Below are positions 1-64,000 of a stretch of DNA of 64,000 bases, in pieces. Each line of letters starts with the position of its first letter. Positions within the stretch are counted from its first letter, which is position 1. Source of the DNA: Escherichia phage JY01; the sequence record OR995200.1. One strand, given 5' to 3'. A program made the translations under genes and the position numbers. Under the pieces are notes generated by a model, which did no database searches, was not told the origin of the DNA, and saw only the letters and a program-made list of their open reading frames with translations.

Positions 1-1
1 T

Positions 2-424
2 GAATCTGTCGCCCTGGAACAACTCCAGATAGTTCATATATCATCTGAGGCAGACTTTAGTGCGGTGTATTCTTTCCGCCCTAAAAACTTAAACTATTTT
101 GTTGATATTATAGCATATGAAGGAAAATTACCTTCAACAATAAGTGAAAAATCACTTGGAGGATATCCTGTTGATAAAACTATGGATGAATATGCAGTTC
201 ATTTAAATGGACGTCATTATTATTCCAACTCAAAATTTGCTTTTTTACCAACTAAAAAGCCTACTCCCGAAATAAACTACATGTACAGTTGTCCATATTT
301 TAATTTGGATAATATCTATGCTGGAACGATAACCATGTACTGGTATAGAAATGATCATATAAGTAATGACCGCCTTGAATCAATATGTGCTCAGGCGGCC
401 AGAATATTAGGAAGGGCTAAATAA
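2..424 (+). CDS. t: Holin T, C-terminal part (5' end lies outside the window)
   Basis: Frame is open from the window edge. Translation ...ESVALEQLQIVHISSEADFSAVYSFRPKNL...AQAARILGRAK matches the recalled T4 holin periplasmic domain. Only plus-strand gene at this end. Confidence 0.8.
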   Translation, partial: ESVALEQLQIVHISSEADFSAVYSFRPKNLNYFVDIIAYEGKLPSTISEKSLGGYPVDKTMDEYAVHLNGRHYYSNSKFAFLPTKKPTPEINYMYSCPYFNLDNIYAGTITMYWYRNDHISNDRLESICAQAARILGRAK

Positions 425-697
425 TTATTTGTTCGTATACATCTCTAGATATCGATATACACCCTCAAAACCCTCGTTGAATTCGTCGATGAGGGTTTTC
501 TTATCTTCTTGAGTTAATTCAGAAACAATTTTACGGAATGAATTCTGATTTAATTTTCTACCTTCATGCGTTACTCCAATCTCATTCAGAAATGCAATAA
601 AATTAGCACGATTTTCAACAATATCTTCTCTGGAAAATTTAATCAAAATAGACGCAACAGTAATAATTTCACGAACTGTATCAATGTTTTTATTCAT
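425..697 (-). CDS. asiA: Anti-sigma70 factor AsiA
   Basis: 90 aa, MNKNIDTVREIITVASILIKFSREDIV...YLEMYTNK, matches recalled T4 AsiA. ATG start. Confidence 0.85.
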   Translation of the reverse strand: MNKNIDTVREIITVASILIKFSREDIVENRANFIAFLNEIGVTHEGRKLNQNSFRKIVSELTQEDKKTLIDEFNEGFEGVYRYLEMYTNK

Positions 698-709
698 TAA
701 CTATACCAC

Positions 710-862
710 TCAATTAGTTGACTTTGTTATAATATCATCAGACGCTTGATTTGTAAACTGGTCTGTGTTATTTTCTTCAAAAATTTTTTCTACGAATTCC
801 TTGAACGACTCGCGTTCCTGAGCTGCATTATGCTCGATTACCTTTTCAAGATTATGACTCAT
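710..862 (-). CDS. Small acidic hypothetical protein (about 50 aa, not in ORF track)
   Basis: Manual translation MSHNLEKVIEHNAAQERESFKEFVEKIFEENNTDQF... ATG overlaps the arn stop (ATGA). Weak Shine-Dalgarno. Confidence 0.3.
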   Translation of the reverse strand: MSHNLEKVIEHNAAQERESFKEFVEKIFEENNTDQFTNQASDDIITKSTN

Positions 863-1137
863 TCGAAATAATCTTCAATTTCGTAATCATGGACGTAAAT
901 CATTATAGTTTTTAATACATCATCAATACTTTTTCCTGGAGCTGGAATTACGTAAAAATATCCTGCTTTTGAGAGGTCTTTATAAGTTCCAACCAAGAAA
1001 TCATTATTCTCGAGATGTAATTCTTCAACTAATTCATTAACAATTGAGTGGTATAAATTTGGTAGAAACTTATACAGCTTTTCTAGAATATCAATTTTGA
1101 TTGTGTATTGAACCACAGACTGAGAATCAATAATCAT
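859..1137 (-). CDS. arn: Anti-restriction nuclease Arn (McrBC inhibitor) candidate
   Basis: 92 aa, same length as T4 Arn, at the asiA-motA position. Acidic protein. Assignment by length and synteny only. Confidence 0.55.
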   Translation of the reverse strand: MIIDSQSVVQYTIKIDILEKLYKFLPNLYHSIVNELVEELHLENNDFLVGTYKDLSKAGYFYVIPAPGKSIDDVLKTIMIYVHDYEIEDYFE

Positions 1138-1220
1138 AGACCTTCCCCTTATGTTTCTGTTTGCGATTAGATTCTTTAAACGCTTTCTTCTTATCCTTAT
1201 GAACAGAAGCTTTATTAAAA

Positions 1221-1439
1221 TTATGTTTTGCGACTAAATTGTTCATAATGCTGAATTACCTCTCTTAAACATTTGCATGTGAATGAGAACTTTTTAGCTA
1301 CACCACATTCAAATATATGTTCTCTTAAATCACGTGTATCAGTATATCCCATCTCAACAATAAAATGCCTTATTAGATTTTTATCTTTATCATTGAGAGA
1401 ATTAAAATAATCAGATTTTGAATTAATTTCCCTGGCCAA
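1221..1439 (-). CDS. Hypothetical protein (arn-motA intergenic block)
   Basis: 72-aa ORF with 2 CxxC-like Cys pairs. Synteny with T4 arn.x ORFs. Confidence 0.4.
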   Translation of the reverse strand: MAREINSKSDYFNSLNDKDKNLIRHFIVEMGYTDTRDLREHIFECGVAKKFSFTCKCLREVIQHYEQFSRKT

Positions 1440-1719
1440 ATTGAATCACCTTCAGTTGACGTTTTAATTCTTTTATCATTTCTTCGTTCATCGCAATATA
1501 AAGATCGCGTAAAGCAGGTTTTAGCATTCCATTTACCGGAGAACTAAATGGGCATACATAATCTTTTCCTACAAGCTTTTTGGTAAATTCCATATCACAA
1601 AATTTAAATGCTGGCTCATTCGCATAAATTCCCCAATTAGTTGACATCATTTTATTGGCATATTCCAGTGCCTGAATTTGATTCATAATTCCATCGATTT
1701 GAAACTTTTTAATATTCAT
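1423..1719 (-). CDS. Hypothetical protein
   Basis: 98-aa ORF packed head-to-tail with neighbours. Confidence 0.4.
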   Translation of the reverse strand: MNIKKFQIDGIMNQIQALEYANKMMSTNWGIYANEPAFKFCDMEFTKKLVGKDYVCPFSSPVNGMLKPALRDLYIAMNEEMIKELKRQLKVIQFGQGN

Positions 1720-2180
1720 TAGTAAAGGTCCTCAGAGTAAAGTTCTTTTTCACTACCACCACGTTCAATACGTACTTGTCCAGCGTAAGTTGCAATAATC
1801 ATTGCTTCTTCACGTGTCCAATAATTACTATATTGGTCAATAAACCCTTGGTCATCATCACAAACTTGTTGAGTAACTAATTGAGGTTTAACTACATCTA
1901 AAACTTCGGCCATATCTTTAGAATAATGACGAGCACCTGGAATAATAAGAGTTCGTCCATCTTTTAATTTAAAACGGTTGGCCGCGCAGACAATTCGTCG
2001 TTGATACTTTTGGTTTTCATCCCAATATGCAGTCTGCCAACATATTTCAGGAACTTCTTTTAGAATATCTTCTTCTGTGCATTTATAACCATGCGCTTTA
2101 AATTTTTCAGCAAGACTTTCTGGAGTTTCACGAGATAAAGGAACATTCAGCATTTTTAAACGATTGATAAATGGGTTCAT
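1719..2180 (-). CDS. Hypothetical protein
   Basis: 153-aa ORF. Its stop overlaps the next start. Confidence 0.45.
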
Positions 2181-2506
2181 TTAAACCATCCTTTAATACG
2201 TTGCCACAAAGTTTTCTGTTGAGCTTTGTTAACACCAATTGAGCGAATAACTGGTTGAGATTCCTGGAATTCTTTATAATCGGCAAGGTAAATTTCGTAA
2301 GCTGCATCTGTAAAGGAACTTATCGCTGCCATGAAATTATTGCGAATACCTACTGGAGCATCTTTACTTTCACGAATAATCATGTATTTACCAGTCTTAA
2401 TCTTTACAATAGTTCCAAGATAAGCTCCATGGTACCAAATATCCCAACCCTCTTGAGTAGGTTCTGCACAACGACGAAGTTCATTGATAATTTCTAACTT
2501 GTTCAT
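2177..2506 (-). CDS. Hypothetical protein
   Basis: 109-aa ORF directly downstream of motA in the same operon. Confidence 0.45.
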
Positions 2507-2516
2507 TATTTATTCC

Positions 2517-3152
2517 TCACAGTTCAGATGCTACAGTGATTACTGCTTCAATGTTTTCTTCCGAGCGTTTAATGTCAAGATACACATTACCGTTTTTAGC
2601 GATTTTACATGACATTCCGATATCAGTAAATTTCTGAATATGATGTTCCATCATTTTGTATCCAAAAATTCGCATATTTCCATTGTTGTTAATTTCAAAA
2701 TTACGAATTCCGTGAGTGCGTTTTTCTAAAATAGCGAGATAGTTACTACGATAAGTTTCGACCTTTTTAAGAACAAATCCATTTTCATCTAAAAGTTTTA
2801 ACATGAGGTCTTTATCTTCTTCCATATCAGAAGTAATCTCACGAGCTTTACGAGTTGCTCGTTTTTTCAGTAGTTCCGGAGCATTTTCCTGTGCGTATAA
2901 AGTTGCTGCATTTGAAATAATATCCTGAGCTTCACCAGTAATGATTAATCCATCACCTGATTTCTCCACCAGGCCTTTTTTAATCAACACCCCAATATTA
3001 CTATTAACTACTGCGTTACCTAAATCTGGATGCACCTCACGAACTTCTGCAGCTGTAATGAAATCTTTCTTAGCAATAGTAATTAAAATCGCAGCAGTTT
3101 TTTCATTCAGAACATCGTTAGAAGCTTTGATGATGTAAGTTACTTTAGACAT
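2517..3152 (-). CDS. motA: Middle transcription activator MotA
   Basis: 211 aa, MSKVTYIIKASNDVLNEKTAAILITIAKKDF..., matches recalled T4 MotA in length and sequence. Confidence 0.85.
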   Translation of the reverse strand: MSKVTYIIKASNDVLNEKTAAILITIAKKDFITAAEVREVHPDLGNAVVNSNIGVLIKKGLVEKSGDGLIITGEAQDIISNAATLYAQENAPELLKKRATRKAREITSDMEEDKDLMLKLLDENGFVLKKVETYRSNYLAILEKRTHGIRNFEINNNGNMRIFGYKMMEHHIQKFTDIGMSCKIAKNGNVYLDIKRSEENIEAVITVASEL

Positions 3153-3189
3153 TTTCTAATCTCCGTAATTCTGTATCAGTAGTTGATAG

Positions 3190-3225
3190 TTGTATAGTAC
3201 CACAGTATGCTTTGGTTGTAAACCG
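3190..3225 (-). promoter_or_regulatory. Early promoter cassette for motA
   Basis: Minus strand reads GTTTAC, 17-18 nt spacer, TGGTACTATA, then the conserved leader CAACTATCAACTACTGATACAG and a GGAG Shine-Dalgarno. Confidence 0.55.
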
Positions 3226-3247
3226 TTTTGTGAAAAAAATTTTTGAA

Positions 3248-3278
3248 ATAAAAAAAGGGAGAGCCGAGGCTCTCCCTA
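3248..3278 (-). terminator. Rho-independent terminator
   Basis: GGGAGAGCC-GAGG-GGCTCTCCC hairpin followed by T8 on the minus strand. Confidence 0.65.
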
Positions 3279-3282
3279 AAAA

Positions 3283-3432
3283 TTACTGCATGACTGTGAT
3301 AACTGTCATGATAACACGTTGAATGCCGAACGCAAGAAGACCTCCTGCTACGGCTGGAACAACACCTAAACCCGCCAGTAAAATGCTACCGGATACTAAT
3401 GCAGCGCTTGTAATACCTATGAATGGACTCAT
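3283..3432 (-). CDS. Small hydrophobic protein (about 49 aa, not in ORF track)
   Basis: MSPFIGITSAALVSGSILLAGLGVVPAVAGG... AGAGGA Shine-Dalgarno. ATG overlaps the gene 52 stop. Confidence 0.35.
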   Translation of the reverse strand: MSPFIGITSAALVSGSILLAGLGVVPAVAGGLLAFGIQRVIMTVITVMQ

Positions 3433-4757
3433 TTGATTTCCTCTAAATCTTTAGTGTATTCGGTAACTACATTAGTAGTTTTCCAATATTCGTTTTCTTC
3501 TTTCTTAGCTTTAGCTTCTTCAGCAAGTTTCTTTGCTTCGTCGGAAGTCATATGAAAAATATTCATTCCAACTAGTTTATCAACATAAGAAGAATACATA
3601 TCGATTTTCGAAAGTTCTTCGGTCAGTTCTTTGCGAGTTTTACCCTGCACAACGATTTCACCTGAAATTACTTTCTTAATGAAATGTGCCTTGGCAAAGG
3701 CTAAACGAAAAGCTGACTCAGTTTCTTTGATTTTGTTATCAATTCGTTTTTTGACATAAGTTTTACGAACTTCAACAAAGTCTTTAATTAAATCGACTAC
3801 GTTATCGTAAACTTGTAGTTTTCCTTTCTCATTAATAACCGTAATATTCTGAGAACGGCGCTCAATTAACCCAAAGTCTTTCATAATTTTTGCATGGCGT
3901 TCTTCTTCATTATCGCTCAAAGAATATTCTTTACGGAATTTAACTTTAAAGCCAAAACCATGCTCACCACAAGCATCATCCCATGTAATGAAGCCTTTAT
4001 CTTCAAGTGGGTCTAAGATTTTACTCACATAAGTTTCACGATCATACTTATACGGAATCTCAGTGATATGCATTTGAGTTCGTGAAGTAAACTTATATGT
4101 TCCACGAATTTCATATTGCCCATCAATCTCAACGACTTCACCACGAAATTCTGGGAATTCTACCTTCGGTTTAGTTACTTTCTTTCCTTGAAGAGCTTGT
4201 AATACAGCTTTCTTAACAGAAGAAACGCTATGAGGAAGAATGTAAGTTGCATAACCAGTTGCAATACCGGAAACGCCATTAAGAAGAACAGTAGGAATAA
4301 TAGGCAAATAGAAAGCAGGCGGAATGTGTTCTTTATCTTGATGTACCGGAGCATATTCAGTATCTTTATATACGTTATAGAAATTTTTACTTACACGAGC
4401 AAAAATATAACGACTTGCTGCTGCTTTTTGGACGGTACGAGAACCAAAGTTTCCTTGACCATCTAACAAAGGAAAGTTATTATTCCAAGTGTTAGCCATC
4501 AAAGCCCCCGCATCTTGTGCAGAGTTTTCACCATGATGATATCCAAGGTCAGCTACACCACCTGCAATAGAAGCAAGTTTGTGAAACTTATCTTTATTTC
4601 CTCGTGCTAAATCAAGGGCTCGAGCAATAACAAATCGTTGGACTGGCTTAAATCCGTCAATCATATTTGGAATGGCACGATTTTCAACCGTGTACATAGC
4701 ATAAGCCAATGCTTCATTATCAATGATACTTTTTAAATCGCGATTATTCAGTTGCAT
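3429..4757 (-). CDS. 52: DNA topoisomerase II medium subunit (GyrA-like)
   Basis: 442 aa as in T4 gp52. GyrA-type N-terminus. ATG start. Confidence 0.9.
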   Translation of the reverse strand: MQLNNRDLKSIIDNEALAYAMYTVENRAIPNMIDGFKPVQRFVIARALDLARGNKDKFHKLASIAGGVADLGYHHGENSAQDAGALMANTWNNNFPLLDGQGNFGSRTVQKAAASRYIFARVSKNFYNVYKDTEYAPVHQDKEHIPPAFYLPIIPTVLLNGVSGIATGYATYILPHSVSSVKKAVLQALQGKKVTKPKVEFPEFRGEVVEIDGQYEIRGTYKFTSRTQMHITEIPYKYDRETYVSKILDPLEDKGFITWDDACGEHGFGFKVKFRKEYSLSDNEEERHAKIMKDFGLIERRSQNITVINEKGKLQVYDNVVDLIKDFVEVRKTYVKKRIDNKIKETESAFRLAFAKAHFIKKVISGEIVVQGKTRKELTEELSKIDMYSSYVDKLVGMNIFHMTSDEAKKLAEEAKAKKEENEYWKTTNVVTEYTKDLEEIK

Positions 4758-4761
4758 AAAT

Positions 4762-4908
4762 TTACCATACTAGTGAATGTAGTGCCATAATAACATCAGA
4801 AATGAAAAGCACGACTTGAATTAATCCGAACATTACTCCATAATATAGTGCTACTAATAAAGTAGCAAGGGCTAATGAATAGCCCAAGATTTTCTTAATC
4901 ATTTTCAT
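4762..4908 (-). CDS. Small hydrophobic protein (about 48 aa, not in ORF track)
   Basis: MKMIKKILGYSLALATLLVALYYG... Start overlaps the 3' end of the ac-like ORF. Weak Shine-Dalgarno. Confidence 0.25.
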   Translation of the reverse strand: MKMIKKILGYSLALATLLVALYYGVMFGLIQVVLFISDVIMALHSLVW

Positions 4909-5047
4909 TTAATAGCCAAAACAATGATAAAATTGCTAATACGCCTTGAGCTGTTGCTTGTAAAAATACTGAAGTTTCTCCAGTTATTACTGTTCCGGCG
5001 AATAAAAAGGACCAGCAGAAAAAGGCTATACCATAAACAAATTTCAT
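4895..5047 (-). CDS. Small membrane protein at the ac position (about 50 aa, not in ORF track)
   Basis: MKFVYGIAFFCWSFLFAGTVITGETSVFLQ... Strong GAGGA Shine-Dalgarno. Lies between stp and gene 52 as T4 ac does. Confidence 0.4.
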   Translation of the reverse strand: MKFVYGIAFFCWSFLFAGTVITGETSVFLQATAQGVLAILSLFWLLNEND

Positions 5048-5054
5048 ATTTTCC

Positions 5055-5135
5055 TCACTGGCGTCCGAAGACGCCTTTAGTTTTAAAATTATTACGATAG
5101 AACTGCATCACATGTTCGTTATGGAAATTACTCAT
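5055..5135 (-). CDS. stp: Stp peptide (activator of the host PrrC anticodon nuclease)
   Basis: 26-aa [29 protein letters not shown], near-identical to recalled T4 Stp. ATG overlaps the ndd stop (TAATG). Below the ORF-track length cutoff. Confidence 0.6.
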
Positions 5136-5593
5136 TAATATGCCTGCAAAACGAATTTAAAGTTATCAGCCAACATACGGTTCATTTCTTCAAGTGTTTG
5201 ATACTCAGAATGATGATTACGAGTAAACGCTAAAGCTAACTGTCCTTTTCCAAATCCCGTCGTCAGAGGTTTCATCTTAGAAGCAGGCAGATAAAACACT
5301 GTGTATGGAACATTGTTATTTGCAATAGTACGTGCAAGCTGAGACCGACGTTGACGAATATGACTTAGAACTGCACTGAATCCTTGCTTAGAACGCTGAT
5401 TACCTACATAAAATCGTGCTGACACACATGGATTACTAAATGGACGACCATCTAATTTACTTACTAAAAAGTAAAATCCAGGTTTAGATAAAATATCTTT
5501 ATGCGGAGTTCCCAAAAACCACTCACCACCCTTGATTGTACCAATAACAGTAGCACCTGCATCATTCAGATCAGTAACAGTCATATATTTCAT
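5135..5593 (-). CDS. ndd: Nucleoid disruption protein Ndd candidate
   Basis: The track ORF starts at an upstream GTG. The ATG with AGAGGA Shine-Dalgarno gives about 152 aa ([13 protein letters not shown]...), the length and position of T4 Ndd. Confidence 0.55.
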
Positions 5594-5651
5594 ATTAATT
5601 TCCTCTAAATTATTTTCTACTCCAAGGCCGCATGAATACGCGGCCATTAAA

Positions 5652-5867
5652 TTAATCGTCGCAGTCGACACTCAATTCCCAAAACTCTTCTACGGTATAA
5701 GTTTCAGTATCATTTTCAATACAGAAACGTTCATTACTATTGTTTGCTAAAGTAGCGTTAACTGTCATTTTTTCGCTAGTGCTCTTAAGAGGTGAAATAC
5801 GAATTAACTGATCGCCGTTATCTAAACAAAAAATTTCACCAACTTTTAAATCTTTAAAGATTTTCAT
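5652..5867 (-). CDS. Hypothetical protein
   Basis: 71 aa, ATG with AGGTGA Shine-Dalgarno. ndd.x position. Confidence 0.45.
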
Positions 5868-5982
5868 AATTCACCTCAAGGAGTATAAAATCCGAATGCA
5901 GTTGTTGACCATCCCATCCAATATGGAAAATTTGCACCAATGTAAAACATAAGAATATAAAACCAACCGCTCAACAAATTCA

Positions 5983-6180
5983 TCATTTTACACCATTCCA
6001 AATTGTTTCAACCACAGATTTTAAACCATTTTGATGAATATCAATTCCGACTACTGTCATCAAATAGATTCCAACTACAACTGAACCTAAGACAAAAATC
6101 AGCATAAAAATGAATAAAGCCGGAAAAATATTATCGAAAAACCATTCAATAAATGTAAAAGCACTGCGTTTACGCTTCAT
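5983..6180 (-). CDS. Small membrane protein (65 aa)
   Basis: Track ORF trimmed to the ATG with GAGGA Shine-Dalgarno. MKRKRSAFTFIEWFFDNIFPALFIFMLIF... has one or two transmembrane segments. Confidence 0.45.
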   Translation of the reverse strand: MKRKRSAFTFIEWFFDNIFPALFIFMLIFVLGSVVVGIYLMTVVGIDIHQNGLKSVVETIWNGVK

Positions 6181-6187
6181 ATTTTCC

Positions 6188-6301
6188 TCACATAAATCCA
6201 AAGTAAACGTTTAATACATCAATCATTAAAACGATTGGGAATATACTCAAAACTATTAGTATTATAACTACATTCCATATAGCTTTAACAATCTTTTTCA
6301 T
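6188..6301 (-). CDS. Small membrane protein (37 aa)
   Basis: Track ORF (69 aa) reads through the promoter-leader cassette. The real start is ATG after the leader GGAGG: MKKIVKAIWNVVIILIVLSIFPIVLMIDVL... Confidence 0.35.
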   Translation of the reverse strand: MKKIVKAIWNVVIILIVLSIFPIVLMIDVLNVYFGFM

Positions 6302-6324
6302 TTTCTGTTCCTCCGTAGTTGATA

Positions 6325-6358
6325 GGGTAATAGTACCACGGAAGAACAGTCTTGTAAA
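6325..6358 (-). promoter_or_regulatory. Early promoter cassette
   Basis: GTTTAC, spacer, TGGTACTATTA, leader CAACTACGGAGGAACAGAAA-ATG (variant 2 of the repeated cassette). Confidence 0.5.
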
Positions 6359-6543
6359 CAACTTTTTAAAAATATTCGTAATAAATGTGAATACCAATCA
6401 CCACTGTTGAAACCTGTGCAACCCACCACGCACAAGCAATAAGTACAGAATTCAAAATTTTCATAATAACCTCATCACAAAAGTAAATGTTAAACAAATT
6501 AATGGAATACTAATTAACCAAACGAAACACCACCATAATGAAC

Positions 6544-6807
6544 TCATAGTTCAATCTCAGCAATTTTCATTTCATTACTATTAATAGCCGCTTTAAGACT
6601 ATCTGAAAGAATTACATCCCAGTGGTCATTCATATGACCATTAATTAAGCGTGTAATTTCTTCTGGAGTTGAAAAATAAGGCGTATCAGACTCCCAATGC
6701 GATAGTCCCAAGCGAGTATAAATCATACCTTCATCATCGCTAGAATATTCAACTGACACAAATTCATCAGTTATTTTATGTTTAGCGTAATAAAATTTAA
6801 ATTTCAT
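6544..6807 (-). CDS. Hypothetical protein (87 aa)
   Basis: Track ORF trimmed to the ATG following the conserved leader GGAGGAGCGGAAA. Confidence 0.5.
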   Translation of the reverse strand: MKFKFYYAKHKITDEFVSVEYSSDDEGMIYTRLGLSHWESDTPYFSTPEEITRLINGHMNDHWDVILSDSLKAAINSNEMKIAEIEL

Positions 6808-6833
6808 TTTCCGCTCCTCCGTAGTTGATAGTT

Positions 6834-6866
6834 GTATAGTACCACGGTCCTTGTGGTATGTAAACT
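6834..6866 (-). promoter_or_regulatory. Early promoter cassette
   Basis: GTTTACATACCACAAGGACCGTGGTACTATACAACTATCAACTACGGAGGAG on the minus strand. Confidence 0.5.
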
Positions 6867-6881
6867 GTTTTATGAAATTTT

Positions 6882-7439
6882 TTAAATAGAAAGATACCAT
6901 CCGTTGTAGTTGCTTTTTCTTACAACCTTACGAAGGTCTTCTCTATCACCGATGAATTTCGGAGTGTACTGGATGACACCTGGATGAATTTCTTTAGTGT
7001 TGAATATAATTATACAGTCAGCGACTTGATGATTTAGAATGGGCCCTAAATTTATTCCAGAACCATATGGATACTCTCCGCTGCATCCCGTTGTTACCGA
7101 AATCCAACGCGAGTCAGTTTGATGTGTTTTGACTTCTACACGAAGCCCGCAATATTTTGGATGCGCTAAAACATCCCATGCATACGTGTACGGATCATCG
7201 ACATTTTCTTGGCCTTTATTGACATATCCGCTTAGCCAATCTGCCACAAAAAACTCTGCGTACACCGCGATACGGCATCTTTCGATAACTTCTGCTTTAT
7301 CCTGGTTCGGGTTTTGTTTTAAAGAGTATCTTGCTGTATCAGCAATTTTGACCTTCATTTCACTAGTCAAGTCACTGTTCGATAGGGTAAATGTCGGAAT
7401 CTGAAATAGTCTCTGCAAACCCGGATTTGTTTTCTGCAT
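6882..7439 (-). CDS. denB: Endonuclease IV (DenB) candidate
   Basis: 185 aa, same length as T4 DenB, between rIIB and ndd. ATG start. Assignment by length and synteny. Confidence 0.5.
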   Translation of the reverse strand: MQKTNPGLQRLFQIPTFTLSNSDLTSEMKVKIADTARYSLKQNPNQDKAEVIERCRIAVYAEFFVADWLSGYVNKGQENVDDPYTYAWDVLAHPKYCGLRVEVKTHQTDSRWISVTTGCSGEYPYGSGINLGPILNHQVADCIIIFNTKEIHPGVIQYTPKFIGDREDLRKVVRKSNYNGWYLSI

Positions 7440-7480
7440 TTAAACTTTCCTTTATGTCGGAATCATAATTTCTCTTAAAA

Positions 7481-7497
7481 CAAAAGGGCCGAAGCCC
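7481..7497 (-). terminator. GGGC-UUCG-GCCC hairpin, bidirectional terminator-like
   Basis: GGGCCGAAGCCCC stem-loop flanked by T-runs on both strands, between the 64-aa ORF and denB. Confidence 0.5.
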
Positions 7498-7503
7498 CTT
7501 ATT

Positions 7504-7698
7504 TTATTTGAATTGTGCAATTCTTTTTTCTAAACACTCTGCGTAAGATTTCATTGAGATGAACTGTGAAAGTAGAAGTTCTTGCTCAACTGCACTAACT
7601 GTTAGAAACTTTGTGCTTTCTAAAAATTTGCTCAGTGCATTAATTTTGAGCATTAATTGATCGTATTCTTCTTTTACTCGTGCTTGATAACCTAACAT
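7504..7698 (-). CDS. Hypothetical protein (64 aa)
   Basis: ORF between rIIB and denB. Predicted helical. Confidence 0.4.
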   Translation of the reverse strand: MLGYQARVKEEYDQLMLKINALSKFLESTKFLTVSAVEQELLLSQFISMKSYAECLEKRIAQFK

Positions 7699-7707
7699 AA
7701 TTTTCCT

Positions 7708-7722
7708 TAGTTAAGGGCCGAA
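7708..7722 (-). other. UUCG-tetraloop RNA hairpin
   Basis: GGGCCGAAGCCC immediately 3' of the rIIB stop. No T-run on the minus strand. Confidence 0.4.
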
Positions 7723-7726
7723 GCCC

Positions 7727-8665
7727 TTATTTAAATTGTTCAGTAACGTCTTCAACTACTTCGTATTGGCAGGTACGCATTTTAGCGTCGTTGTAATCAA
7801 TCGGAATTGATACTACATCACGTGGATGTACTTTAACTTTTACAACTCGGCTGGTTGAACTGCCAAAGTGACGAATATAAGATTTAGAACACACATGCAG
7901 ACCACGAGAACAAGTTTGTGTATCATCATCATTCACACGAGTACGTGGCATTTTAACTACTTTACCCGGACTGTTATCAAAGGTGTTTGAGTGACAGTCA
8001 AAGTAGTTGTCACGAACTACTTTCCAAGCATAGAAGTAACCATCTTCGGTGATTTCAATATCGTTTGCTACCAAGAAATCAAAGAGTCGAGATACCGCTT
8101 TTTGGCTTGGGTTTTCCAGCAGATTTTCCAAGAACGGAAAATAAAATTCAAAGTTTTCGCCTTTTTCCATCGAGTCAAGAATACGATCAACCAAACCAGA
8201 CCGCAATTCAATATTTTGATAGAACAAGCTTCCACCTTCAATTCGAACATCACCGGAAATATATTTTTCAACAGCGCGACGAACATTAATTTTTTGTGCC
8301 GCTTCTTCCAACTTATCTGCTACAAGCAGATTAAGAATTTCCTGGAAGTTTGAATGAGTATTAGGAGTTGCGTTATAAGTTACACCGTCAACAGTAATTG
8401 AAATGAATTTTTTAGAAGCATTCCAAATAATATCAGATTTAGCAACTGGAGCAATAGCTACATCGCTATTAACTTTAACTGTAATATCACCGCTAATAGT
8501 AACTTTAGGGCGTTTAGCTTCTTCAGCATTTTTCAAAACACGACGGATTGTGTCAACCGATACATCCTTCCAATAAGCTAATTCCTGCTGAGTGTAATTA
8601 CCGCTTGAATACAATTTAACAATTTCAGCTTGTTCGTTTTTGGTCAGGCATTTAATATTGTACAT
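7727..8665 (-). CDS. rIIB: rIIB protein
   Basis: 312 aa as in T4 rIIB. Directly downstream of rIIA. Confidence 0.85.
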   Translation of the reverse strand: MYNIKCLTKNEQAEIVKLYSSGNYTQQELAYWKDVSVDTIRRVLKNAEEAKRPKVTISGDITVKVNSDVAIAPVAKSDIIWNASKKFISITVDGVTYNATPNTHSNFQEILNLLVADKLEEAAQKINVRRAVEKYISGDVRIEGGSLFYQNIELRSGLVDRILDSMEKGENFEFYFPFLENLLENPSQKAVSRLFDFLVANDIEITEDGYFYAWKVVRDNYFDCHSNTFDNSPGKVVKMPRTRVNDDDTQTCSRGLHVCSKSYIRHFGSSTSRVVKVKVHPRDVVSIPIDYNDAKMRTCQYEVVEDVTEQFK

Positions 8666-8676
8666 AATTTTCCTTA

Positions 8677-10854
8677 TTAGGCCGCAAGGGCCTTCATAGT
8701 TTTAGCGATTTGGGAAACTTCATCATCACTCAAAGAGTTACGATAACCGATGAAGTCGGAAACAATACGGAATTTCTTGGTAAACTCAGCAACCATTTTA
8801 TCACTATTTTTTGAAGCATTACGTGATAATTCATCAAAGAGATTAGTTACTGTCCAGATATCATGACCGATGGTATCTTTTCCACCATTGAAATACACAC
8901 CGCGTAATGAACTAACCATATTACCAAGTCGTGTATATTCTTCAGAAACTTCATCTGTACTGAAGTACTTCATCATAAAATCTAGTTCAGGATACTTGAT
9001 AATTTTATCAATATATCGTTGAGCTGAACTTGAATAACCTACATACTTATCATAATCTACATCATCAAAAGCATCTACATATAAATCACGCAAAGCTTCA
9101 AAAATACATTGGCACTGACCGAGTTCTTTTACCTTTTTCTGTAAAAGCGGACGAATAACATAAAATTCATTAATGCCAATAAGATTAGCCATACGAATCA
9201 AAATATTCATAGATGGATGACAAAGTGATGTAGTACCATCCATAGAGAAAATATCAGAACGATGCATATACGCTACATAACCAGTAATTTCATCTGCTTC
9301 TGACGTAAGTGTAAATAGTTCCTCTTTTTCCCATCGTCCATCTTTAATTTCAAATTTAAATGCTGTAGCAGCTTTAGGACGAGGAGCTTTACTTTTAACT
9401 ACCTTTGGAATATAGCTTTTAACTAAAGCTTCAATTTCTGACAAATAATGAATGTTAACTTCATCACTTTCAAACATTGCCATAATATCAGGTAGTAAAT
9501 CAATCTGCGATTCTACTTCCGGATTAATAAACAGAAGACGCTCATTGTGATGAATATTTAAAGTGTTATTAAATTCACTATCATCTAACGCATGCGCTAA
9601 TCCACGGACAATATTAACACGATTTTTAATATTATCAATAACGATATTAATTTTTGTTGTATTAATACCAAACAGACGATAACTTGATGCAACGGCTGAA
9701 GTTTCATGGCTTTGCTTAATGCGTTTCAGTCGAGGGTCAAGATTTACTTCATACACAACTCCTGCATTGCATAACTTACTATCAGGTTCAAACATGCTCT
9801 GCATCTTTTTATATGACAGATTTTTAGTCGTGAATTTGACTGAATTACTAATCATATAATCTCGAGCAGAATACCCCATCTTCATCAATTCACGATATGT
9901 GTGACGAGGAGATGTAGATTCTTTAAATCGTTTTACATCTTCATTAAATGCTTTCTCACTGAGTTCTTTAACTCGTTCAATGATATTTTTACGAGTGCGA
10001 TCATCTAGTGAAAGAGCCTCGCGAGATGGAGCAATATCAAGTGAACCCATTGGAAACTTAATGTAATTCACTTCATTGCGAATGCTTAGCCAGTTACGGT
10101 CTCTAATAACACCATCGATAGGATAAACAATACCGCCATAGATAGCATATAATCCACCGCGATCAGGCCAGTATCTTTCTGGATTTACGCCATAATAATC
10201 ATCAAAATCCGGAAAATAATCAATTTCGCGGTCAAGACCATTAATGATAGCCAAATCTTTGAATGGTCGCATGATATAAGAAACTTCATAAGCAAAGTTT
10301 CTAAAGTCTTTTTCTTCAACTGGAACTACGATTTCAATACCAGTTTTATCATTTGGACCCATTTCTTTTACGAATGTAGGTTTAATTTGTGGACCATCGC
10401 CATCCATGTAAGCTACATAACCACGAATTTCACCTTTATGATACGAAGTAATACTAAACGTATCAGTATAACTAAACGGAGATTTAGAACCTAAACCAAA
10501 TCCGCCAATAAAGTCATTAGATTCAGCCTTAGATGAACTGAAATATGAATTATACAGCCCAGGAGAATTATCATCACCCTGAATATCAAAATCACTCATA
10601 CCCGGACCAAAATCTCGACAAACAAATCGTGGATCTAAACGTCCAGGAACTTGAATGATAAATTTTTCAGGATTTCCATTGAGAGCATGGGCATCAATCA
10701 TGTTGGTAATCAATTCACGAACAACTGCGCGAATTTTGTTTGTATACAAATCAGATGACAGAATTTTAAATACTTTAGGAGATGCTGCGATGCTAAATGC
10801 TTTTGATTTAGAACCATTGCCAAGAATTGTTTCTTTTTCAGTGGTGATAATCAT
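8677..10854 (-). CDS. rIIA: rIIA protein
   Basis: 725 aa as in T4 rIIA. N-terminal GHKL-ATPase-like region ([10 protein letters not shown], GxGxG). Confidence 0.9.
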
Positions 10855-10864
10855 AATTTCCTCA

Positions 10865-11068
10865 TTAATTCATATTACGCTTAATAACTTCAGCAACTTC
10901 TAGTAGTTCATCTTTAGTTGCAGTGTCGGATTGAATTTTATCTCTAATATCTTTAAAGCGGTTTTTAAATTCTTCGGCTTCTCCCATATCGAAAAAGCGT
11001 TGAATGATTCTATATTCTCGATGAACTGCTTTATCAAAAAGTTCTAAATTTACTTTATATGATTTCAT
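10865..11068 (-). CDS. Hypothetical protein (rIIA.1 position)
   Basis: 67 aa, ATG start, just upstream of rIIA. Confidence 0.5.
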
Positions 11069-11091
11069 TTCAATATCCTCATTTGCCCAAT

Positions 11092-11123
11092 TAATTATAC
11101 CACATCCTTGTGGTAAAGTAAAC
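11092..11123 (-). promoter_or_regulatory. Early promoter
   Basis: GTTTAC, 17 nt, GTGGTATAAT on the minus strand, upstream of the rIIA.1-position ORF. Confidence 0.5.
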
Positions 11124-12943
11124 TACTGGCTCATCCATTCTTTACGAAGGTCAGCATTATCTCCCATGAGCATTTCAAAAAGATCTTTCCAGTTCTCAGG
11201 AAGTTTAACAACATCATATACTGGATTTTGAATCATCTCACGATATTCAGATTTTTCCAAAGAGCCAAGTCCCTTAATATAACGGATGCTATGTTTAGGT
11301 AGAGCATCTTTAGCACTCTCATATTCAGCGACTGTATAAAACCATTCTTGTTTTTTACCGACCTGGGCGATGATTACAGGAGTTTTGACAAAGCGAATTC
11401 GTCCTTGCTCAAACAATTCTGGCCAATTACTAAAAAATCCAAGAAGAGAAGGATAAATGCTTCCTAGACCATCATGGTCAGCATCAGTCATAATAGCAAT
11501 ATTATGATAATTCAAGTTTTCAGCTTTTTCACCAAGAACTAATCCAGTGATTGCGCAAATATCAAATAGTTCTTTGTTTTTAAGCATATCAGCATATGAC
11601 ATACCCCAACTGTTGAGAACTTTACCGCGCAATGGATAACCACCATGAAGTTCTTTATCACGAACATCAATAAGATATCCGATAGCAGAATCACCCTCAG
11701 TCAAGAAAAGAGTAGTATCAGCATCTTTACCGCAAAGATTCGCTTTGATATGTTTATGAACCTTTGCCTTAGAAGCCTTTTTAGCTGCTTTAGTTTCAGC
11801 TGCTTTTTCTGCTGCCAATTTACGAGCTAGTGCAGCTTCAATAATTGGCATCAGAATTGCTTCATTATTTAGAATAGCGCGTGAAATCTTTTTAGCGTCA
11901 AGTTGAATATGACTACGGATTTCACCAAATGGAGAAGTCAAACGCTCTTTAGTTTGAGAATCAAATCGCATGTTTTTCATATCACGAACAAACATAACGA
12001 TAGTCAAACATTCTTTAACACGTGCTTTAGTTACATCAATTTTGAACTTACGTTTGATTTGTGGAATAAGGTCTTCACAAATATCATCCATAACACAGTC
12101 AATGTGATGACCACCATTCTTAGTATGAATGTTATTGACGTATGTTAATTGACGAAAACCATCCGGTGAACGACCAACCGCAATAGAACAATTTTCTTGT
12201 TCTTGAACAATAGCATGCTCATCATATTGGCGTGCATATTTCTTAAAATTACCCTGAACCTTTTTACCGTTAAAGGTAAATTGAATATCAGGATAAACTA
12301 CTGCAAGTGTCTGGAGACGATCTAGTGTAATGTCAAGATAAACCTGAGATAGCTCATTAGTTTCAAATGACATAAAATCAGGAATGAAAGTAACACGAGT
12401 TCCTTTCCATTTTCCAGGAATATCTTCCCATGATTTATTTTCCATGCCATTTGAACAACGAACTACAATATTATTTTGACCGTCGCCAGTTTCACCGACA
12501 AACATAACAGAAAAAATGTTAGTTAAACTAGAGCCAACACCGTTCATACCGCCAGTGACGCGTTCTTTATCATCGCCGAAGTTACCACCTGCTTTTGGAA
12601 TAGTCCAGGCGGCAACAGGACCAGGAATTTCTTCACCAGTAGGTGTTTTAACCATCGCTTGTGGAATACCACGACCGTTATCTTCAACTGTTACTTGATT
12701 GTTTTTAATAGTAACGTTAATTTTATTTGCGAATTTAAACTTAGTACGAATACCTTCATCTACTGAGTTATCGATAATTTCATCAATAAGCTTAACAAGA
12801 CCAGGTACATACTGAACACTTTCCCATTTACCAAACAGAAAGCGCTCATGCATTTCATTAGCAGAAGAACCAATGTACATGCCGCTACGCTTTTTGATAT
12901 GTTCAATATCGCTCAGAATTTTAATTTCATTCTTAATCATCAC
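11123..12943 (-). CDS. 39: DNA topoisomerase II large subunit (GyrB-like), unsplit 39+60 form
   Basis: 606 aa with GyrB ATPase and TOPRIM regions in one ORF. T4 splits this into gene 39 plus gene 60; here it is continuous. Confidence 0.9.
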   Translation of the reverse strand: MMIKNEIKILSDIEHIKKRSGMYIGSSANEMHERFLFGKWESVQYVPGLVKLIDEIIDNSVDEGIRTKFKFANKINVTIKNNQVTVEDNGRGIPQAMVKTPTGEEIPGPVAAWTIPKAGGNFGDDKERVTGGMNGVGSSLTNIFSVMFVGETGDGQNNIVVRCSNGMENKSWEDIPGKWKGTRVTFIPDFMSFETNELSQVYLDITLDRLQTLAVVYPDIQFTFNGKKVQGNFKKYARQYDEHAIVQEQENCSIAVGRSPDGFRQLTYVNNIHTKNGGHHIDCVMDDICEDLIPQIKRKFKIDVTKARVKECLTIVMFVRDMKNMRFDSQTKERLTSPFGEIRSHIQLDAKKISRAILNNEAILMPIIEAALARKLAAEKAAETKAAKKASKAKVHKHIKANLCGKDADTTLFLTEGDSAIGYLIDVRDKELHGGYPLRGKVLNSWGMSYADMLKNKELFDICAITGLVLGEKAENLNYHNIAIMTDADHDGLGSIYPSLLGFFSNWPELFEQGRIRFVKTPVIIAQVGKKQEWFYTVAEYESAKDALPKHSIRYIKGLGSLEKSEYREMIQNPVYDVVKLPENWKDLFEMLMGDNADLRKEWMSQ

Positions 12944-12991
12944 TTATCCTCGTTTGGTTTCGGGAATATTATACTCCGGTAATCATAAAGC

Positions 12992-13012
12992 TAAAGGCCC
13001 GAAGGCCTTTTA
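12992..13012 (-). other. UUCG-tetraloop RNA hairpin
   Basis: AAGGCCCGAAGGCCTT stem-loop at the 3' end of the lipoprotein gene, upstream of gene 39. Confidence 0.4.
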
Positions 13013-13270
13013 TTTAAAACGGATAGTCGAATCCTTGAAGAATAGACCAGAACATACGGTTCCTTCTACTTTCTGCCCGGTAGGTCCAATAGCGCGAAAT
13101 CCAGTATGTTGGAAATCATTTTCAGAGCAACCGAACCAATTGTATCCAGTGATTTCAATATTAGTAAAACCGCTTGATGACAAAATTTTGGTTGCATTAT
13201 CAGCATCAGTACATCCTGCTAAAGACACTGCTAATACTAATGCTGCGATAGAACGATTAATATATTTCAT
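13010..13270 (-). CDS. Putative lipoprotein (86 aa)
   Basis: Track ORF trimmed to ATG. MKYINRSIAALVLAVSLAGC has a signal peptide and LAGC lipobox. Confidence 0.5.
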   Translation of the reverse strand: MKYINRSIAALVLAVSLAGCTDADNATKILSSSGFTNIEITGYNWFGCSENDFQHTGFRAIGPTGQKVEGTVCSGLFFKDSTIRFK

Positions 13271-13274
13271 AATT

Positions 13275-13646
13275 TCACTCAAATTTAATGGCTTGAAGAA
13301 GACTAATAATTCTCAAGCGACTTCTTTCATCTTTAACTGTAAAAGAAAGAGGGTCACCAGATTTCATAGTGATGATGCATCCAAAATCAAAATCTTCTGT
13401 AACTTCTTCGAAGAAGTCAAATTCTTCATCATAAATTAGAACATTACTCTGAAAGCTGTGAAGAATTTTTCCATCATTTCCAGATGCTGTACTAATCATT
13501 GTAACATTATGACCTTTCATATCTTCAACGATAAATTCGCTTGTAGATATTACTGCATTAATAGAACCGTTCCTATGAATAGCAGAAAATAGATATTTCT
13601 TTTCTTCACCTTCGCGAACACGATATTTCTTACCGATTTTAAACAT
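13275..13646 (-). CDS. Hypothetical protein (123 aa)
   Basis: ATG start in a TAATTATG junction with the upstream small ORF. Confidence 0.45.
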   Translation of the reverse strand: MFKIGKKYRVREGEEKKYLFSAIHRNGSINAVISTSEFIVEDMKGHNVTMISTASGNDGKILHSFQSNVLIYDEEFDFFEEVTEDFDFGCIITMKSGDPLSFTVKDERSRLRIISLLQAIKFE

Positions 13647-13648
13647 AA

Positions 13649-13825
13649 TTACCCTTTAAGTAAGTCGTAAAATCCACCATTCACATGCTTAGGAGCAGAA
13701 GGCCGACGAGTAGACAAACGATGACATTTAGGGCAAACATCATTTTCTCGTTCAGAAATCTTTTTAATTTTTTCATATTCATGCCCGCAATCTTCGGATT
13801 GGCATTTATAATCATACATTGGCAT
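13649..13825 (-). CDS. Zinc-ribbon protein, FmdB-like (58 aa, not in ORF track)
   Basis: Manual translation MPMYDYKCQSEDCGHEYEKIKKISERENDVCPKCHRLSTRR... has two CxxC pairs. AAGGA Shine-Dalgarno. Fills the gap between track ORFs exactly. Confidence 0.4.
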   Translation of the reverse strand: MPMYDYKCQSEDCGHEYEKIKKISERENDVCPKCHRLSTRRPSAPKHVNGGFYDLLKG

Positions 13826-13827
13826 AA

Positions 13828-14247
13828 TTATTCCTTAAAGTGTGCTTTCAACATCTGATACAAGGACCATGCCTGTTCATTATTTTCAATAGTAACTTTC
13901 ATGACTGGGAATTCTGTGAAATCTTCTATTTGTTCTTGCTCTTCCTGCTCTTGTTCTTCAGCTGCCTGATATGGATTTTCCACTTCATCAAAGAACCCAG
14001 CTTCGGTAGTAGAAAGCCAGATAAAGTTTTCGTCAAGGATATCACCATGTGTTGCATATCCAACTGTGCCAGTAGATGTCACAATTTTAGTAGGACGACC
14101 AAGATGGTCAACATCTAAAATTTTAAAAGGATGCATACCTAAACGGCGTGCATAGATTCCGTTATCAGTATGGTCTTTAATAAAATTTTCTTGAGCTTGT
14201 TTATTTTTAAATTGATACCATTTATTAACTTCAAATTTAATAGCCAT
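13828..14247 (-). CDS. Hypothetical protein with acidic EQ repeat (goF position)
   Basis: 139 aa, internal [10 protein letters not shown] low-complexity tract. Position and size resemble T4 goF. Confidence 0.45.
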
Positions 14248-14462
14248 TAATAAATTTCCTTCCAGTAAGTTGTGCCATCTTCAGTAATTTCACGAAATAC
14301 ACCGTAAATTGGTTGTTTATCACCAACCTTTTCATACACATAAACCGAAGTCAAGTGAGTAAACTTGATGGTGTGTTCCTTTTGAACTACTACCAAATCT
14401 GGATCGAATAATACATCTTCAAATTCGTCATTAGTGCAATTCTGAACAATTTTACGTTTCAT
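14247..14462 (-). CDS. Hypothetical protein (71 aa, cef position)
   Basis: Same length as T4 Cef and same relative position. Sequence not independently recognised. Confidence 0.4.
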
Positions 14463-14475
14463 TACAATTTCCTCA

Positions 14476-14745
14476 TTAATTGAACAGTGGAGCGATGCGT
14501 TTCAGAAGAGTAGCAGCACCTTTAGCGAATTTTACATCATGAAAAACAGTTTCTTCTTCCGTTACAACACGAACTTTAATGTTTTCACAATCCCAATTTT
14601 TACGAACAATCTTCAAAAGCTGCAGTAAATCTTTACATTCAGCAATATCGATAACACATCCACGAGAATCTTCCATTATCGCACGATAACCGTAAGCCAT
14701 ACCATAATCGTTGAAAGATTGCTCGATGATAATTAAGTTTTCCAT
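14476..14745 (-). CDS. Hypothetical protein (89 aa)
   Basis: Track ORF starts at a TTG inside the leader (MENKM...). The real ATG follows TTGGAGAATAAA. Confidence 0.5.
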   Translation of the reverse strand: MENLIIIEQSFNDYGMAYGYRAIMEDSRGCVIDIAECKDLLQLLKIVRKNWDCENIKVRVVTEEETVFHDVKFAKGAATLLKRIAPLFN

Positions 14746-14764
14746 TTTATTCTCCAAGTTATTT

Positions 14765-14845
14765 TCTGTATCAGTAGTTGATATTGATATAGTACCATAA
14801 TCAACTACTGATGTATATAGTTTTATGAAAAAATTTTAAACTTTA
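14765..14845 (-). promoter_or_regulatory. Promoter-leader cassette with atypical -35
   Basis: Conserved TGGTACTATA and leader CAACTACTGATACAG are present, but no canonical GTTTAC at -35. Confidence 0.4.
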
Positions 14846-14852
14846 TGCAAAT

Positions 14853-15272
14853 TTATGCTAAAGCTGCTTCGCACCATTTTTTAATTTGGAATTCAGGAAC
14901 TACCATGAACTGGCCTGCAAAAACAATATTGTAGAGCTTGACACCATCTTCTACCCAACGGTCCGAAATAAAACCAGCGACTTGATTCGTTGTCCATGGA
15001 GTTCCATCTGTTGCCGCCGCAATTGTGAATTTATGGTCTTTTACAACTAAAACTGAAGAACAAAGTTTCCATTTAAATGCGCTTTCTTCTGGCTCAATGA
15101 ACTGACTTGAGACATAACCAATGTTACCATCAGCGTCACGAACTTTAACCTCGTTACGACCAAAAACTGGATCACTTACAGAAAGAACTTCAACCAGCTT
15201 TCCTGCAACTTTAGAACGAGAAGCAACGGATACATATACGTAATCACCAGTAGAGAGATTTACAATATTCAT
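14853..15272 (-). CDS. MotB-family paralog A (139 aa)
   Basis: Shares N-terminal VxVASRSKVAGKLVEV and C-terminal D-x-W-V-EDG-x-K-L-Y-N-I-V-F-x-G-x-F motifs with the two upstream genes. Confidence 0.5.
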   Translation of the reverse strand: MNIVNLSTGDYVYVSVASRSKVAGKLVEVLSVSDPVFGRNEVKVRDADGNIGYVSSQFIEPEESAFKWKLCSSVLVVKDHKFTIAAATDGTPWTTNQVAGFISDRWVEDGVKLYNIVFAGQFMVVPEFQIKKWCEAALA

Positions 15273-15281
15273 AATAATTCC

Positions 15282-15755
15282 TTAAGCTTTACGAGGAGAA
15301 GCATAACGAGTGATTTCAGATTCTTCAACAACCCGGAAGTCACCTAAGAATACGATATTGTAGAGCTTTTCACCATCTTCAACCCATTGGTCTGTGATGA
15401 AGCCACACATCCTATCAGTTTTACTTGGACCAGCGAAATCATCAATATAATCGAATTCTTCATCAGTTACAAATTCAACGCCTTTACACAACGCCCATTT
15501 AAATTGTGCATTAGACTCAGTGGATTCAACTTCTTCAACAGAAGCAAAATGAGAGCTAACACGAGTTTCCAGAAATTTAGGACTTACGTAAGCGTACTGA
15601 GTTTCAGTTTTTCCAGAACTAGGAATGATTCGAACTTTAACTTCTATAACACGACCAGTACCATTAGTACGAAGTCCTACCACTTCAACTAGACGACCTG
15701 CAGCTTTAGAACGAGATGCAGACGATACACGCTTAATTTCACCGATAGTAATCAT
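15282..15755 (-). CDS. MotB-family paralog B (157 aa)
   Basis: SSASRSKAAGRLVEV ... FITDQWVEDGEKLYNIVFLGDF. ATG start. Confidence 0.5.
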   Translation of the reverse strand: MITIGEIKRVSSASRSKAAGRLVEVVGLRTNGTGRVIEVKVRIIPSSGKTETQYAYVSPKFLETRVSSHFASVEEVESTESNAQFKWALCKGVEFVTDEEFDYIDDFAGPSKTDRMCGFITDQWVEDGEKLYNIVFLGDFRVVEESEITRYASPRKA

Positions 15756-15793
15756 AATTTTTCTCTCTTTATTGTTAAGATTTATTCTCCATG

Positions 15794-15828
15794 AGAGCCA
15801 TTATAACAGGCTCTCTATAAAGTAAACT
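15794..15828 (-). promoter_or_regulatory. Early promoter with inverted repeat around the -10
   Basis: GTTTAC, spacer, GAGAGCC-TGTTATAAT-GGCTCTC, then a 5-codon mini-ORF ATGGAGAATAAATCTTAA before the paralog B start. Confidence 0.45.
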
Positions 15829-16322
15829 TAATTAAGGATATTAATTACTGCACTACGTGGAACTACACTAAAATCACCTGCATGAACAACGTTCAGAAGT
15901 TCAACACCGTCTTCAATCCACTGATCAGTTACCCATCCACTCACTGGACCTGCGAACGGACGTCGAATTGAAACAGCTTTACACAACAAATCAGTAGGCT
16001 CAATAGGCTTAACCAGAGTACCGTACATACAAGCGATATCCATATCAATACAGATGTCTTTAACGGGTTCTACTTCTTCAATCAACAGTTCAAAGTCGGT
16101 GCTTGGAAGGGCGGTAGTAGAAATTGTACCGTATGAATTTTTAATTTCTAAGAATAACCAAGAGCCTTCAACTTGTTTGATGAAGTTAACAATAGTGAAA
16201 CTATTACCTTGAGTGGCGCCTAAAATTTCACAAAACTTTTCATAAGCTCGCACTGAAGCACCATACCAGTTGATTTGCTTTTCGTCTTTCAGGATGTAAG
16301 TAGCTGTAGTACTGATATTCAT
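15828..16322 (-). CDS. MotB-family paralog C (164 aa, motB position)
   Basis: C-terminal WVTDQWIEDGVELLNVVHAGDF. Size and position resemble T4 MotB (recalled as 162 aa). Confidence 0.5.
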   Translation of the reverse strand: MNISTTATYILKDEKQINWYGASVRAYEKFCEILGATQGNSFTIVNFIKQVEGSWLFLEIKNSYGTISTTALPSTDFELLIEEVEPVKDICIDMDIACMYGTLVKPIEPTDLLCKAVSIRRPFAGPVSGWVTDQWIEDGVELLNVVHAGDFSVVPRSAVINILN

Positions 16323-16334
16323 GATGTTTTCCCC

Positions 16335-16838
16335 TTAATCTAAGGTAATAAAGCCTTTTAATTCGGCATGTGACTTGCGGAACATTACTTGATGACCGCC
16401 AATGATAACTTGGTCATCAGGTACTTCGTATACAGCGAGATAAAATCCTTTAGAAGCTAATTCTTCACGCTCTTCTCGTGTGAACCATCTCATCATATCA
16501 TATTCGCTAGCGAAAGCAAAATGATAAAGAGCTATAAACCATCCTGGAATATAGTGATCTACGCCTACATATTCTTCTTTCTCAAAATTAGTATTAATTG
16601 CTATATTAGCATTTTTAACTAATAGTTTGTCTTCGTGCGGAAGAGGAATTCTTTTATTATCATTACTATGATGCATAAAATTAGGTCTGTCATAACCTAC
16701 GTGTAATAACCACTCTTCACTCCATGAATCTATTATACTCCTGTACGGAGTTATTTGAACACAAAGATCTCGACGTATTGTTATAGCATCTTCATAATTA
16801 AGAATACTAAATGATGATTCAACACGATAAATTTTCAT
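16335..16838 (-). CDS. Hypothetical protein (167 aa)
   Basis: Track ORF starts at a TTG inside the promoter -10. The real ATG has a GAGGA Shine-Dalgarno. Confidence 0.5.
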   Translation of the reverse strand: MKIYRVESSFSILNYEDAITIRRDLCVQITPYRSIIDSWSEEWLLHVGYDRPNFMHHSNDNKRIPLPHEDKLLVKNANIAINTNFEKEEYVGVDHYIPGWFIALYHFAFASEYDMMRWFTREEREELASKGFYLAVYEVPDDQVIIGGHQVMFRKSHAELKGFITLD

Positions 16839-16861
16839 TTTATTATCCTCAGTAGCTATGG

Positions 16862-16895
16862 TGTTATAATACCACAACTAACCGAGGAAGTAAAC
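16862..16895 (-). promoter_or_regulatory. Early promoter
   Basis: GTTTAC, 17 nt, GTGGTATTATAAC on the minus strand. Confidence 0.5.
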
Positions 16896-16901
16896 AACTT
16901 T

Positions 16902-17585
16902 TTATCGTTTTGTTGGAAGAGACAGAGGATCGCACTCTTCCTCTGACGGAGCATCTTCAAGACCCATAGCGTATCGCAAAGCATACTTCATCATCAGGAT
17001 GTCTTTCGCGCAGTCATGAATAGAATCATGTGCAACGAATCCATCTAAAGTTCCTTTTGGAAGAGGACACGTGGTCATATCACGAACAAGCAGAAGTGCT
17101 TCAATTCTGGTACGAATATCACGCTGATTCCAGAATTTACAAGGTTCTAACTTAAATGTATCAAGCTCATTCTCGGAAACGCCGTTAAGACGTTGAATAT
17201 CGCGAATGAGATCGACTAAAATTGGAAAATCAAACGACATTCCACGGCACCAACCTTGAGATTTCCAAGGATCGATATTATGCGCATTGATGTAATCATT
17301 AAATTTTGCAATACCATCGATAGTGCTTACATCTTCATCTGATGGCGCAATATTTTTTCGAGCTTCAGGAGATTGATTCTTCCACCATTCGATAGTGCTT
17401 TTAGTAAAAAGACGATGTCCTTTTTGACTTTTTAAGTCAAATTTAATTTTAATGCCACGTGAAACTAGTTCATCGAATGTTTCAACAACTTCCGGGTTAG
17501 GGTCAAAAGCAATTACAGCCAAATCAATAACAGCTGCTTTTTCACCGCTTCCCATCGTTTCAAAATCTATAATAAAATCAAACAT
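16902..17585 (-). CDS. dexA: Exonuclease A (DexA), DEDD 3'-5' exonuclease
   Basis: 227 aa as in T4 DexA. N-terminal FDFIIDFETMG resembles exonuclease motif I. Confidence 0.8.
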   Translation of the reverse strand: MFDFIIDFETMGSGEKAAVIDLAVIAFDPNPEVVETFDELVSRGIKIKFDLKSQKGHRLFTKSTIEWWKNQSPEARKNIAPSDEDVSTIDGIAKFNDYINAHNIDPWKSQGWCRGMSFDFPILVDLIRDIQRLNGVSENELDTFKLEPCKFWNQRDIRTRIEALLLVRDMTTCPLPKGTLDGFVAHDSIHDCAKDILMMKYALRYAMGLEDAPSEEECDPLSLPTKR

Positions 17586-17827
17586 TAAACTTTCCTCGCT
17601 AAATCGCGAATTTGACCTACAGTATAATCTTGGATATAAACTTTATTAATGGGCTCATCAATAAATTTTGCCATAGATTCAATATCTTTTTGCATCTCTT
17701 CAAGACTGTATACTATCTTTGAAGCTTTTTCACGAATAGTTACATTTTCAGGTCCTGGATTTTCTTCAATGACAGCTTTAACATTTGCCATAAGAGATTT
17801 AAACTGATACCAACTTAATTCAATCAT
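17585..17827 (-). CDS. Hypothetical protein (80 aa)
   Basis: ORF between dda and dexA. Confidence 0.4.
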   Translation of the reverse strand: MIELSWYQFKSLMANVKAVIEENPGPENVTIREKASKIVYSLEEMQKDIESMAKFIDEPINKVYIQDYTVGQIRDLARKV

Positions 17828-18080
17828 TAATAATCGCCTTATAAAGATGGCTAATTTCGCCTAAAACATAATCACTGATTGTAACAGTTTTCACTTCACC
17901 ACAAAAGAATTCTAACGCAATTAAATCTCGTTCAATTTCTTCTAATTGAAGCATTAACTTGCCAGATTCAATTTTTACATTTCTACGATTTTTACTATAA
18001 GCTATTTCATAAATTTCGCTCACATTATCTTGAAGCAGATAAAACTGGTCTTTAGTTATTTCCACGAATAGCTTCCTCAA
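17820..18080 (-). CDS. Hypothetical protein (86 aa)
   Basis: ORF between dda and dexA. Overlaps neighbours by a few nt. Confidence 0.4.
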   Translation of the reverse strand: MRKLFVEITKDQFYLLQDNVSEIYEIAYSKNRRNVKIESGKLMLQLEEIERDLIALEFFCGEVKTVTISDYVLGEISHLYKAIIND

Positions 18081-18312
18081 ATTTAATTAGTAATTTACAG
18101 ACACTTTCATCTAGTGTAATTACCGTATCTGTATTACTGTGATATGATTGTTTTTCAATTCGTTTAATTGCTAATATAGTATCACTTATAAGATAAAGCT
18201 TATGAAGGAGCTCAGCTCCTGTTACCATAACATCGAGATTATCTTGCTTATTAGTATGCTTCCTTATACCATCTATTAGACGATTTAAATATTTTGAATT
18301 GATGTTAATCAT
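18052..18312 (-). CDS. Hypothetical protein (86 aa)
   Basis: ORF directly downstream of dda. Start codon uncertain. Confidence 0.35.
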   Translation of the reverse strand: MININSKYLNRLIDGIRKHTNKQDNLDVMVTGAELLHKLYLISDTILAIKRIEKQSYHSNTDTVITLDESVCKLLIKFEEAIRGNN

Positions 18313-18318
18313 ATAGCC

Positions 18319-19638
18319 TCACACATAAAACACATCATAACGACCACGTGTTACACCAACATAAAGAAGCTGCTGAGCTAGTTCAGCATCTGCATAATGA
18401 ATACAAGGCGTATAAATGAAAGCACGGTCTACAGACATACCCTGGGCTTTATGGAATGTTGATGCAGGAAGTGCTTTCACTTTACTAAACTGTGATTTAG
18501 CATCCCAAAAATCACTCCACGGAGCCTTTCCGCCTTTATTCCAATTTTTATAAGTTTCTGCCGTTTTACCTAAAAACAGGTTAAACTTATATAGCTCTTC
18601 ATCAGATGAAATTATTTTAATCTTTTCACGATAATATTCATCATCGCCGTAAGTTTCTACTGTTAAATCCCAATGACGAATTAAGTATTCTCCAGGAACA
18701 CCACGAGCTTTAACAAACGTTGATGTATACTCTGCTTCTATAATACGAACTAATTGTCCGTTATTAAAAATAATTTCTGATACCGGTTTTCCGTCAATTT
18801 TATACGTTTTAATTAACGGTTCTTGCATTACAATAATTTCACCGACAATAAAATCTTTATCAGTTTCAAAAATCTTTTTACGAATAATGCTATTTAACTT
18901 GTCAACAGATTTATTCGTAAATGCCATTACGCGATTTTCAAACAAATCATCTAATGATTTTACGATTGAAAAATAATTTACCATAAAATCGCGTAAAGCG
19001 GTATCACCAGTAAATCCACGTACTCCATGCCCGTCAACAACTTTATCATAAATCCACTTACCGTTGCGAACATCAGTAGCTACATCAATAATAGGAGCAT
19101 TACTGCGTTTAACTTCAGTAAGTTCACACTGATAAAAATCTTTGTGTGTAAAGAATGGACTGATATAAGCAGTATTTTCTCCTGGATCAACAGGTCTAAT
19201 TTGCTTATTATCACCTATTCCAATTATAGTACACCACGGCGGGATAGTTGAAAGCAGAATTTTAAATAGCTTTCTATCATACATTGACACTTCATCGCAG
19301 ATTAATACTCTGCATTTAGCTAAATCTGGTACTTCTTTTTGTTCAAAAAGAACGTTTTCTTCATATGTTACCGGGTTAATTTTAAGAATGCTGTGAATAG
19401 TACTCGCTTCTTTCCCTGATAGTTTTGAAAGAATCTTTTTAGCTGCATGTGTAGGAGCTGCTAAAATAATACCAGTTTCACCCGTAGATATTAAAGCTTC
19501 AATGATGAATTTAGTAAGAGTAGTCTTACCGGTACCAGCAGGTCCATTAATAGTTACATGATGTTTCTTTTCTTTAATAGCCTTCATAACAATGTTAAAG
19601 GCATTTTTCTGGCCTTCGGTCAAATCATCAAATGTCAT
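18319..19638 (-). CDS. dda: Dda DNA helicase (SF1B)
   Basis: 439 aa as in T4 Dda. Walker A GPAGTGKTT. Confidence 0.9.
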   Translation of the reverse strand: MTFDDLTEGQKNAFNIVMKAIKEKKHHVTINGPAGTGKTTLTKFIIEALISTGETGIILAAPTHAAKKILSKLSGKEASTIHSILKINPVTYEENVLFEQKEVPDLAKCRVLICDEVSMYDRKLFKILLSTIPPWCTIIGIGDNKQIRPVDPGENTAYISPFFTHKDFYQCELTEVKRSNAPIIDVATDVRNGKWIYDKVVDGHGVRGFTGDTALRDFMVNYFSIVKSLDDLFENRVMAFTNKSVDKLNSIIRKKIFETDKDFIVGEIIVMQEPLIKTYKIDGKPVSEIIFNNGQLVRIIEAEYTSTFVKARGVPGEYLIRHWDLTVETYGDDEYYREKIKIISSDEELYKFNLFLGKTAETYKNWNKGGKAPWSDFWDAKSQFSKVKALPASTFHKAQGMSVDRAFIYTPCIHYADAELAQQLLYVGVTRGRYDVFYV

Positions 19639-19946
19639 CGGAAAGTCCCTGCAATTGGAATACTAACAATACGCCCAGTATCTAGAATTCGTTGATATAA
19701 TCTTTGTGTATCTACATCAGGCTTAACATGTTTAACTTCTATTTTATTAAACCAAAACTTGCGTGGAGTCTCAACTAGTCTTGGAATTCCCATACCTAAA
19801 GCTAGTTTATATTGGTCTTTGAGAGTAGTAAAAACTCTATCAGCAATCTCTCTTTCAAAAAACACAGCAGGACGATGTTCATCAAGTGGAACTGGCGCCG
19901 TAAATCCGTCTTTGTCTCGGTAAACTATCGCATATACATAAACCAT
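19635..19946 (-). CDS. Hypothetical protein (103 aa, dda.1 position)
   Basis: Stop overlaps the dda start. Confidence 0.45.
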   Translation of the reverse strand: MVYVYAIVYRDKDGFTAPVPLDEHRPAVFFEREIADRVFTTLKDQYKLALGMGIPRLVETPRKFWFNKIEVKHVKPDVDTQRLYQRILDTGRIVSIPIAGTFR

Positions 19947-19947
19947 A

Positions 19948-20694
19948 TTATCCTCGGATAAGTTTAAAAATTGAACAATTTAGCGGGTATCCTCTTTTCA
20001 GTTTAAGTTTATCAATAAAAGACAAGTTTTGATACCGCTCTACACCTTGAATAATTTTATCACACATGTCATATTGCATTTCTGCTTCTGACAACTTTTT
20101 CACAATTTTCCAATCCGAGCCTTTAAGAAGAACGTTCAGTTTAACAACTTCAGCGCCTTCTGCTATGCGAGAACCATCAATACGAGCTTTAAGTGCTATA
20201 ATCCTTAGCTTAATGTCAGAGGTCTGTTTTGATTTAGAAAGCTGAGAAATGTGTTCAATTCGATTTTCACGCTTTTTCTGTATAGCTTTAATTTGATTAT
20301 AAGTCTTTTTGATTTTAGCCCATTTCTTTTCATCTAAATTTAGTTTATGAACTTTTTTCGCAGATGAACGACCAATTCGCAAAGCAAATAAATCCCGTTT
20401 TTCAATCAACTCTTCTAAAGTATAATCAGAACGAAATGTATTATACTTTTTCTTTACTGCAATAACGTTCCCTTTAATGTATCCAATGTTATTATCAAAA
20501 CGTTCTAATGATAATTTCTCTCCTTCAATACGATTATCAAAAGGTTCTCCCGAGTAAGCACAAACTTTTTGATCTAAAATGTTCTTAATGTAATTGAAGT
20601 CTAAGTTAAAATCTTTAGAACGTCTTTTTGCAGATGCCTGAGTGTGCTCTAAACGACGTTTAATTTTACGAATTTGATTATTAGACAGTTTCAT
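19948..20694 (-). CDS. Basic 248-aa protein at the srd position
   Basis: Size and position between modA and dda match T4 Srd. Contains CAYSGEPFD...LSLERFDNNIGYIKGNVIAV, which resembles a degenerate HNH-like segment. Identity unverified. Confidence 0.45.
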   Translation of the reverse strand: MKLSNNQIRKIKRRLEHTQASAKRRSKDFNLDFNYIKNILDQKVCAYSGEPFDNRIEGEKLSLERFDNNIGYIKGNVIAVKKKYNTFRSDYTLEELIEKRDLFALRIGRSSAKKVHKLNLDEKKWAKIKKTYNQIKAIQKKRENRIEHISQLSKSKQTSDIKLRIIALKARIDGSRIAEGAEVVKLNVLLKGSDWKIVKKLSEAEMQYDMCDKIIQGVERYQNLSFIDKLKLKRGYPLNCSIFKLIRG

Positions 20695-20723
20695 ATTTTT
20701 CTCACATCTTACGGACGATTGAC

Positions 20724-20760
20724 TACTATACTATAACATTTTTACCTTAACTTGTAAACA
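20724..20760 (-). promoter_or_regulatory. Early promoter
   Basis: GTTTAC, 17 nt, GTTATAGTATAG on the minus strand, upstream of the srd-position gene. Confidence 0.45.
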
Positions 20761-20815
20761 ACTTTATGAAAAATGCTTTAAAACTTTCATGGTATAATGA
20801 ATCTAAGTCCTTCCA

Positions 20816-21418
20816 TTATAGATTAAATCCTTCAAAATCAAGAGTATAGATAGTGTATGTTGAATACTTTTTATACTCATATCTATCTGCAATTCTAAAT
20901 ACACTTCCAGCTGGTATCATTACTTCTTGTTCATCTGAAACTAATTCCATATTACGATAACGATGGCTATCCGGAAACTTAAAGTTTGGATTGTATTCTT
21001 TACAACGTAGAGCTTTTATAGCATACTCCTGGAAATTGAATACCATAGGAGCTTTGAATTCAAAAATAACCTGTGTGTTATACTCTAAACCGGAAGCAAA
21101 ATGTAGAGCTATATTTTTATCATATGAAGCTGATACGACTTTATCAAATGTAATAATATCAATTCCTTGATTTAACACCTGCTTAGTCTCAATTGGAACA
21201 CCTCTCCAAAGAGGTTTATCGTTTGGAACCAAACGAGATTTAATTATTTCATTTAACCAAGTATGGTCATCTGGTTTGTTGGTAATACAATGAATTAAAA
21301 GTTCAATTTCAGATAAATTAAACCCTTCAGAAAGTAATTCTTCACGAATAGAAGCACGCACCGATGCATCCATTGATTTTATTTTAAAATCTTTTAGTTG
21401 CATTACTGAGTATTTCAT
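20816..21418 (-). CDS. modA: ADP-ribosyltransferase ModA candidate
   Basis: 200 aa, same as T4 ModA. Paralogous to the adjacent 207-aa gene; both show an R...S...E-type ART pattern. Confidence 0.6.
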   Translation of the reverse strand: MKYSVMQLKDFKIKSMDASVRASIREELLSEGFNLSEIELLIHCITNKPDDHTWLNEIIKSRLVPNDKPLWRGVPIETKQVLNQGIDIITFDKVVSASYDKNIALHFASGLEYNTQVIFEFKAPMVFNFQEYAIKALRCKEYNPNFKFPDSHRYRNMELVSDEQEVMIPAGSVFRIADRYEYKKYSTYTIYTLDFEGFNL

Positions 21419-22038
21419 TCAACTACCTCAATATCATAAACTTTAAATGTTCCAAATGAATCGTGTAATTTTTCTTTTGAAATAGAAGTTATTTTATACT
21501 TTCCAATTGGAATCATCCATTCTTGTTCACGCACAATCATCATTAAGTTATCAGTTCTTTCTGAATCTAACCCGTCAGTATCTTCATACGTGTACTTAAA
21601 CTCAGTATTAGGAGAAGAAAGTATAATATCGCTGATATGGTCAGAATAATTAAAAGCTTTATCAGTTTTTAAGCGAAAAATTATTTCAGTGAAATACTCA
21701 AAATAAGAAAAACCACATGCTGTGTGCAAACTAGTAGTAAATGAATCTACCCTGTTCGTTGAAAACACTTCTCCAACTTGTAAATCTTTAATAAGTTCTT
21801 TTGTCGATTTTGATATACCACGATATAATTGATAAGGCGATTTAGTTAAATGCTTTTTAATGATTTTATTCAATTGCCGATGAAGAGCTTCATTCTTTTT
21901 GGCTTCCATACATTGCCAAAGAACAGACTGCTCAAAGTCAGTAAATTTTTCACAGACTTTTTTATACATATCATATTGAAAATCAACGCTTTCAGCTTTT
22001 ATAGATAACTGTTCAACATCTGCAAGATTAATAATCAT
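21415..22038 (-). CDS. modB: ADP-ribosyltransferase ModB candidate
   Basis: 207 aa, same as T4 ModB. Tandem with modA, 4-nt overlap. Confidence 0.6.
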   Translation of the reverse strand: MIINLADVEQLSIKAESVDFQYDMYKKVCEKFTDFEQSVLWQCMEAKKNEALHRQLNKIIKKHLTKSPYQLYRGISKSTKELIKDLQVGEVFSTNRVDSFTTSLHTACGFSYFEYFTEIIFRLKTDKAFNYSDHISDIILSSPNTEFKYTYEDTDGLDSERTDNLMMIVREQEWMIPIGKYKITSISKEKLHDSFGTFKVYDIEVVE

Positions 22039-22061
22039 GATAGCCTCCGTATACTTCAGAA

Positions 22062-22096
22062 GCTATCATATCATCGTTAGAAAGGAAAGTAAACAA
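22062..22096 (-). promoter_or_regulatory. Early promoter
   Basis: GTTTAC and a TATGATA -10-like element on the minus strand, upstream of modB. Confidence 0.4.
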
Positions 22097-22105
22097 CTTT
22101 TTGAA

Positions 22106-22288
22106 TTATTTTGCCCAGGGAGCCCAAGGCGGAGGGTCAAGATGGTATGAAGCTAGTTCTTCTAGAAGAGCATCTGGGGCTTCAATTCCATAATTCTGTA
22201 ATACTATACGGTATTCTTTCTTATAATCACTAGAATCATTCTGGATATTCGTAGAATGATTATCTTCTAACATCTCAAATAAATCCAT
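22106..22288 (-). CDS. Hypothetical protein (60 aa)
   Basis: Acidic small ORF upstream of modB. Confidence 0.35.
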   Translation of the reverse strand: MDLFEMLEDNHSTNIQNDSSDYKKEYRIVLQNYGIEAPDALLEELASYHLDPPPWAPWAK

Positions 22289-22296
22289 ACTAATTC

Positions 22297-22767
22297 CTAG
22301 CGATAAAAACCAAAGTAACGATTAGCTTCAATAATCTTTCTTTCTTCTTCGGACATTCTCCAGCGTAGTCCAACATCAAAATGAGCCCAGACCATCTTAA
22401 CAAATGCATTTATATCTTTAATATCTTCAATAATGAATGTTTTACTTTTAGAAGGTTGACTCGCTAATTTAACTTTATCGTCTTCAAACATGTCAAAAAG
22501 ACCATATTCATGAGCTCTTTTATAGCCTTTAATAGTTAAAGCTTCAGAAGAAGAAAACGGTGAATCAGTATTCTGCAAAATATCTTCAGTATGCTTTATA
22601 ATTAGAATAACATTTTCTGGATATTTTCTTTCTTTTATATCTTTAATTAAAATATCCGGATTTTCTGCTAAAGGAATAATTAATGAGCACTTTTTATCAA
22701 GTGTATTTACTGATTTACCTTCTTTGGACATAAATTCTATTGAATAATGTTTTGCTACTTCAATCAT
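22297..22767 (-). CDS. Hypothetical protein (156 aa)
   Basis: ORF in the modB-soc interval (T4 mrh region). Confidence 0.45.
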
Positions 22768-22920
22768 GTGATTTCCTTTTGCCTACTAATGGACCGTCAG
22801 GAATTTTATTTTCCTGAATGTATTTTTCATTTTCTTCCATCATTTTACTGCCAATTTTAAGAAGCAAATCCAAAGCTTCATTTGCTTTAGCCTTTGCCTC
22901 TTCTAACGTCATATCTTTGG

Positions 22921-23124
22921 TCATGATTTATCACCATAGATGTCTCTCATCAATTTAAGCGCTGAGCGTTCTAATTTCTTTTCTTTCTCAGCACTAATCA
23001 TTGATTTCATCCATTCTTCTGACTCGTTCTGCATTTCTTTATTTGCTTGTTCAACCCAACCATCATCAATATACATTGAGTTTGGTCTATTGAACCATTC
23101 AAGCATTTTCTTTAGGACTTTCAT
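22921..23124 (-). CDS. Hypothetical protein (67 aa)
   Basis: Charged helical ORF. Confidence 0.35.
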
Positions 23125-23605
23125 TCATTTTACCTAAAACAATAGTAGGAGCATCGTCAAATTTATGAATTTTTAGCAAATTTGGAGTTAATTTATTCCA
23201 TAAAGAAGTAATAAAATATGATAGCGCAATTTCTTCCGCAATTATGAATTTATTTCCCTTATCTCCCTTATCTATTTTCCAGTCATGTACTGAATCATAT
23301 GAATAGAAGGACAACGGTTTATTGTTATAAAATGCTTCACCAGCATCAATATAGTTAGATTTAGTAAATGCTTGAATTGACGTAAATGGAGAATTTTGTA
23401 CAGTTTCAATAATTCCGATCTTTTTAAGTTTTATTTCAACATCTTCTGGAACTGGCATTGAAATAAAATCTTCTACTAGATACATGCTATTGTCATATCT
23501 TTTGTCAATCATTACTGCTACAGTAATTGGAACATCCTTGACAAACACCGTACTAATACTATTGATAAACATTTCAAACAAAATTGCTTCCATAATTTTC
23601 CTCAA
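23099..23605 (-). CDS. Hypothetical protein (168 aa)
   Basis: ORF in the modB-soc interval. Confidence 0.45.
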
Positions 23606-23940
23606 TCACAGGATGTAGATGAACAACTAGAATCACAAGAACTTCCACATGAATCGCCCGTCCATACATGAACAGGAACATTAGTATCATATGAATCAGA
23701 ACTAGACTGTGTATTCTGTGTGTTAGATGATGTAGGTACTGACCAGCGCCAAGGATTTTTATAATATTCTTGGGCTTCTTCATAAGTCATAGTAACTTCT
23801 TCAACTGTTCCATCTCCCATATAAACATACTCAACTACAGTTAAAGGAAGGTAGTCATTTGAAATAGGAACTACACCTTCTCCCGGAGTTGTAGAGAAAA
23901 AATCTGTAAAGAAATTTTTAAACCAATTAAAGATAAACAT
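23602..23940 (-). CDS. Hypothetical protein with Cys/Ser-rich C-terminal tail
   Basis: 112 aa ending [18 protein letters not shown], with an S/T/Q-rich linker. Confidence 0.45.
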
Positions 23941-24146
23941 TACAAAAAGCCTCTTTTGAATTCGACTTGCTTCTCACCATAATCATACCTAATCTCTGCA
24001 TTAAATTCAACAGAACCATCTGCGTACATCATAAATGAATGCACAACAACTTCTGTAGACCATGGCTGCAGTTCATATTTCTTCATTACATGTCGTGAAA
24101 TGATAATATCTAAATCTTCATTTGGTTTAATCCAACGATTTAACAT
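23940..24146 (-). CDS. Hypothetical protein (68 aa)
   Basis: ORF just upstream of the soc terminator region. Confidence 0.4.
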   Translation of the reverse strand: MLNRWIKPNEDLDIIISRHVMKKYELQPWSTEVVVHSFMMYADGSVEFNAEIRYDYGEKQVEFKRGFL

Positions 24147-24216
24147 AGTGCTCTCCTCTATAAGATAATTCTATTATACCATACTCATTTTGATATGTAA
24201 ACCGGTAAAATGAAAA

Positions 24217-24240
24217 AAGGAACCCCGAAGGATTCCTTAA
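24217..24240 (-). terminator. Rho-independent terminator downstream of soc
   Basis: AGGAATCCTTCGGGGTTCCT hairpin followed by TTTTTCATTTT on the minus strand. Confidence 0.55.
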
Positions 24241-24244
24241 ATTA

Positions 24245-24481
24245 TTAACCACCTATTTCTGTAGGTGTAAACATCGCAGCATTCTTAGTTTTCCAGTCAG
24301 CTGCATCAGAAACTACAGTAGAATATGCCGCCTTTTCAGAAGGAAAGGTCTGATAATGAGAATCTGCAATACGATGCTCGTTAGAATAGATTTCAAATGG
24401 AACAGAAACTTCCATACCTTTAACTTCTTTGCCTTCACCTGCTGGATGAGTAAAGGTCTTGATGTTAACGAAACCACCCAT
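24245..24481 (-). CDS. soc: Small outer capsid protein Soc
   Basis: 78 aa, FVNIKTF...HYQTFPSEKAAYSTV matches recalled T4 Soc motifs but is diverged from it. Confidence 0.8.
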   Translation of the reverse strand: MGGFVNIKTFTHPAGEGKEVKGMEVSVPFEIYSNEHRIADSHYQTFPSEKAAYSTVVSDAADWKTKNAAMFTPTEIGG

Positions 24482-24512
24482 AATAAACTCCTTTATTGTT
24501 TAATTACAGGTG

Positions 24513-24520
24513 TATTTATA
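24513..24520 (-). promoter_or_regulatory. Late promoter (TATAAATA) for soc
   Basis: Exact TATAAATA on the minus strand about 30 nt upstream of the soc ATG, with an AAGGAG Shine-Dalgarno. Confidence 0.5.
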
Positions 24521-24522
24521 AC

Positions 24523-24663
24523 TTATAATTTAGCGGCTTTCCAGAGTTGTTCAATAATCTCTTGGTCTATTTCTTTAGTTATTTCATTACGTAATAAAGC
24601 AGTAAGGGCTTTCGCCCTTTTCTTATTCAACTTTTTGAGTTGACGTTTATTTAAACGAGACAT
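24523..24663 (-). CDS. Small basic protein (about 46 aa, not in ORF track)
   Basis: MSRLNKRQLKKLNKKRAKALTALLRNEITKEIDQ... ATG overlaps the gene 56 stop (TAATG). Confidence 0.3.
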   Translation of the reverse strand: MSRLNKRQLKKLNKKRAKALTALLRNEITKEIDQEIIEQLWKAAKL

Positions 24664-25181
24664 TAATAACCTCGGTCTTGACGTGCGAAATTTTCAGCAT
24701 TTTTCAGGTAATAAAGTTTAAAGATTTCTTCTGCTGTAAGACCAAGACCTTGGAACATATTCAGAACGAAATGGAGAATATCAATCATTTCAAATTTAAT
24801 TTCCAGTTGGTCTTGTGGAGACAAATCAGTAATCAGAGTTTCACGACGTTCACCATGCTGCGACTTCCAAGGTTTCCATACAGCAGATGCATCTTTTTCA
24901 CCATTGCTCATACCACCAAGAGAAGTCAGAAGTTCGCGGAATTCATCATCAATATAATCTTTCTGATTACGCATCCAATCAACAACTTCACCTGCAGTAG
25001 CCAAATCATCAGGATGACGGTTATATTCAGGTTTATCTTTAGCTAAACGAACCTGTAAAGATTTCTGCATATCAAGCATAACTTGCAGCGGGTCTTTTTC
25101 ATCACCGAGAATATCCCAATATTCATTTTGAGCTTTATCAGCGCCTTCAATCAGTTGTGAACATTCGTTAAAGTAAGCCAT
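24663..25181 (-). CDS. 56: dCTP pyrophosphatase (MazG-like)
   Basis: Track ORF trimmed to the ATG with AAGGAAA Shine-Dalgarno, giving about 172 aa versus 171 in T4 gp56. Confidence 0.8.
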   Translation of the reverse strand: MAYFNECSQLIEGADKAQNEYWDILGDEKDPLQVMLDMQKSLQVRLAKDKPEYNRHPDDLATAGEVVDWMRNQKDYIDDEFRELLTSLGGMSNGEKDASAVWKPWKSQHGERRETLITDLSPQDQLEIKFEMIDILHFVLNMFQGLGLTAEEIFKLYYLKNAENFARQDRGY

Positions 25182-25252
25182 TATTTTTCCTTTCAATTCA
25201 TGGGTTAGTAGATTAATTATACAATAAATATATAAAGCAATAAGGAGGACAT

Positions 25253-25453
25253 ATGGTACAAAAATTAATGGCACTTGTTAATGCCATCAAAGGTAATAAG
25301 AAACGTATAGCTTTTACTATTTCTGCTATGGTAGGAATTTTACTCTGGAACTTTATTTTATCACCAATTGCAATTGCACATGGTGTTAATATTCCAGTAG
25401 TTACTCTTGATACATTTGTAGATTTAGCATTTGCTTTAGTTGGGTTAATTTAA
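25253..25453 (+). CDS. Small hydrophobic protein on the plus strand (66 aa)
   Basis: Strong AAGGAGG Shine-Dalgarno 5 nt before the ATG. Two predicted transmembrane segments. Convergent with and overlapping the primase stop. Confidence 0.55.
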   Translation: MVQKLMALVNAIKGNKKRIAFTISAMVGILLWNFILSPIAIAHGVNIPVVTLDTFVDLAFALVGLI

Positions 25454-26478
25454 ATCTTAGCATATTTAGATAACCGCATTTTAGCCATCAACCCCTGGGC
25501 AATATTATTTTTCATATATTCCATAATTTGTTCAGGGGTTGCACCTTCCTTTCTAATCATATCATTAACATCTTTTGATTTCCAGGGAGATTTATCCCAA
25601 AACATAACCCTTTCTCCTGCATCAACTAATTTAGTCATTCGCTTAATAGTGTCAGGATGACGAGGTTCATTATCTAAGACCCACACACGCCTATCTTTAA
25701 ATGGAACAACTTCTAGGTCTAATTGACCACCCGTAATAGCTATACCATTTTCAATAAAAAGTGAATCTATAGGTCCTTCTAAAACATATACATCACCATC
25801 TTTAACTCGTTCGACTCCATATATTTTTGTTGCCTCAGGATAAGCTTTGATGGTGATATATTTTTGAGGAGCATCTTTCTTTAATGCACGCCCTTGAAAC
25901 GACTCGGCTTTTCCATTAGCATTATAAATTGGAATAACAAGACGAGGCTCAGAAATTTCCTTTTTGTATGTTCCCGGTGCTATGCTATTAACTAATTTAG
26001 GCCATTCGGTTGTAAACCAAAGATATTTCCATTTATCCTTTGGAATACAACGAGCTTTTACATATTTTATAATTGGATGGTCTTCCACCAGTTTATCTAA
26101 TCTAACACATGACTGAAGAGATTTAATTATTTTCTTCTCAGGATGTTTAGGAAGTTCTTTAGGTTTTTCTACTGGACGACTTTTACCTTTTTCTTTTCTT
26201 ATTTCAAAGATATACTCACGATATAAATCAGGTTCAAACTCCTTTAAATATATTCCGATTGGTGCATGATAGTTACAGTTATAACAATGAATATTTCCTT
26301 CATTATTATCACCGTAATACCATCCACGGGCTTTATTCTGGTCGGTTTTTGAATCTCCACAAACAGGGCATCTAAACCGTAATTTAAAAGTTGAACTATT
26401 ATTTACTTGTGTGAATTTAGGTAAATGAGCTAATGCACGATACGCAAACTCATTATCAATCCAAGGTATTGATGACAT
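25450..26478 (-). CDS. 61: DNA primase
   Basis: 342 aa as in T4 gp61. N-terminal zinc ribbon CPVCGDSK...CYNC. Confidence 0.9.
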   Translation of the reverse strand: MSSIPWIDNEFAYRALAHLPKFTQVNNSSTFKLRFRCPVCGDSKTDQNKARGWYYGDNNEGNIHCYNCNYHAPIGIYLKEFEPDLYREYIFEIRKEKGKSRPVEKPKELPKHPEKKIIKSLQSCVRLDKLVEDHPIIKYVKARCIPKDKWKYLWFTTEWPKLVNSIAPGTYKKEISEPRLVIPIYNANGKAESFQGRALKKDAPQKYITIKAYPEATKIYGVERVKDGDVYVLEGPIDSLFIENGIAITGGQLDLEVVPFKDRRVWVLDNEPRHPDTIKRMTKLVDAGERVMFWDKSPWKSKDVNDMIRKEGATPEQIMEYMKNNIAQGLMAKMRLSKYAKI

Positions 26479-26480
26479 TT

Positions 26481-26645
26481 TTACTCTTCTTTTTCTTTAG
26501 ATTCCTCTTTTTTCTTTTTAGGAATCTGTTCAGGACCTTTATTTACTACAGCGCCCGACGTTGTTCCAGTAGAGATATTTTCAGGATTACCACCTGAATC
26601 TCCAGCTACCATATCTTCTTTAATAAATTCTTTATATGTTTTCAT
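26481..26645 (-). CDS. Small hypothetical protein (54 aa, not in ORF track)
   Basis: MKTYKEFIKEDMVAGDSGGNPENISTGTTSGAVVNKGPEQIPKKKKEE... AGAGGT Shine-Dalgarno. Fills the gap before the primase gene. Confidence 0.35.
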   Translation of the reverse strand: MKTYKEFIKEDMVAGDSGGNPENISTGTTSGAVVNKGPEQIPKKKKEESKEKEE

Positions 26646-26646
26646 A

Positions 26647-27003
26647 TTAACCTCTATTCATAAAAGCATTAAAAATTTGGTCATCAATAGATGGAATAGC
26701 AACCTTTTCGGCATCATTTAGCAAATCATTAATTTCATCAGATAGCATAACACATGTGCCTTTATTTCCTGTAATTGTTACTGCGCAATTACGAACGTTT
26801 TCTTTATCAAATTTTAGGTTAATATTTTCGTAGTGAAAATCCTTTAATGCCGAATATATCTTTAAAATGAAATTGTCTTTTACTACAATAAACCCAACCT
26901 CACTATTAAAACGTGGTTCATGGAAACTGTAATAAACCTTTTCATCTATAAAATCGTATGAAATTTTTTCCATTTTTAAATATGAAAATTCAGAACTATA
27001 CAT
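26647..27003 (-). CDS. Hypothetical protein (118 aa), paralogous tail with the next gene
   Basis: C-terminus SIDDQIFNAFMNRG. The 3' coding DNA is repeated at 27001-27045. Confidence 0.5.
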   Translation of the reverse strand: MYSSEFSYLKMEKISYDFIDEKVYYSFHEPRFNSEVGFIVVKDNFILKIYSALKDFHYENINLKFDKENVRNCAVTITGNKGTCVMLSDEINDLLNDAEKVAIPSIDDQIFNAFMNRG

Positions 27004-27004
27004 A

Positions 27005-27646
27005 TTAACCTTTATTCATAAAAGCATTAAAAATTTGATCGTCAATAGAAACTTTTACTTTAGGCTGTTCTTCAAACGGTAATTCATATCCACATATTAC
27101 AATTTTGTGATCAATATCAAAATACACAGAAGAAATATGATTAATGATGTTTTCAGTAAAGTCTAAATCAACATCAATATCTTTTTGACCACAGCCCAAA
27201 GGATAAATAATGCGAGTAATTCGATTATCTTTAACAAATATTCCACCGACATACTCTGTGCTGCGTTTAAAGTTTACACGTTTCCTAAATGAAAAATATT
27301 CAGGCTCTCTATGAGCTCGGCTCATAGGACACAACGAGTAACTAGAATAAGAGATGTCAAATCCTACACCTTCAATATGAGCCAACGCGTCATGATTAAA
27401 CCAATTATAATCGTACGCCAAATCCATTATATTGTAATATGTGAAAGGCACCGGATTAACATCATGCGTTGTACCTTTAAAATCTGCCCAGGCAACGATT
27501 TCGTTATCTTTAACAATTACAAAAATTGTGCCAATAAGATATCCACGGTTATTTTCATCAGGCGTTATATTATAACATTGTGCACCAGGAAATTTACCGT
27601 ATTTAAACGGTGGATTTTTGTGCATATAATAAATCATATTATTCAC
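27005..27646 (-). CDS. Hypothetical protein (213 aa)
   Basis: C-terminus SIDDQIFNAFMNKG, shared with the downstream 118-aa gene. Confidence 0.5.
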   Translation of the reverse strand: MNNMIYYMHKNPPFKYGKFPGAQCYNITPDENNRGYLIGTIFVIVKDNEIVAWADFKGTTHDVNPVPFTYYNIMDLAYDYNWFNHDALAHIEGVGFDISYSSYSLCPMSRAHREPEYFSFRKRVNFKRSTEYVGGIFVKDNRITRIIYPLGCGQKDIDVDLDFTENIINHISSVYFDIDHKIVICGYELPFEEQPKVKVSIDDQIFNAFMNKG

Positions 27647-27932
27647 CTGTGATTTCGGTTACGATATCTTTGTTATTAAAGTTTTTATCGCAATACAAAA
27701 CATAATTATACTGCATTACACCACCAGACTTAAGCTGTTTTTGCACTTCAGCTTTCATTTCAGGACGATCGCGCTCAACAATATTCATAATATCCGCTTC
27801 AATTTGAGTTTCAACTTCAGTCTGATCCGCAGTCATAGACCATTCACACAAATCTTTATCATAACCTGCCATAGCAGGCTGAGCAGCACAAGAAGCTAAA
27901 GCAAAAATTGTAGCAAAAATAAATTTTTTCAT
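27639..27932 (-). CDS. sp: Spackle (periplasmic superinfection-exclusion protein)
   Basis: 97 aa with a cleavable signal peptide (MKKFIFATIFALASCAAQPAMA), in the 61-41 interval, matching T4 Sp in length and position. Confidence 0.7.
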   Translation of the reverse strand: MKKFIFATIFALASCAAQPAMAGYDKDLCEWSMTADQTEVETQIEADIMNIVERDRPEMKAEVQKQLKSGGVMQYNYVLYCDKNFNNKDIVTEITGE

Positions 27933-27992
27933 GATAATCTCCTCAGTAGTTTATGTTTATATAGTATCTCAATTTCCAACAAAAGTAAATAG

Positions 27993-28250
27993 TTATTTTA
28001 AAACTTCTGCATAATCACATGTTACAAACTGTTTCTCTAACTTAACGATCTTACGAAAATATCTTTTGCATTGACGAATCTGCCTCTTCGTAGGACGTAC
28101 AGCAAACTTAATAAATTCCACTCGACCAAATGGAGGGCTTTCTTCTGCTGGAATATCTAACACCAATTCCCACGTTTCTGCAATAAGTGCTTTGAATTGA
28201 GTATTTTTCCTGACGTTATACGGAGTAGGTTTAAATAAAACAATATGCAT
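27993..28250 (-). CDS. Hypothetical protein (85 aa, 61.4 position)
   Basis: Basic ORF adjacent to dmd. As I recall, T4 61.4 has been reported as a ToxN inhibitor (TifA); homology here is unverified. Confidence 0.45.
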   Translation of the reverse strand: MHIVLFKPTPYNVRKNTQFKALIAETWELVLDIPAEESPPFGRVEFIKFAVRPTKRQIRQCKRYFRKIVKLEKQFVTCDYAEVLK

Positions 28251-28251
28251 A

Positions 28252-28434
28252 TTATCCTCGGCAATCTACTTCACATACTTTCTTGTCATCAATGAAAGCT
28301 TTAACTAATGCTTTATTAACTTCAGCATATTGAGTAGTAGCCCATTGAACGTCATCTTTCATCATTGTGGTTTCTTTAGTAAACATGCTTTCATTCTTAA
28401 ACCACCCCATAAAAACTACCTTTACCAATTCCAT
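28252..28434 (-). CDS. dmd: Dmd, antitoxin against host RnlA/LsoA
   Basis: 60 aa, MELVKVVFMGWFKNESMFTKETTMMKDDVQW..., matches recalled T4 Dmd (gene 61.5) in length and position. Confidence 0.65.
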   Translation of the reverse strand: MELVKVVFMGWFKNESMFTKETTMMKDDVQWATTQYAEVNKALVKAFIDDKKVCEVDCRG

Positions 28435-28461
28435 AACAATCTCCTCATTTAACCAACAAGA

Positions 28462-28494
28462 CTACTATACCATAGTCTTGTCAGCTTGTAAACT
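28462..28494 (-). promoter_or_regulatory. Early promoter upstream of dmd
   Basis: GTTTAC, 17 nt, TGGTATAGT on the minus strand. Confidence 0.5.
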
Positions 28495-29920
28495 AAAATT
28501 TTAATTCATTTGCCAAAGCATCTAACTGAGCTCGAGTGGATTCATTTCTTTGATAGCGATTCTGTTCAGCCTGAATCTGTTGTGAACCTGCTACTTCACT
28601 CACTTCAGTTGGAGTAGAATCTTGTTCAATTTCTACCCATTTTTGATTTCCTTTTTGAACACCCATCAAAAACTTATTCCACTTATTCTTATCACCATAT
28701 CGTGATTTGATTTGCTTAATGAGTTGTTGTTCAGCAGCTGCTAGCTCCTCGGTTTCAATGACCGCAAGCATAAAATCAGCTGTTGCTGGAAGACCAGCAG
28801 ATTCTGCAATATCACTCATGTTAACATCAGAAGAGTCCCAAGCTTGTTTACCGACCTGTGCTGCAGTCCAAAGAACAGTTTCGGTTTCAACAGCCAGAGC
28901 ACGTAATTCCTCTGCAATAGCTTTAACAGTTGTGTAACTATTTTCTGAATAAACTCTAATGCGACAAGATTTACAAATACCTAGATAGTCGACAATAATG
29001 ATCGTTGGAACAAAATTCTTTTTGAGCTTCAATTCATTCAAGAGAGACCTGAATGTATTAGCGTCTGCTCCACCAGTGGGATACTGTTTAACGATTAAAC
29101 GACCGAGAGTAGATTTCTCACGCCATTTTTCCATTTTTCCTTTATACTCGGCGTAAGAAATATGTCCATCATCAATATCGTCAAGAGAAACATCGAGCAT
29201 GTTAGCATCAATACGTTTAGCACAGACTTCTTCTGCCATTTCCATGGAGATATAAAGAACGTTATGACCAAGCTGTAAATAATCCGCTGCTAATGAACAA
29301 AGTCCTAATGATTTACCAACGTTAACGCCAGCCATTAAAACGTTCAGTGTTCCTGTCTCAGCTCCGCCTTTAGTAATTTTGTTTAGAATTCTGAGTTTAA
29401 ATGGAACTTTACGAGCTTTATTCATATAAGATAGCCAGCGTGCTTCGTAGTCATCCATCCAATCATGACCAACGTAGCTATCAAATGAAATTGATAATGC
29501 TTGACGCATGATATCAGGAATAGCACCTACATCTGGCATTTTCTTATTTCGTTTTTCCGGAGGAAGCTCAGCATTAGTTTGAATTTCGATTATTTTAGAC
29601 GTAGCATTAAACATCGCCCTTTGCTGAACATATTTTTCTGTTTCTTTTACTAACCAACTGTGGTCTTCTGGAGAATCGGCTAGTTTTGAAATAAGTGTTT
29701 TTACACCAGAATATTCTGTTTCAGTAAATGAACTATTTTCTAATGCAACATTTAACGCATTAATAGATGGAACGCTATGATACTCATTAACATGAGATTT
29801 AATTAATTTGAATGTATTTTTAGCTGGACCACTTTCAAAATATTCTGAATCCATATATGGCCAAACTTTTGAAAAATAAGCTTGATCAAATATAAGATGA
29901 GAAAGAATAATTTCTACCAC
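28493..29920 (-). CDS. 41: Replicative DNA helicase (DnaB family)
   Basis: 475 aa as in T4 gp41. Walker A GVNVGKS. GTG start codon. Confidence 0.9.
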   Translation of the reverse strand: MVEIILSHLIFDQAYFSKVWPYMDSEYFESGPAKNTFKLIKSHVNEYHSVPSINALNVALENSSFTETEYSGVKTLISKLADSPEDHSWLVKETEKYVQQRAMFNATSKIIEIQTNAELPPEKRNKKMPDVGAIPDIMRQALSISFDSYVGHDWMDDYEARWLSYMNKARKVPFKLRILNKITKGGAETGTLNVLMAGVNVGKSLGLCSLAADYLQLGHNVLYISMEMAEEVCAKRIDANMLDVSLDDIDDGHISYAEYKGKMEKWREKSTLGRLIVKQYPTGGADANTFRSLLNELKLKKNFVPTIIIVDYLGICKSCRIRVYSENSYTTVKAIAEELRALAVETETVLWTAAQVGKQAWDSSDVNMSDIAESAGLPATADFMLAVIETEELAAAEQQLIKQIKSRYGDKNKWNKFLMGVQKGNQKWVEIEQDSTPTEVSEVAGSQQIQAEQNRYQRNESTRAQLDALANELKF

Positions 29921-29929
29921 ACTTACTCC

Positions 29930-30274
29930 TTAAAAGAATTTAAATTTTTTCTTTGACCTTTTATTAAATGCATCTTGTAGTTGCATTGTAATACATTTTT
30001 CTACATGAGGAGCTAACTCAGCTTTTCTTTCTTGGTCAAGAACAGCAAAGTCCATTACGACTTTTCCATCAACCCAATCTAATTTTGTCACATACACAAT
30101 GTGTGTAGAACCATCTTCTAGTTTAATGACAATCTCCTGGATAACATTTTCCATGGCAGATTTAATTATCTTAAGAGATTCATTAAAAAGACGTTCTTTT
30201 CTTTCTTCTTCCCCCTCCGAAGAGGGGGATTCATCGATAATTTCTAGATCTAAGTCTAAATCATCTTTATTCAT
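29930..30274 (-). CDS. 40: Head vertex assembly chaperone gp40 candidate
   Basis: Between uvsX and 41. The track ORF starts at a GTG inside uvsX; the first ATG gives 114 aa. Start uncertain. Confidence 0.5.
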   Translation of the reverse strand: MNKDDLDLDLEIIDESPSSEGEEERKERLFNESLKIIKSAMENVIQEIVIKLEDGSTHIVYVTKLDWVDGKVVMDFAVLDQERKAELAPHVEKCITMQLQDAFNKRSKKKFKFF

Positions 30275-31448
30275 TAAATTCTTCCATATCACTTAACTGT
30301 TCGAGGTCAGTTTCTAAATCAGCAGCTGATTTACTTTTACTTTCTGGAGATTTAAATTTTTCAACCTTTGAGTTAATCAATTCATCAACTTCAGCTTCAA
30401 CAATTTCATTACTATCAATAGCACCTAACTGATAAGCACGTTTAATAGCATCTCGGAATGGTTGATGCTTAAATAAAGGACCCCAGAATGTAGTGCAGTT
30501 AGTATCTTTTGCACGCCAAGATTTTTCTTCGCGAATCATCTCGCCGGTTTCTTCTTCAAGAAATTCACGAGCATACCAACCATTCTTAGGTTTTACTACA
30601 AATCCTAATTCTAGAGCCATATCTAACAATCCAGAATAAGGATCGATACCACCGTCAAATTTAACATCAATAAAGAATTTACTTTTTTCTTTAACGGTAC
30701 GAGATTTTTCTACATTTAGAACAAATTGATACCCCTGAAGATCAGAACCATCTTTAATCTGACGCTTACCGATAATGAATACAGTATCAGCCGAATACAT
30801 TACGCCTGTACCACCTGTCATCACGGTTTTACTAAACATTTCAATTGTTTCAATTGTATGGTTAACCGCAACACACGGAATATTTTTAATGCTAAAATAA
30901 GGAGTAACGATACGGAATAATGACTTCAGTGATTTAGCACGAGTCATATCTGCAACAGATTTTTCATTCAAGGCATCTTCCGTTTCTTTCTTAGAAGCCA
31001 TATTACCGATTGAGTCGATGAATACAATAACCTTTTCGCCACGCTCAATAGCTTCAAGCTGATTCACCATATCAATTTTCAGCTGTTCAACTGATTGAAT
31101 TGGCGTATGAATTACACGTTCCGGGTCAACTCCCATGGATCGCAAATAAGCTGGAGTAATACCAAATTCGCTATCATAGAATAGACAAACCGCGTCAGGA
31201 TATTTGTTCAAATATGCCGCAACCATAGTCAAAGACATATTTGATTTAAAGTGTTTAGAAGGCCCTGCGAAAATAGTTAAACCAGACTGCATACCGCCAT
31301 CAATCGCACCAGAAATAGCGATATTAAGCATTGGGATTTTTGTACGAATTACATCCTTTTCATTAAAGAATTTAGATGTAGTCAGTTCGGCAGTCATTTT
31401 AGAAGTGGAAGCTTTAATCAAACGGGATTTTAAATCTGCAATAGACAT
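30267..31448 (-). CDS. uvsX: UvsX recombinase (RecA-like)
   Basis: 393 aa, Walker A GPSKHFKS. Similar to recalled T4 UvsX with scattered substitutions. Confidence 0.9.
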   Translation of the reverse strand: MSIADLKSRLIKASTSKMTAELTTSKFFNEKDVIRTKIPMLNIAISGAIDGGMQSGLTIFAGPSKHFKSNMSLTMVAAYLNKYPDAVCLFYDSEFGITPAYLRSMGVDPERVIHTPIQSVEQLKIDMVNQLEAIERGEKVIVFIDSIGNMASKKETEDALNEKSVADMTRAKSLKSLFRIVTPYFSIKNIPCVAVNHTIETIEMFSKTVMTGGTGVMYSADTVFIIGKRQIKDGSDLQGYQFVLNVEKSRTVKEKSKFFIDVKFDGGIDPYSGLLDMALELGFVVKPKNGWYAREFLEEETGEMIREEKSWRAKDTNCTTFWGPLFKHQPFRDAIKRAYQLGAIDSNEIVEAEVDELINSKVEKFKSPESKSKSAADLETDLEQLSDMEEFNE

Positions 31449-31525
31449 TCATTTTTTCCATAGGCATCATTATATTTTCCTCACTGGTTAAAGATAGAGT
31501 AATTATAACACAATAAATTTAGGCA

Positions 31526-32368
31526 TTAATCAACTGCTATTGGATGAATAGCATTAAACTTATGAAACGCTTCTGATTTTTCTTTGCGCGAAACACACAT
31601 GCGAAGAACCTTTAATGGCTCGTCTTCTTCACCCAACGATTTTCTCTTTTCAATATTCGATGTTTTCCAACGAGCTTGCTCTGGAAACTCTCTATTGATT
31701 TGCTCAAGCGCTCTATTATGTTTAGAATTACTACGAATTGAACTACATCCGCCAGGAGCTTGTGCTTTTCCAGATACAACCAGATATTTGAACAGGGCCA
31801 AATGCGGATAACCTTGACTAATTAAATTGAGAAATGCATACATATCTTCGCATAAATCAATTTTTCCATACCCAATTTGTTCTGTCGTAAGTTTTCCGAG
31901 GTCATACCATGTATTCGTGAATCCATATGAATTTTCACGATAATTACCCCAAGATGAAGTAATTTTAAAAATAGGTAGACGAGCATGGCCATGATAATAC
32001 CCGCAATCCATGGCATCCTCAACATATTGAATCAATTCATAGAACTGTTCACGAGTCAATTGATTGACTTTATCTACGCAACGACGATCATCTCTTTTTC
32101 GCATTGAACTCATACGAATAGTAGTATCATCGTCAATCATCCAGATTCGTTGACCTGCATATATATCGGTAATTGCTTTACGAGTACCGGCAATTCCGTT
32201 TACATCATCAGGAATAGTTATAATTTTAGCTCTAGACCCATAAGCGTCATGATAAGCTTTTTCTTCATGTTCACGCACTACAATATGGGGTTCATAATCA
32301 GTCGGAAACATATCAAGGGCAGAAACTGCCCCGACACGCTGATAACTTGGAATTACGAATTGAATCAT
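31526..32368 (-). CDS. Putative DNA hydroxymethylcytosine glycosyltransferase, GT-A-like
   Basis: About 280 aa at the locus where T4 has bgt (351 aa). IWMIDDDTTI has a DxD-like motif. ATG overlaps the gene 42 stop. Resembles the T2/T6 arrangement by position only. Confidence 0.55.
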   Translation of the reverse strand: MIQFVIPSYQRVGAVSALDMFPTDYEPHIVVREHEEKAYHDAYGSRAKIITIPDDVNGIAGTRKAITDIYAGQRIWMIDDDTTIRMSSMRKRDDRRCVDKVNQLTREQFYELIQYVEDAMDCGYYHGHARLPIFKITSSWGNYRENSYGFTNTWYDLGKLTTEQIGYGKIDLCEDMYAFLNLISQGYPHLALFKYLVVSGKAQAPGGCSSIRSNSKHNRALEQINREFPEQARWKTSNIEKRKSLGEEDEPLKVLRMCVSRKEKSEAFHKFNAIHPIAVD

Positions 32369-33105
32369 TTCCACTCACCGTTATAATCTTTTTTCACAAT
32401 ATGAGTTTCGCCAGTATTCCACCAATGATCAACCAAGTAAAAATGACGAGAATATACATGAAGACTTCCAACATTCCATATAATAGAACCTGCTTTATAC
32501 TGACGAGTTGAATCGCCGGCATTCAAATCAGATACTAATTTATCTAATACGTATTTTTGCCATGCATAATCATTACGGAATCCGAAGACCACGTCATTTG
32601 AGCGCATGCTTACTACTGCATTGACTTTCTTATCACGAATCAGATACTGTACGGTATTCGTACACATGAAATCTGACATACCATCTTTATTGTAGTCAAA
32701 TTGCATGGATGGACGAGTATAAATCATGATACCACGTCGAGAATCAGGATTTTGACCAAGTTCAGCTAAACACATATCATACTGGGCATAGTTATCTTCT
32801 GACCAGATAGCCCAACCATAATTCGAGTTAATTTCGCCTTTAGAAGATGCTACCTGCTGCCAAATCTTTGGTGTTTCACCTGGAATATCTTTAACAAACA
32901 AGCTCTTAGATTTATACCATTCAAGTTCGCGCTGAATGTATTCATCATTAAGAGCGCCAAAAATAAACGGTTCATCTGCTACAAATGATGCGCCAATAAT
33001 TTCAATAGTTTTAACACCAGTTTTATCAACTACGAAATCTTTTTCTTTTAATGCAAGCCCCAAATGAAGACGGATTTCTTCAACTGTCATAGAGTCACTA
33101 ATCAT
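32365..33105 (-). CDS. 42: dCMP hydroxymethylase
   Basis: 246 aa as in T4 gp42. Thymidylate-synthase-like fold expected. Confidence 0.9.
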   Translation of the reverse strand: MISDSMTVEEIRLHLGLALKEKDFVVDKTGVKTIEIIGASFVADEPFIFGALNDEYIQRELEWYKSKSLFVKDIPGETPKIWQQVASSKGEINSNYGWAIWSEDNYAQYDMCLAELGQNPDSRRGIMIYTRPSMQFDYNKDGMSDFMCTNTVQYLIRDKKVNAVVSMRSNDVVFGFRNDYAWQKYVLDKLVSDLNAGDSTRQYKAGSIIWNVGSLHVYSRHFYLVDHWWNTGETHIVKKDYNGEWK

Positions 33106-33258
33106 TTAAACCTCAATTGATACATTCATATTTAACTTGTAACAGTAATAAGCTCCAACCTAAAATAATAGTTGGAATCATAAGAGGAACCGTTACACTA
33201 TAGTATATACTTATTATAATCATCAAGATTAAAAGCAACACTGTTATAATTTTGCTTT

Positions 33259-33510
33259 TCATTCCTTCTCTCTGATGATAATTACCTGATTTGGTTGTGC
33301 AGACTTTTTAGTTTCACCCGCAATTGACCAAATAAATGTAATAAACCAACCAATAATTGACCAGTTAAACAGTAAAGATGTGAAAAAGATTCCTACTGTC
33401 GATTTTGACCCACGCATCAAAGCAATAAACCATGGAAGCATGTATATAATAATAGCCAACACACCTGAAACTAAAACCATAAAAATTGAACCTGCTACTA
33501 AAGTTTCCAT
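33259..33510 (-). CDS. imm: Immunity protein Imm (superinfection exclusion)
   Basis: 83 aa with two transmembrane segments, between 42 and 43 as in T4. Confidence 0.7.
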   Translation of the reverse strand: METLVAGSIFMVLVSGVLAIIIYMLPWFIALMRGSKSTVGIFFTSLLFNWSIIGWFITFIWSIAGETKKSAQPNQVIIIREKE

Positions 33511-33516
33511 ATTTCC

Positions 33517-33897
33517 TCACTTAGTCAAATTTTTTACGCATGAATTATAAGAATTCACTACATACTCCATCGGAGCATTTTTACCAGTACGCCATTGGTA
33601 ATTATTAGCCCAATTAGCCCAAATTTCGGCGCAGTAGTTTTCAATTTTTTCTTCGCGTGTAATTACATCAGAATTACGATATGCTTGAGCAGATTCATCT
33701 GGACGAATAGCTTCGTCAAAATTTGCCTGCATTTGTTCTACTGTTTGCTTTGGAGCTTCTTTATAACACTTGACATTAGGATTATAAAACTTGCTTGAAC
33801 AGTTTACAATTTTTCCTACATCAGACTGATTTACTACCGGTCCTTGAGCCACACAACCAGTAAGACCTAATGCAATAACCAAAATAGCGATTTTCAT
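33517..33897 (-). CDS. Putative lipoprotein (126 aa)
   Basis: MKIAILVIALGLTGC signal peptide with lipobox. Confidence 0.5.
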   Translation of the reverse strand: MKIAILVIALGLTGCVAQGPVVNQSDVGKIVNCSSKFYNPNVKCYKEAPKQTVEQMQANFDEAIRPDESAQAYRNSDVITREEKIENYCAEIWANWANNYQWRTGKNAPMEYVVNSYNSCVKNLTK

Positions 33898-33907
33898 AAT
33901 AATTTCC

Positions 33908-34144
33908 TCAAATGCAAGTAGTAATTACTCCAGTAGTGCTTATACAGGTATTACCCATTTGCACACCTAAAGATCCATTTGTATTCACATGAAGATTATC
34001 ATCAATTTTAACTGATATTTTACCATTAGTGTGAATAACGGTGCTAGATTTAATCACAGGTTGAGTATCATTTTCAACACTAACAAATGGAACTGCTACT
34101 AATGCAACTAAACAAACTGCTAAACATCCCATAACAATTTTCAT
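33908..34144 (-). CDS. Small secreted protein (78 aa)
   Basis: Track ORF trimmed from the TTG in the leader to the ATG. MKIVMGCLAVCLVALVAVPFVSVEN is a signal peptide. Confidence 0.5.
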   Translation of the reverse strand: MKIVMGCLAVCLVALVAVPFVSVENDTQPVIKSSTVIHTNGKISVKIDDNLHVNTNGSLGVQMGNTCISTTGVITTCI

Positions 34145-34179
34145 TTTATTCTCCAAATCTGTATCAGTAGTTGATAGTT

Positions 34180-34222
34180 GTATAGTACCACAGAAGAACA
34201 GTCTTGTAAACAGTTTTGTGAA
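34180..34222 (-). promoter_or_regulatory. Early promoter cassette
   Basis: GTTTAC, spacer, TGTGGTACTATACAACTATCAACTACTGATACAGATTTGGAGAATAAA-ATG. Confidence 0.55.
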
Positions 34223-34287
34223 AATTTTTTAGGGAATTCTAAAGGTCCAGAATCATCTGTTTTTCATAAGTATAGATTTATATTACT

Positions 34288-34312
34288 TGTATGAAAAAGG
34301 GACCCGGAGGTC
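34288..34312 (-). terminator. Rho-independent terminator downstream of gene 43
   Basis: GGGACC-UCCG-GGUCCC hairpin followed by a T-run on the minus strand. Confidence 0.55.
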
Positions 34313-34327
34313 CCTAGATTTATTCTA

Positions 34328-37024
34328 TCAGCCAAACAGGAAGTCTAACGAAGCTTTTTCTTCATAGTCCATACCAGCCGATTCACACATGCCTGCAAGC
34401 GGTTTAACAAACGATTTTTGGAACAAAGTTGAGTAGTCAATCCAAGACAGTACGTCAGAACGAATTTCTTTTGGAAGTTCTGTACCCGACGGCCAAGCAA
34501 TGCATTTGTCACCAAATGGATTTCCTTCACGCAATGGAAGAACCATTACTTTATTTCCATCCAAAATTGGAGCTACACCTAAACCGCTAACAGCTCGACG
34601 ATAAGTTAGCACACCACGAATATGGAACGGACATTTAAATCCTGGCCAACCTTTATCATCATATTTCGCTATATCGTTCGCAGTTTTTACTTCAGCAATA
34701 ACTTTATAGTCAAGTTGACGATATTCTTTCTCGAAGTTCTTGTAATATTCTTGGACAGACTCTTCACCTTCCTGAAGAATACGACGGATACTTTCTTCAA
34801 GAGCTTCTTGGACCGCTTTAGGCGTTGAACTTTGCTGAGTTTCCATACCCATGATTTTTAGATGCGGTTCAGCAAATCGCTTATCTTCCATATCATAAAC
34901 GTTCAGAGCATAACGTTTTTTCGCTTTCCAAAATCCACCAACACCCTTTGAACCAAGTGGAGGGCAAGAAATAGCTTCACGGTCCATATGCATCAGATGC
35001 TCGCGGTTATTCATATAATCACATAACTCACGATATGCAACATCAATCATAGGTTCCATCTTTTTCTTACCGAACTGATTCATGAATTCAACTAAATCGT
35101 TCTGCTCTTTGAATCGGTCAAGACCAACTTTTTCAATAACTTTATCTACACAAACATATACCGAATCAGTATCACCTGCTGCGATGAAATCTTCGCCATT
35201 AGTTCCACATACTTTATTCAGATACTCATTAATTTTACGAGCAATCCACTGAATACCGACTTGACCAAAAATTGTAATAGCAGTAGCATTTCGCAAATCA
35301 TAGTAGCGGAAATGAATATTACCAAGAGCACCGTAAAGGCTGTTAATAAGAATTTTACGGTTCAGCTGATTTGTATTAGCAAGTGTAGCCGCTTTTTCAC
35401 ATTCTTCAATCAAACTATTGAGAACAGATTCAGTATAATTCGATAGTTCATTTAAGAAATCATCACTGAACTTAACATATCGTTTAACTTCAGGTTTAGT
35501 TGAACAAGACCCTGCGCCTTTCATAATAATCTTTTTAATAGCTTCGGCATTCATTTCTTCAGCGAACATTTTCTTTTTCCAATCTTTACGCTGGAAAAAT
35601 ACTTTAGCGATTTCCTTTGGAATGATACCTTCTTGATGCTTATCATACATCCATCCATTCGGAGAACAAGAATATTCATCACTCGGTTTAGGAGCTGTTC
35701 CTGCGATATATTCATGAATTGGATGAACTTTAAACTGACCACGAATAGTCTCAGGACTAATGTTAACCTGACGAATAATGCTCGGATACAGAGACGTCAA
35801 GTCAAAACTCATAATATATCGACGAGCAATTGGTTTAGGTTCAAATACAAATGCACCCGGAAAACTTTGTTTAACGTGCGAACCTTGTTGAGGAATAACC
35901 TTATGTTCACCTTTCAATGAGTTAAAAATAATAGCATCCCAAGTTTTAATAGGACTCATTACACCAGAAAAAGGCATTTTAGCATAATAAGACATACTTA
36001 AAACTAGATCGATAAACCCGCGAATTTTATCAATTGCTTGAACTGATTCTACGTCAATGATGTTATAACTAATGTATCGTTGATGATTAGTCTCACGAAG
36101 TTTATTAATAGGACCGTCGTATGGTAATTTACCTTTTTTGGTTTCATGCTGAGCAACTGATTCCAAAGAGAATGACGGCAAATTAGTAAATGCGAATTTC
36201 TTATACAAATCTAAATAATCAAGAATAGATACGCCATCAATAGAATAAATTTCTTTGCTACCGTACATATTTTGGATAAGTTTAGATTTTACTCGACCGA
36301 TTGGAGAGAAGCGTTTCATACTGCGTTCACCAAGAACCATTTTAACACGATTCATGATATACGGAACGTCAAATCCCTCAATATTCCAACCAGTAAAAAT
36401 AGCAGGTCGTTTCTGTTCCCAAAGATTAATATATTCCATGAGCATATCACGCTCATTATCGAATGGCATATAAATTACTCGGTCAAGAATTTCTTGAGGA
36501 ACTTCATCACCACCTTCACAGTCAAGCTTAGCAGCTAACTTTGCATCCCATTTTGATACTGAACCGTACATTGAATTCAAAAGGTCGAAAACATAAAAAC
36601 GATCATCAATTGAATCGTAATGAGTGATAGCATCAATTTCATATTCAGCTTTCATTGGGTCAGGAAATTTATCACCAGTAACCTCAATGTCACAGTTAGC
36701 TACACGAACAAATTTTCGGTCATAAACAATTTCTGAACCATATGTATCACTGATATAAGCGAGTTTAAAATCGTTCATACCGAGAGCTTCGAGACCGATG
36801 TCTTCCATTCGTTTCATCCAATCTCGAGCATCTTTCATTGATGGAAATTTTTGAGGAGCACAGTTTTTACCATAGATGTCTTTGTACTTTGACTCTTCCT
36901 TACAATGTCTAAACATAGTTGGAAGATATTCTACTTCACGAGTACGTTCCTTTCCGTTTTCATCAATATAACGTTCAACAATGTTATTTCCGACTGTTTC
37001 AATAGAGATATAAAATTCTTTCAT
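34328..37024 (-). CDS. 43: DNA polymerase (family B)
   Basis: 898 aa as in T4 gp43. Exonuclease and polymerase motifs present, including DTDS. Confidence 0.95.
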   Translation of the reverse strand: MKEFYISIETVGNNIVERYIDENGKERTREVEYLPTMFRHCKEESKYKDIYGKNCAPQKFPSMKDARDWMKRMEDIGLEALGMNDFKLAYISDTYGSEIVYDRKFVRVANCDIEVTGDKFPDPMKAEYEIDAITHYDSIDDRFYVFDLLNSMYGSVSKWDAKLAAKLDCEGGDEVPQEILDRVIYMPFDNERDMLMEYINLWEQKRPAIFTGWNIEGFDVPYIMNRVKMVLGERSMKRFSPIGRVKSKLIQNMYGSKEIYSIDGVSILDYLDLYKKFAFTNLPSFSLESVAQHETKKGKLPYDGPINKLRETNHQRYISYNIIDVESVQAIDKIRGFIDLVLSMSYYAKMPFSGVMSPIKTWDAIIFNSLKGEHKVIPQQGSHVKQSFPGAFVFEPKPIARRYIMSFDLTSLYPSIIRQVNISPETIRGQFKVHPIHEYIAGTAPKPSDEYSCSPNGWMYDKHQEGIIPKEIAKVFFQRKDWKKKMFAEEMNAEAIKKIIMKGAGSCSTKPEVKRYVKFSDDFLNELSNYTESVLNSLIEECEKAATLANTNQLNRKILINSLYGALGNIHFRYYDLRNATAITIFGQVGIQWIARKINEYLNKVCGTNGEDFIAAGDTDSVYVCVDKVIEKVGLDRFKEQNDLVEFMNQFGKKKMEPMIDVAYRELCDYMNNREHLMHMDREAISCPPLGSKGVGGFWKAKKRYALNVYDMEDKRFAEPHLKIMGMETQQSSTPKAVQEALEESIRRILQEGEESVQEYYKNFEKEYRQLDYKVIAEVKTANDIAKYDDKGWPGFKCPFHIRGVLTYRRAVSGLGVAPILDGNKVMVLPLREGNPFGDKCIAWPSGTELPKEIRSDVLSWIDYSTLFQKSFVKPLAGMCESAGMDYEEKASLDFLFG

Positions 37025-37040
37025 AGATATTCCTTAGTTT

Positions 37041-37062
37041 ATAGCCCGAGTTATTAGGCTCT
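37041..37062 (-). promoter_or_regulatory. gp43 translational operator hairpin
   Basis: The mRNA reads AGCC-UAAUAACUC-GGGCU immediately 5' of the AAGGA Shine-Dalgarno. The AAUAACUC loop is the known gp43 autoregulatory operator. Confidence 0.55.
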
Positions 37063-37081
37063 TGATATATTATACTCCAAA

Positions 37082-37098
37082 TAAGGGGCCGAAGCCCC
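37082..37098 (-). other. UUCG-tetraloop RNA hairpin
   Basis: GGGGCCGAAGCCCC between the 78-aa ORF and the gene 43 leader. Confidence 0.45.
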
Positions 37099-37104
37099 TT
37101 TGCT

Positions 37105-37341
37105 TTAAATTTCTATTGTACGACGCGATATAACGGACTTGCCATCTTTATTTGTGGTTTTGATAATCGCATGAAATACGCGTTGGCGTGGGTAAACTAA
37201 TCGTTGGAATTCTTTTTGGAATTCTATTTGTTTATCTTCCGGGAGGTCAAAAACTAGTTGGGTAGAAGACAGACCATATGTTTGTTTTAGATTTTCGAAT
37301 ATTAGAAAAGCTTCGGTAAACTGAATCTCTGATTGTGTCAT
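37105..37341 (-). CDS. Hypothetical protein (78 aa) between regA and 43
   Basis: Track ORF trimmed to the ATG with AAGGT Shine-Dalgarno, 10 nt after the regA stop. Confidence 0.45.
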   Translation of the reverse strand: MTQSEIQFTEAFLIFENLKQTYGLSSTQLVFDLPEDKQIEFQKEFQRLVYPRQRVFHAIIKTTNKDGKSVISRRTIEI

Positions 37342-37351
37342 ATAATTTACC

Positions 37352-37720
37352 TTAATTACCAATCGTATATTTAGGAACGAGTTTCCATTCGTGCTTTTGT
37401 TTAAAAGAAATAACTCGGAAGTTATTAGTTAAATCTTTCATAAAAGTTCTTTGTCCAGGAACGATTTCAATTAGTCCCCAATCTTCTAACAGCCATGCAA
37501 TCGAATCACGACGAACTTCATCTTCTTCTGTCATTTCAACTTGGCGACCATCCATACGAAGCATTTCTTTAAAATGAACGATATAGTATAGTCCTTTTTT
37601 CTGAAGAATATGACAGGACTGATACAGAACTTTATCTTTATTATTAGCAATTCCCATACGAGTCAAAGTTTCTTTTACTTTCAGAAAATCTTCAGGTTTT
37701 TTAAGAGTAATTTCAATCAT
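37352..37720 (-). CDS. regA: Translational repressor RegA
   Basis: 122 aa as in T4 RegA. Position downstream of 62. Confidence 0.8.
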   Translation of the reverse strand: MIEITLKKPEDFLKVKETLTRMGIANNKDKVLYQSCHILQKKGLYYIVHFKEMLRMDGRQVEMTEEDEVRRDSIAWLLEDWGLIEIVPGQRTFMKDLTNNFRVISFKQKHEWKLVPKYTIGN

Positions 37721-37721
37721 T

Positions 37722-38285
37722 TTACCATTCCAATGCTAGTTTTTTGAGTTGTTTCTGTTCTTTTACGTTCTTAGTCACTTCTTTCAAAAAATCATCCGTG
37801 ACTAAACCTTTTAGTTCTTTTAATACTAAAGGAAGTTTTCCATTTTTAGTAAGAATTGATTTATAGTTAATTGCATCATTTGTGTTAACTTGATACCGCT
37901 TAGCAAGTAACTTAATAATCAATACTTCGGTGGAATCTTCAACTAGTTTTGCCCATTTACCATATCTTTTACCACGAGGAACTGCAGCCATTAGATAATT
38001 AAAATGAGCTTCATCGCTTAAGCCTGATCCAATTAAATTCATAGCATATACAGCTGGCATGCACTCTGGAAATTGTGATAATGCATTTTCAACCATGAAT
38101 TTTGAATAATCTTTTTGAGCAATAGAGCATTTAGTTTTATTATTAATAGCTCCAATTATTTCAAAAAATTCATTTTCAGCTTTTTCTTTAAAAGAATCAG
38201 CAGCGGATTGGACAGCTGTCCAATCTTTTGAATACCAAGCAACTTGATGCTCGTTTAATTGAATATCATCTTCAAATAAGCTCAT
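37722..38285 (-). CDS. 62: Clamp loader small subunit
   Basis: Trimmed to [22 protein letters not shown]... (187 aa as in T4 gp62). Confidence 0.85.
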
Positions 38286-38286
38286 A

Positions 38287-39246
38287 TCACTTCCACTGCA
38301 TTTCACATGCTAACTGAATGAAAAGATAAACTAGATGCAATTCAGTATTAGCTGCAATACCATGATACTGATTATTTTCGCCGACAATTTCGTACATACG
38401 AATAATACTCTGTGGAGTTACACGTGAATAGATTTCTTCGGCAAGTTTACCCACGAACCACGAATAATCGGCTGCATATTTTGGTGCTAAAGCTCTGAGT
38501 TGTTTAACATCTTTATTTTTGAGAGACTCAAGAACATCATCAATAGCACCACGATCGTTAGTAACCAGTGATAAAATACCAGCATCCAAAACACCTTTAG
38601 ATGAATAACTATCGAGCTCGCCAATAGTTTTACGAAAATCAGGAAAATTCTTTTTAACCAAAGCTGCTACAACTTTCATATCAGCTATAGCAATTCCTTC
38701 ATGCTTACAGATTTCAGTCAATCGACGAATCATCTGCTTCATCATTTCAATTTTATCTTCATCGGTCGGTTGACCGAATGTGATAACTCGGCAGCGTGAC
38801 TGAAGCGGTTTAATAATACCATCAATATTGTTAGCAGTAATAATAATACTACAGTTCGAACTATAAGCTTCCATAAAGGAACGAAGATGTCGCTGAGACT
38901 CTGCTAATCCTGAACGGTCAAATTCATCAATAACGATTACTTTTTGACGACCGTCAAATGAAGCGGCGCTGGCAAAATTAGTCAAAGGACCGCGAACGAA
39001 ATCAATTTTACAATCTGATCCATTCACAAACATCATATCAGCATTTACATCATGACACAATGCTTTTGCTACAGTTGTTTTACCTGTTCCTGGAGAAGGA
39101 GAATGAAGAATAATATGTGGAATCTTACCTTTACTTGTAATAGATTTAAAGGTTTCTTTATCAAAGGCGGGAAGAATACATTCATCGATAGTAGATGGAC
39201 GATATTTCTGTTCAAGAATGTGTTCTTTTTCATTTACGGTAATCAT
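38287..39246 (-). CDS. 44: Clamp loader large subunit (AAA+)
   Basis: Trimmed from the TTG to the ATG with GAGGA Shine-Dalgarno, giving 319 aa as in T4 gp44. Walker [11 protein letters not shown]. Confidence 0.9.
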
Positions 39247-39277
39247 AATTTCCTCATTCAAGTTTTAGTGTAAATTA

Positions 39278-39294
39278 TAAAGGGCCGAAGCCCT
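39278..39294 (-). other. UUCG-tetraloop RNA hairpin between genes 45 and 44
   Basis: GGGCCGAAGCCC followed by a U-rich tract on the minus strand. Attenuator or RNA stability element. Confidence 0.45.
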
Positions 39295-39297
39295 CTA

Positions 39298-39984
39298 TTA
39301 AAAATCGTGGGTAGAATCAGCTTCAAGAGCTACTACATAATTCGCGTGTTCACCTTCAAATTTAGCAGCACCTTGTTTACCTTTTGCCCAGAGCAGAAGT
39401 TTATAATTTCCTGGTTGCATTTTCATATTTGCCATATTGATAATGAAATTAAATGTATTTTCACCATCATAATCACCAAGAGTCAAAGAATATTTAACAC
39501 GGGTCAGAGCAGAATCTTCTACTTTATTAAAACCGTTAATTACGATTTTACCTTCTTTTACCGTGATAGCAATTGTATCAATCTGCAGACCACGAGATAC
39601 ACGCAACAGCTGTTGAAGGTCTTCAGCTTTAATTTCAGTAACAACAGATGCTACTGGGAATGGAATTGGTTTATTAGGAGCAACTACTGTACTCGGATCG
39701 GCTGCTGGCCAAAAAATTGTTGAACGGGCATCAGCAATTTTAATATTTCCATCTTCTGACTGGGAAATTTCTGCATCATCATTAACTAAAGACAGAATAC
39801 CGAGAAAACCATTCAAATCGTAAATTGCTACATCAAAATCAATAGTGTCAGAAATATTTGCTTCCGCATAAGTTGTACCATTAACTGCACGAGTCATAAT
39901 AAATTGACCGGATTTAAGCATAATACCAGAGTTAATAGTAGCGAAATTTTTAAGCAGAGCAGTAGTATCTTTAGACAGTTTCAT
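39298..39984 (-). CDS. 45: Sliding clamp
   Basis: 228 aa as in T4 gp45. Confidence 0.9.
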   Translation of the reverse strand: MKLSKDTTALLKNFATINSGIMLKSGQFIMTRAVNGTTYAEANISDTIDFDVAIYDLNGFLGILSLVNDDAEISQSEDGNIKIADARSTIFWPAADPSTVVAPNKPIPFPVASVVTEIKAEDLQQLLRVSRGLQIDTIAITVKEGKIVINGFNKVEDSALTRVKYSLTLGDYDGENTFNFIINMANMKMQPGNYKLLLWAKGKQGAAKFEGEHANYVVALEADSTHDF

Positions 39985-40039
39985 GTAATTTCCTTCAATT
40001 CAAATGAGATTTAATTTTATAACTAATTTAATAAAGCAA

Positions 40040-40429
40040 TTAACGATTAAAATCAGCAGCAATTGTTTCCGCAACAATTTGAGCAGCAACAATTAGACGT
40101 TCATCTGCATTACCGCAATAATCATCTTCAAGGCGTTCACCGCATGAAGTCATAATAAATTTAGCACCAGCATTTAGAGATTCTGTCGTATGTTTGCGCA
40201 TTAGTTCAATCCATTTATTACTTACTTCACGATCGATAGCTTCATAATATGCATGACGAGCAGGTGCAGATTTAATTTTGTTCTGAATAACTTCCATTGC
40301 GTTATCAGAAAGAGACAAAACCCATGCGCGACGAATTTTATTTTGGTTTTGCGGATTTGAGTCAGAACGCACGTGTTTTGGCTGAATATCTTTTACATCA
40401 ACAGTATAATTCACAGTAATTTTAGTCAT
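40040..40429 (-). CDS. rpbA: RNA polymerase binding protein RpbA candidate
   Basis: 129 aa, same length and position (between 46 and 45) as T4 RpbA. Confidence 0.55.
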
Positions 40430-40438
40430 AATACACCT

Positions 40439-40627
40439 TTAGTCATAATAATCAGTAACAGTCCAAGCTTCATTTCTATTGGACATTATTTTTGTATATT
40501 CTGCTTTAAATGCATTCCTAAGCATAGATTCAGTAACTATATGCTCTTCATTAGAAAAATTATTTCTCAGAATATATCGTTTTATTTCAGGAATAGTTAA
40601 TAGATGCTGTCCAGTTGAATATTCCAT
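40439..40627 (-). CDS. Hypothetical protein (62 aa)
   Basis: ORF between 46 and rpbA (45.2 position). Confidence 0.4.
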   Translation of the reverse strand: MEYSTGQHLLTIPEIKRYILRNNFSNEEHIVTESMLRNAFKAEYTKIMSNRNEAWTVTDYYD

Positions 40628-40682
40628 GTTTTTCCTCCATAGAGATTATACTCTAATAAATTAAAGCATAATCTCTTATAAA

Positions 40683-42365
40683 TTAAACCATTACAGTAAA
40701 TCGACCAACTTTCTTCATTTGAAGATGCTGACCGTATGCTTGCGGGTCATGGTCTCTATGCGAAATAACAAAAACATTAGTATTTTTTAAACTATCTAAA
40801 ATAGTTGAAATAGCTTTTACACCTTCAACGTCGGTCGCTGAATCAAAAACTTCATCAAGAATTAGTGTGTTTATTTTAACGCCTGAAACTTTTTCAGCAA
40901 TATCACGCCAAGTAAATAAAAGAGCAATATCAATTCGCGCTTTTTCACCTTGACTGAATGAAGCATAACTAAAATCTTCACGACCACGTGATTTAATTGT
41001 CTCATTAAATTCTTCATCTAATGTAAACACATAATCCGCTTCCATTATTTTAAGATAATGGTTAATCTGCTTATTAAATAATGGAATGTACTTTTTAATA
41101 ATAGCACCTTTAATACCAGAATCTTTGAGCATATCAGTCAAAATTCCTCGGTGGTATTTTTCCATTACTAAATTAGTTTTTGTCTTAACAATTTTATCAA
41201 GTTCTTCTTGAAGCAGTGCTATTTCATCAGCATGGTCAATAAACTCAGAAGATGCTTTTTCTATAGCCGCTTTAACCTTTTTAGCTTTATCTACTGCTGC
41301 GATCAGAGATTGCTTTTTATTGCGAATATCATTTGCCAACGACTGCTGGGTTTTAATATTATCTCGGTATTCATCAACAAGAACTTTTAAATTATCACGA
41401 TGTGTTGAAAGCTGTTCAAACGAATGCGTACATTCAGAAACTTTATCTTTAATTTTAGAAACAACTTTATCACCTGAACTTAATTGTGACAAGCAGGTTG
41501 GGCATAATCCACCTTCGTGATACATATTAATGACTTTATTATACGAGTCAATTTTTGATTTAATTAAAACTGCTTCTTGACCGATTTTATTAAATGCATC
41601 AGTCGGGTCTTCATCTAAAACAATATTAACTAATCTTTCATTAGCTTCTTCTATTTCCGATTTTAGCGTTCTAGCTTCTTTTGCCAAATCATCATACATA
41701 TTTTGAAGACGAGTAAGGTTGTCACCCGTTAATTTTTTCTGGCGTTCAACGTTATCATTATATATTTTAATTTGTTGGATAATACTATCTTTTTTAACAT
41801 CAAGCACTTGGTTTTGTGAATTTAATTCACGTATTAGTGCTTTATTAAGCTTATCCATTTCAGCTAATGTTCCTACCTCAAGCAGGTCTTCCACAAGCTT
41901 TCTTCGCGCAGGGGTCGACAAACCCATGAAAGGGGTATACCCTGCTGTACCAAGGACAACAATCTGCTTGAAACTGGCATATGACATTCCGATAAGCTGT
42001 TCAAATTCTGCTTGGAAATCTTTACTGCTGGCAGATTCATTAAGACGTGTACCGTTAACGGTGATTTCGAAAACGTTTGGTTTTTGTCCTCTTTTGATAT
42101 AGTACTTTTTCTCATCATATTCCATCCACAGTTCAACTAAAAGTTCTTTCTTATTTGTGCTGTTTATTAATTGACCTTTCTTTACATCACGAAATGGCTT
42201 GCCAAAAAGCCCAAATGTGATGGCTTCTAACATAGTAGACTTACCACCGCCATTTCGTCCAGTAATAAGAGTTTTTTGAACCTTATCTAATTGAATGCCA
42301 ATAGGATTTCCACCTACTGACATTATATTTTGATACCTAACTCGGTTTAGTTTAAAATTCTTCAC
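40683..42365 (-). CDS. 46: Recombination endonuclease subunit (SbcC/Rad50-like)
   Basis: 560 aa as in T4 gp46. Walker A GRNGGGKST, central coiled coil, C-terminal LILDEVFD. GTG start. Confidence 0.9.
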   Translation of the reverse strand: MKNFKLNRVRYQNIMSVGGNPIGIQLDKVQKTLITGRNGGGKSTMLEAITFGLFGKPFRDVKKGQLINSTNKKELLVELWMEYDEKKYYIKRGQKPNVFEITVNGTRLNESASSKDFQAEFEQLIGMSYASFKQIVVLGTAGYTPFMGLSTPARRKLVEDLLEVGTLAEMDKLNKALIRELNSQNQVLDVKKDSIIQQIKIYNDNVERQKKLTGDNLTRLQNMYDDLAKEARTLKSEIEEANERLVNIVLDEDPTDAFNKIGQEAVLIKSKIDSYNKVINMYHEGGLCPTCLSQLSSGDKVVSKIKDKVSECTHSFEQLSTHRDNLKVLVDEYRDNIKTQQSLANDIRNKKQSLIAAVDKAKKVKAAIEKASSEFIDHADEIALLQEELDKIVKTKTNLVMEKYHRGILTDMLKDSGIKGAIIKKYIPLFNKQINHYLKIMEADYVFTLDEEFNETIKSRGREDFSYASFSQGEKARIDIALLFTWRDIAEKVSGVKINTLILDEVFDSATDVEGVKAISTILDSLKNTNVFVISHRDHDPQAYGQHLQMKKVGRFTVMV

Positions 42366-42625
42366 AAAAGATTCCTTTTAATGTATCTTTTAGACCATTC
42401 TATCATATCATCATAATCTAAAAAGTATTCATCAAATTCAGCCATGCAAACAACACCTTGTGCTACTTTTGATGTGATATAAATTATTCCAACATATCTA
42501 GAATCTTCTTCGGTATAATCAATATTTGCTATGAATTCATCATTAATGTCAAATGTCGAAAACTTCACAGTATGCATCCTTAATACAAGATACAGCCATA
42601 TCTTGTAATGATTTAGGTGTATCAT
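42362..42625 (-). CDS. Hypothetical protein (46.1 position)
   Basis: 87-aa ORF overlapping the next ORF in another frame. Start uncertain. Confidence 0.35.
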   Translation of the reverse strand: MIHLNHYKIWLYLVLRMHTVKFSTFDINDEFIANIDYTEEDSRYVGIIYITSKVAQGVVCMAEFDEYFLDYDDMIEWSKRYIKRNLL

Positions 42626-42812
42626 TATCTAAAATGTTGAAGTTAAAAGATACGGCCCAATCAGTGCATACCGTAACCTTTTTAATACAATTATCTTCAA
42701 CCTCTAACGGTTCAAACCAATATTCAATAATTTCTTTATGCCCAATATCATCTTTTACTTCGCATTCAAAATGCTGACTCATCATAACATTTTTAAATTC
42801 ATCAAAAGTCAT
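42549..42812 (-). CDS. Hypothetical protein (46.2 position)
   Basis: 87-aa ORF. ATG overlaps the gene 47 stop. Confidence 0.4.
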   Translation of the reverse strand: MTFDEFKNVMMSQHFECEVKDDIGHKEIIEYWFEPLEVEDNCIKKVTVCTDWAVSFNFNILDNDTPKSLQDMAVSCIKDAYCEVFDI

Positions 42813-43828
42813 TGTGTTGCCTCTACATATAACTGATTTGCATATTGAATAAGTGCTTCGCGATCAGAATCAGTGATGTCTGGAATTGCATTAATGTATT
42901 CTTCCATCAATGTCTGAAGAGATTGAACTTCAACTTCTTCACTATCATCTGACTCAACAGAGTTATCAATCTTTGACACAACTCGTAATGAATGCACAAC
43001 TTTTTCTAGTTCAGATTCGAACTTCGTTAAATTTTTGTCTACTTCAGTTACTATAACACGCACTGATAGATTTGTAAAATCTTTATAGTCAATTTTTCCT
43101 TTAAATGGATAATGAATTCTACGATGCCAGGTAGTATTGTTTGGAATAAATTCCATTCGTTCTGTTTCTGTATCAAACATCCAGAACCCACGAGGGTCAT
43201 TCTCGTCACCTGCAGTTAGTGTCCATGGTGTCCCAATATATCTAACGTTAGCAGCCTCAGAGATAGTATGGAAGTGACCAGACCACACTTCTTTATAAGT
43301 CTTAAGGAAATCAGGTTCAAGACCATGAGATTTCATTCCTTTATAAAAATAAAATCCATTCAGTTCCCAGTGACCAACACAAAAAGAAGCAGATGAAGTT
43401 TTGATGTGTTCAAGAATTTCACCAGTATTTTCTTCACACATCCAAGGAATCAAATCAATCAAACACCCGTCAAAATCTACTGTAGTAGGCTTATCATATA
43501 CTTTAACATTAGGATATTTAGCCAAAAGCTCAGTAGAAGCATTTGGATGCATTACATTTTTGTAGTGAAGATCGTGATTTCCTACAATAGTATGTAGGGT
43601 AATACCAGCATCATCAAGCATTTGAACTATTTCACGAGCAAACTCCATAGTTTTATGCGTGATCGCTTTTCGCACATCAAAAATATCACCGTATTGAATC
43701 CATACCGTAATTCCATTTTTCTTAGAATATTCTATCGCTTGCTTAATTCCATCAATTTGAATACCGCGAATCCACTCATCATCAGCTTTAACGCCTAAAT
43801 GCCAATCACCTAAATTTAAAATTTTCAT
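42809..43828 (-). CDS. 47: Recombination endonuclease subunit (SbcD/Mre11-like)
   Basis: 339 aa as in T4 gp47. N-terminal GDWHLG phosphoesterase motif. Confidence 0.9.
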   Translation of the reverse strand: MKILNLGDWHLGVKADDEWIRGIQIDGIKQAIEYSKKNGITVWIQYGDIFDVRKAITHKTMEFAREIVQMLDDAGITLHTIVGNHDLHYKNVMHPNASTELLAKYPNVKVYDKPTTVDFDGCLIDLIPWMCEENTGEILEHIKTSSASFCVGHWELNGFYFYKGMKSHGLEPDFLKTYKEVWSGHFHTISEAANVRYIGTPWTLTAGDENDPRGFWMFDTETERMEFIPNNTTWHRRIHYPFKGKIDYKDFTNLSVRVIVTEVDKNLTKFESELEKVVHSLRVVSKIDNSVESDDSEEVEVQSLQTLMEEYINAIPDITDSDREALIQYANQLYVEATQ

Positions 43829-43965
43829 ATATCAAGAACCGTCATTGAAATGCAAAATAAAATTATTGAAATAAACCCATCTGGTGTGCTAAAGAACCCA
43901 ATCCAACATGCTCTAGTGAATAGATAAAATGCGAGAAAAAGTATCACATATCCAAGAAATATCAT
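43825..43965 (-). CDS. Small hydrophobic protein (about 46 aa, not in ORF track)
   Basis: MIFLGYVILFLAFYLFTRACWIGFF... Stop overlaps the gene 47 start. GGAG is 12 nt upstream. Confidence 0.3.
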   Translation of the reverse strand: MIFLGYVILFLAFYLFTRACWIGFFSTPDGFISIILFCISMTVLDI

Positions 43966-43989
43966 TATATCAAACTCCGTATAAAGCTA

Positions 43990-44006
43990 AAGGGCCGAAG
44001 CCCTTT
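43990..44006 (-). terminator. UUCG-tetraloop hairpin, terminator-like
   Basis: GGGCCGAAGCCC followed by a T-rich tract on the minus strand at the end of the 400-aa gene. Confidence 0.45.
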
Positions 44007-45207
44007 ATTTTGTAATAATGTCAAACTGTTCTTTAAAACAGAAGCTTGAATCTTGATGCTGATACAAAAATTCATAAGCTTTTTCACGTTCGCGGTCATA
44101 AAGAGCTCGGTCAGATGACAGTTCTTTAATACGTTCAAATGTTGATTCCATATCATTTTCATCAAACCAAATGATACCGCTATCATGCGAGGTCAAAGGA
44201 GTATTATCAACACGGAATTTTAAATTTTCGCCAGTAGATTTCCAAAATACCGGAATTGTTCCACATGCACCAAGCTCGAGATGAGTATATTCTAAAGAAC
44301 GTTGTAGATATTTTTTATCCAACTTACTCAACTGATAACCAAAACCGGATTTACTCATACGTTCAAGCATTTCGCTATTTACATAACGGTCAAGAATTTG
44401 CGTTGGCAAATTAGGAGCAATTTTAATTTGGTCTACTTGATGAAGACGATAATACTCGTATGGAATTCCTTTTTCTTTAATAGGAATGAACGCTGGAGAA
44501 CGTTCCAGACCTTCCATAATAGTACTTAGTCCTGCAGGTTTAAGATGTTTTTCATGAAAATCAAACATCTGATAAAAACCTTTCCATGTAGTCGTACGAC
44601 CAATCCAACGGTTAACATTCATGTTAACTTCAGAAACATCTTTCCAGTAGGTTGACCGAACCTTCGCAATATCCATAGGAGGCTGAAAGTTATATACTGT
44701 CGGTGCTTCTTCAATATCATCAAACAGAGAAACAGTTTCTGGATACCATTCTTTCATCAGAACTTTATTAAAATCGCCATTATCAGAATGGCTAAAAATA
44801 ACATCAGCTCGACGAACAGTTTCTTCTAATCCCAAATTTCGACGCAAAGAAAGAGAAGAATGGTCATGCTGATAAACTACAACACGAACAGAAGGTTTAA
44901 TGTTATCAATAATTTTTTTATAGTTATTAATAGTGTCTTCTTCAACCGAAGTAGCAGGAACTGAATTGATAATTAGAATATCACAATCATTTACCAGCTT
45001 AAGTGTTTTATCGTATTCTTTTGCCAATAAAACCGGAATTGAAAATGATTTATAATCATGCGCACAATTACGAGTAAATGATTTATCTTTAGCATAAACC
45101 AAAGTTACTTCATGACCATTTTTAATAAACCAATCACGTTGCTCAAGAGAAAATTTAGTTACACCACAACCTTCAAGACCTCGAGCCATAAAAATACATA
45201 CTTTCAT
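44005..45207 (-). CDS. agt: Alpha-glucosyltransferase candidate
   Basis: 400 aa, same length and position (between 55 and 47) as T4 a-gt. Not verified by motif. Confidence 0.6.
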   Translation of the reverse strand: MKVCIFMARGLEGCGVTKFSLEQRDWFIKNGHEVTLVYAKDKSFTRNCAHDYKSFSIPVLLAKEYDKTLKLVNDCDILIINSVPATSVEEDTINNYKKIIDNIKPSVRVVVYQHDHSSLSLRRNLGLEETVRRADVIFSHSDNGDFNKVLMKEWYPETVSLFDDIEEAPTVYNFQPPMDIAKVRSTYWKDVSEVNMNVNRWIGRTTTWKGFYQMFDFHEKHLKPAGLSTIMEGLERSPAFIPIKEKGIPYEYYRLHQVDQIKIAPNLPTQILDRYVNSEMLERMSKSGFGYQLSKLDKKYLQRSLEYTHLELGACGTIPVFWKSTGENLKFRVDNTPLTSHDSGIIWFDENDMESTFERIKELSSDRALYDREREKAYEFLYQHQDSSFCFKEQFDIITK

Positions 45208-45261
45208 TTAATATCCTCTTTGTTTTGGTTTATTTTACCAAAAATTTATAAAGCAATATAG

Positions 45262-45276
45262 GAGCCGAAGCTCCTA
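45262..45276 (-). other. UUCG-type RNA hairpin
   Basis: GGAGCCGAAGCTCC stem-loop. Confidence 0.4.
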
Positions 45277-45447
45277 TCCGCATAATACACCGTATAGAGG
45301 CTCATTAGAGCTTCTAAATTTTATACGCTTATATGTTATAGTTCCTTCTGCTTTAGCTTTATCATGAGACTCTTTAAAGCGTCTCATCATTTCCTTTTTA
45401 GAGGAACGAATTTTATTATAATCTATTTCAGAAGTCTGGATGTTCAT
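45274..45447 (-). CDS. Small basic protein (about 57 aa, not in ORF track)
   Basis: MNIQTSEIDYNKIRSSKKEMMRRFKESHDKAKAEG... Starts 4 nt after the upstream stop. Confidence 0.3.
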   Translation of the reverse strand: MNIQTSEIDYNKIRSSKKEMMRRFKESHDKAKAEGTITYKRIKFRSSNEPLYGVLCG

Positions 45448-45450
45448 CTT

Positions 45451-45657
45451 TCATAACTGCCACCATTTTTTGACTTGATAAGAATCAACCCACACTTTCA
45501 TATTAGGGTCTGCTCTTACAATAGGAGGATTAACTTCTTTAATTGAACTATCATGGTATTCTTTTTCAGAAATTTTCACACAAAGATGACCATTCAAAGA
45601 TTCAGTAAATCCTGCATTAATTTTAAGACGCTTGAATTTTACATGTGTAAGCATCAA
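45451..45657 (-). CDS. Hypothetical protein (68 aa)
   Basis: ORF in the 55 to a-gt interval. Start uncertain. Confidence 0.35.
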   Translation of the reverse strand: MMLTHVKFKRLKINAGFTESLNGHLCVKISEKEYHDSSIKEVNPPIVRADPNMKVWVDSYQVKKWWQL

Positions 45658-45940
45658 TCATATCCTCAATCTGCGATCTAGTAGTCTTCCAAAGAATACT
45701 AATAAGTTCATCGTTATATGGCTGTTTTAGAATATCCCGACTTTTCTTGATAGCATATTCGTATTGAGCAAAATTATTATTTTCAGCTGCAATCTGAGCG
45801 TGCTTATAAAGACGATTCAGTTCGCGTTTGTTTTTAGACAATAACTTATTTGCTTTTCTTTCTGCTTCAAGACGGTTCTTTTCTTCAATAGAAGAAATAA
45901 GCTTTTCCACTTCATCATTAATTTCGGGTTTATCAGTCAT
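45623..45940 (-). CDS. Hypothetical protein (105 aa)
   Basis: Helical, charged ORF. Confidence 0.45.
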   Translation of the reverse strand: MTDKPEINDEVEKLISSIEEKNRLEAERKANKLLSKNKRELNRLYKHAQIAAENNNFAQYEYAIKKSRDILKQPYNDELISILWKTTRSQIEDMIDAYTCKIQAS

Positions 45941-45941
45941 A

Positions 45942-46160
45942 TTATTTCTCTAATATAAAATAAAAATCATCATCTGTTAAATGATACCGATAGTTTAATT
46001 CTACACCATTAGATTTAAAAGCGGTATCATACGGATTTTCTGGATCAATATCAATGTCAAGAGCTAAAACTTCCCTGAGATACATTTTAAGTAAATAGGG
46101 AATAGCTTCAACTTCAGGTATTTCTTCCAAGAATCCGGAGAGGTTAATCGTTAGCCTCAT
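45942..46160 (-). CDS. Hypothetical protein (72 aa)
   Basis: ORF directly downstream of gene 55. Confidence 0.45.
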
Positions 46161-46701
46161 ATAAAAAATCCAAACTAGGAGAATCGTCTACAACACTTTT
46201 CTTTTCAGCCCCCGGTGTTCTATAGGTTGATTCTTCGTAATGCGTCATTTTATCATAGATGTCTTGAATAAAAGTTTCATCTACTAACGCAACCATATCG
46301 TCGTCACGGCTGTCATAGACATTGTGAACGAAGTAACTATATTTCTTTGCAACTTCCTTACGTTCTTTTTTAATACGCTGGACGAATGCATTAAAACAAG
46401 CTTGAGTTATATATGCATGTGGGTTTTTATATTTCGTTTCATCAAAATTATGAAGCCCCTTAATAGAAGCTTCTATACCATCTGCAATCATTTCTTGTTT
46501 CCAAGACTGGGTGTATCCTGAAAAGTTGAAACGTTTAGATAAGCCTTCTGCAATAAGCATAATGGCTAATCCGATAGTATCATTCTGACGAACTACTTTA
46601 TTTGGGTCTTTATTATTTGCTAATTCTGTTTTCCAATCAATAATAGCTTGTAAAAGCTCTTTATTGTTTACGTAATTATATTTAGGCTTAGTTTCTGACA
46701 T
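46144..46701 (-). CDS. 55: Late-promoter sigma factor
   Basis: Trimmed to [24 protein letters not shown]... (185 aa as in T4 gp55). AGAGGTGA Shine-Dalgarno. Confidence 0.85.
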
Positions 46702-46728
46702 TTTCACCTCTTAGCTCAATTCATAGAT

Positions 46729-46768
46729 CTATTATATCATAATATTTGAAGATCTATCTTAAAGCATA
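46729..46768 (-). promoter_or_regulatory. Candidate MotA-dependent middle promoter for gene 55
   Basis: Minus strand has a MotA-box-like TATGCTTTA about 12 nt upstream of a TATTAT/TATAAT -10 region. Confidence 0.35.
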
Positions 46769-46779
46769 GAGGATATCAG

Positions 46780-47049
46780 TTATCTAAGTAAACAGTATGC
46801 TTGGAACACTTTCTCCATCATCTTTTTAAATTCATGAATATCTATGTAATGATCATTAATATCAGCGCGATATAAAAAGTCTAAAAACTTTTTATGGGTA
46901 TTAGAATATTTACTTCCAGTTAATTCAGAAACATGGCTTTCCCAATATCCAACACCAGTTTTATTTGGGAAAAATGAAATTTTCATGTATTGGTCAACAT
47001 AGAAAATACCAAAATTTTCAATAGCAATAGAAATATTAATTAATTTCAT
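46780..47049 (-). CDS. Hypothetical protein (89 aa)
   Basis: ORF upstream of gene 55. Confidence 0.4.
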   Translation of the reverse strand: MKLINISIAIENFGIFYVDQYMKISFFPNKTGVGYWESHVSELTGSKYSNTHKKFLDFLYRADINDHYIDIHEFKKMMEKVFQAYCLLR

Positions 47050-47267
47050 ACATTCATCAACTTAGCCGCTTCAAGAGCTGCATCTAGTGAATCAAATTGG
47101 TCAACATATTCAATTAATTCGCCGTAATTAGCGTATAACCACCATTGGCTAAATTCATACTCAAGGATGAATCCGTTTCCTTCAATTTGAGTTAAACCAA
47201 TGCCATTTGTATTTACTTCGTATCCGGCAAGACGCAAATCGTTAATAAGAGATTCGTTCATATTCAT
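47046..47267 (-). CDS. Hypothetical protein (73 aa)
   Basis: Acidic ORF. Stop overlaps the next start. Confidence 0.4.
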   Translation of the reverse strand: MNMNESLINDLRLAGYEVNTNGIGLTQIEGNGFILEYEFSQWWLYANYGELIEYVDQFDSLDAALEAAKLMNV

Positions 47268-47590
47268 ACCTTAGCAATTTTCAGGTCAGCAAATTTTTTC
47301 TTGCGTTGATTTTTCATGCGACGAATAGTTTTATCGGAAATTTCATGCTTTTGATAAGCTTTAGATTCTACACCAAAAGCTTTAACATCAAATTCTGACA
47401 AGATATATTGAACCAACAATTCACGGACAGTATTGCGTCCAATTTTCTGATCATTCTGTTTCATCGTCTGATGAAGTTCTTTTTCCCATTTATCCAAAAT
47501 TTGAGGAGTTACAATATCGCCTTTTTCTAGCAAAGAAACTACTTTATCATATGCGTAAGAATTGATGGCGTTTTTAATTTGAATAGTCAT
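47264..47590 (-). CDS. Hypothetical protein (108 aa)
   Basis: ATG start. Basic C-terminus. Confidence 0.45.
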   Translation of the reverse strand: MTIQIKNAINSYAYDKVVSLLEKGDIVTPQILDKWEKELHQTMKQNDQKIGRNTVRELLVQYILSEFDVKAFGVESKAYQKHEISDKTIRRMKNQRKKKFADLKIAKV

Positions 47591-47629
47591 ACATTATCCT
47601 CAATTGCATTAAAAATTTATTATCCAAAA

Positions 47630-47644
47630 AAGGGCCGAAGCCCT
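47630..47644 (-). terminator. UUCG-tetraloop hairpin terminator
   Basis: GGGCCGAAGCCC followed by CTTTTTT on the minus strand. Confidence 0.5.
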
Positions 47645-47844
47645 TAGCTAAACTTTTTGGCACCCTTCCAGCCTTCATACATCATTGCGGCTGATATTAA
47701 TATTGCTCCTGAGCAACTTGAATATTTGTGATTCCAAAACCAGTTTAGAAAAACTTCGTCATCAATACCTTGTGCTATCATATTTTCAAAGAACTGACGA
47801 CGAGCTTCTGCAATTCGCTGCGATAATTTAGATTCAGGATTCAT
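47644..47844 (-). CDS. Hypothetical protein (66 aa)
   Basis: ORF with ATG start. Confidence 0.4.
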   Translation of the reverse strand: MNPESKLSQRIAEARRQFFENMIAQGIDDEVFLNWFWNHKYSSCSGAILISAAMMYEGWKGAKKFS

Positions 47845-47976
47845 TTAAATTTTCCAATTACCGTTTTCATCAATGAATTTAATCCAGTCATTTACTGACC
47901 ACTTAGTTGTATCGCCTTTTGGAGTAACATTTAAAGTATATAGCCCTTGCTTAAAAAGCATTCGTTTGATATTCAT
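47845..47976 (-). CDS. Small hypothetical protein (43 aa)
   Basis: Track ORF trimmed to the ATG with strong GAGGAAAAT Shine-Dalgarno: MNIKRMLFKQGLYTLNVTPKGDTTKW... Confidence 0.4.
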   Translation of the reverse strand: MNIKRMLFKQGLYTLNVTPKGDTTKWSVNDWIKFIDENGNWKI

Positions 47977-47983
47977 ATTTTCC

Positions 47984-48277
47984 TCAGCTGTAACGATAAC
48001 ACTCGTTTGATTTACGTTTAGCAACTCGTTGAGAAGTATTATAATCAAAATCATCGTCAATGTAAACTGATTTTTTCAACTTTCTTACTTCACCGCGTAA
48101 TTGACGATTTAACTCATCTTTAACTTCTGAATCAATGCCTTTCATTCTACGCCATTTATCTGAGCGAAAAATGTTTTCAACCATATCTTTATGACTTACA
48201 CCGTCTGGAGCTTTACGCTTTCCAAAATAGTCATAATCACGCACTTTTAAGTCTTTACGACGATACGTTTTACCCAT
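47984..48277 (-). CDS. Basic hypothetical protein (97 aa)
   Basis: Track ORF trimmed to MGKTYRRKDLKVRDYDYFGKRK... with AAGGA Shine-Dalgarno. Confidence 0.45.
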   Translation of the reverse strand: MGKTYRRKDLKVRDYDYFGKRKAPDGVSHKDMVENIFRSDKWRRMKGIDSEVKDELNRQLRGEVRKLKKSVYIDDDFDYNTSQRVAKRKSNECYRYS

Positions 48278-48446
48278 GGAGTTTAATTTCCTTAGCAACT
48301 GAACTAAATACAGCACGATCACAAATCATACGTTTGTTCCATTTAATCACAGTATAATGAACATCTAAATCATCGACTGCTGTAACAATAACGATATGTC
48401 CGTTAACACGATAGTACTGGTCAATTTTAATCTCTTTATCAACCAT
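48270..48446 (-). CDS. Small hypothetical protein (58 aa, not in ORF track)
   Basis: MVDKEIKIDQYYRVNGHIVIVTAVDDLDVHYTV... GAGGA Shine-Dalgarno. First gene after the promoter at 48475-48507. Confidence 0.4.
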   Translation of the reverse strand: MVDKEIKIDQYYRVNGHIVIVTAVDDLDVHYTVIKWNKRMICDRAVFSSVAKEIKLHG

Positions 48447-48474
48447 ATCAATTCCTCAAAGGTAATTCATATGT

Positions 48475-48507
48475 TAATAATACCACGGTTTGAACTTCTT
48501 GTAAACA
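48475..48507 (-). promoter_or_regulatory. Early promoter
   Basis: GTTTAC, 17 nt, GTGGTATTATTAAC on the minus strand. Confidence 0.5.
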
Positions 48508-48587
48508 ACTTTGTGAAAATTATTTTAGGGAATGATAAGAAGGGAACGATAGCTTAGAATGGTAATATACAGAATGTAAGAAAGAAA

Positions 48588-48602
48588 GGCCCAGAGGGCC
48601 CG
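48588..48602 (-). terminator. Hairpin terminator downstream of nrdH
   Basis: GGGCCC-UCU-GGGCC stem-loop followed by a U-rich tract on the minus strand. Confidence 0.45.
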
Positions 48603-48604
48603 TC

Positions 48605-48928
48605 TTAGTCTTCTATGATATCTCTATCATATCCAAGTGAAATGAGAGTTTCTTTGAAGTGTTTAATGTTCTTTTGTCTAGAATCATTAATGAAAATGAC
48701 TGGATAACGAATGTTAAGAGATGTGAATCCAGCGCGTTTAGCAAGAGATACAATCAGCGGACGATCATACTCAATCTTACCATTATTTGTAAGAACTTTA
48801 TAGAAAGTAAAAGGAGCATTGAGCTCCTTTAGAAGTTTTGTAACTGATTGACATCCAGGACAACGACCAACTTCATCTGGAATTCCGTAGACTTCAATCT
48901 TATTCTTTAAGTTCGAGTTTTGTTCCAC
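48605..48928 (-). CDS. nrdH: Glutaredoxin-like protein NrdH candidate
   Basis: CPGC redox motif (KIEVYGIPDEVGRCPGCQ). The track start is an upstream ATG overlapping the neighbour; likely starts at an in-frame GTG. Start uncertain. Confidence 0.5.
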   Translation of the reverse strand: MEQNSNLKNKIEVYGIPDEVGRCPGCQSVTKLLKELNAPFTFYKVLTNNGKIEYDRPLIVSLAKRAGFTSLNIRYPVIFINDSRQKNIKHFKETLISLGYDRDIIED

Positions 48929-49211
48929 GAGAAATAATTCCTTGGTAAGCCCAATAAGGAGGATTAACAGAATCCTCACCAGAGTTTTCTTCAGGAAAAT
49001 AAACCTGGATAACGAAGCCGGATTCATCAAAGGTGAAATAAGTAGTAGGCAGTTCACCTAACAAATCGGCACGAGCGTTGATTTCTTCGAGGTCTTGTTC
49101 ACGTCCAGCCCAGAAGCTTGGGTTCAGACTACATTCATAGAAATAATAGTCATTACCGAACATATCAAAACCATTCCAACTCTCTACTACATACCGCTCA
49201 AAACTAATCAT
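48900..49211 (-). CDS. Hypothetical protein (103 aa)
   Basis: ORF between nrdG and nrdH. Overlaps the nrdH 5' end. Confidence 0.45.
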   Translation of the reverse strand: MISFERYVVESWNGFDMFGNDYYFYECSLNPSFWAGREQDLEEINARADLLGELPTTYFTFDESGFVIQVYFPEENSGEDSVNPPYWAYQGIISRGTKLELKE

Positions 49212-49213
49212 AA

Positions 49214-49429
49214 TTAAGCCTTTTTATCAAGAACAGCATTCAGCTTGTTAGTAATTTTATCCAGACGCTCATTGAACTCACTAGAAGATAAGCCTTTTTC
49301 TGGAGAAATTAAGCTAATCACGAAAAATACAACAATAAAAGGAATAAGGAAAATAGCTCCAACTGCCATAAACAGAAAGAATGTTACAGTTGTAAGAAAA
49401 TCAGCTAAACCTTTACGAAATTTATACAT
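49214..49429 (-). CDS. Small membrane protein (71 aa)
   Basis: Two predicted transmembrane helices (LTTVTFFLFMAVGAIFLIPFIVVFFVISLI). Confidence 0.45.
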   Translation of the reverse strand: MYKFRKGLADFLTTVTFFLFMAVGAIFLIPFIVVFFVISLISPEKGLSSSEFNERLDKITNKLNAVLDKKA

Positions 49430-49549
49430 ATTTTACCCTTAATTGATTAACCAAGCATTGATAAGCACTAAACTATATTGGGAATAAAATTCTGGACCAA
49501 AATGAAAAATCATATCATTTATAGTATCCATAATATAATATAATTCAAT

Positions 49550-50020
49550 TTAATCATGTTTCCACACCCCATCGGTATTTGACCAAAGTCGCTGATTGTC
49601 TGATCCTCGCCACAGCTTTTTGGTCGGAAGATTTTTCTCATACTTCCCATCAATAATAACATCAACATATTTAAGCATTTCTAGTTGTTTAATATCTTCA
49701 AACTTATATCCTGTCCACAACCAAATGCTTTTATTGGGATAAAGATTTTTTACTGTTTGAACGATGCAATGAATAACATCTCGGTTATCAGGATAGAGAG
49801 GGTCACCTCCGGTTATAGTCAATCCTTCTATATAATCATTATTCAAACATTCAATCAATTGTTCTAGTGTTTCACCAGTGAATGGAATACCATTTCTAGC
49901 ATTCCATGTTGATTTATTATAACACCCTTCGCATTTATGCAAACAACCTGTGACGAAAAGAACGACCCTGCATCCAGGGCCATTCACAAAATCACAGGGA
50001 TAAAATCTATCATAATTCAT
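49550..50020 (-). CDS. nrdG: Anaerobic ribonucleotide reductase activating protein (radical SAM)
   Basis: 156 aa as in T4 NrdG. Cys cluster GCLHKCEGC. Confidence 0.85.
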   Translation of the reverse strand: MNYDRFYPCDFVNGPGCRVVLFVTGCLHKCEGCYNKSTWNARNGIPFTGETLEQLIECLNNDYIEGLTITGGDPLYPDNRDVIHCIVQTVKNLYPNKSIWLWTGYKFEDIKQLEMLKYVDVIIDGKYEKNLPTKKLWRGSDNQRLWSNTDGVWKHD

Positions 50021-51834
50021 TGGTGTTTAACCCTATGCATGATTTCTTTATTTTTACCGAGATTAAATCCGCGTTCGTTCGGATTTCCCAAATAACCACA
50101 TGTTCTTCTTATGGTATTCATCTTTTTAGGATCAGTTTCTCCGCAAATAGAACAAACAAATCCGTTTTCAGTAGGAGTCATTTCATGGGTACTTCCACAT
50201 GTAAAACATTTATCTACTGGCATATTAACACCAAAATAATCTAAATGTTGTGCGGCATAATCCCATACAGCCTCAAGACCTTTTAAGTTATTTTTCATAT
50301 CAGGAAGTTCAACATAAGAAATGTGACCACCTGTCGCAATGAAATGATATGGCGCTTCACGAGAAATCTTTTCAAACGGAGTAACATTTTCTTCTACTGA
50401 AACGTGGAAACTGTTAGTGTACCAGCCTTTATCAGTAACATCCTTTACACTTCCATATTTTTCTGTATCAAGTTTACAGAAGCGATAGCAAAGGTTTTCA
50501 GCAGGAGTAGAATACAAGCTAAAAGCAAATCCAGTTCTTTCAGTCCACTGTTTAAGATGAGCATTCATTTTAGTTAAAATTTCTTGCCCAATATCACGAC
50601 CGACAAGAATATTCAATTCGTGAATACCAATGTATCCTAAAGACACTGAACTTCTACCGTTTTTAAATAACTCAATTATGTCGTCATCAGGTTTAAGACG
50701 AACCCCGAATGCACCTTCTTGGTAAAGAATAGGAGCAACAGTCGCTTTAACTCCTTTTAAGGAACTAATTCTACACATCAAAGCTTCAAAACATAAATCC
50801 ATTCGCTCATTGAACAATTCAGTAAATTTCTGTTCATTGAACTGTGTTCCAATATAAGAATCTAACGCAATACGAGGAAGATTCAGTGTTACAACACCAA
50901 GATTATTACGTCCATCAAGAATTTCATTGCCAGTCGAATCTTTCCATACGCTCAAGAAACTACGGCATCCCATCGGGGAAACAGGAACAGATGAACCAGT
51001 GATAGCTTTATTGTTCTTAGCTGAAATAATATCAGGATACATCCTTTTGCTTGCACACTCTAAAGCAAGCTGCTTAATATCATAGTTCGGATCGTCTTTA
51101 TAAAGATTAACACCTTCTTCAACAAACATAACAAGCTTAGGGAAAATAGGAGTTATCCCATCACGACCAAGACCTTTAATACGATTTTTCAAAATTGCTT
51201 TCTGAATCATTCGTTCAGTCCAGTCAGTTCCTGTACCAAATGTAATTGTTACAAAAGGAGTCTGTCCGTTTGAACTAAAGAGAGTATTTACTTCATATTC
51301 ATAAGCTTGGAATGCATCGTATACGTCTTTTTCTGTTTTAGATTGGGCATAATTCAGTGCATCGGCGATTTGCCATTTTTCTGCGTCTTCGATATGTTTT
51401 GCATAGGTGCGTTTAACATAAGGAGAAAGTACTTTATCTACATTAGCAAAAGTCGTTCCGCCATATTGATGGGAAGCAACTTGCGCAGTAATTTGTGCCA
51501 TAATTGCAGTAGCAACACCGATTGATTTAGGAGTTTCAATCTGCGCATTACCAAGCTTAAATCCGTTCTCAAGCATTCCTTTTAAATCTACTAAACAACA
51601 ATTAGTAAATGGAAGAGCAGGGGAATAATCAATATCATGAAAATGAATAATTCCGCTTTCATGCGCTTTCATAATAAAAGACGGGACCATATTTTTGGCA
51701 ATGTGTTTAGACACAATACCAGCCATAAGGTCCCGTTGAGTTGGAAAAACACGAGAATCTTTATTAGCATTCTCGTTTAAAAGGTCTTTATTAGTTTTAT
51801 GAATCAATCCTTCAATTTCTTTTTCAATTGTCAT
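50017..51834 (-). CDS. nrdD: Anaerobic ribonucleotide reductase, intronless
   Basis: Continuous 605-aa ORF with C-terminal glycyl-radical motif RTCGYLG and a Cys-rich tail. Confidence 0.9.
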   Translation of the reverse strand: MTIEKEIEGLIHKTNKDLLNENANKDSRVFPTQRDLMAGIVSKHIAKNMVPSFIMKAHESGIIHFHDIDYSPALPFTNCCLVDLKGMLENGFKLGNAQIETPKSIGVATAIMAQITAQVASHQYGGTTFANVDKVLSPYVKRTYAKHIEDAEKWQIADALNYAQSKTEKDVYDAFQAYEYEVNTLFSSNGQTPFVTITFGTGTDWTERMIQKAILKNRIKGLGRDGITPIFPKLVMFVEEGVNLYKDDPNYDIKQLALECASKRMYPDIISAKNNKAITGSSVPVSPMGCRSFLSVWKDSTGNEILDGRNNLGVVTLNLPRIALDSYIGTQFNEQKFTELFNERMDLCFEALMCRISSLKGVKATVAPILYQEGAFGVRLKPDDDIIELFKNGRSSVSLGYIGIHELNILVGRDIGQEILTKMNAHLKQWTERTGFAFSLYSTPAENLCYRFCKLDTEKYGSVKDVTDKGWYTNSFHVSVEENVTPFEKISREAPYHFIATGGHISYVELPDMKNNLKGLEAVWDYAAQHLDYFGVNMPVDKCFTCGSTHEMTPTENGFVCSICGETDPKKMNTIRRTCGYLGNPNERGFNLGKNKEIMHRVKHQ

Positions 51835-52304
51835 TTTAAACTCTTTCTAAGCTGCTTCTTAAATGAAGCTATTAATTGTGTTTTAGTGTCAGATTCATTA
51901 TATTCAAATCCTCTTTGAAGCATCTCGGCCATCATTTCCTCTTTTCCTAAACGAGAAAATTCCTTTGATTTATCTCCAACAAAGTTAGGGTGAATATTAT
52001 TTTGGGTGTAATCGGATTTTAAATAAGTAAGTAAATTTTCTAACCATTCAAGATAATCAACACCTTGTCCCTTTAAGCCAGAACGATTAAATTTATGCTT
52101 CATTTGACCTTCTGCGGCATTGCATAGATTACAAAGCAATCCACGTACCTTTCCTGCTTTTGGTCCATTTAATTCATGGTCATGATCAAGATGATTAGCT
52201 TGAACATCAGGATTTAGTTCTCGTTGGCAAATTAAGCATTTACCGTTTTGTGCATTATAAAATTTTTGTTTTTCTTCTTTGTATAATTTGCCAGTCAATA
52301 ACAT
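51831..52304 (-). CDS. 49: Endonuclease VII (Holliday junction resolvase)
   Basis: 157 aa as in T4 gp49. Zinc-binding CLICQ...HLDHDH...CNLC. Confidence 0.85.
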   Translation of the reverse strand: MLLTGKLYKEEKQKFYNAQNGKCLICQRELNPDVQANHLDHDHELNGPKAGKVRGLLCNLCNAAEGQMKHKFNRSGLKGQGVDYLEWLENLLTYLKSDYTQNNIHPNFVGDKSKEFSRLGKEEMMAEMLQRGFEYNESDTKTQLIASFKKQLRKSLK

Positions 52305-52346
52305 AATAAAACCCTTACCTTAAATAGATAAGGGTATTTATTATTT

Positions 52347-52523
52347 TTAAGTATTGTAAAACATTCGATGCAATCGTTTATACTGTCGAATCATCTTTTT
52401 AGTAGGACGAGAATAGGTTCCTACGCAAGTGGTCATATGAGGGTCCGTAGAATGTCCTTTAATAAAAAGTTTCCAAACCTTACCGCCATTTAACTTTTCA
52501 GTATAAACCAATTCGGTTTTCAT
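52347..52523 (-). CDS. Small ORF (58 aa) that is a partial duplicate of the upstream gene's 3' end
   Basis: MKTELVYTEKLNGGKVWKLFIKGHSTDPHMTTCVGTYSRPTKKMIRQYKRLHRMFYNT. The last 14 aa and about 45 nt of DNA repeat the end of the 167-aa gene. Confidence 0.35.
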   Translation of the reverse strand: MKTELVYTEKLNGGKVWKLFIKGHSTDPHMTTCVGTYSRPTKKMIRQYKRLHRMFYNT

Positions 52524-52559
52524 TAAAATGTCCTGTCAGAAAAAGAATTTTGAGTTTTT

Positions 52560-53063
52560 TCAAGTATTGTAAAACATTTGATGCAATCGCTTATATTGCC
52601 GAATCTTTTGGTCAGAAAAAGAAATTTGAGTTTCAAGCCATTCAATGTACTCTGCGGCAGCTTGCATCAGGTTACCTTCATAGCCATCGTTATTTTCTTG
52701 CGCAGCTAATTTAGCTAATGCGTATGAAATACGTTCACCTTGAAAAGCGGCTTTAGGATTCTGAACATCTTGGCTAGTTCTCTCTACAACTTCTTCAATT
52801 TCGCCATTTTCAACGGATTCAGTATTCCACAAACACCAGTATGTAATTGGCTTATCATAGATGTTAATAATCTTTCCGTCGGAAAGTTCAATTTCAATAA
52901 TTCCAGTATCAGGTTCTATATCATCTTCGCATTCTTTTGCAAGTTCACGAACTTTAAAGACAGTACCTGCACTAAGTTCCGGCCAGTAATTACATAGCCC
53001 TGTATCAACACGATTAATTCTAAACCACTTATCTACTGTAATCATGTCCCATCTCCATATCAA
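52560..53063 (-). CDS. Hypothetical protein (167 aa)
   Basis: ORF upstream of gene 49, ending ...KIRQYKRLHQMFYNT. T4 pin lies near here but identity is not established. Confidence 0.45.
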   Translation of the reverse strand: MIWRWDMITVDKWFRINRVDTGLCNYWPELSAGTVFKVRELAKECEDDIEPDTGIIEIELSDGKIINIYDKPITYWCLWNTESVENGEIEEVVERTSQDVQNPKAAFQGERISYALAKLAAQENNDGYEGNLMQAAAEYIEWLETQISFSDQKIRQYKRLHQMFYNT

Positions 53064-53167
53064 TTAAGTCATTTATCGTTGGTTCATTATATACTGTTTC
53101 TTCATCAGTGTAAACCGGTTCTTCCGGCTCTGGCTCTACAGTTTCCCATCTAGCCGCCCACCAAGGT

Positions 53168-53377
53168 TTAACCCCGAAGCTTATTAAGTTCTTCATAATC
53201 AATCCAGGATTCTAATCCTGATGGCAGGTCACATTCAATTTCCCAAAGAAGTTCTTCAATTTTATGAAGACGATCTAATTCTTCAACAGGAATAGTAACC
53301 ATTGATGGAGCTCTTGCTGCACTAATATCGTATATCATATTTACCCCAGTTTGACCATGCAATCGCCGTATTTCCAC
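53168..53377 (-). CDS. Hypothetical protein
   Basis: 69-aa track ORF. An internal ATG (MIYDISAARAPS...) would remove the overlap with the upstream gene. Confidence 0.35.
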   Translation of the reverse strand: MEIRRLHGQTGVNMIYDISAARAPSMVTIPVEELDRLHKIEELLWEIECDLPSGLESWIDYEELNKLRG

Positions 53378-53556
53378 TTAGAAATAGACTTTTCACCATT
53401 AGAATAATAAACTTCGAGTTTAGCACGATTATTTTTAATTTGAATAACCTTGGCTGTCATCAAAGTTCCATACCCATAATAAACTGCAACTTCATCACCT
53501 ACATATACCGCGCTTCCGCGGTAATCATGAATATAGTCAGTTCCTTCGAGCATCAT
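53341..53556 (-). CDS. Hypothetical protein (71 aa)
   Basis: ORF directly downstream of nrdC. Confidence 0.4.
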   Translation of the reverse strand: MMLEGTDYIHDYRGSAVYVGDEVAVYYGYGTLMTAKVIQIKNNRAKLEVYYSNGEKSISKWKYGDCMVKLG

Positions 53557-53816
53557 TTAAAATATTCTCGCAGTTGGTCAAATCCACCAATATGACTTCC
53601 ATCAGGAGCAAATACCTGAGGCATTGTCAAGCCGATTTGAGTATCACGACCTAGTTTAGTCAGAAGCTCAGCGATTTTCTCATCATCAAAAACACCTTTT
53701 TCCGGCATAATGTTGATAAATTCAAACGGCTGTTTCTTCACAGTCAAAAGACGTTTTGCATTATCGCAATACACGCATTTATGAATGTTGCTATCATAAC
53801 CATATACTTTAAACAT
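53553..53816 (-). CDS. nrdC: Thioredoxin/glutaredoxin NrdC
   Basis: 87 aa, MFKVYGYDSNIHKCVYCDNAKRLL..., matches recalled T4 NrdC including the CVYC active site. Confidence 0.8.
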   Translation of the reverse strand: MFKVYGYDSNIHKCVYCDNAKRLLTVKKQPFEFINIMPEKGVFDDEKIAELLTKLGRDTQIGLTMPQVFAPDGSHIGGFDQLREYFK

Positions 53817-53817
53817 A

Positions 53818-54060
53818 TTATTCCTTAATTCCTAGTACTTGTTTAAAAGTCTCGTCGTAATCAAGACTTTGGCCCGTTTGTTCTTTATGTTTGTATATAA
53901 TATCACTTACTTCTGATAGCATATTTTTATATGAACGAGTTAAAGCAGATTTAAGCACGCTGTATCTATCAGGAAATTTACCGTGTTCATTATAATAAGC
54001 TATTGCTAATTCACGGACTGCCTTTTCAGCAGCCTCCATATATTCTTTACGCTTGGTCAT
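53818..54060 (-). CDS. Hypothetical protein (80 aa)
   Basis: ORF tightly packed upstream of nrdC. Confidence 0.45.
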
Positions 54061-54062
54061 TT

Positions 54063-54452
54063 TTAATCCAAAATATTATTAGGCATTGGTTGAACACTCA
54101 CAAGTTCTTTAAAGAACTCAGTAGAGTCAGGCAATTTAACCATTTCCGGAGCATGCTTACTGAATTTATGTTTACATTGACGGCATTTATATTCAAGCTC
54201 TGGTTTACGCCAGTTAATCAACTGAACTTGTTCAGTACCGCATTCAGGGCAATTAGGAACGTTTTTAGAAGCTCTTTCACGTCGTTCAACCATAGCCATA
54301 ATAGCATCCCATGCTGGAGGTTTAAAATCTAAATCGTCGCAGCCGTGAATCTTTCCACGCATTTCCATATCATCTTCCTCACCAGCCATAATAATTTTAA
54401 TTAAACTGGAATTACTTGAAGCTGCAATGTCTTCTAATAAACGCTTTTTCAT
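54063..54452 (-). CDS. Zinc-ribbon hypothetical protein (129 aa)
   Basis: C-terminal CPECGTE...CRQCKHKF has four Cys. Confidence 0.45.
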
Positions 54453-55378
54453 TTCAATACCTCAATAGCATTACGTAAACCATTTGCTTTTGCATTAAGA
54501 GCTTTTAACAATTTGGTGTGTTCTGCAATTTGGGCTTCAACTTCAATCAAACGGGCATTGAGATATTCACGTTCTTCACTCAGATTATCAACCTTTTCTA
54601 CTTTAGGCTCTTTTACAACTGTCTTATATGTATTAGGGTTCTTCAGTTTAATTAGAATGCGTGAACTGTATAACATTGAACCATTATCTTCGGTTTCGTC
54701 ATACATTTCCACTACGTCCATAATTTTTAACATCATGCGGAGTTTATAAGACAACGAACGAATAGTTTTGTTGTGCTTATTAATTTCTTTAGCTGTCATG
54801 GTGCCAAGATTACGTGAGTAATAATAAGGAACCTGGATATTAATTAATACTGATGAACCACCTGGCTTGTGTGTTACTTCATCAGCAATAACCCAGTCCT
54901 TAACATGAACTGTATTTGTACGGTCATCGCCCGCGGTAAATAGTTTGCGAGCATGCTTAAAAAGCATATTCACTTGGTCATTGAATTGACAAGCAAATTT
55001 ATCAGCAAATTTAGTTTCAGGAATGGTAGAAAACCAATCAGCCAAATGAGTCTTTTTAACATCATTAACAATAGTAAATTCAACCAAATCGGTTATAGAT
55101 GTCTCAGATTTAATGAAGCTTGGCTTCATAAAGTTTTTAATGTTCTCATGAGCTACAGTAGAAGATAACATACGAGAACGTTTAAACCATTCAAGCAAAT
55201 TTCCTAACGAATGAGAATAAGCATTCTGAGTATCTTTACAGATATGATTTTCCTGCCCAACATATTGAAGAAAATCACGAAGAATATTATTAACTACTGC
55301 TCTGTGCCCTATCTGATAATTACGATGTTTAGTAATAAGACTGTCAAAATAATCAATATAATGTTTACGAGTTTTCAT
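54449..55378 (-). CDS. Coiled-coil-tailed hypothetical protein, paralog 1 of 4
   Basis: 309 aa, starts MKTR. C-terminal about 45 aa is a predicted coiled coil (LSEEREYLNARLIEVEAQIAEHTKLLKALNAKANGL). Confidence 0.5.
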   Translation of the reverse strand: MKTRKHYIDYFDSLITKHRNYQIGHRAVVNNILRDFLQYVGQENHICKDTQNAYSHSLGNLLEWFKRSRMLSSTVAHENIKNFMKPSFIKSETSITDLVEFTIVNDVKKTHLADWFSTIPETKFADKFACQFNDQVNMLFKHARKLFTAGDDRTNTVHVKDWVIADEVTHKPGGSSVLINIQVPYYYSRNLGTMTAKEINKHNKTIRSLSYKLRMMLKIMDVVEMYDETEDNGSMLYSSRILIKLKNPNTYKTVVKEPKVEKVDNLSEEREYLNARLIEVEAQIAEHTKLLKALNAKANGLRNAIEVLK

Positions 55379-55430
55379 ATTCTTCTCACTTGGTTAATGA
55401 TTTATGCTCCAAGCCATCCTTGGCTTTAAA

Positions 55431-56432
55431 TTACTTAATTAACTGTAAAGCTTGTTCAAGACGATCTAGGCGATTAACAGATTCTTCCCAAATCCTTTTA
55501 GCCTGTTCATATTCTTTTTGCGCTTTATTAGAAATTTCTAGAACTTCTTTATAAGCTTTTTCCAGTGCAATAACTTCTGGACGAATTTCTACCGGTTCAG
55601 GTGAATCGTCAAGATTATCCATTAGTTCCTCAAGGGTAGTTTCTTCTTTAGGAGTATTCACAATTTCCTCACATTTTTGTTGGTAAATTTCTTTATCAGT
55701 CGGTGAGTACGCACACTTTACTTCACGAAGGCTAATTATAATTTTATATCCTTCCCAACCGCATATATTCTTAAAAGGATAAGTATGAATATTTTCTACT
55801 GTTTCCATACAAAGTAATGCGGTCTCTAATTGACGAGTTATAGTGCTAGCAATTGAGAAAAATTTATTAATGTTCTTTTGGTTAGTTTCTGGTGTAAAAA
55901 ATCCATAATTCACAAAAATAGCTACTTTATTTTTATCAAGCTCATATTCTTTTACGATAATCATATCAGAAGCTAAAGGATGAATTTGACGATAATCACC
56001 ATAACATAATTTAGAAGCTGATTTTAAAATTTGTCCTTTAAAAAGTCTGAAATTACTAATCCAACGACGAGTAAAAATATTCTCAGGGTCTTCTTTATTA
56101 TTAAGATGATAAGAATTAACATCACCGAACCAATTATATCCTACTACATCTTTGGTTCGTTTAATTTCTTTCCCAAAATTACCAAGAATATCCCGATTAA
56201 CCAAATATGAAAGAAGACGAGACTCTTTAAAGGTTTTCTTGATAACATCTTTATCTACACGGCTAGAAATTTTACGAATTTCATGAATAAATTTAGTAGA
56301 AGAAACAATACTTGCATCAACACTATTGAGCCATTGATTGATAATAGAAAGAACGATATTTTGACCAAACATCGGTATAGCTTTATCATCAATAACGCTA
56401 TTGAATGATTTGATATATTCGTTACGAGTCAT
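55431..56432 (-). CDS. Coiled-coil-tailed hypothetical protein, paralog 2
   Basis: Track ORF trimmed to MTRNEYIKSF... with GAGGAG Shine-Dalgarno (333 aa). Core RRWISNFRLFKGQILKSASKL. C-terminal coiled coil. Confidence 0.5.
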   Translation of the reverse strand: MTRNEYIKSFNSVIDDKAIPMFGQNIVLSIINQWLNSVDASIVSSTKFIHEIRKISSRVDKDVIKKTFKESRLLSYLVNRDILGNFGKEIKRTKDVVGYNWFGDVNSYHLNNKEDPENIFTRRWISNFRLFKGQILKSASKLCYGDYRQIHPLASDMIIVKEYELDKNKVAIFVNYGFFTPETNQKNINKFFSIASTITRQLETALLCMETVENIHTYPFKNICGWEGYKIIISLREVKCAYSPTDKEIYQQKCEEIVNTPKEETTLEELMDNLDDSPEPVEIRPEVIALEKAYKEVLEISNKAQKEYEQAKRIWEESVNRLDRLEQALQLIK

Positions 56433-56459
56433 AATAATCTCCTCAGTAGAAAGTAAGAA

Positions 56460-56491
56460 CATTATACCACATCCTTGTGGCGAAGTAAACT
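56460..56491 (-). promoter_or_regulatory. Early promoter
   Basis: GTTTAC, 17 nt, GTGGTATAATG on the minus strand. Confidence 0.5.
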
Positions 56492-57494
56492 AGTTCAGTG
56501 CATTTAGTGCGTTGTTCAGTTTAGAACGTTGCTTTGTCAGATTTTGAACTCTTGACTGCGCTTGTTCTAGCACCTTTTCAGCTTCTAGCATTTCATTGGT
56601 TGCTTTAACGAGTTCATCATCTACTGCTTTAAGAGACTTCTCAATCGCATCGGCGTGCCATTTTTCTACAGGTTTAAAATTTGAATTTTCAGTAGGAAGA
56701 AAACTCACTTTATTAAGTTTCCATGCATCTGTACTACTTGAACTGTACATCCAACATTTAGGATCGTTGGATGAGCAATTAGTTTGAGGTTCAGGTTTTT
56801 TCTCTTGCGTAACTTCGTCCTTTCTCAAAAAATCGTATTTAAATGAAACGATCATATCAAGTTCATATGTTGTCGTATCTAACTTAAATCGTTCAAAACG
56901 AGGTAAAATCTTAGATTGAACAGCAGAAACAACATCCATATACTTAAATGCTTCTGTCAACTGTGATTTAAGGCATTCACAAATTGAAAGAGAATTTTTT
57001 GTATTAGGTTTAAAGCTAATTCGTGCAGTTCTGTTATTTTCTTTTAATGGTCTTACTTCCATCTGAAGAGTATAACCATCAAATTTCAGATTCTTTAAGT
57101 TAATGTCAGAGCCTTTTAATCGACTAGCTGTGGACAAAATTTGCTTTAATTGTCTACGGAACAGAGCAATAAATCTCCATTCAATACGATAATGATTTGG
57201 ATTGAAAAATCCAGATGATAAATCGACCTTACTTTGACCAACGCCTTGAACAAATAGAGGATTTTTATAATCAATAGTTTTACAGAAATCGGTGAGCTGT
57301 TCACGAGCAGTCATTTGTGTAATATACCCCGCTTTACTAAAATGACGTAACCATTCACTGCTATTCATATATTTAAAGTGAATATCACGATTAACTTTAT
57401 CAGGGTCTAAATTATTTTGGCACAAAAATGTCATAACATCACGAGTATAGCTGGCATTACGAACCATATCTTCAATTTGAGAACGAGTTTTCAT
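56490..57494 (-). CDS. Coiled-coil-tailed hypothetical protein, paralog 3
   Basis: 334 aa, starts MKTR. Core RIEWRFIALFRRQLKQILSTASRLKG. C-terminal coiled coil. Confidence 0.5.
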   Translation of the reverse strand: MKTRSQIEDMVRNASYTRDVMTFLCQNNLDPDKVNRDIHFKYMNSSEWLRHFSKAGYITQMTAREQLTDFCKTIDYKNPLFVQGVGQSKVDLSSGFFNPNHYRIEWRFIALFRRQLKQILSTASRLKGSDINLKNLKFDGYTLQMEVRPLKENNRTARISFKPNTKNSLSICECLKSQLTEAFKYMDVVSAVQSKILPRFERFKLDTTTYELDMIVSFKYDFLRKDEVTQEKKPEPQTNCSSNDPKCWMYSSSSTDAWKLNKVSFLPTENSNFKPVEKWHADAIEKSLKAVDDELVKATNEMLEAEKVLEQAQSRVQNLTKQRSKLNNALNALN

Positions 57495-57502
57495 GGTGTT
57501 CC

Positions 57503-58390
57503 TTAAGATTTAAGTAAATCAACAATTTTAATTAATTTTTCACGCTCAGATTTAGCTTTACTACTCAATCCAGATAGTCTAAAAATTTCATCATCATATT
57601 GTTGAATAGAAATATTCAGCTCTTCAATCTGCTTATTAAAATAATCAATTTGTTCAGAATGTTTTTCGTTACTACGAACTGGTACAGGTTTTGTAGGCAA
57701 TTTAGTTGAACTGGATTCATCCGGGCGATAAATTAAAATACAACTTGAACCAATTGGACATTTTGCACCAGATGAATATTCTAATGTTCCAGATTCTTTT
57801 AAAACTTCAAAAGCTAAACAGAGATGATGACCCATATTGACATAATCAGTAGAGCGAGCTCTGATGTAATAATCATCTCCACGAGTACTAAATTTAAAGC
57901 ATTTAAGGTCTTCTGTATTATTGGTCTTAAAAATCATTTGTTTATCTAGACCTTTAGCTAATCGAGCGCCTAATGCTAATAATCGTCGTTGATTTTCCCA
58001 CAAATCTGCAATCATTTGGTCAAATGATAATTTTGGCATTAGTCGACCATAAAGGTCATATCCTTTATTATAATTACGAAGAATTTCACTCGCATTAATA
58101 CGAGACAATGCTCCAATTTTATTAAGGGCTTTCATGATGCGATTAGATAAACTCATTCCAGATCCGTTTGTTCGCTGTAAATGTTTTTCTAATCCAAATC
58201 CAATATCAACTTTAAATTTATCTAAAATTTCAGCATGAACATCTCTGTCAATAACATTCAAATCCAAAGTTGGGTTAAATCTATGAAAAAATTTATCTGG
58301 CTCTCCACGACGAAGTACAGTCCATTCATTCAATTTTTTATTAACTAAAGATTTAATTACTGTATTGACATTATTAATTACTACTGACAT
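57503..58390 (-). CDS. Coiled-coil-tailed hypothetical protein, paralog 4
   Basis: Trimmed to the ATG with GAGGA Shine-Dalgarno (295 aa). Core DLWENQRRLLALGARLAKG. C-terminal coiled coil. Confidence 0.45.
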   Translation of the reverse strand: MSVVINNVNTVIKSLVNKKLNEWTVLRRGEPDKFFHRFNPTLDLNVIDRDVHAEILDKFKVDIGFGLEKHLQRTNGSGMSLSNRIMKALNKIGALSRINASEILRNYNKGYDLYGRLMPKLSFDQMIADLWENQRRLLALGARLAKGLDKQMIFKTNNTEDLKCFKFSTRGDDYYIRARSTDYVNMGHHLCLAFEVLKESGTLEYSSGAKCPIGSSCILIYRPDESSSTKLPTKPVPVRSNEKHSEQIDYFNKQIEELNISIQQYDDEIFRLSGLSSKAKSEREKLIKIVDLLKS

Positions 58391-58397
58391 ATTTTCC

Positions 58398-58805
58398 TCA
58401 CTCAATTTCAATTTTACTAAATACACAGAATATGATGGAAAAGACTATATAAGCACCGCATACAGATTGAACTAATACCATTCCAAAGAACCAAACGATA
58501 TTATCAAACAATGTCTGTTTTACGTCGAAAGGACGTAAACTTACAGTAATATTATCACCTTTTTCTATTGAAGAATACATCTCTGGGGAAATATATTCAC
58601 TAAATCTATAACCGTCTTTGAGTTCATATACGGCAATAAACGATAAACTAGACCCCTTTCCTTGAGTTCCTGTAATGGTATTAACTACAGTAACATCATA
58701 ATCTTTATAATGCATATAATCATTAATAGCATAATAACCATATGCAATTACTATACATAAACAACATATCAATAAATTCAATCTTTTAATTATCAACTGT
58801 TTCAT
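58398..58805 (-). CDS. Membrane protein (135 aa)
   Basis: N-terminal and C-terminal transmembrane helices around a soluble domain. Confidence 0.5.
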   Translation of the reverse strand: MKQLIIKRLNLLICCLCIVIAYGYYAINDYMHYKDYDVTVVNTITGTQGKGSSLSFIAVYELKDGYRFSEYISPEMYSSIEKGDNITVSLRPFDVKQTLFDNIVWFFGMVLVQSVCGAYIVFSIIFCVFSKIEIE

Positions 58806-58860
58806 AATAATCTCAATTAAAAGGGCTTAGAACCATTATACCATCCTTGGTATAAAGCGG

Positions 58861-59388
58861 TTATGCGAGTACCGTCTTTAACCGTTCTTCAAATTTCCGA
58901 AGAGTGTTCTGGCGTTCAGCTCTTTGCTTTTTGTAAGTTTCAATACGCTCTGAAATGAGAGTGTATCGTTCATTTACTGATTCTTTCATAAAATCAGGAA
59001 TTTCACGAGAAGCTTTAATCTCATCAAATTTATCAATAACAGCTTGCTCTTCAGCAATTAAGTTATCATACATTAAAATATCTTTCTTGATGAACTCAAT
59101 ATCTTCTTGAGTTACACGAGATAATTTAGATGCTTTATCCTTTTTGTACTGTTCGTTAGTATCACGAGACCAGTGTAATGTACGATTTTTATTCGTATTT
59201 TTGTAAATTTCTACAATACCAATTTCATCAATAATAACGATCCAATTCCAACGGGATTTGTAAATTTGTCCTCCATCAACAGTGATTTCACCTCCGATTG
59301 AGATGTCGTTAAAGAACTTGCTTTGTGCTTCAGATTTAAATTTACCATCGTTGTAATTTACCAAGTTGAAAATATCTTTAGCGTTCAT
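58861..59388 (-). CDS. Hypothetical protein (175 aa)
   Basis: Track ORF trimmed to the ATG following the leader GGAGGAACAGAAA. Charged, helical C-terminus. Confidence 0.5.
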   Translation of the reverse strand: MNAKDIFNLVNYNDGKFKSEAQSKFFNDISIGGEITVDGGQIYKSRWNWIVIIDEIGIVEIYKNTNKNRTLHWSRDTNEQYKKDKASKLSRVTQEDIEFIKKDILMYDNLIAEEQAVIDKFDEIKASREIPDFMKESVNERYTLISERIETYKKQRAERQNTLRKFEERLKTVLA

Positions 59389-59413
59389 TTTCTGTTCCTC
59401 CGTAGTTGATAGT

Positions 59414-59447
59414 TGTATAGTACCACAGAGGAACAGTCTTGTAAACA
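59414..59447 (-). promoter_or_regulatory. Early promoter cassette
   Basis: GTTTAC, spacer, TGTGGTACTATACAACTATCAACTACGGAGGAACAG. Confidence 0.5.
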
Positions 59448-59448
59448 A

Positions 59449-59763
59449 CTAAAAGAAACTTCTTTCACAATTTTTTCCACTGAACCAAGCGCTCACTGCT
59501 TTCTTAGTCTCAGGAGCAGTGTTATCCATAAACCATTCAAAGGCAGCCTTTTTATGATTCTGGAGGGCTTCTCGGGCTTTAATCTGCTCACGGTCTATTA
59601 ACACTAACATATGAGCCTTTCTTGTCACCAAGGGCTTCTTATGATTCTTGGAGTATTCCCAGTCATTTGTCCAACGCATTGTCGTTGCGAACTGAAATAC
59701 TGCTTCTTTAATTTTAGTTTCGTAAATTTCACGAGCCTTTGAGTATAACATCATTACCTCCAT
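59449..59763 (-). CDS. Hypothetical protein (104 aa)
   Basis: ORF whose 3' end runs into the promoter cassette. Start uncertain. Confidence 0.35.
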   Translation of the reverse strand: MEVMMLYSKAREIYETKIKEAVFQFATTMRWTNDWEYSKNHKKPLVTRKAHMLVLIDREQIKAREALQNHKKAAFEWFMDNTAPETKKAVSAWFSGKNCERSFF

Positions 59764-59852
59764 TTACCAGTTTAATTCTAGTCATCTTTTTGATGGCAGT
59801 CCATATAATCTATTTCTGAACTGCCTTTTTGTCATAGAAGGCCTCTTATGAA

Positions 59853-60821
59853 TTATTTCAGAAGAGTAACCTCAGCAATTTCTTCCCAACCGTTTTTGTC
59901 GGTCATAATAAAGTCAGCAAGATAAAGAGCAGTACGCAGTGAAACATTGCGTAAACGATTAACATTGACTTTCATCCATGATAATGCTTTATAAGTTTCT
60001 TCATCAGAAAGACCGCGCTTTTGCATCATGTCAGTTGAAAGAATAACATCTTCAACCCTGACCATAATTTCTTCATTAGTGTGAACACCCAAATCCAAAT
60101 AAACTGAGCGGGACACTAATGCTTGTAAATGTGGAGCAAGTTTAGTACCACGGTCTAATTCGCGGTCAATGTCAACGTTTGTGATAAAAACAATCGTTCC
60201 TTTAAATTCAAACTCACGCTCAATGCCTTTTTCTTCTAAGTAAGAAGATGCAGTGCTCCAGCAGACTTTACGGGTCTCTCCAGTGTCCAGAGCGGCTTTT
60301 AGAAGATTAAGAATATCCATATCAGAGAAAACATCCACATCATCAATCAAAAGGACAGAATTCTCTTCACGATTATTCCAAAGCTGCTCATAAAGACCGA
60401 TACCGGAGATTTTACCGTTAATGCTTTTATATTCAATGTATCCAATATCATTTGCTTTATTTAAAGCTTTATCTAAAGAATACGTTTTACCAATACCTGC
60501 TGCACCAGAGATAATTAATGAACGAATGTTTCCGTTAATAATACCATTCGTCATCATTCCCATAACATTAAATCTTTTATTAATGCGGGTTTTCATATCT
60601 TCATACGATTCTTTAACTTCTTCAACTTTTACACCATCATATGAAATGTCTGATTTGTAAACCCAAACACCGCGACGTTTACCGTCAATTTCAACAAAAA
60701 CTTTACCATCTCCTTGTGCATCTACCGGAGCATTATCTGGGAACCATTCGCCTAAGAGCTCAAAAGTTCCAGAGATTTCTTTACCGAAGTAGATACCCTT
60801 ATTGATAGTTACAGTTTTCAT
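59853..60821 (-). CDS. AAA+ family ATPase (322 aa)
   Basis: Walker A SGAAGIGKTYS and Walker B VLLIDDVD. Track ORF trimmed from the TTG in the leader to the ATG. Confidence 0.6.
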   Translation of the reverse strand: MKTVTINKGIYFGKEISGTFELLGEWFPDNAPVDAQGDGKVFVEIDGKRRGVWVYKSDISYDGVKVEEVKESYEDMKTRINKRFNVMGMMTNGIINGNIRSLIISGAAGIGKTYSLDKALNKANDIGYIEYKSINGKISGIGLYEQLWNNREENSVLLIDDVDVFSDMDILNLLKAALDTGETRKVCWSTASSYLEEKGIEREFEFKGTIVFITNVDIDRELDRGTKLAPHLQALVSRSVYLDLGVHTNEEIMVRVEDVILSTDMMQKRGLSDEETYKALSWMKVNVNRLRNVSLRTALYLADFIMTDKNGWEEIAEVTLLK

Positions 60822-60856
60822 TTTATTCTCCAAATCTGTATCAGTAGTTGATAGTT

Positions 60857-60889
60857 GTATAGTACCATAAAGCTTTATGATTGTAAACC
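60857..60889 (-). promoter_or_regulatory. Early promoter cassette
   Basis: GTTTAC, spacer, TATGGTACTATACAACTATCAACTACTGATACAGATTTGGAGAATAAA-ATG. Confidence 0.55.
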
Positions 60890-60907
60890 GTTTTGTGAAA
60901 AATTTTT

Positions 60908-60932
60908 GAAATAAAAAAGGGAGCCCGAAGGC
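60908..60932 (-). terminator. Rho-independent terminator
   Basis: GGGAGCC-UUCG-GGCUCCC hairpin followed by TTTTTTATTT on the minus strand. Confidence 0.6.
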
Positions 60933-60938
60933 TCCCTA

Positions 60939-61952
60939 TCATTTATAATAACTTCGGTGGTTTTCAAGATAGACCTTCTCAAGGAAGTCATCCCAGAAAC
61001 TCATGTCTACTGTTTTAGGCATACCGTTCTTAGAAGCTTCAGTAGATGCTGCTTCTACTTGATCGACCACATCTTCTAAAAACTCTTGAACCGTTTTAAA
61101 TGGATGCTTACCCAACTTCACGTCGAGAATAAATGGAGCGTCTTGAAGTGGATAAATCAAGTCGCCAGTTTTGTAAATTTCCAATAGTTGAAGTCCACCA
61201 CGACAGGCATGACTCAGAGCTTTCCAGTCAATGCCTTCATTGGCTTCGGCCTTACGAGCACGTTCACCATATTCAGCATCTAATTTGTTCAGTGACTGCT
61301 TAAGCTCAATAAGAGAAAGCGTTGTCTGATATTTACGACCCAATACAGTGTAGAACGTTTGTGGACCTGTTTTCTCATGATTATGGAATACCCATTCACA
61401 GAACTCGTTTTCTGGAAGACGATGCTTAATATCTTCAATTTTAGTGCGACGTTGTCCTTGTGTTCCATCTTCTCGGTAGACATTCCGTTGATCAGGAATT
61501 TGATTAACTACTTTCAATACATCACGTAATGCAGCCAAACGAGAACCCTTGACACCGTATTTAGAAGCTTGCTTGCGGACATATCCTAAATAGGATTTCA
61601 TGTTAGTCGTATAAAAACGAGAACGGTTGTCTTGAATAAACTTCCACACATCAGGCAAATCGGATTTAACCACTAGTTCAGGTGGAGTGTGAAGCATATC
61701 CAATGCTACAGTTTCACCATCTGCTGCTAATTTAAAGAAATATTTAAGACTGTATAGTTCATGGTCAATATCATCTTTAGTGTTTTTAGATGATGTGTTG
61801 TTAGTGTTTTTACTCATATGCTCTTTAACATTTCCGATAAGAATATCGCGAGCACGAGGAACAAAGATTTCTTTAAAATCTACATCAGATTCTGGAGTAG
61901 AAGTTCCATAAAGATGACTACCAAAATAGCTTTTCATTACTGTTTTCATCAT
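60939..61952 (-). CDS. Nucleotidyltransferase-motif protein (pol-beta / MNT-type), 337 aa
   Basis: N-terminal FGSHLYGTSTPESDVDF fits the GS-x(9-13)-DxD nucleotidyltransferase signature. The rest of the protein is not recognised. Confidence 0.5.
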   Translation of the reverse strand: MMKTVMKSYFGSHLYGTSTPESDVDFKEIFVPRARDILIGNVKEHMSKNTNNTSSKNTKDDIDHELYSLKYFFKLAADGETVALDMLHTPPELVVKSDLPDVWKFIQDNRSRFYTTNMKSYLGYVRKQASKYGVKGSRLAALRDVLKVVNQIPDQRNVYREDGTQGQRRTKIEDIKHRLPENEFCEWVFHNHEKTGPQTFYTVLGRKYQTTLSLIELKQSLNKLDAEYGERARKAEANEGIDWKALSHACRGGLQLLEIYKTGDLIYPLQDAPFILDVKLGKHPFKTVQEFLEDVVDQVEAASTEASKNGMPKTVDMSFWDDFLEKVYLENHRSYYK

Positions 61953-62410
61953 TCAGCCTTATATTCAATAACAGGACATACTTTAGCTTTACGGGCTTTT
62001 AAAAATTCGACGATAATAGATTTCTTGGGTTGAATAGGAGGTAAACCTTTATACGCCCTATCAATATTTTCTACATGTAAAGCATAATCCTTTTTCCATT
62101 TATAATCTTTATATTTTTCATGCAGTTGTGCAGGAATAACAAATGAACCAATAATAAGTAAAACAAGCAAAATGGCAAGTATAAATGCTGATGGAATAAG
62201 AGTCCATAAACTACCAAAAATAAGCCATTTCTGCATGATTTCTGCACAGATAATAGTTAGACCTGCGAGTATAGTACATCCGAAAAAAGAAACGAAAAAT
62301 GTAGGAATAACAACAGACCAAAAATACGCGCATAGTGTCTTAGGTCGTTGCCATTCATCGTTAAACAATTTGAATAATTTATAGTGCCAAGAGTTTTCAT
62401 TAATAATCAT
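61949..62410 (-). CDS. Polytopic membrane protein (153 aa)
   Basis: Three or four hydrophobic helices. Stop overlaps the nucleotidyltransferase start by 4 nt. Confidence 0.5.
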   Translation of the reverse strand: MIINENSWHYKLFKLFNDEWQRPKTLCAYFWSVVIPTFFVSFFGCTILAGLTIICAEIMQKWLIFGSLWTLIPSAFILAILLVLLIIGSFVIPAQLHEKYKDYKWKKDYALHVENIDRAYKGLPPIQPKKSIIVEFLKARKAKVCPVIEYKAE

Positions 62411-62412
62411 AA

Positions 62413-62934
62413 TTATCCTTTCATTGAAGGCGTAACGGTTGTTAAATACTTAATCATAGCTTCAGCTTCTGATTTTGATAATGAAATTTCTTCATTGTTT
62501 TGACGAATAGAAATAAAATCCGGATGACGGTCACCACCAGCTTTTAAAACACACATATAAGTATCGACTTCGCCTTCAATATTTGAAATGATTGAAGCAG
62601 TTCCGCATGAATGTGGTTTTTGATAAATCAATACAGCTTTTCTTCCACCGTTTGACTGTTCATAGGCTTTTAATACATCAAGCAAATCAGTTCTTTTATC
62701 AATAGCTAAAATGTTATTTTCATCTTCAATGTTAAATCCTTCGGATACTTCATAAAGTGTTACCCATAAATCACCGATGTCAATAACAGCATTTACTTTT
62801 CCACGACTTTCAAGAGTATGACAAATTTTCTTGATTTCGTCATAACTCATTTTAATAATATCATCTCCTTGACTAAGGAAGATGTCATTTTTAAATTCAA
62901 CACGAATTAAACCGCTTCCACTTGAAATAAACAT
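62413..62934 (-). CDS. Hypothetical protein (173 aa), tandem paralog a
   Basis: C-terminal SKSEAEAMIKYLTTVTPSM resembles the end of the upstream 184-aa gene. Confidence 0.45.
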   Translation of the reverse strand: MFISSGSGLIRVEFKNDIFLSQGDDIIKMSYDEIKKICHTLESRGKVNAVIDIGDLWVTLYEVSEGFNIEDENNILAIDKRTDLLDVLKAYEQSNGGRKAVLIYQKPHSCGTASIISNIEGEVDTYMCVLKAGGDRHPDFISIRQNNEEISLSKSEAEAMIKYLTTVTPSMKG

Positions 62935-62940
62935 ATTTCC

Positions 62941-63495
62941 TCACTTTGAAATCATAGTTGGAATGACAGAATCAAGATAAGTCTTTAGTGCAATAGCTTC
63001 GTCTTTGGTAAATGTGACAATATGTGATCGAAAATCGTCAATTTGACGAATAGATACTATATCTCCCTCTTCATAGCATTTTGAAACATTTAAAATAGTT
63101 TCATCATTCTGATTACAGGAGTTAGTAATAATAGCATTACATTTTTTAAACCATTTTAAATTATGTTTTCTTTTAGTAGAATCATAAAAATATTTAATGT
63201 TAGTTATAAAATTATCCCAATTATTAATTGATAAGCACATTGACTCGCTTTTAATATTAAATCCTGGGCATGAAGAATAAAAATGAATTTTATGCTCATC
63301 ATTAATGCTTACAATTTTATCAGTGTAAGCATATTCAATTTGGGTTAAATGAACAATTTCACTAGACGTAAAATATAACATATCATCTTCTTGCGTCAAA
63401 CGATACATGTTATTTACTTTTTCTATAGCCAATTCACCAAAAAGCACACTATCTTCTAATACTAATCGTTTCATATTAATCCTTTTTATTGGCAT
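62941..63495 (-). CDS. Hypothetical protein (184 aa), tandem paralog b
   Basis: C-terminal TKDEAIALKTYLDSVIPTM. Confidence 0.45.
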   Translation of the reverse strand: MPIKRINMKRLVLEDSVLFGELAIEKVNNMYRLTQEDDMLYFTSSEIVHLTQIEYAYTDKIVSINDEHKIHFYSSCPGFNIKSESMCLSINNWDNFITNIKYFYDSTKRKHNLKWFKKCNAIITNSCNQNDETILNVSKCYEEGDIVSIRQIDDFRSHIVTFTKDEAIALKTYLDSVIPTMISK

Positions 63496-63754
63496 GAATT
63501 TGTTCTAAAATTTTAGAGTATTCCTTTGTATCAGATTTACGTACAATCGATACACTATACGGCATACTATCGGTGTCTTTTATAAAGCGTTCCAAATGAC
63601 ATTCTAATAAAATTTCTGGATTATAAATCGTGTACATCAAATTACCTGTTGCTCCACGATATTGACAGATTTCTACTGATTGAACACCATTCCATAATTT
63701 TGTTAAGACCAAATCACCTACTTCTAATTTAGGAAAGCCCATGTTATTCACCAA
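63476..63754 (-). CDS. Hypothetical protein (92 aa)
   Basis: ORF overlapping neighbours by a few codons. Confidence 0.4.
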   Translation of the reverse strand: MVNNMGFPKLEVGDLVLTKLWNGVQSVEICQYRGATGNLMYTIYNPEILLECHLERFIKDTDSMPYSVSIVRKSDTKEYSKILEQIHANKKD

Positions 63755-63929
63755 TTAAAGTTTCAATATAAGAATCAAGATTTACTTTAGCTTCTTCCAT
63801 AAGAGTTTTGTATTTAATCTTGTTGGCATGTCCGGAGAAAGCTGATTCATCAATAATTGTTGATGTATGAACAGCTTTACTATACGTCTCAATTAATTCT
63901 CTTAATTTAAAAGCCTGCTCACTTGTCAT
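63744..63929 (-). CDS. Hypothetical protein (61 aa)
   Basis: Small ORF at the window end. Confidence 0.35.
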   Translation of the reverse strand: MTSEQAFKLRELIETYSKAVHTSTIIDESAFSGHANKIKYKTLMEEAKVNLDSYIETLIGE

Positions 63930-64000
63930 TACATACTCCTTTGAATAATATCAATAATGTTGTTCACCAAATTATAAGTAAACATTGGGTAATTATATTG

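What the first reader, a model, noticed from the sequence alone, without database searches (positions are those of the whole stretch)
54449..58805. Tandem array of four divergent paralogs with C-terminal coiled coils, followed by a membrane protein
Four consecutive genes of 295-333 aa share a basic N-terminus (three start MKTR/MTR), a conserved core of the form W..F..Q.L..AS(R/K)L.G, and a C-terminal predicted coiled coil of about 45 aa, while the rest has diverged. They are followed by a 135-aa protein with two transmembrane helices, and a promoter sits inside the array. Tandem diversifying paralogs ending in oligomerisation-type tails are typical of host-interaction or anti-defence families. 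I know of no assigned function for this block.
Basis: partly seen in the sequence, partly recalled or inferred. Interest (0 to 1): 0.65.

Follow-up and report, generated by a model that had tools for sequence, protein, structure and literature searches.

The report
T4-type nrdC.3–nrdC.6 anti-defence paralog array
The block is the nrdC.3–nrdC.7 stretch of a T4-type phage: four diverged copies of one ancestral gene, one of which (nrdC.5) is already known in T4 to switch off the bacterial Dsr1 immune protein, so the other three are good but untested candidates for further immune inhibitors.

Summary
Four adjacent minus-strand genes (309, 333, 334 and 295 aa) share one build: helical N-terminus, motif helix, β-β-α-β-β core, disordered linker, C-terminal coiled coil. 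A 135-aa two-TM protein lies beside them, and a T4-type early promoter sits inside the array.

They are nrdC.3, nrdC.4, nrdC.5, nrdC.6 and nrdC.7 of a Tequatrovirus that is not T4 itself.

Paralogy is supported at three levels:
- nrdC.3/nrdC.4 are clear homologs (hhalign 98.6%).
- nrdC.3+4 versus nrdC.5 is probable (92%).
- nrdC.6 joins only through predicted structure (reciprocal Foldseek hits) and through single-copy bridging proteins at the same locus in Enterobacter and Klebsiella phages.

The ancestral state looks like one copy, expanded to three or four in E. coli T-even genera.

T4 nrdC.5 restores infection on Dsr1-carrying E. coli (Srikant et al., eLife 2022). Neighbouring genes gp49.2 and nrdC.1 inhibit OLD and Septu.

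No catalytic residues are conserved, and no known fold or cellular homolog was found. The likeliest mechanism is therefore early-made, oligomeric, non-enzymatic binders of host defence proteins. That is shown genetically for nrdC.5 only and inferred for the rest. This is a useful lead, not a new kind of system.

The parts
54449..55378 (-). nrdC.3 (309 aa), paralog 1. T4 Y04O/P-type protein with a C-terminal coiled coil at 271-308.
   Evidence: ORF. Named from the synteny of T4 U76612 and RB51. phrog_1435 at 9e-116. hhalign to the NrdC.4 family 98.6%, E 1e-15. Only about 60% aa identity to the T4/RB51 allele, with dS about 1.
55431..56432 (-). nrdC.4 (333 aa), paralog 2. Coiled coil at 286-332.
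   Evidence: phrog_1435, 5.6e-169. Homologs carry PF26897, Phage_T4_Y04OP. GAGGA lies 8 nt before the ATG. hhalign to the NrdC.5 family 84%, E 8e-6.
56461..56489 (-). Early sigma-70-type promoter inside the array (TTTACT-17-TATAAT with an upstream TG), equivalent to T4 P50.0. It drives nrdC.4, nrdC.3 and the genes downstream.
   Evidence: Annotated as early promoter 50.0 at the same place in T4 record U76612.
56490..57494 (-). nrdC.5 (334 aa), paralog 3. DUF7235; ortholog of the T4 anti-Dsr1 gene. Core at 104-218, disordered linker at 223-275, coiled coil at 278-333.
   Evidence: Pfam PF23882 at 369.8 bits against a cut-off of 30. 92% aa identity to T4 NrdC.5 at the same position. AF2 model with pLDDT 70.6. 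Function from PMC9391042.
57503..58390 (-). nrdC.6 (295 aa), paralog 4 and the most divergent. Same order of structural elements; C-terminal helical hairpin at 242-294.
   Evidence: phrog_2257. Homologs carry PF26899. AF2 model with pLDDT 78.3. Foldseek links to NrdC.5. Bridging protein IME523 matches at 94%, E 1e-7. SD GAGGA before the ATG.
58398..58805 (-). nrdC.7 (135 aa), a two-TM membrane protein transcribed just upstream of nrdC.6. It is a neighbour, not a demonstrated functional partner.
   Evidence: Hydropathy. phrog_2547. Absent from the arrays of MM02, QL01 and P479.
59417..59445 (-). Promoter upstream of nrdC.8 (TTTACA-17-TACTAT). It probably drives nrdC.8-nrdC.7-nrdC.6-nrdC.5.
   Evidence: -35/-10 signals are annotated at the same place in T4 U76612. 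Gaps of only 7-8 nt separate nrdC.7/nrdC.6 and nrdC.6/nrdC.5.

Best explanation
The block is the nrdC.3-nrdC.7 part of the non-essential early region of a Tequatrovirus. nrdC.3, nrdC.4, nrdC.5 and nrdC.6 descend by tandem duplication from a single gene. That gene still exists as one copy at the same locus in other Straboviridae genera.

Each paralog encodes a variable N-terminal helical region, a conserved motif helix plus a beta-beta-alpha-beta-beta core, a disordered linker, and a C-terminal coiled coil that most likely makes the protein a dimer or higher oligomer. No polar or catalytic residue is conserved across the families, so the proteins most likely act by binding rather than by catalysis.

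The T4 ortholog of nrdC.5 neutralises the SIR2-type NADase defence protein Dsr1 (shown by others, genetically). I infer that NrdC.5 is made early and binds Dsr1, either its TPR sensor or its SIR2 effector. Dsr1 would then already be blocked when its trigger, the late major capsid protein, appears.

I also infer that the other three paralogs are inhibitors of other host defence proteins or of variant Dsr1-like sensors. Steps shown: gene structure, paralogy, synteny, and the anti-Dsr1 phenotype of T4 nrdC.5. Steps inferred: direct binding, oligomerisation, timing logic, and an anti-defence role for nrdC.3, nrdC.4 and nrdC.6.
For: Identity and synteny.

Paralogy:
- hhalign C3-C4 98.6%, C3+4-C5 92%, controls negative.
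- BLAST bridge between the Gaprivervirus C5-like protein P0236 and the Mosigvirus C4-like protein, E 2.6e-8.
- Independent AF2 models with the same order of elements.
- Reciprocal Foldseek: the NrdC.5 model hits JS10 NrdC.6 at E 3.7e-5, and the two models share 7 hits at E<1e-3.
- Bridging single-copy proteins IME523, KpV477 and P0237.

Function of nrdC.5: PMC9391042.

Anti-defence neighbours.

Dsr1 trigger is the major capsid protein, sensed by a TPR domain: preprint PMC12803255.

Non-enzymatic character:
- Invariant positions across C3/C4/C5 are M1, T3, R4, F70, A123, M186 and V189.
- No Pfam, NCBIfam, PADLOC or PDB relatives.

Narrow, phage-only distribution: 15 hits in 1.84 billion representatives.

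Copy number varies between genera: 4, 3, 3, 1.

nrdC.3 has undergone allele replacement.

Within-genus variation in NrdC.5 is concentrated at residues 1-60 and 180-270.
Against: - Only nrdC.5 has any functional data, and those are for the T4 allele, which is 92% identical to this one.
- No binding or biochemical data exist.
- nrdC.6 is under strong purifying selection within Tequatrovirus (dN/dS 0.05-0.08), which is unlike a typical arms-race gene.
- Direct sequence similarity of NrdC.6 to the others is not significant. hhalign gives 24% at best, and the exhaustive profile search retrieved no NrdC.6-family member.
- Foldseek TM-scores are low (0.2-0.5) because of flexible domain arrangement. 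I could not superpose the cores alone.
- The NrdC.5 model is only moderately confident (pLDDT 70.6) and was built on an alignment that mixes paralogs.
- Three of the four proteins are strongly basic overall (+9 to +11). That would also fit nucleic-acid binding.
Confidence: 0.6

Rival explanations
1. Only NrdC.5 is an anti-defence protein. The other paralogs have drifted to different early-infection roles such as host takeover or nucleic-acid/nucleoid binding, or are partly redundant.
For: NrdC.3, NrdC.5 and NrdC.6 carry net charges of +9, +11 and +9. NrdC.6 is very conserved. The eLife study complemented with nrdC.5 alone and says nothing about the others. There is a weak, sub-threshold resemblance of NrdC.3 residues 30-86 to the N-terminal domain of XerC/D recombinases (E 0.003, 17 bits against a cut-off of 279).
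Against: No significant match to any DNA/RNA-binding family. Variable copy number, allele swapping and location among proven anti-defence genes fit accessory counter-defence better.
Confidence: 0.25
2. NrdC.5 counteracts Dsr1 indirectly rather than by binding it. For example, it could mask or chaperone the capsid-protein trigger, or alter host physiology or NAD+ supply.
Against: NrdC.5 is an early product while gp23 is late and extremely abundant, so stoichiometric masking is implausible. There are no enzyme motifs for NAD+ metabolism. The known precedent, DSAD1 against DSR2, acts by direct binding (abstracts).
Confidence: 0.2
3. NrdC.6 is not a true paralog. It only shares a convergent helical-plus-coiled-coil architecture with NrdC.3/4/5.
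Confidence: 0.1
4. The membrane protein NrdC.7 and the paralogs form one functional module, for example membrane-anchored inhibitors or a superinfection-exclusion device.
For: nrdC.7, nrdC.6 and nrdC.5 are spaced 7-8 nt apart and probably co-transcribed. In Dhakavirus and Gaprivervirus a different 71-aa two-TM protein sits between the C6-like and C5-like genes.
Against: nrdC.7 is absent in Mosigvirus, Dhakavirus and Gaprivervirus arrays, and there is no membrane gene next to the single-copy relatives. T4 nrdC.5 alone, expressed from a plasmid, restored infection. The paralogs have no hydrophobic segment (max KD19 <=1.15).
Confidence: 0.1

Closest known systems
T4 NrdC.5 (DUF7235, PF23882), anti-Dsr1 factor (Srikant, Guegler & Laub, eLife 2022)
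   Same: The third gene (56490-57494) is its positional ortholog: 92% aa identity, full-length Pfam match, the same neighbours and the same promoter layout.
   Different: This allele differs mainly at residues 1-60 and in the linker at 180-270, and its activity is untested. The other three genes are paralogs of it, not orthologs. The mechanism is unknown even for T4.
DSAD1, the SPbeta-type phage inhibitor of DSR2 (SIR2 NADase)
   Same: Analogous role. It is a phage protein that blocks a SIR2-domain abortive-infection NADase whose sensor recognises a phage structural protein (abstracts listed).
   Different: No sequence relationship: profile searches against all PDB chains gave 0 hits. The architecture, target (Dsr1 with a TPR sensor, against DSR2) and phage lineage all differ. 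This is a functional analogy only.
T4 anti-defence islands and neighbouring inhibitors (gp49.2 anti-OLD, NrdC.1 anti-Septu; dmd-tifA-adfA anti-TA island)
   Same: Small, non-essential early genes clustered in hyperplastic regions. They are variable between T-even phages, and each is directed at one host defence.
   Different: Those inhibitors are unrelated single genes of 50-130 aa. Here a roughly 300-aa protein family has expanded in tandem to four copies.
Pfam Phage_T4_Y04OP (PF26897) and PF26899 (NrdC.6 family)
   Same: NrdC.3/NrdC.4 homologs carry PF26897 and NrdC.6 homologs carry PF26899.
   Different: These are families of unknown function. My evidence joins them with DUF7235 into one superfamily, a relationship I did not find recorded.

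Membership tests
DUF7235 / T4 NrdC.5 (anti-Dsr1) | Full-length match to Pfam PF23882 above the gathering score | tested here: met
   The protein at 56490-57494 scores 369.8 bits (cut-off 30), E 1.6e-110, covering 1-334 of the protein and 1-307 of the 307-position model.
DUF7235 / T4 NrdC.5 (anti-Dsr1) | Orthologous position between nrdC.6 and nrdC.4, with the early promoter immediately downstream | tested here: met
   Same gene order and promoter as T4 U76612 and RB51. 92% aa identity to T4.
DUF7235 / T4 NrdC.5 (anti-Dsr1) | Restores phage plating on cells expressing Dsr1 | not testable with these tools
   Shown only for the T4 allele in PMC9391042. It needs a plaque assay with this allele.
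Phage_T4_Y04OP (PF26897), NrdC.3/NrdC.4 | Significant profile match to the family | tested here: met
   The local Pfam copy lacks the model, so one search gave no hit. All 63 NrdC.4 homologs carry PF26897 in precomputed annotation. Both proteins match phrog_1435 (9e-116 and 5.6e-169). hhalign C3-C4 is 98.6%.
Single NrdC.3-6 superfamily (proposed here) | Significant sequence-profile similarity of every member to the rest | tested here: inconclusive
   Met for C3-C4 and for C3+4-C5 (92%). Not met directly for C6 (<=24%). Met transitively through IME523, KpV477 and P0237.
Single NrdC.3-6 superfamily (proposed here) | Shared fold and order of secondary-structure elements | tested here: met
   AF2 models. 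Reciprocal Foldseek with 7 shared targets, and NrdC.5 to JS10 NrdC.6 at E 3.7e-5. Caveats: these are predicted structures, the TM-scores are low (0.2-0.5), and the cores were not superposed alone.
C-terminal coiled-coil oligomerisation domain | Heptad periodicity in a long uninterrupted helix | tested here: met
   A home-made heptad score finds a C-terminal segment in all four. AF2 predicts helices at 278-333 and 242-294. The oligomeric state itself was not tested.
DSAD1-type anti-DSR inhibitors | Sequence or fold relationship to DSAD1 | tested here: not met
Thioredoxin/glutaredoxin (the label many GenBank records give these genes) | Thioredoxin fold or CxxC motif; Pfam thioredoxin or glutaredoxin match | tested here: not met
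   No such Pfam or NCBIfam hit for any of the five proteins. The predicted structures are not thioredoxin-like. The label spread from the neighbouring nrdC gene.

The most novel reading that the evidence does not exclude
The four paralogs are a modular, expandable inhibitor family. The conserved core and coiled coil would provide a common oligomeric scaffold, possibly allowing hetero-oligomers through the homologous C-terminal helices. The variable N-terminal region and linker of each copy would be tuned to cap a different host immune sensor, for example different TPR/Avs-type receptors of phage structural proteins. On this reading, copy-number expansion from one to four in E. coli T-even phages tracks the breadth of such sensors in the host population.
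Probability: 0.2. Interest if true: 0.7.

Novelty: new member of a known kind. Interest (0 to 1): 0.45.

Why it matters
Most T4-type early genes still have no known function, and counter-defence genes are being found one at a time. The one characterised anti-Dsr1 gene turns out to belong to a four-copy family derived from a single ancestral gene. That immediately nominates three conserved proteins (NrdC.3, NrdC.4, NrdC.6), and their single-copy relatives in Klebsiella, Enterobacter, Acinetobacter, Erwinia and Aeromonas phages, as candidates for new immune inhibitors.

It also gives a domain map to guide mechanistic work on how Dsr1 is blocked: a variable N-terminus and linker against an invariant core and coiled coil. 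Finally, it flags a widespread mis-annotation of these genes as "thioredoxin", which has already misled at least one paper.

Tried and rejected
1. My first gene numbering was off by one because I skipped nrdC.1. I corrected it against T4 U76612 and RB51. This matters because the characterised gene is the third of the four, not the second.
2. Pairwise BLASTP among the four finds only NrdC.3-NrdC.4, so it cannot settle paralogy.
3. Pfam, NCBIfam and PADLOC give nothing beyond DUF7235. Sub-threshold hits (PHL domain, XerC/D N-terminus, BrxC, PgrA, DUF4164) were rejected as coiled-coil or compositional noise.
4. Profile searches against PDB sequences gave 0 hits.
6. Weak Foldseek hits of the NrdC.5 model to tail completion/terminator proteins (E 0.02-0.05) were considered as a possible "structural-protein mimic" lead. 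I rejected them as too weak.
7. The exhaustive HMM search with the coiled-coil-free C3/4/5 core profile found only 15 proteins, none from the NrdC.6 family or from cellular genomes.
8. The IMG/VR pattern scan with the NrdC.6 alignment recovered only the same three genera.
9. An HMM scan of all 367 ORFs of the window found no further paralog.
10. I looked for overall positive selection and found none (dN/dS <=0.38).
11. The Acinetobacter phage MD-2021a locus showed no member at the equivalent place. The 335-aa gene there is the NrdC.10 ATPase.
Full report
WHAT IS THERE

The window is the early, leftward-transcribed region of a T4-type phage of the genus Tequatrovirus. The 4.36-kb finding matches 655 phage records, the best at 96.4% nucleotide identity. 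The flanking ORFs are endonuclease VII, Pin, NrdC glutaredoxin, an AAA-type ATPase and an RlaP-type nucleotidyltransferase.

Comparison with the annotated T4 record U76612 and with RB51 gives the names:
- nrdC.3: 54449-55378
- nrdC.4: 55431-56432
- nrdC.5: 56490-57494
- nrdC.6: 57503-58390
- nrdC.7: 58398-58805

I first mis-numbered them by one and corrected this.

The phage is not T4 itself. NrdC.5 is 92% identical to the T4 protein and NrdC.3 only 61%.

CHECK OF THE OBSERVATION

Starts. SD-like purine-rich sequences support the nrdC.4 (GAGGA), nrdC.5 (AAGGA) and nrdC.6 (GAGGA) starts; the nrdC.3 site (GAGAAG) is weaker. NrdC.3 and NrdC.5 begin MKTR, and NrdC.4 begins MTR.

Coiled coils. All four end in a heptad-like segment of 38-56 residues. 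AlphaFold predicts long C-terminal helices for the two proteins I modelled.

Membrane protein. NrdC.7 has two hydrophobic segments.

Promoter. A T4-type early promoter (TTTACT-17-TATAAT) fills the gap between nrdC.5 and nrdC.4. It coincides with the promoter annotated as P50.0 in T4. The ATG at 56462 overlaps its -10 box, so the 333-aa reading of nrdC.4 is the right one.

- The N-termini are not uniformly basic.
- In the direction of transcription the membrane gene comes before the array, not after it.

ARE THE FOUR REALLY PARALOGS?

Pairwise BLASTP detects only NrdC.3-NrdC.4. I therefore built family alignments from database homologs and from related phage loci (loci L001-L006). Profile-profile comparison gave:

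| Comparison | hhalign probability | E or P |
|---|---|---|
| NrdC.3 vs NrdC.4 | 98.6% | E 1e-15 |
| NrdC.3+4 vs NrdC.5 | 92% | E 7e-7 |
| NrdC.3+4 vs NrdC.5, last 60 residues removed | 77% | E 2e-5 |
| NrdC.3+4 vs NrdC.6 | 24% | P 8e-4, colinear |
| Controls (NrdC.8, NrdC.10) | - | P 0.06-0.67 |

A Gaprivervirus-type NrdC.5-like protein (P0236) hits a Mosigvirus NrdC.4-like protein by plain BLAST at E 2.6e-8.

For NrdC.6 the decisive evidence is structural and transitive.

Structural evidence. I made independent AlphaFold models of NrdC.5 (its alignment held no NrdC.6 sequences; pLDDT 70.6) and of NrdC.6 (pLDDT 78.3). Both have the same order of elements: an N-terminal helical region, the motif helix, beta-beta-alpha-beta-beta, a disordered linker and a long C-terminal helix.
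- Foldseek of the NrdC.5 model against viral predicted structures hits NrdC.6 of phage JS10 (E 3.7e-5, probability 1.0).
- The two models share seven hits at E<1e-3. All are uncharacterised proteins of about 300-350 aa from T4-like phages of Acinetobacter, Klebsiella, Serratia, Citrobacter and Yersinia.

Transitive evidence. Single-copy proteins sit at the same locus in Enterobacter phage IME523, Klebsiella phage KpV477 and a metagenomic T4-like contig (P0237). They bridge the families as follows.
- IME523 matches the NrdC.6 profile at 94% (E 1e-7).
- KpV477 matches the NrdC.3/4 profile at 92%.
- Control pairs with NrdC.10/NrdC.11 score at most 1.8.

I conclude that all four belong to one superfamily. 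NrdC.6 is the least certain member.

EVOLUTIONARY PATTERN

The family is extremely narrow. A coiled-coil-free profile of NrdC.3/4/5 found only 15 proteins among 1.84 billion cluster representatives, all of T4-like phage origin.

Copy number varies by genus:
- Tequatrovirus: four.
- Mosigvirus: three (no NrdC.5).
- Dhakavirus and Gaprivervirus: three (no NrdC.3).
- Kanagawavirus, Jiaodavirus and the metagenomic phage: one.

Within Tequatrovirus almost every genome has the array. About 494-501 records carry close NrdC.5/NrdC.6 homologs, against about 506 records with a close gp49.

Divergence is uneven:
- nrdC.3 exists as deeply diverged alleles (about 60% identity, dS about 1), which indicates mosaic replacement.
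- nrdC.5 is moderately variable (dN/dS 0.15-0.24).
- nrdC.6 is strongly conserved (dN/dS 0.05-0.08).

In NrdC.5 the variation lies at residues 1-60 and 180-270, while the core at 60-180 is nearly invariant.

WHAT IT DOES

The literature search changes the picture. Srikant, Guegler and Laub (eLife 2022, PMC9391042) found that an evolved T4 deletion clone no longer plates on ECOR17 because of the SIR2-domain defence protein Dsr1. Expressing T4 nrdC.5 from a plasmid restores infection of MG1655 carrying dsr1. The third gene of this array is the ortholog of that gene.

Nearby genes also have anti-defence roles:
- gp49.2 inhibits OLD (PMC13096335).
- nrdC.1 inhibits Septu (HIDEN-SEQ preprint).

A 2026 preprint reports that Dsr1 senses phage major capsid protein through a TPR sensor shared with Avs7 (PMC12803255).

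I found no functional report for nrdC.3, nrdC.4, nrdC.6 or nrdC.7.

MECHANISM (INFERRED)

The positions invariant across NrdC.3/4/5 are M, T, R, F, A, M and V, which look structural rather than catalytic. No enzyme family, defence family or solved structure matches.

The proteins are made from early promoters and end in coiled coils. The most economical reading is that they are oligomeric, stoichiometric binders of host defence proteins.

NrdC.5 would occupy Dsr1 before the late capsid trigger appears. This is analogous in logic, but not related in sequence, to DSAD1 acting on DSR2. The other paralogs plausibly target other sensors. This last step is inference only, and the strong conservation of NrdC.6 and the basic charge of three members keep other roles open.

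VERDICT

The block is a known T4-family locus with one published function, so it is not a new kind of system.

What is new here, as far as I could find, has three parts:
- DUF7235 (NrdC.5), Phage_T4_Y04OP (NrdC.3/4) and the NrdC.6 family join into one superfamily.
- The single-copy ancestral state is identified.
- There is a domain-level map of where variation lies.

Interest is moderate (0.45): a concrete, testable lead for three new candidate immune inhibitors.

Noticed in passing
window 53553-61952; GenBank records: Many GenBank records label nrdC.1 to nrdC.11, including all four paralogs, as 'thioredoxin'. This is evidently propagated from the neighbouring nrdC gene, since none of the five proteins tested has a thioredoxin match. 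A 2026 paper (PMC13275509) even treats nrdC.8 as a nucleotide reductase.
   Followed up: partly
window 54063-55378 (nrdC.2 3' part and nrdC.3): Mosaic allele replacement. NrdC.3 is about 60% identical to both T4 and RB51 (dS 0.85-1.0). NrdC.2 is 77% identical to T4 (and 129 aa against 104 aa) but 99% identical to RB51. Flanking genes are 96-100% identical. The recombination boundaries therefore differ between lineages.
   Followed up: partly
proteins P0120 and P0122: Natural rearrangements inside the array. P0120 is an in-frame deletion fusion of NrdC.5 (about residues 144-265) to NrdC.3 (from about residue 137), which removes nrdC.4. P0122 (Shigella phage Sf25) is NrdC.6 with an internal tandem duplication of about 83 aa.
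   Followed up: no
L003:5763-5978 (phage P479) and L004:5736-5951 (phage QL01): In Gaprivervirus and Dhakavirus a 71-aa protein with two hydrophobic segments sits between the NrdC.6-like and NrdC.5-like genes, although NrdC.7 itself is absent. So a small membrane protein accompanies the array in several genera.
   Followed up: no
window 58835-58858 (minus strand), between nrdC.8 and nrdC.7: GCTTTA, then 12 nt, then TATAAT. This resembles a T4 MotA-dependent middle promoter (my recollection of the consensus is TGCTTtA about 12 nt upstream of the -10). It would give nrdC.7-nrdC.5 a second, middle-mode promoter.
   Followed up: no
window 55414-55423 and 58841-58850 (minus strand); variant at about 56466-56479: The only two exact copies of CCAAGGATGG in the 64-kb window lie in intergenic spacers of this array, upstream of nrdC.3 and of nrdC.7. 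The P50.0 promoter carries the variant CCACAAGGATGTGG. The spacer upstream of nrdC.3 looks like a decayed copy of the promoter region, which would fit duplication of a promoter-plus-gene unit. With one mismatch allowed, the count is not above chance.
   Followed up: partly
window 58861-59388 (nrdC.8): NrdC.8 (175 aa) also ends in a heptad-like segment (136-174). It shows no profile similarity to the four paralogs.
   Followed up: partly
L021:4843-5613, L022:4428-5216, L007:2898-3686: A conserved 256-262-aa protein of unknown function lies immediately upstream of the single-copy family member in Kanagawavirus, Jiaodavirus and the metagenomic T4-like contig. It is unrelated to the family by hhalign.
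   Followed up: partly
window 52347-52523 and 52560-53063: Two adjacent minus-strand ORFs (58 aa and 167 aa, at the positions of 49.1 and pin) end in nearly the same 14 residues, IRQYKRLH(R/Q)MFYNT. This suggests a short duplicated 3' segment.
   Followed up: no
L002:1938-2657 (phage RB51): RB51 carries a seg-like homing endonuclease gene between nrdC.10 and nrdC.9. It is absent from the window and from T4, another sign of the plasticity of this region.
   Followed up: no
window 59853-60821 (nrdC.10) and 60939-61952 (nrdC.11): NrdC.10 gives sub-threshold AAA/STAND-type NTPase matches. NrdC.11 matches the RlaP (RNA-repair-pathway) nucleotidyltransferase family at 9e-11. Both are conserved far more widely among Straboviridae than the paralog array, for example in the Acinetobacter phage locus L023.
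   Followed up: no

Follow-up and report, generated by a model that had tools for sequence, protein, structure and literature searches.

Positions 62413 to 63495 of the window, by which we mean the whole stretch of 64,000 nucleotides that was analysed, hold two genes of the T4 MobD.1 (Y05I) family, which are tandem paralogs over their full length and diverged long ago. The source of the window is a T4-like phage belonging to Tequatrovirus. The two open reading frames (62413..62934 and 62941..63495) are adjacent, both on the minus strand and separated by a gap of 6 nucleotides. They are listed here with the second one divided at its likely start:

62413..62934, minus strand: 173-aa MobD.1/Y05I paralog (open reading frame including the stop codon; GAGGA ribosome-binding site before the ATG)
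62941..63474, minus strand: T4 mobD.1 ortholog, 177 aa from its likely start (including the stop codon)
63475..63495, minus strand: upstream extension that gives the 184-aa reading, without a ribosome-binding site and probably untranslated

The best explanation that we can offer for the pair combines their paralogy, the architecture of the proteins and the roles proposed below for their modules; taken as a whole, we give it about an even chance of being right.

The sequence-only reading described the genes as a tandem paralog pair, and in this it was correct: besides being adjacent and on the same strand, the two proteins are homologous over their full length, contain the same two Pfam domains and belong to the same PHROG. 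BLASTP aligns residues 8–171 of the 173-aa protein with residues 20–181 of the 184-aa reading, with 25% identity over 170 aa (E = 2e-10). PF24449 (T4_y05I_N) is matched by the 173-aa protein with an E-value of 1.5e-33 (115.8 bits) and by the 184/177-aa protein with an E-value of 1.5e-40 (138.2 bits); for PF24448 (T4_y05I_C) the corresponding values are 1e-22 (80.7 bits) and 1.5e-21 (76.9 bits). Both proteins are thus above both of the curated Pfam cut-offs, which are 24.9 bits for PF24449 and 27 bits for PF24448. Both also match phrog_1502 from end to end (E = 6e-67 for the 173-aa protein). NCBIfam gave no match for either paralog or for three neighbouring genes. In shuffling tests, none of 2000 shuffles scored as high as the N-terminal halves alone (z 7.4), the C-terminal halves (z 8.0), the proteins minus their tails (z 9.2) or the tail alone, which scored 42 where the shuffles averaged 17.1 (z 6.5).

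These results show that the statement that the N-terminal parts of the proteins differ is wrong, since the N-terminal halves are similar on their own and both match PF24449. The similarity also reaches well beyond the short tail, as the tail-less remainder demonstrates, so that the paralogy stands and is stronger than had been assumed. The tail motif, in the form in which it was originally written, fits both ISLSKSEAEAMIKYLTTVTPSM in the 173-aa protein and VTFTKDEAIALKTYLDSVIPTM in its neighbour exactly. Identity between the paralogs is 24% in repeat 1, 24% in repeat 2 and 26% in the strands of the C-terminal domain (these elements are described below), and rises to about 40% in the tail; the tail is better conserved in degree, not in kind. 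The description of a conserved tail on a variable body therefore holds as a trend, the tail being the best conserved segment, and fails if it is taken to mean that the bodies are unrelated, because they are homologous.

The DNA gives an indication of the age of the pair. The tails of the two paralogs are only 52% identical at the DNA level, four of the nine residues that they share are encoded by different codons, and the longest word common to both genes is 13 nucleotides. The pair is thus an ancient duplication and not a product of gene conversion, and the motif is maintained at the protein level.

The 184-aa open reading frame most likely starts at its eighth codon (M8, ATG 63474), giving a protein of 177 aa. 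This ATG has an AAGGA ribosome-binding site 5 nucleotides upstream and lies one base after the TAA of the upstream gene, whereas the ATG at 63495 lacks a ribosome-binding site and lies inside the upstream gene; it is on these grounds that the later start is preferred. The PF24449 match starts at residue 11 of the 184-aa reading, and the records of SfPhi01 and ime09 annotate the mobD.1 ortholog as 534 nucleotides long. T4 mobD.1 and window positions 62916–63472 are 96.6% identical in DNA, and the proteins were aligned as well; the upstream, 177-aa gene is therefore the ortholog of T4 mobD.1. T4 mobD.1 corresponds to UniProt P39240, with the entry name Y05I_BPT4; the Pfam T4_y05I families are therefore named after MobD.1 itself.

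The 173-aa protein is 25–27% identical to MobD.1 and shares with the T4 protein (P39240; PF24449 and PF24448; phrog_1502) its domains, their order and its approximate length. The 173-aa gene is an old second copy, which is carried by most relatives and is absent from T4. We note that the names used in the GenBank record of ime09 are “mobD.1a” for the 177-aa gene and “mobD.1” for the 173-aa gene. T4 nrdC.8 (175 aa) was considered as a further member of the family and was rejected, as it fails to align with it; the nrdC.8 homolog in the window was missed both by phmmer and by the family profiles. These two kinds of search also found no additional family members elsewhere in the window.

The domains and tail motifs of the two proteins are located as follows:

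62650..62931, minus strand: N-terminal domain of the 173-aa protein, residues 2–95 (PF24449; two predicted sheet-plus-helix repeats)
62422..62631, minus strand: C-terminal domain of the 173-aa protein, residues 102–171 (PF24448)
62422..62487, minus strand: tail motif ISLSKSEAEAMIKYLTTVTPSM of the 173-aa protein
63175..63465, minus strand: N-terminal domain of the MobD.1 ortholog, residues 4–100 of 177 (PF24449)
62953..63162, minus strand: C-terminal domain of the MobD.1 ortholog, residues 105–174 (PF24448; five strands and a helix)
62953..63018, minus strand: tail motif VTFTKDEAIALKTYLDSVIPTM of the MobD.1 ortholog

The structures of both proteins were predicted using AF2. The model of the 177-aa protein, made from a 30-sequence alignment, has a mean pLDDT of 87.9 and a pTM of 0.62. 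It places strands in residues 3–35 followed by a helix at 37–45, strands in 53–83 followed by a helix at 86–101, and strands in 104–156 followed by a helix at 157–170. The predicted arrangement is thus four strands and a helix, twice over, and then a third repeat with five strands and a helix. The pLDDT is approximately 90–96 in the N-terminal domain and 76–90 in the C-terminal domain. The model of the 173-aa protein, which had a shallower alignment, has an N-terminal domain of the same kind, with four strands and a helix occurring twice (pLDDT approximately 80–92). Its C-terminal domain is poorly modelled (pLDDT 40–60), and the structure of that domain therefore rests on homology to the 177-aa model.

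In these models, the protein looks like three copies of one unit, two of which form the N-terminal domain and one the C-terminal domain. This suggestion is also based on hhalign, which links repeat 1 to the final 40 residues of the C-terminal domain (probability 91%, E = 9e-7), and on DUF7189 in Pfam, which has weak matches to repeat 1 of the family member P0050 and to repeat 3 of the 173-aa protein. The detectable relationship between repeats 1 and 3 suggests that internal duplication gave rise to the repeats. There is also a faint echo of the tail motif near the N-terminus (IKMSYDEIKKICHTL compared with ISLSKSEAEAMIKYL). The tail motif itself comprises the last strand, the helix and the VIP(T/S)M end of the C-terminal domain, and is a signature of the whole family.

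The family is small. When 1.84 billion representative proteins were searched with a profile at a threshold of E ≤ 0.001, only 28 clusters were found. Full-length members are 173–196 aa long, and about a dozen of the clusters are stand-alone C-terminal domains of 65–87 aa. Conservation across the aligned family is highest in the tail, which reads roughly [FL][TS]KxEAxAL..YLx[ST]VIP[ST]M. The stand-alone T4_y05I_C proteins of the Tevenvirinae (phrog_7763 and phrog_10804; for example in SEA1 and KP13MC5-5) have the same C-terminal domain and tail motif and come from the same genomic block as the full-length proteins, but they lack the N-terminal two-repeat domain. Within the rI-to-nrdC.11 block, three genes of this kind are present in Salmonella phage SEA1 (Gelderlandvirus) and a single one in a Klebsiella Jiaodavirus. 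It is therefore clear, from the existence of the stand-alone clusters and of these syntenic genes, that the C-terminal module is autonomous. Copies of the 173-aa type with at least 90% identity are found in about 430 phage records, and genes of the MobD.1 type in about 720.

The paralog pair is located in the variable rI-to-nrdC.11 accessory block, on the strand of the early genes. At least 80% of bases 61900–64000 are matched by 118 phage records, whose names are mostly those of E. coli or Shigella phages, and Shigella phage SfPhi01 is 100% identical to the window over these bases. The annotation of SfPhi01 led us to expect an open reading frame for a homing endonuclease beside nrdC.10; there is none in the window, so the two phages differ outside the stretch that was compared. 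The following features surround the pair:

61949..62410, minus strand: gene for a 153-aa predicted membrane protein, the downstream neighbour (phrog_944; “RB69ORF104c” in ime09)
61954..62915, no strand assigned: segment without a T4 counterpart (blastn of the window against T4, and T4 annotation)
63476..63742, minus strand: gene for a tudor-domain phage protein, 88 aa from ATG 63742, the upstream neighbour (PF24144, E = 2.8e-40)

The correspondence with T4 runs through nrdC.11, which is 93.7% identical to window positions 60801–61953, and resumes at mobD.1. The segment in between holds the gene for the 153-aa membrane protein and most of the 173-aa gene, and these two genes constitute one cassette. 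In its place T4 has the HNH homing endonuclease gene mobD, whose insertion site is described as lying between nrdC.11 and mobD.1 (PMC2988022). The 173-aa gene thus occupies a known site of a free-standing T4 homing endonuclease (PMC2988022), with the difference that the site carries the endonuclease in T4, whereas in the window it carries the membrane-protein gene and the paralog, and no endonuclease. On the other side of the pair, the tudor-domain gene is also absent from T4, according to the blastn comparison of the window.

Comparison of alleles indicates that the genes have exchanged material. The 173-aa protein and the family member P0009 are 34–46% identical in the N-terminal part and 80–83% in the C-terminal part, and MobD.1 and P0040 are 38% identical in the N-terminal part and 100% in the tail. 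The mobD.1 allele of phage JK1 encodes a protein of 48% identity; its DNA cannot be aligned up to approximately codon 133 (around position 63075) and is 95% identical thereafter. This mosaic boundary explains how diverged alleles come to have 100% identical tails, and the pattern of conserved C-terminal and variable N-terminal parts that is seen among alleles is at least partly recombination mosaicism. A further protein, P0011, is a chimera, with a MobD.1-type N-terminal part and a 173-type C-terminal part. It is encoded by the sole gene between the tudor-domain and membrane-protein genes on three contigs (L006–L008) from three sequencing runs. Relative to the window, the natural chimeras lack the following segment:

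62566..63096, no strand assigned: segment of 531 bases missing in-frame from the natural chimeras (chimera P0011)

In the chimeric genes, the opening stretch of mobD.1, approximately 126 codons long, runs directly into the final 50 codons of the 173-aa gene. The junction is at window positions 63097|62565, and the 531 bases lost amount to one repeat length of the tandem pair. The natural chimeras and mosaics show that recombination occurs inside the genes. Broken copies are found in T2 (AP018813), ECO4, fPS-90 and Bas43. An apparent variant of the 173-aa protein in T2, with 57% identity, was discarded, as it results from frameshifts in AP018813, the DNA being 95% identical. Since T4 manages with one copy and the records of T2 (AP018813) and ECO4 hold broken copies, these phages can do without the genes, under laboratory conditions at least.

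Estimates of dN/dS are 0.10–0.18 for the 173-aa gene and 0.28 for the mobD.1 ortholog, and both genes are under purifying selection. Together with the ribosome-binding sites, this marks the two as real genes. Supplementary data from time-resolved infection omics class T4 MobD.1 as early at both the RNA and the protein level, with mass-spectrometry intensities for the protein (PMC9697503). No functional study of mobD.1, of Y05I or of their Pfam families was found in the literature. Pfam labels the family as a putative transcription factor. The two paralogs have pI values of 4.9 and 5.5 and net charges of −8 and −5, and all full-length members of the family are likewise acidic, with pI values of 4.2–5.8 and net charges of −3 to −22. 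The residues that are conserved in the family are Q, D, E, G and hydrophobics; there are no conserved basic or aromatic residues in the sheets.

We propose that the C-terminal module could be the constant part of the protein, holding it to another copy of the same protein, to the paralog or to a single conserved partner, and that the faster-evolving N-terminal double repeat could be the variable part, which would recognize, early in infection, some target in the host or the phage. With two copies, two specificities would be available on one common module. The target would more probably be a protein than a nucleic acid, because the family is acidic and without conserved basic or aromatic surface residues. 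Recombination within the C-terminal domain, between the copies as well as with diverged alleles, produces the chimeras and mosaics. In this detailed form, with a constant C-terminal module, a target-recognizing N-terminal module and two specificities, we put the proposal forward tentatively and consider its chances to be somewhat less than even; a large share of the probability falls to mechanisms other than this one and the nucleic-acid binding discussed below. Several observations count against it: phages get by with one copy or with broken ones, at least in the laboratory; the C-terminal domain of the 173-aa protein is poorly modelled; part of the conserved-C, variable-N pattern among alleles comes from recombination, not selection; and the Pfam label of putative transcription factor points to nucleic-acid binding.

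Several other explanations for the pair have been considered. One is that the two proteins have only the short tail in common, owing to convergence or because it is a mobile C-terminal module, and that their bodies are unrelated. The greater identity of the tail (approximately 40%, compared with 24–26% elsewhere) and the occurrence of the C-terminal domain alone in other phages would fit with this, but it is hard to reconcile with N-terminal halves that are similar in isolation (z 7.4, with 0 of 2000 shuffles as high), with a z of 9.2 for the remainder without its tail, or with the fact that both N-terminal halves match one Pfam domain at E-values below 1e-33. The Pfam matches and shuffling tests already refute this explanation, and we regard it as having almost no chance of being correct. 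A second proposal, which sees the duplicates as passengers that have no function and are in decay within a hyperplastic region, draws on the absence of the 173-aa copy from T4, on the fragmentation of both genes in T2 (AP018813) even though the DNA is 95% identical, and on the N-only or C-only fragments in ECO4, fPS-90 and Bas43. Against this, dN/dS is 0.10–0.28 among intact copies, which are present in about 430 records for the 173-aa type, with about 720 for the MobD.1 type; the T4 MobD.1 protein is detected early in infection (PMC9697503); and several genera keep the family at the same genomic place. We consider decay to be very improbable. It is a little easier to imagine that the tail is conserved through a constraint on the DNA, which could be a promoter of the following gene embedded in the sequence or a block of homology for the exchange of cassettes. 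For T4 mobD, the promoter is reported to be situated within the 3′ part of the gene upstream (PMC2988022), and in the window the 3′ part of mobD.1 is predicted to hold a promoter-like site (63085–63056) and a small hairpin (63049–63035). The JK1 mosaic boundary (around 63075) and the chimera junction (63097) also fall within this part of the gene, and MobD.1 and its 48%-identical allele have 100% identical tails. However, the two paralog tails in the window have diverged to 52% DNA identity, with different codons at four of nine shared residues, and the stand-alone C-domain proteins of distant phages keep the same peptide motif. An explanation at the DNA level can therefore apply to the alleles but not to this pair, and overall we think it improbable.

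The explanation that deserves most attention among the alternatives is that the proteins are binders of single-stranded DNA or of RNA resembling Pur-alpha and PC4, as the Pfam label suggests. The two N-terminal repeats would then make up an intramolecular PC4-like domain for nucleic-acid binding, and the third would dimerize with another molecule in the way that PUR repeat III does. Janowski and Niessing describe type I and type II PC4-like domains within one protein, a combination reported only for Pur-alpha (PMC7549692). The topology predicted here matches type I followed by type II, with two units of four strands and a helix that are joined by a linker, and then a further repeat, and the order of elements, two four-strand-plus-helix repeats and then a third, is that of the Pur-alpha/PC4-like class (Whirly, MRP1/2, PC4). 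A Foldseek search of the PDB with the first model gave, by top probability and lowest rmsd, 2nvn (0.94), 2it9 (0.92), repeats I–II of human PURA in 8chv (0.77–0.84) and SsgB in 6slc (0.51), and with the second model it gave Drosophila Pur-alpha (3k44_B) with a probability of 0.90. In SCOP, 2it9 and 2nvn presumably share their fold with PC4 and Whirly. In one GenBank record the 173-aa protein is labelled “putative SSB protein.” These points have to be set against the quality of the matches, since neither model gave a PDB match at E = 0.001 with Foldseek. The PUR matches have E-values of 0.055–0.26 and TM-scores of 0.29–0.39 (8chv, E = 0.16–0.26; 3k44_B, E = 0.055 with an rmsd of 21 Å), and with the second model cupin-type dioxygenases and Ctf4 score as well as Pur-alpha or better. 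When viral models were searched with Foldseek, the matches were members of the family and phage proteins that are uncharacterised; a few with other names fit poorly, with an rmsd of approximately 17 Å or more. In sequence comparisons, the PurA, Whirly and PC4 families gave no match up to E = 1, and searches of PDB sequences with both proteins and with the family profile gave nothing relevant. The repeats of the MobD.1 family are approximately 45–50 residues long, compared with approximately 70 in the Pur-alpha/PC4-like class, and the family is acidic and without sequence similarity to that class. At the sequence level the family has no conserved counterpart of the basic and aromatic sheet residues with which PC4 and PUR domains bind single-stranded nucleic acids: conservation falls on Q, D, E, G and hydrophobics, and the net charge of full-length members is −3 to −22. 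The repeat topology is present in prediction only, and the third repeat has five strands. The class is further defined by an exchange of helices between its two repeats. We therefore think it unlikely, though well worth keeping in mind, that these are nucleic-acid binders of this type. We take the resemblance to PC4 and PUR domains as a clue to the construction of the protein, and not as a statement of membership. It is conceivable, if doubtful to about the same extent, that the MobD.1 family is a miniature viral counterpart of Pur-alpha, in which the intramolecular domain of two repeats would be joined to a third repeat that pairs with another molecule, possibly the paralog or a stand-alone C-domain protein. 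If this were true, the family would be only the second known type of protein to combine both kinds of PC4-like domain.

We return to our preferred explanation, of full-length paralogs with a shared modular architecture. The similarity within the pair is genuine and not due to chance. The sequences, the family (in Pfam and PHROGs) and the names of the pair are already in public databases, and to this extent the finding is an ordinary one. What has been gained is, in part, correction: the homology of the paralogs extends from end to end, and the upstream protein probably has a length of 177 aa and not 184. The pair is now tied to a T4 protein that has been detected experimentally early in infection, although MobD.1 is one among many abundant early T4 proteins without a known role. 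For the family as a whole, the picture that emerges is one of a protein that appears to be built from three repeats, with an autonomous C-terminal module, whose copy number and architecture vary at one fixed place in the genome and which has given rise to natural chimeras.

The 61-aa gene stands two genes upstream of mobD.1, from which it is separated by a gene for a tudor-domain protein:

63744-63929, minus strand: 61-aa gene, a member of DUF7438 (PF24219)
within 63473-63917: tudor-domain gene (PF24144), 88 aa, start ATG at 63742

For the tudor gene, the 88-aa reading from this ATG was preferred and a 92-aa reading from a TTG was set aside. On related contigs, DUF7438 is matched by all four adjoining small genes of 57-67 aa (positions 1818-2731 of L006, which bears a chimeric single gene in place of mobD.1 and its 173-aa paralog), corresponding to the mobD.2a to mobD.4 positions together with the 61-aa gene; these genes are tiny paralogs in a tandem array. 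PHROGs annotates the 61-aa gene as 'helicase loader', a label that looks doubtful because the product is so small. With window 63473-63917 as reference, the mobD.1-mobD.2 interval of T4 contains neither the tudor gene nor the 61-aa gene, and in phage JK1 the 61-aa gene is present and the tudor gene missing.

Two hairpins were noted, together with a pair of genes whose public annotations conflict:

63035-63085, minus strand: promoter-like site and hairpin inside the 3' part of mobD.1
60918-60937: perfect, GC-rich 8-bp hairpin between nrdC.11 and nrdC.10
60939-61952: nrdC.11 homolog
59853-60833: nrdC.10 homolog

The site within mobD.1 consists of TTCAAA, 18 nt and TATAGT, followed by the hairpin TCGTCAAATTGACGA, the same palindrome that encodes the conserved IRQIDD motif. 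The chimera junction (63097) and the mosaic boundary of the JK1 allele (approximately 63075) are both nearby. This candidate element may be the reported promoter of T4 mobD, or else a shuffling hotspot. In the intergenic hairpin, the stem halves AGGGAGCC and GGCTCCCT enclose the loop TTCG, and the minus strand has runs of T. It resembles an intrinsic terminator or a hairpin that stabilises RNA.

The nrdC.11 and nrdC.10 homologs are variously labelled 'thioredoxin', 'helicase loader', 'nucleotidyltransferase' and 'MobD molybdopterin-guanine dinucleotide biosynthesis protein'; precomputed Pfam hits match the nrdC.11 homolog to RlaP (PF10127), and those of the labels that refer to molybdopterin and thioredoxin seem to be mistakes inherited from gene names. 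Immediately downstream of nrdC.10, where window 59136-59855 was compared with L002 3237-3956, Shigella phage SfPhi01 has a gene annotated 'DNA endonuclease'; its place in the window is taken by ORFs resembling nrdC.9 and nrdC.8. The window therefore does not match SfPhi01 along its whole length, and a mobile endonuclease gene sets the two apart.

The AlphaFold2 model of MobD.1 is partly superposed by the BFVD hits W5QUU7, J9PU62, W5QU96 and G9B1Y1 (rmsd 3.3-5.5 Å; TM at most 0.56 on target), which are uncharacterised proteins of 120-185 aa from Bacillus phages (BPS10C, BPS13, W.Ph.). On these model comparisons, the MobD.1 repeat fold may be broader among phages than the MobD.1 sequence family.
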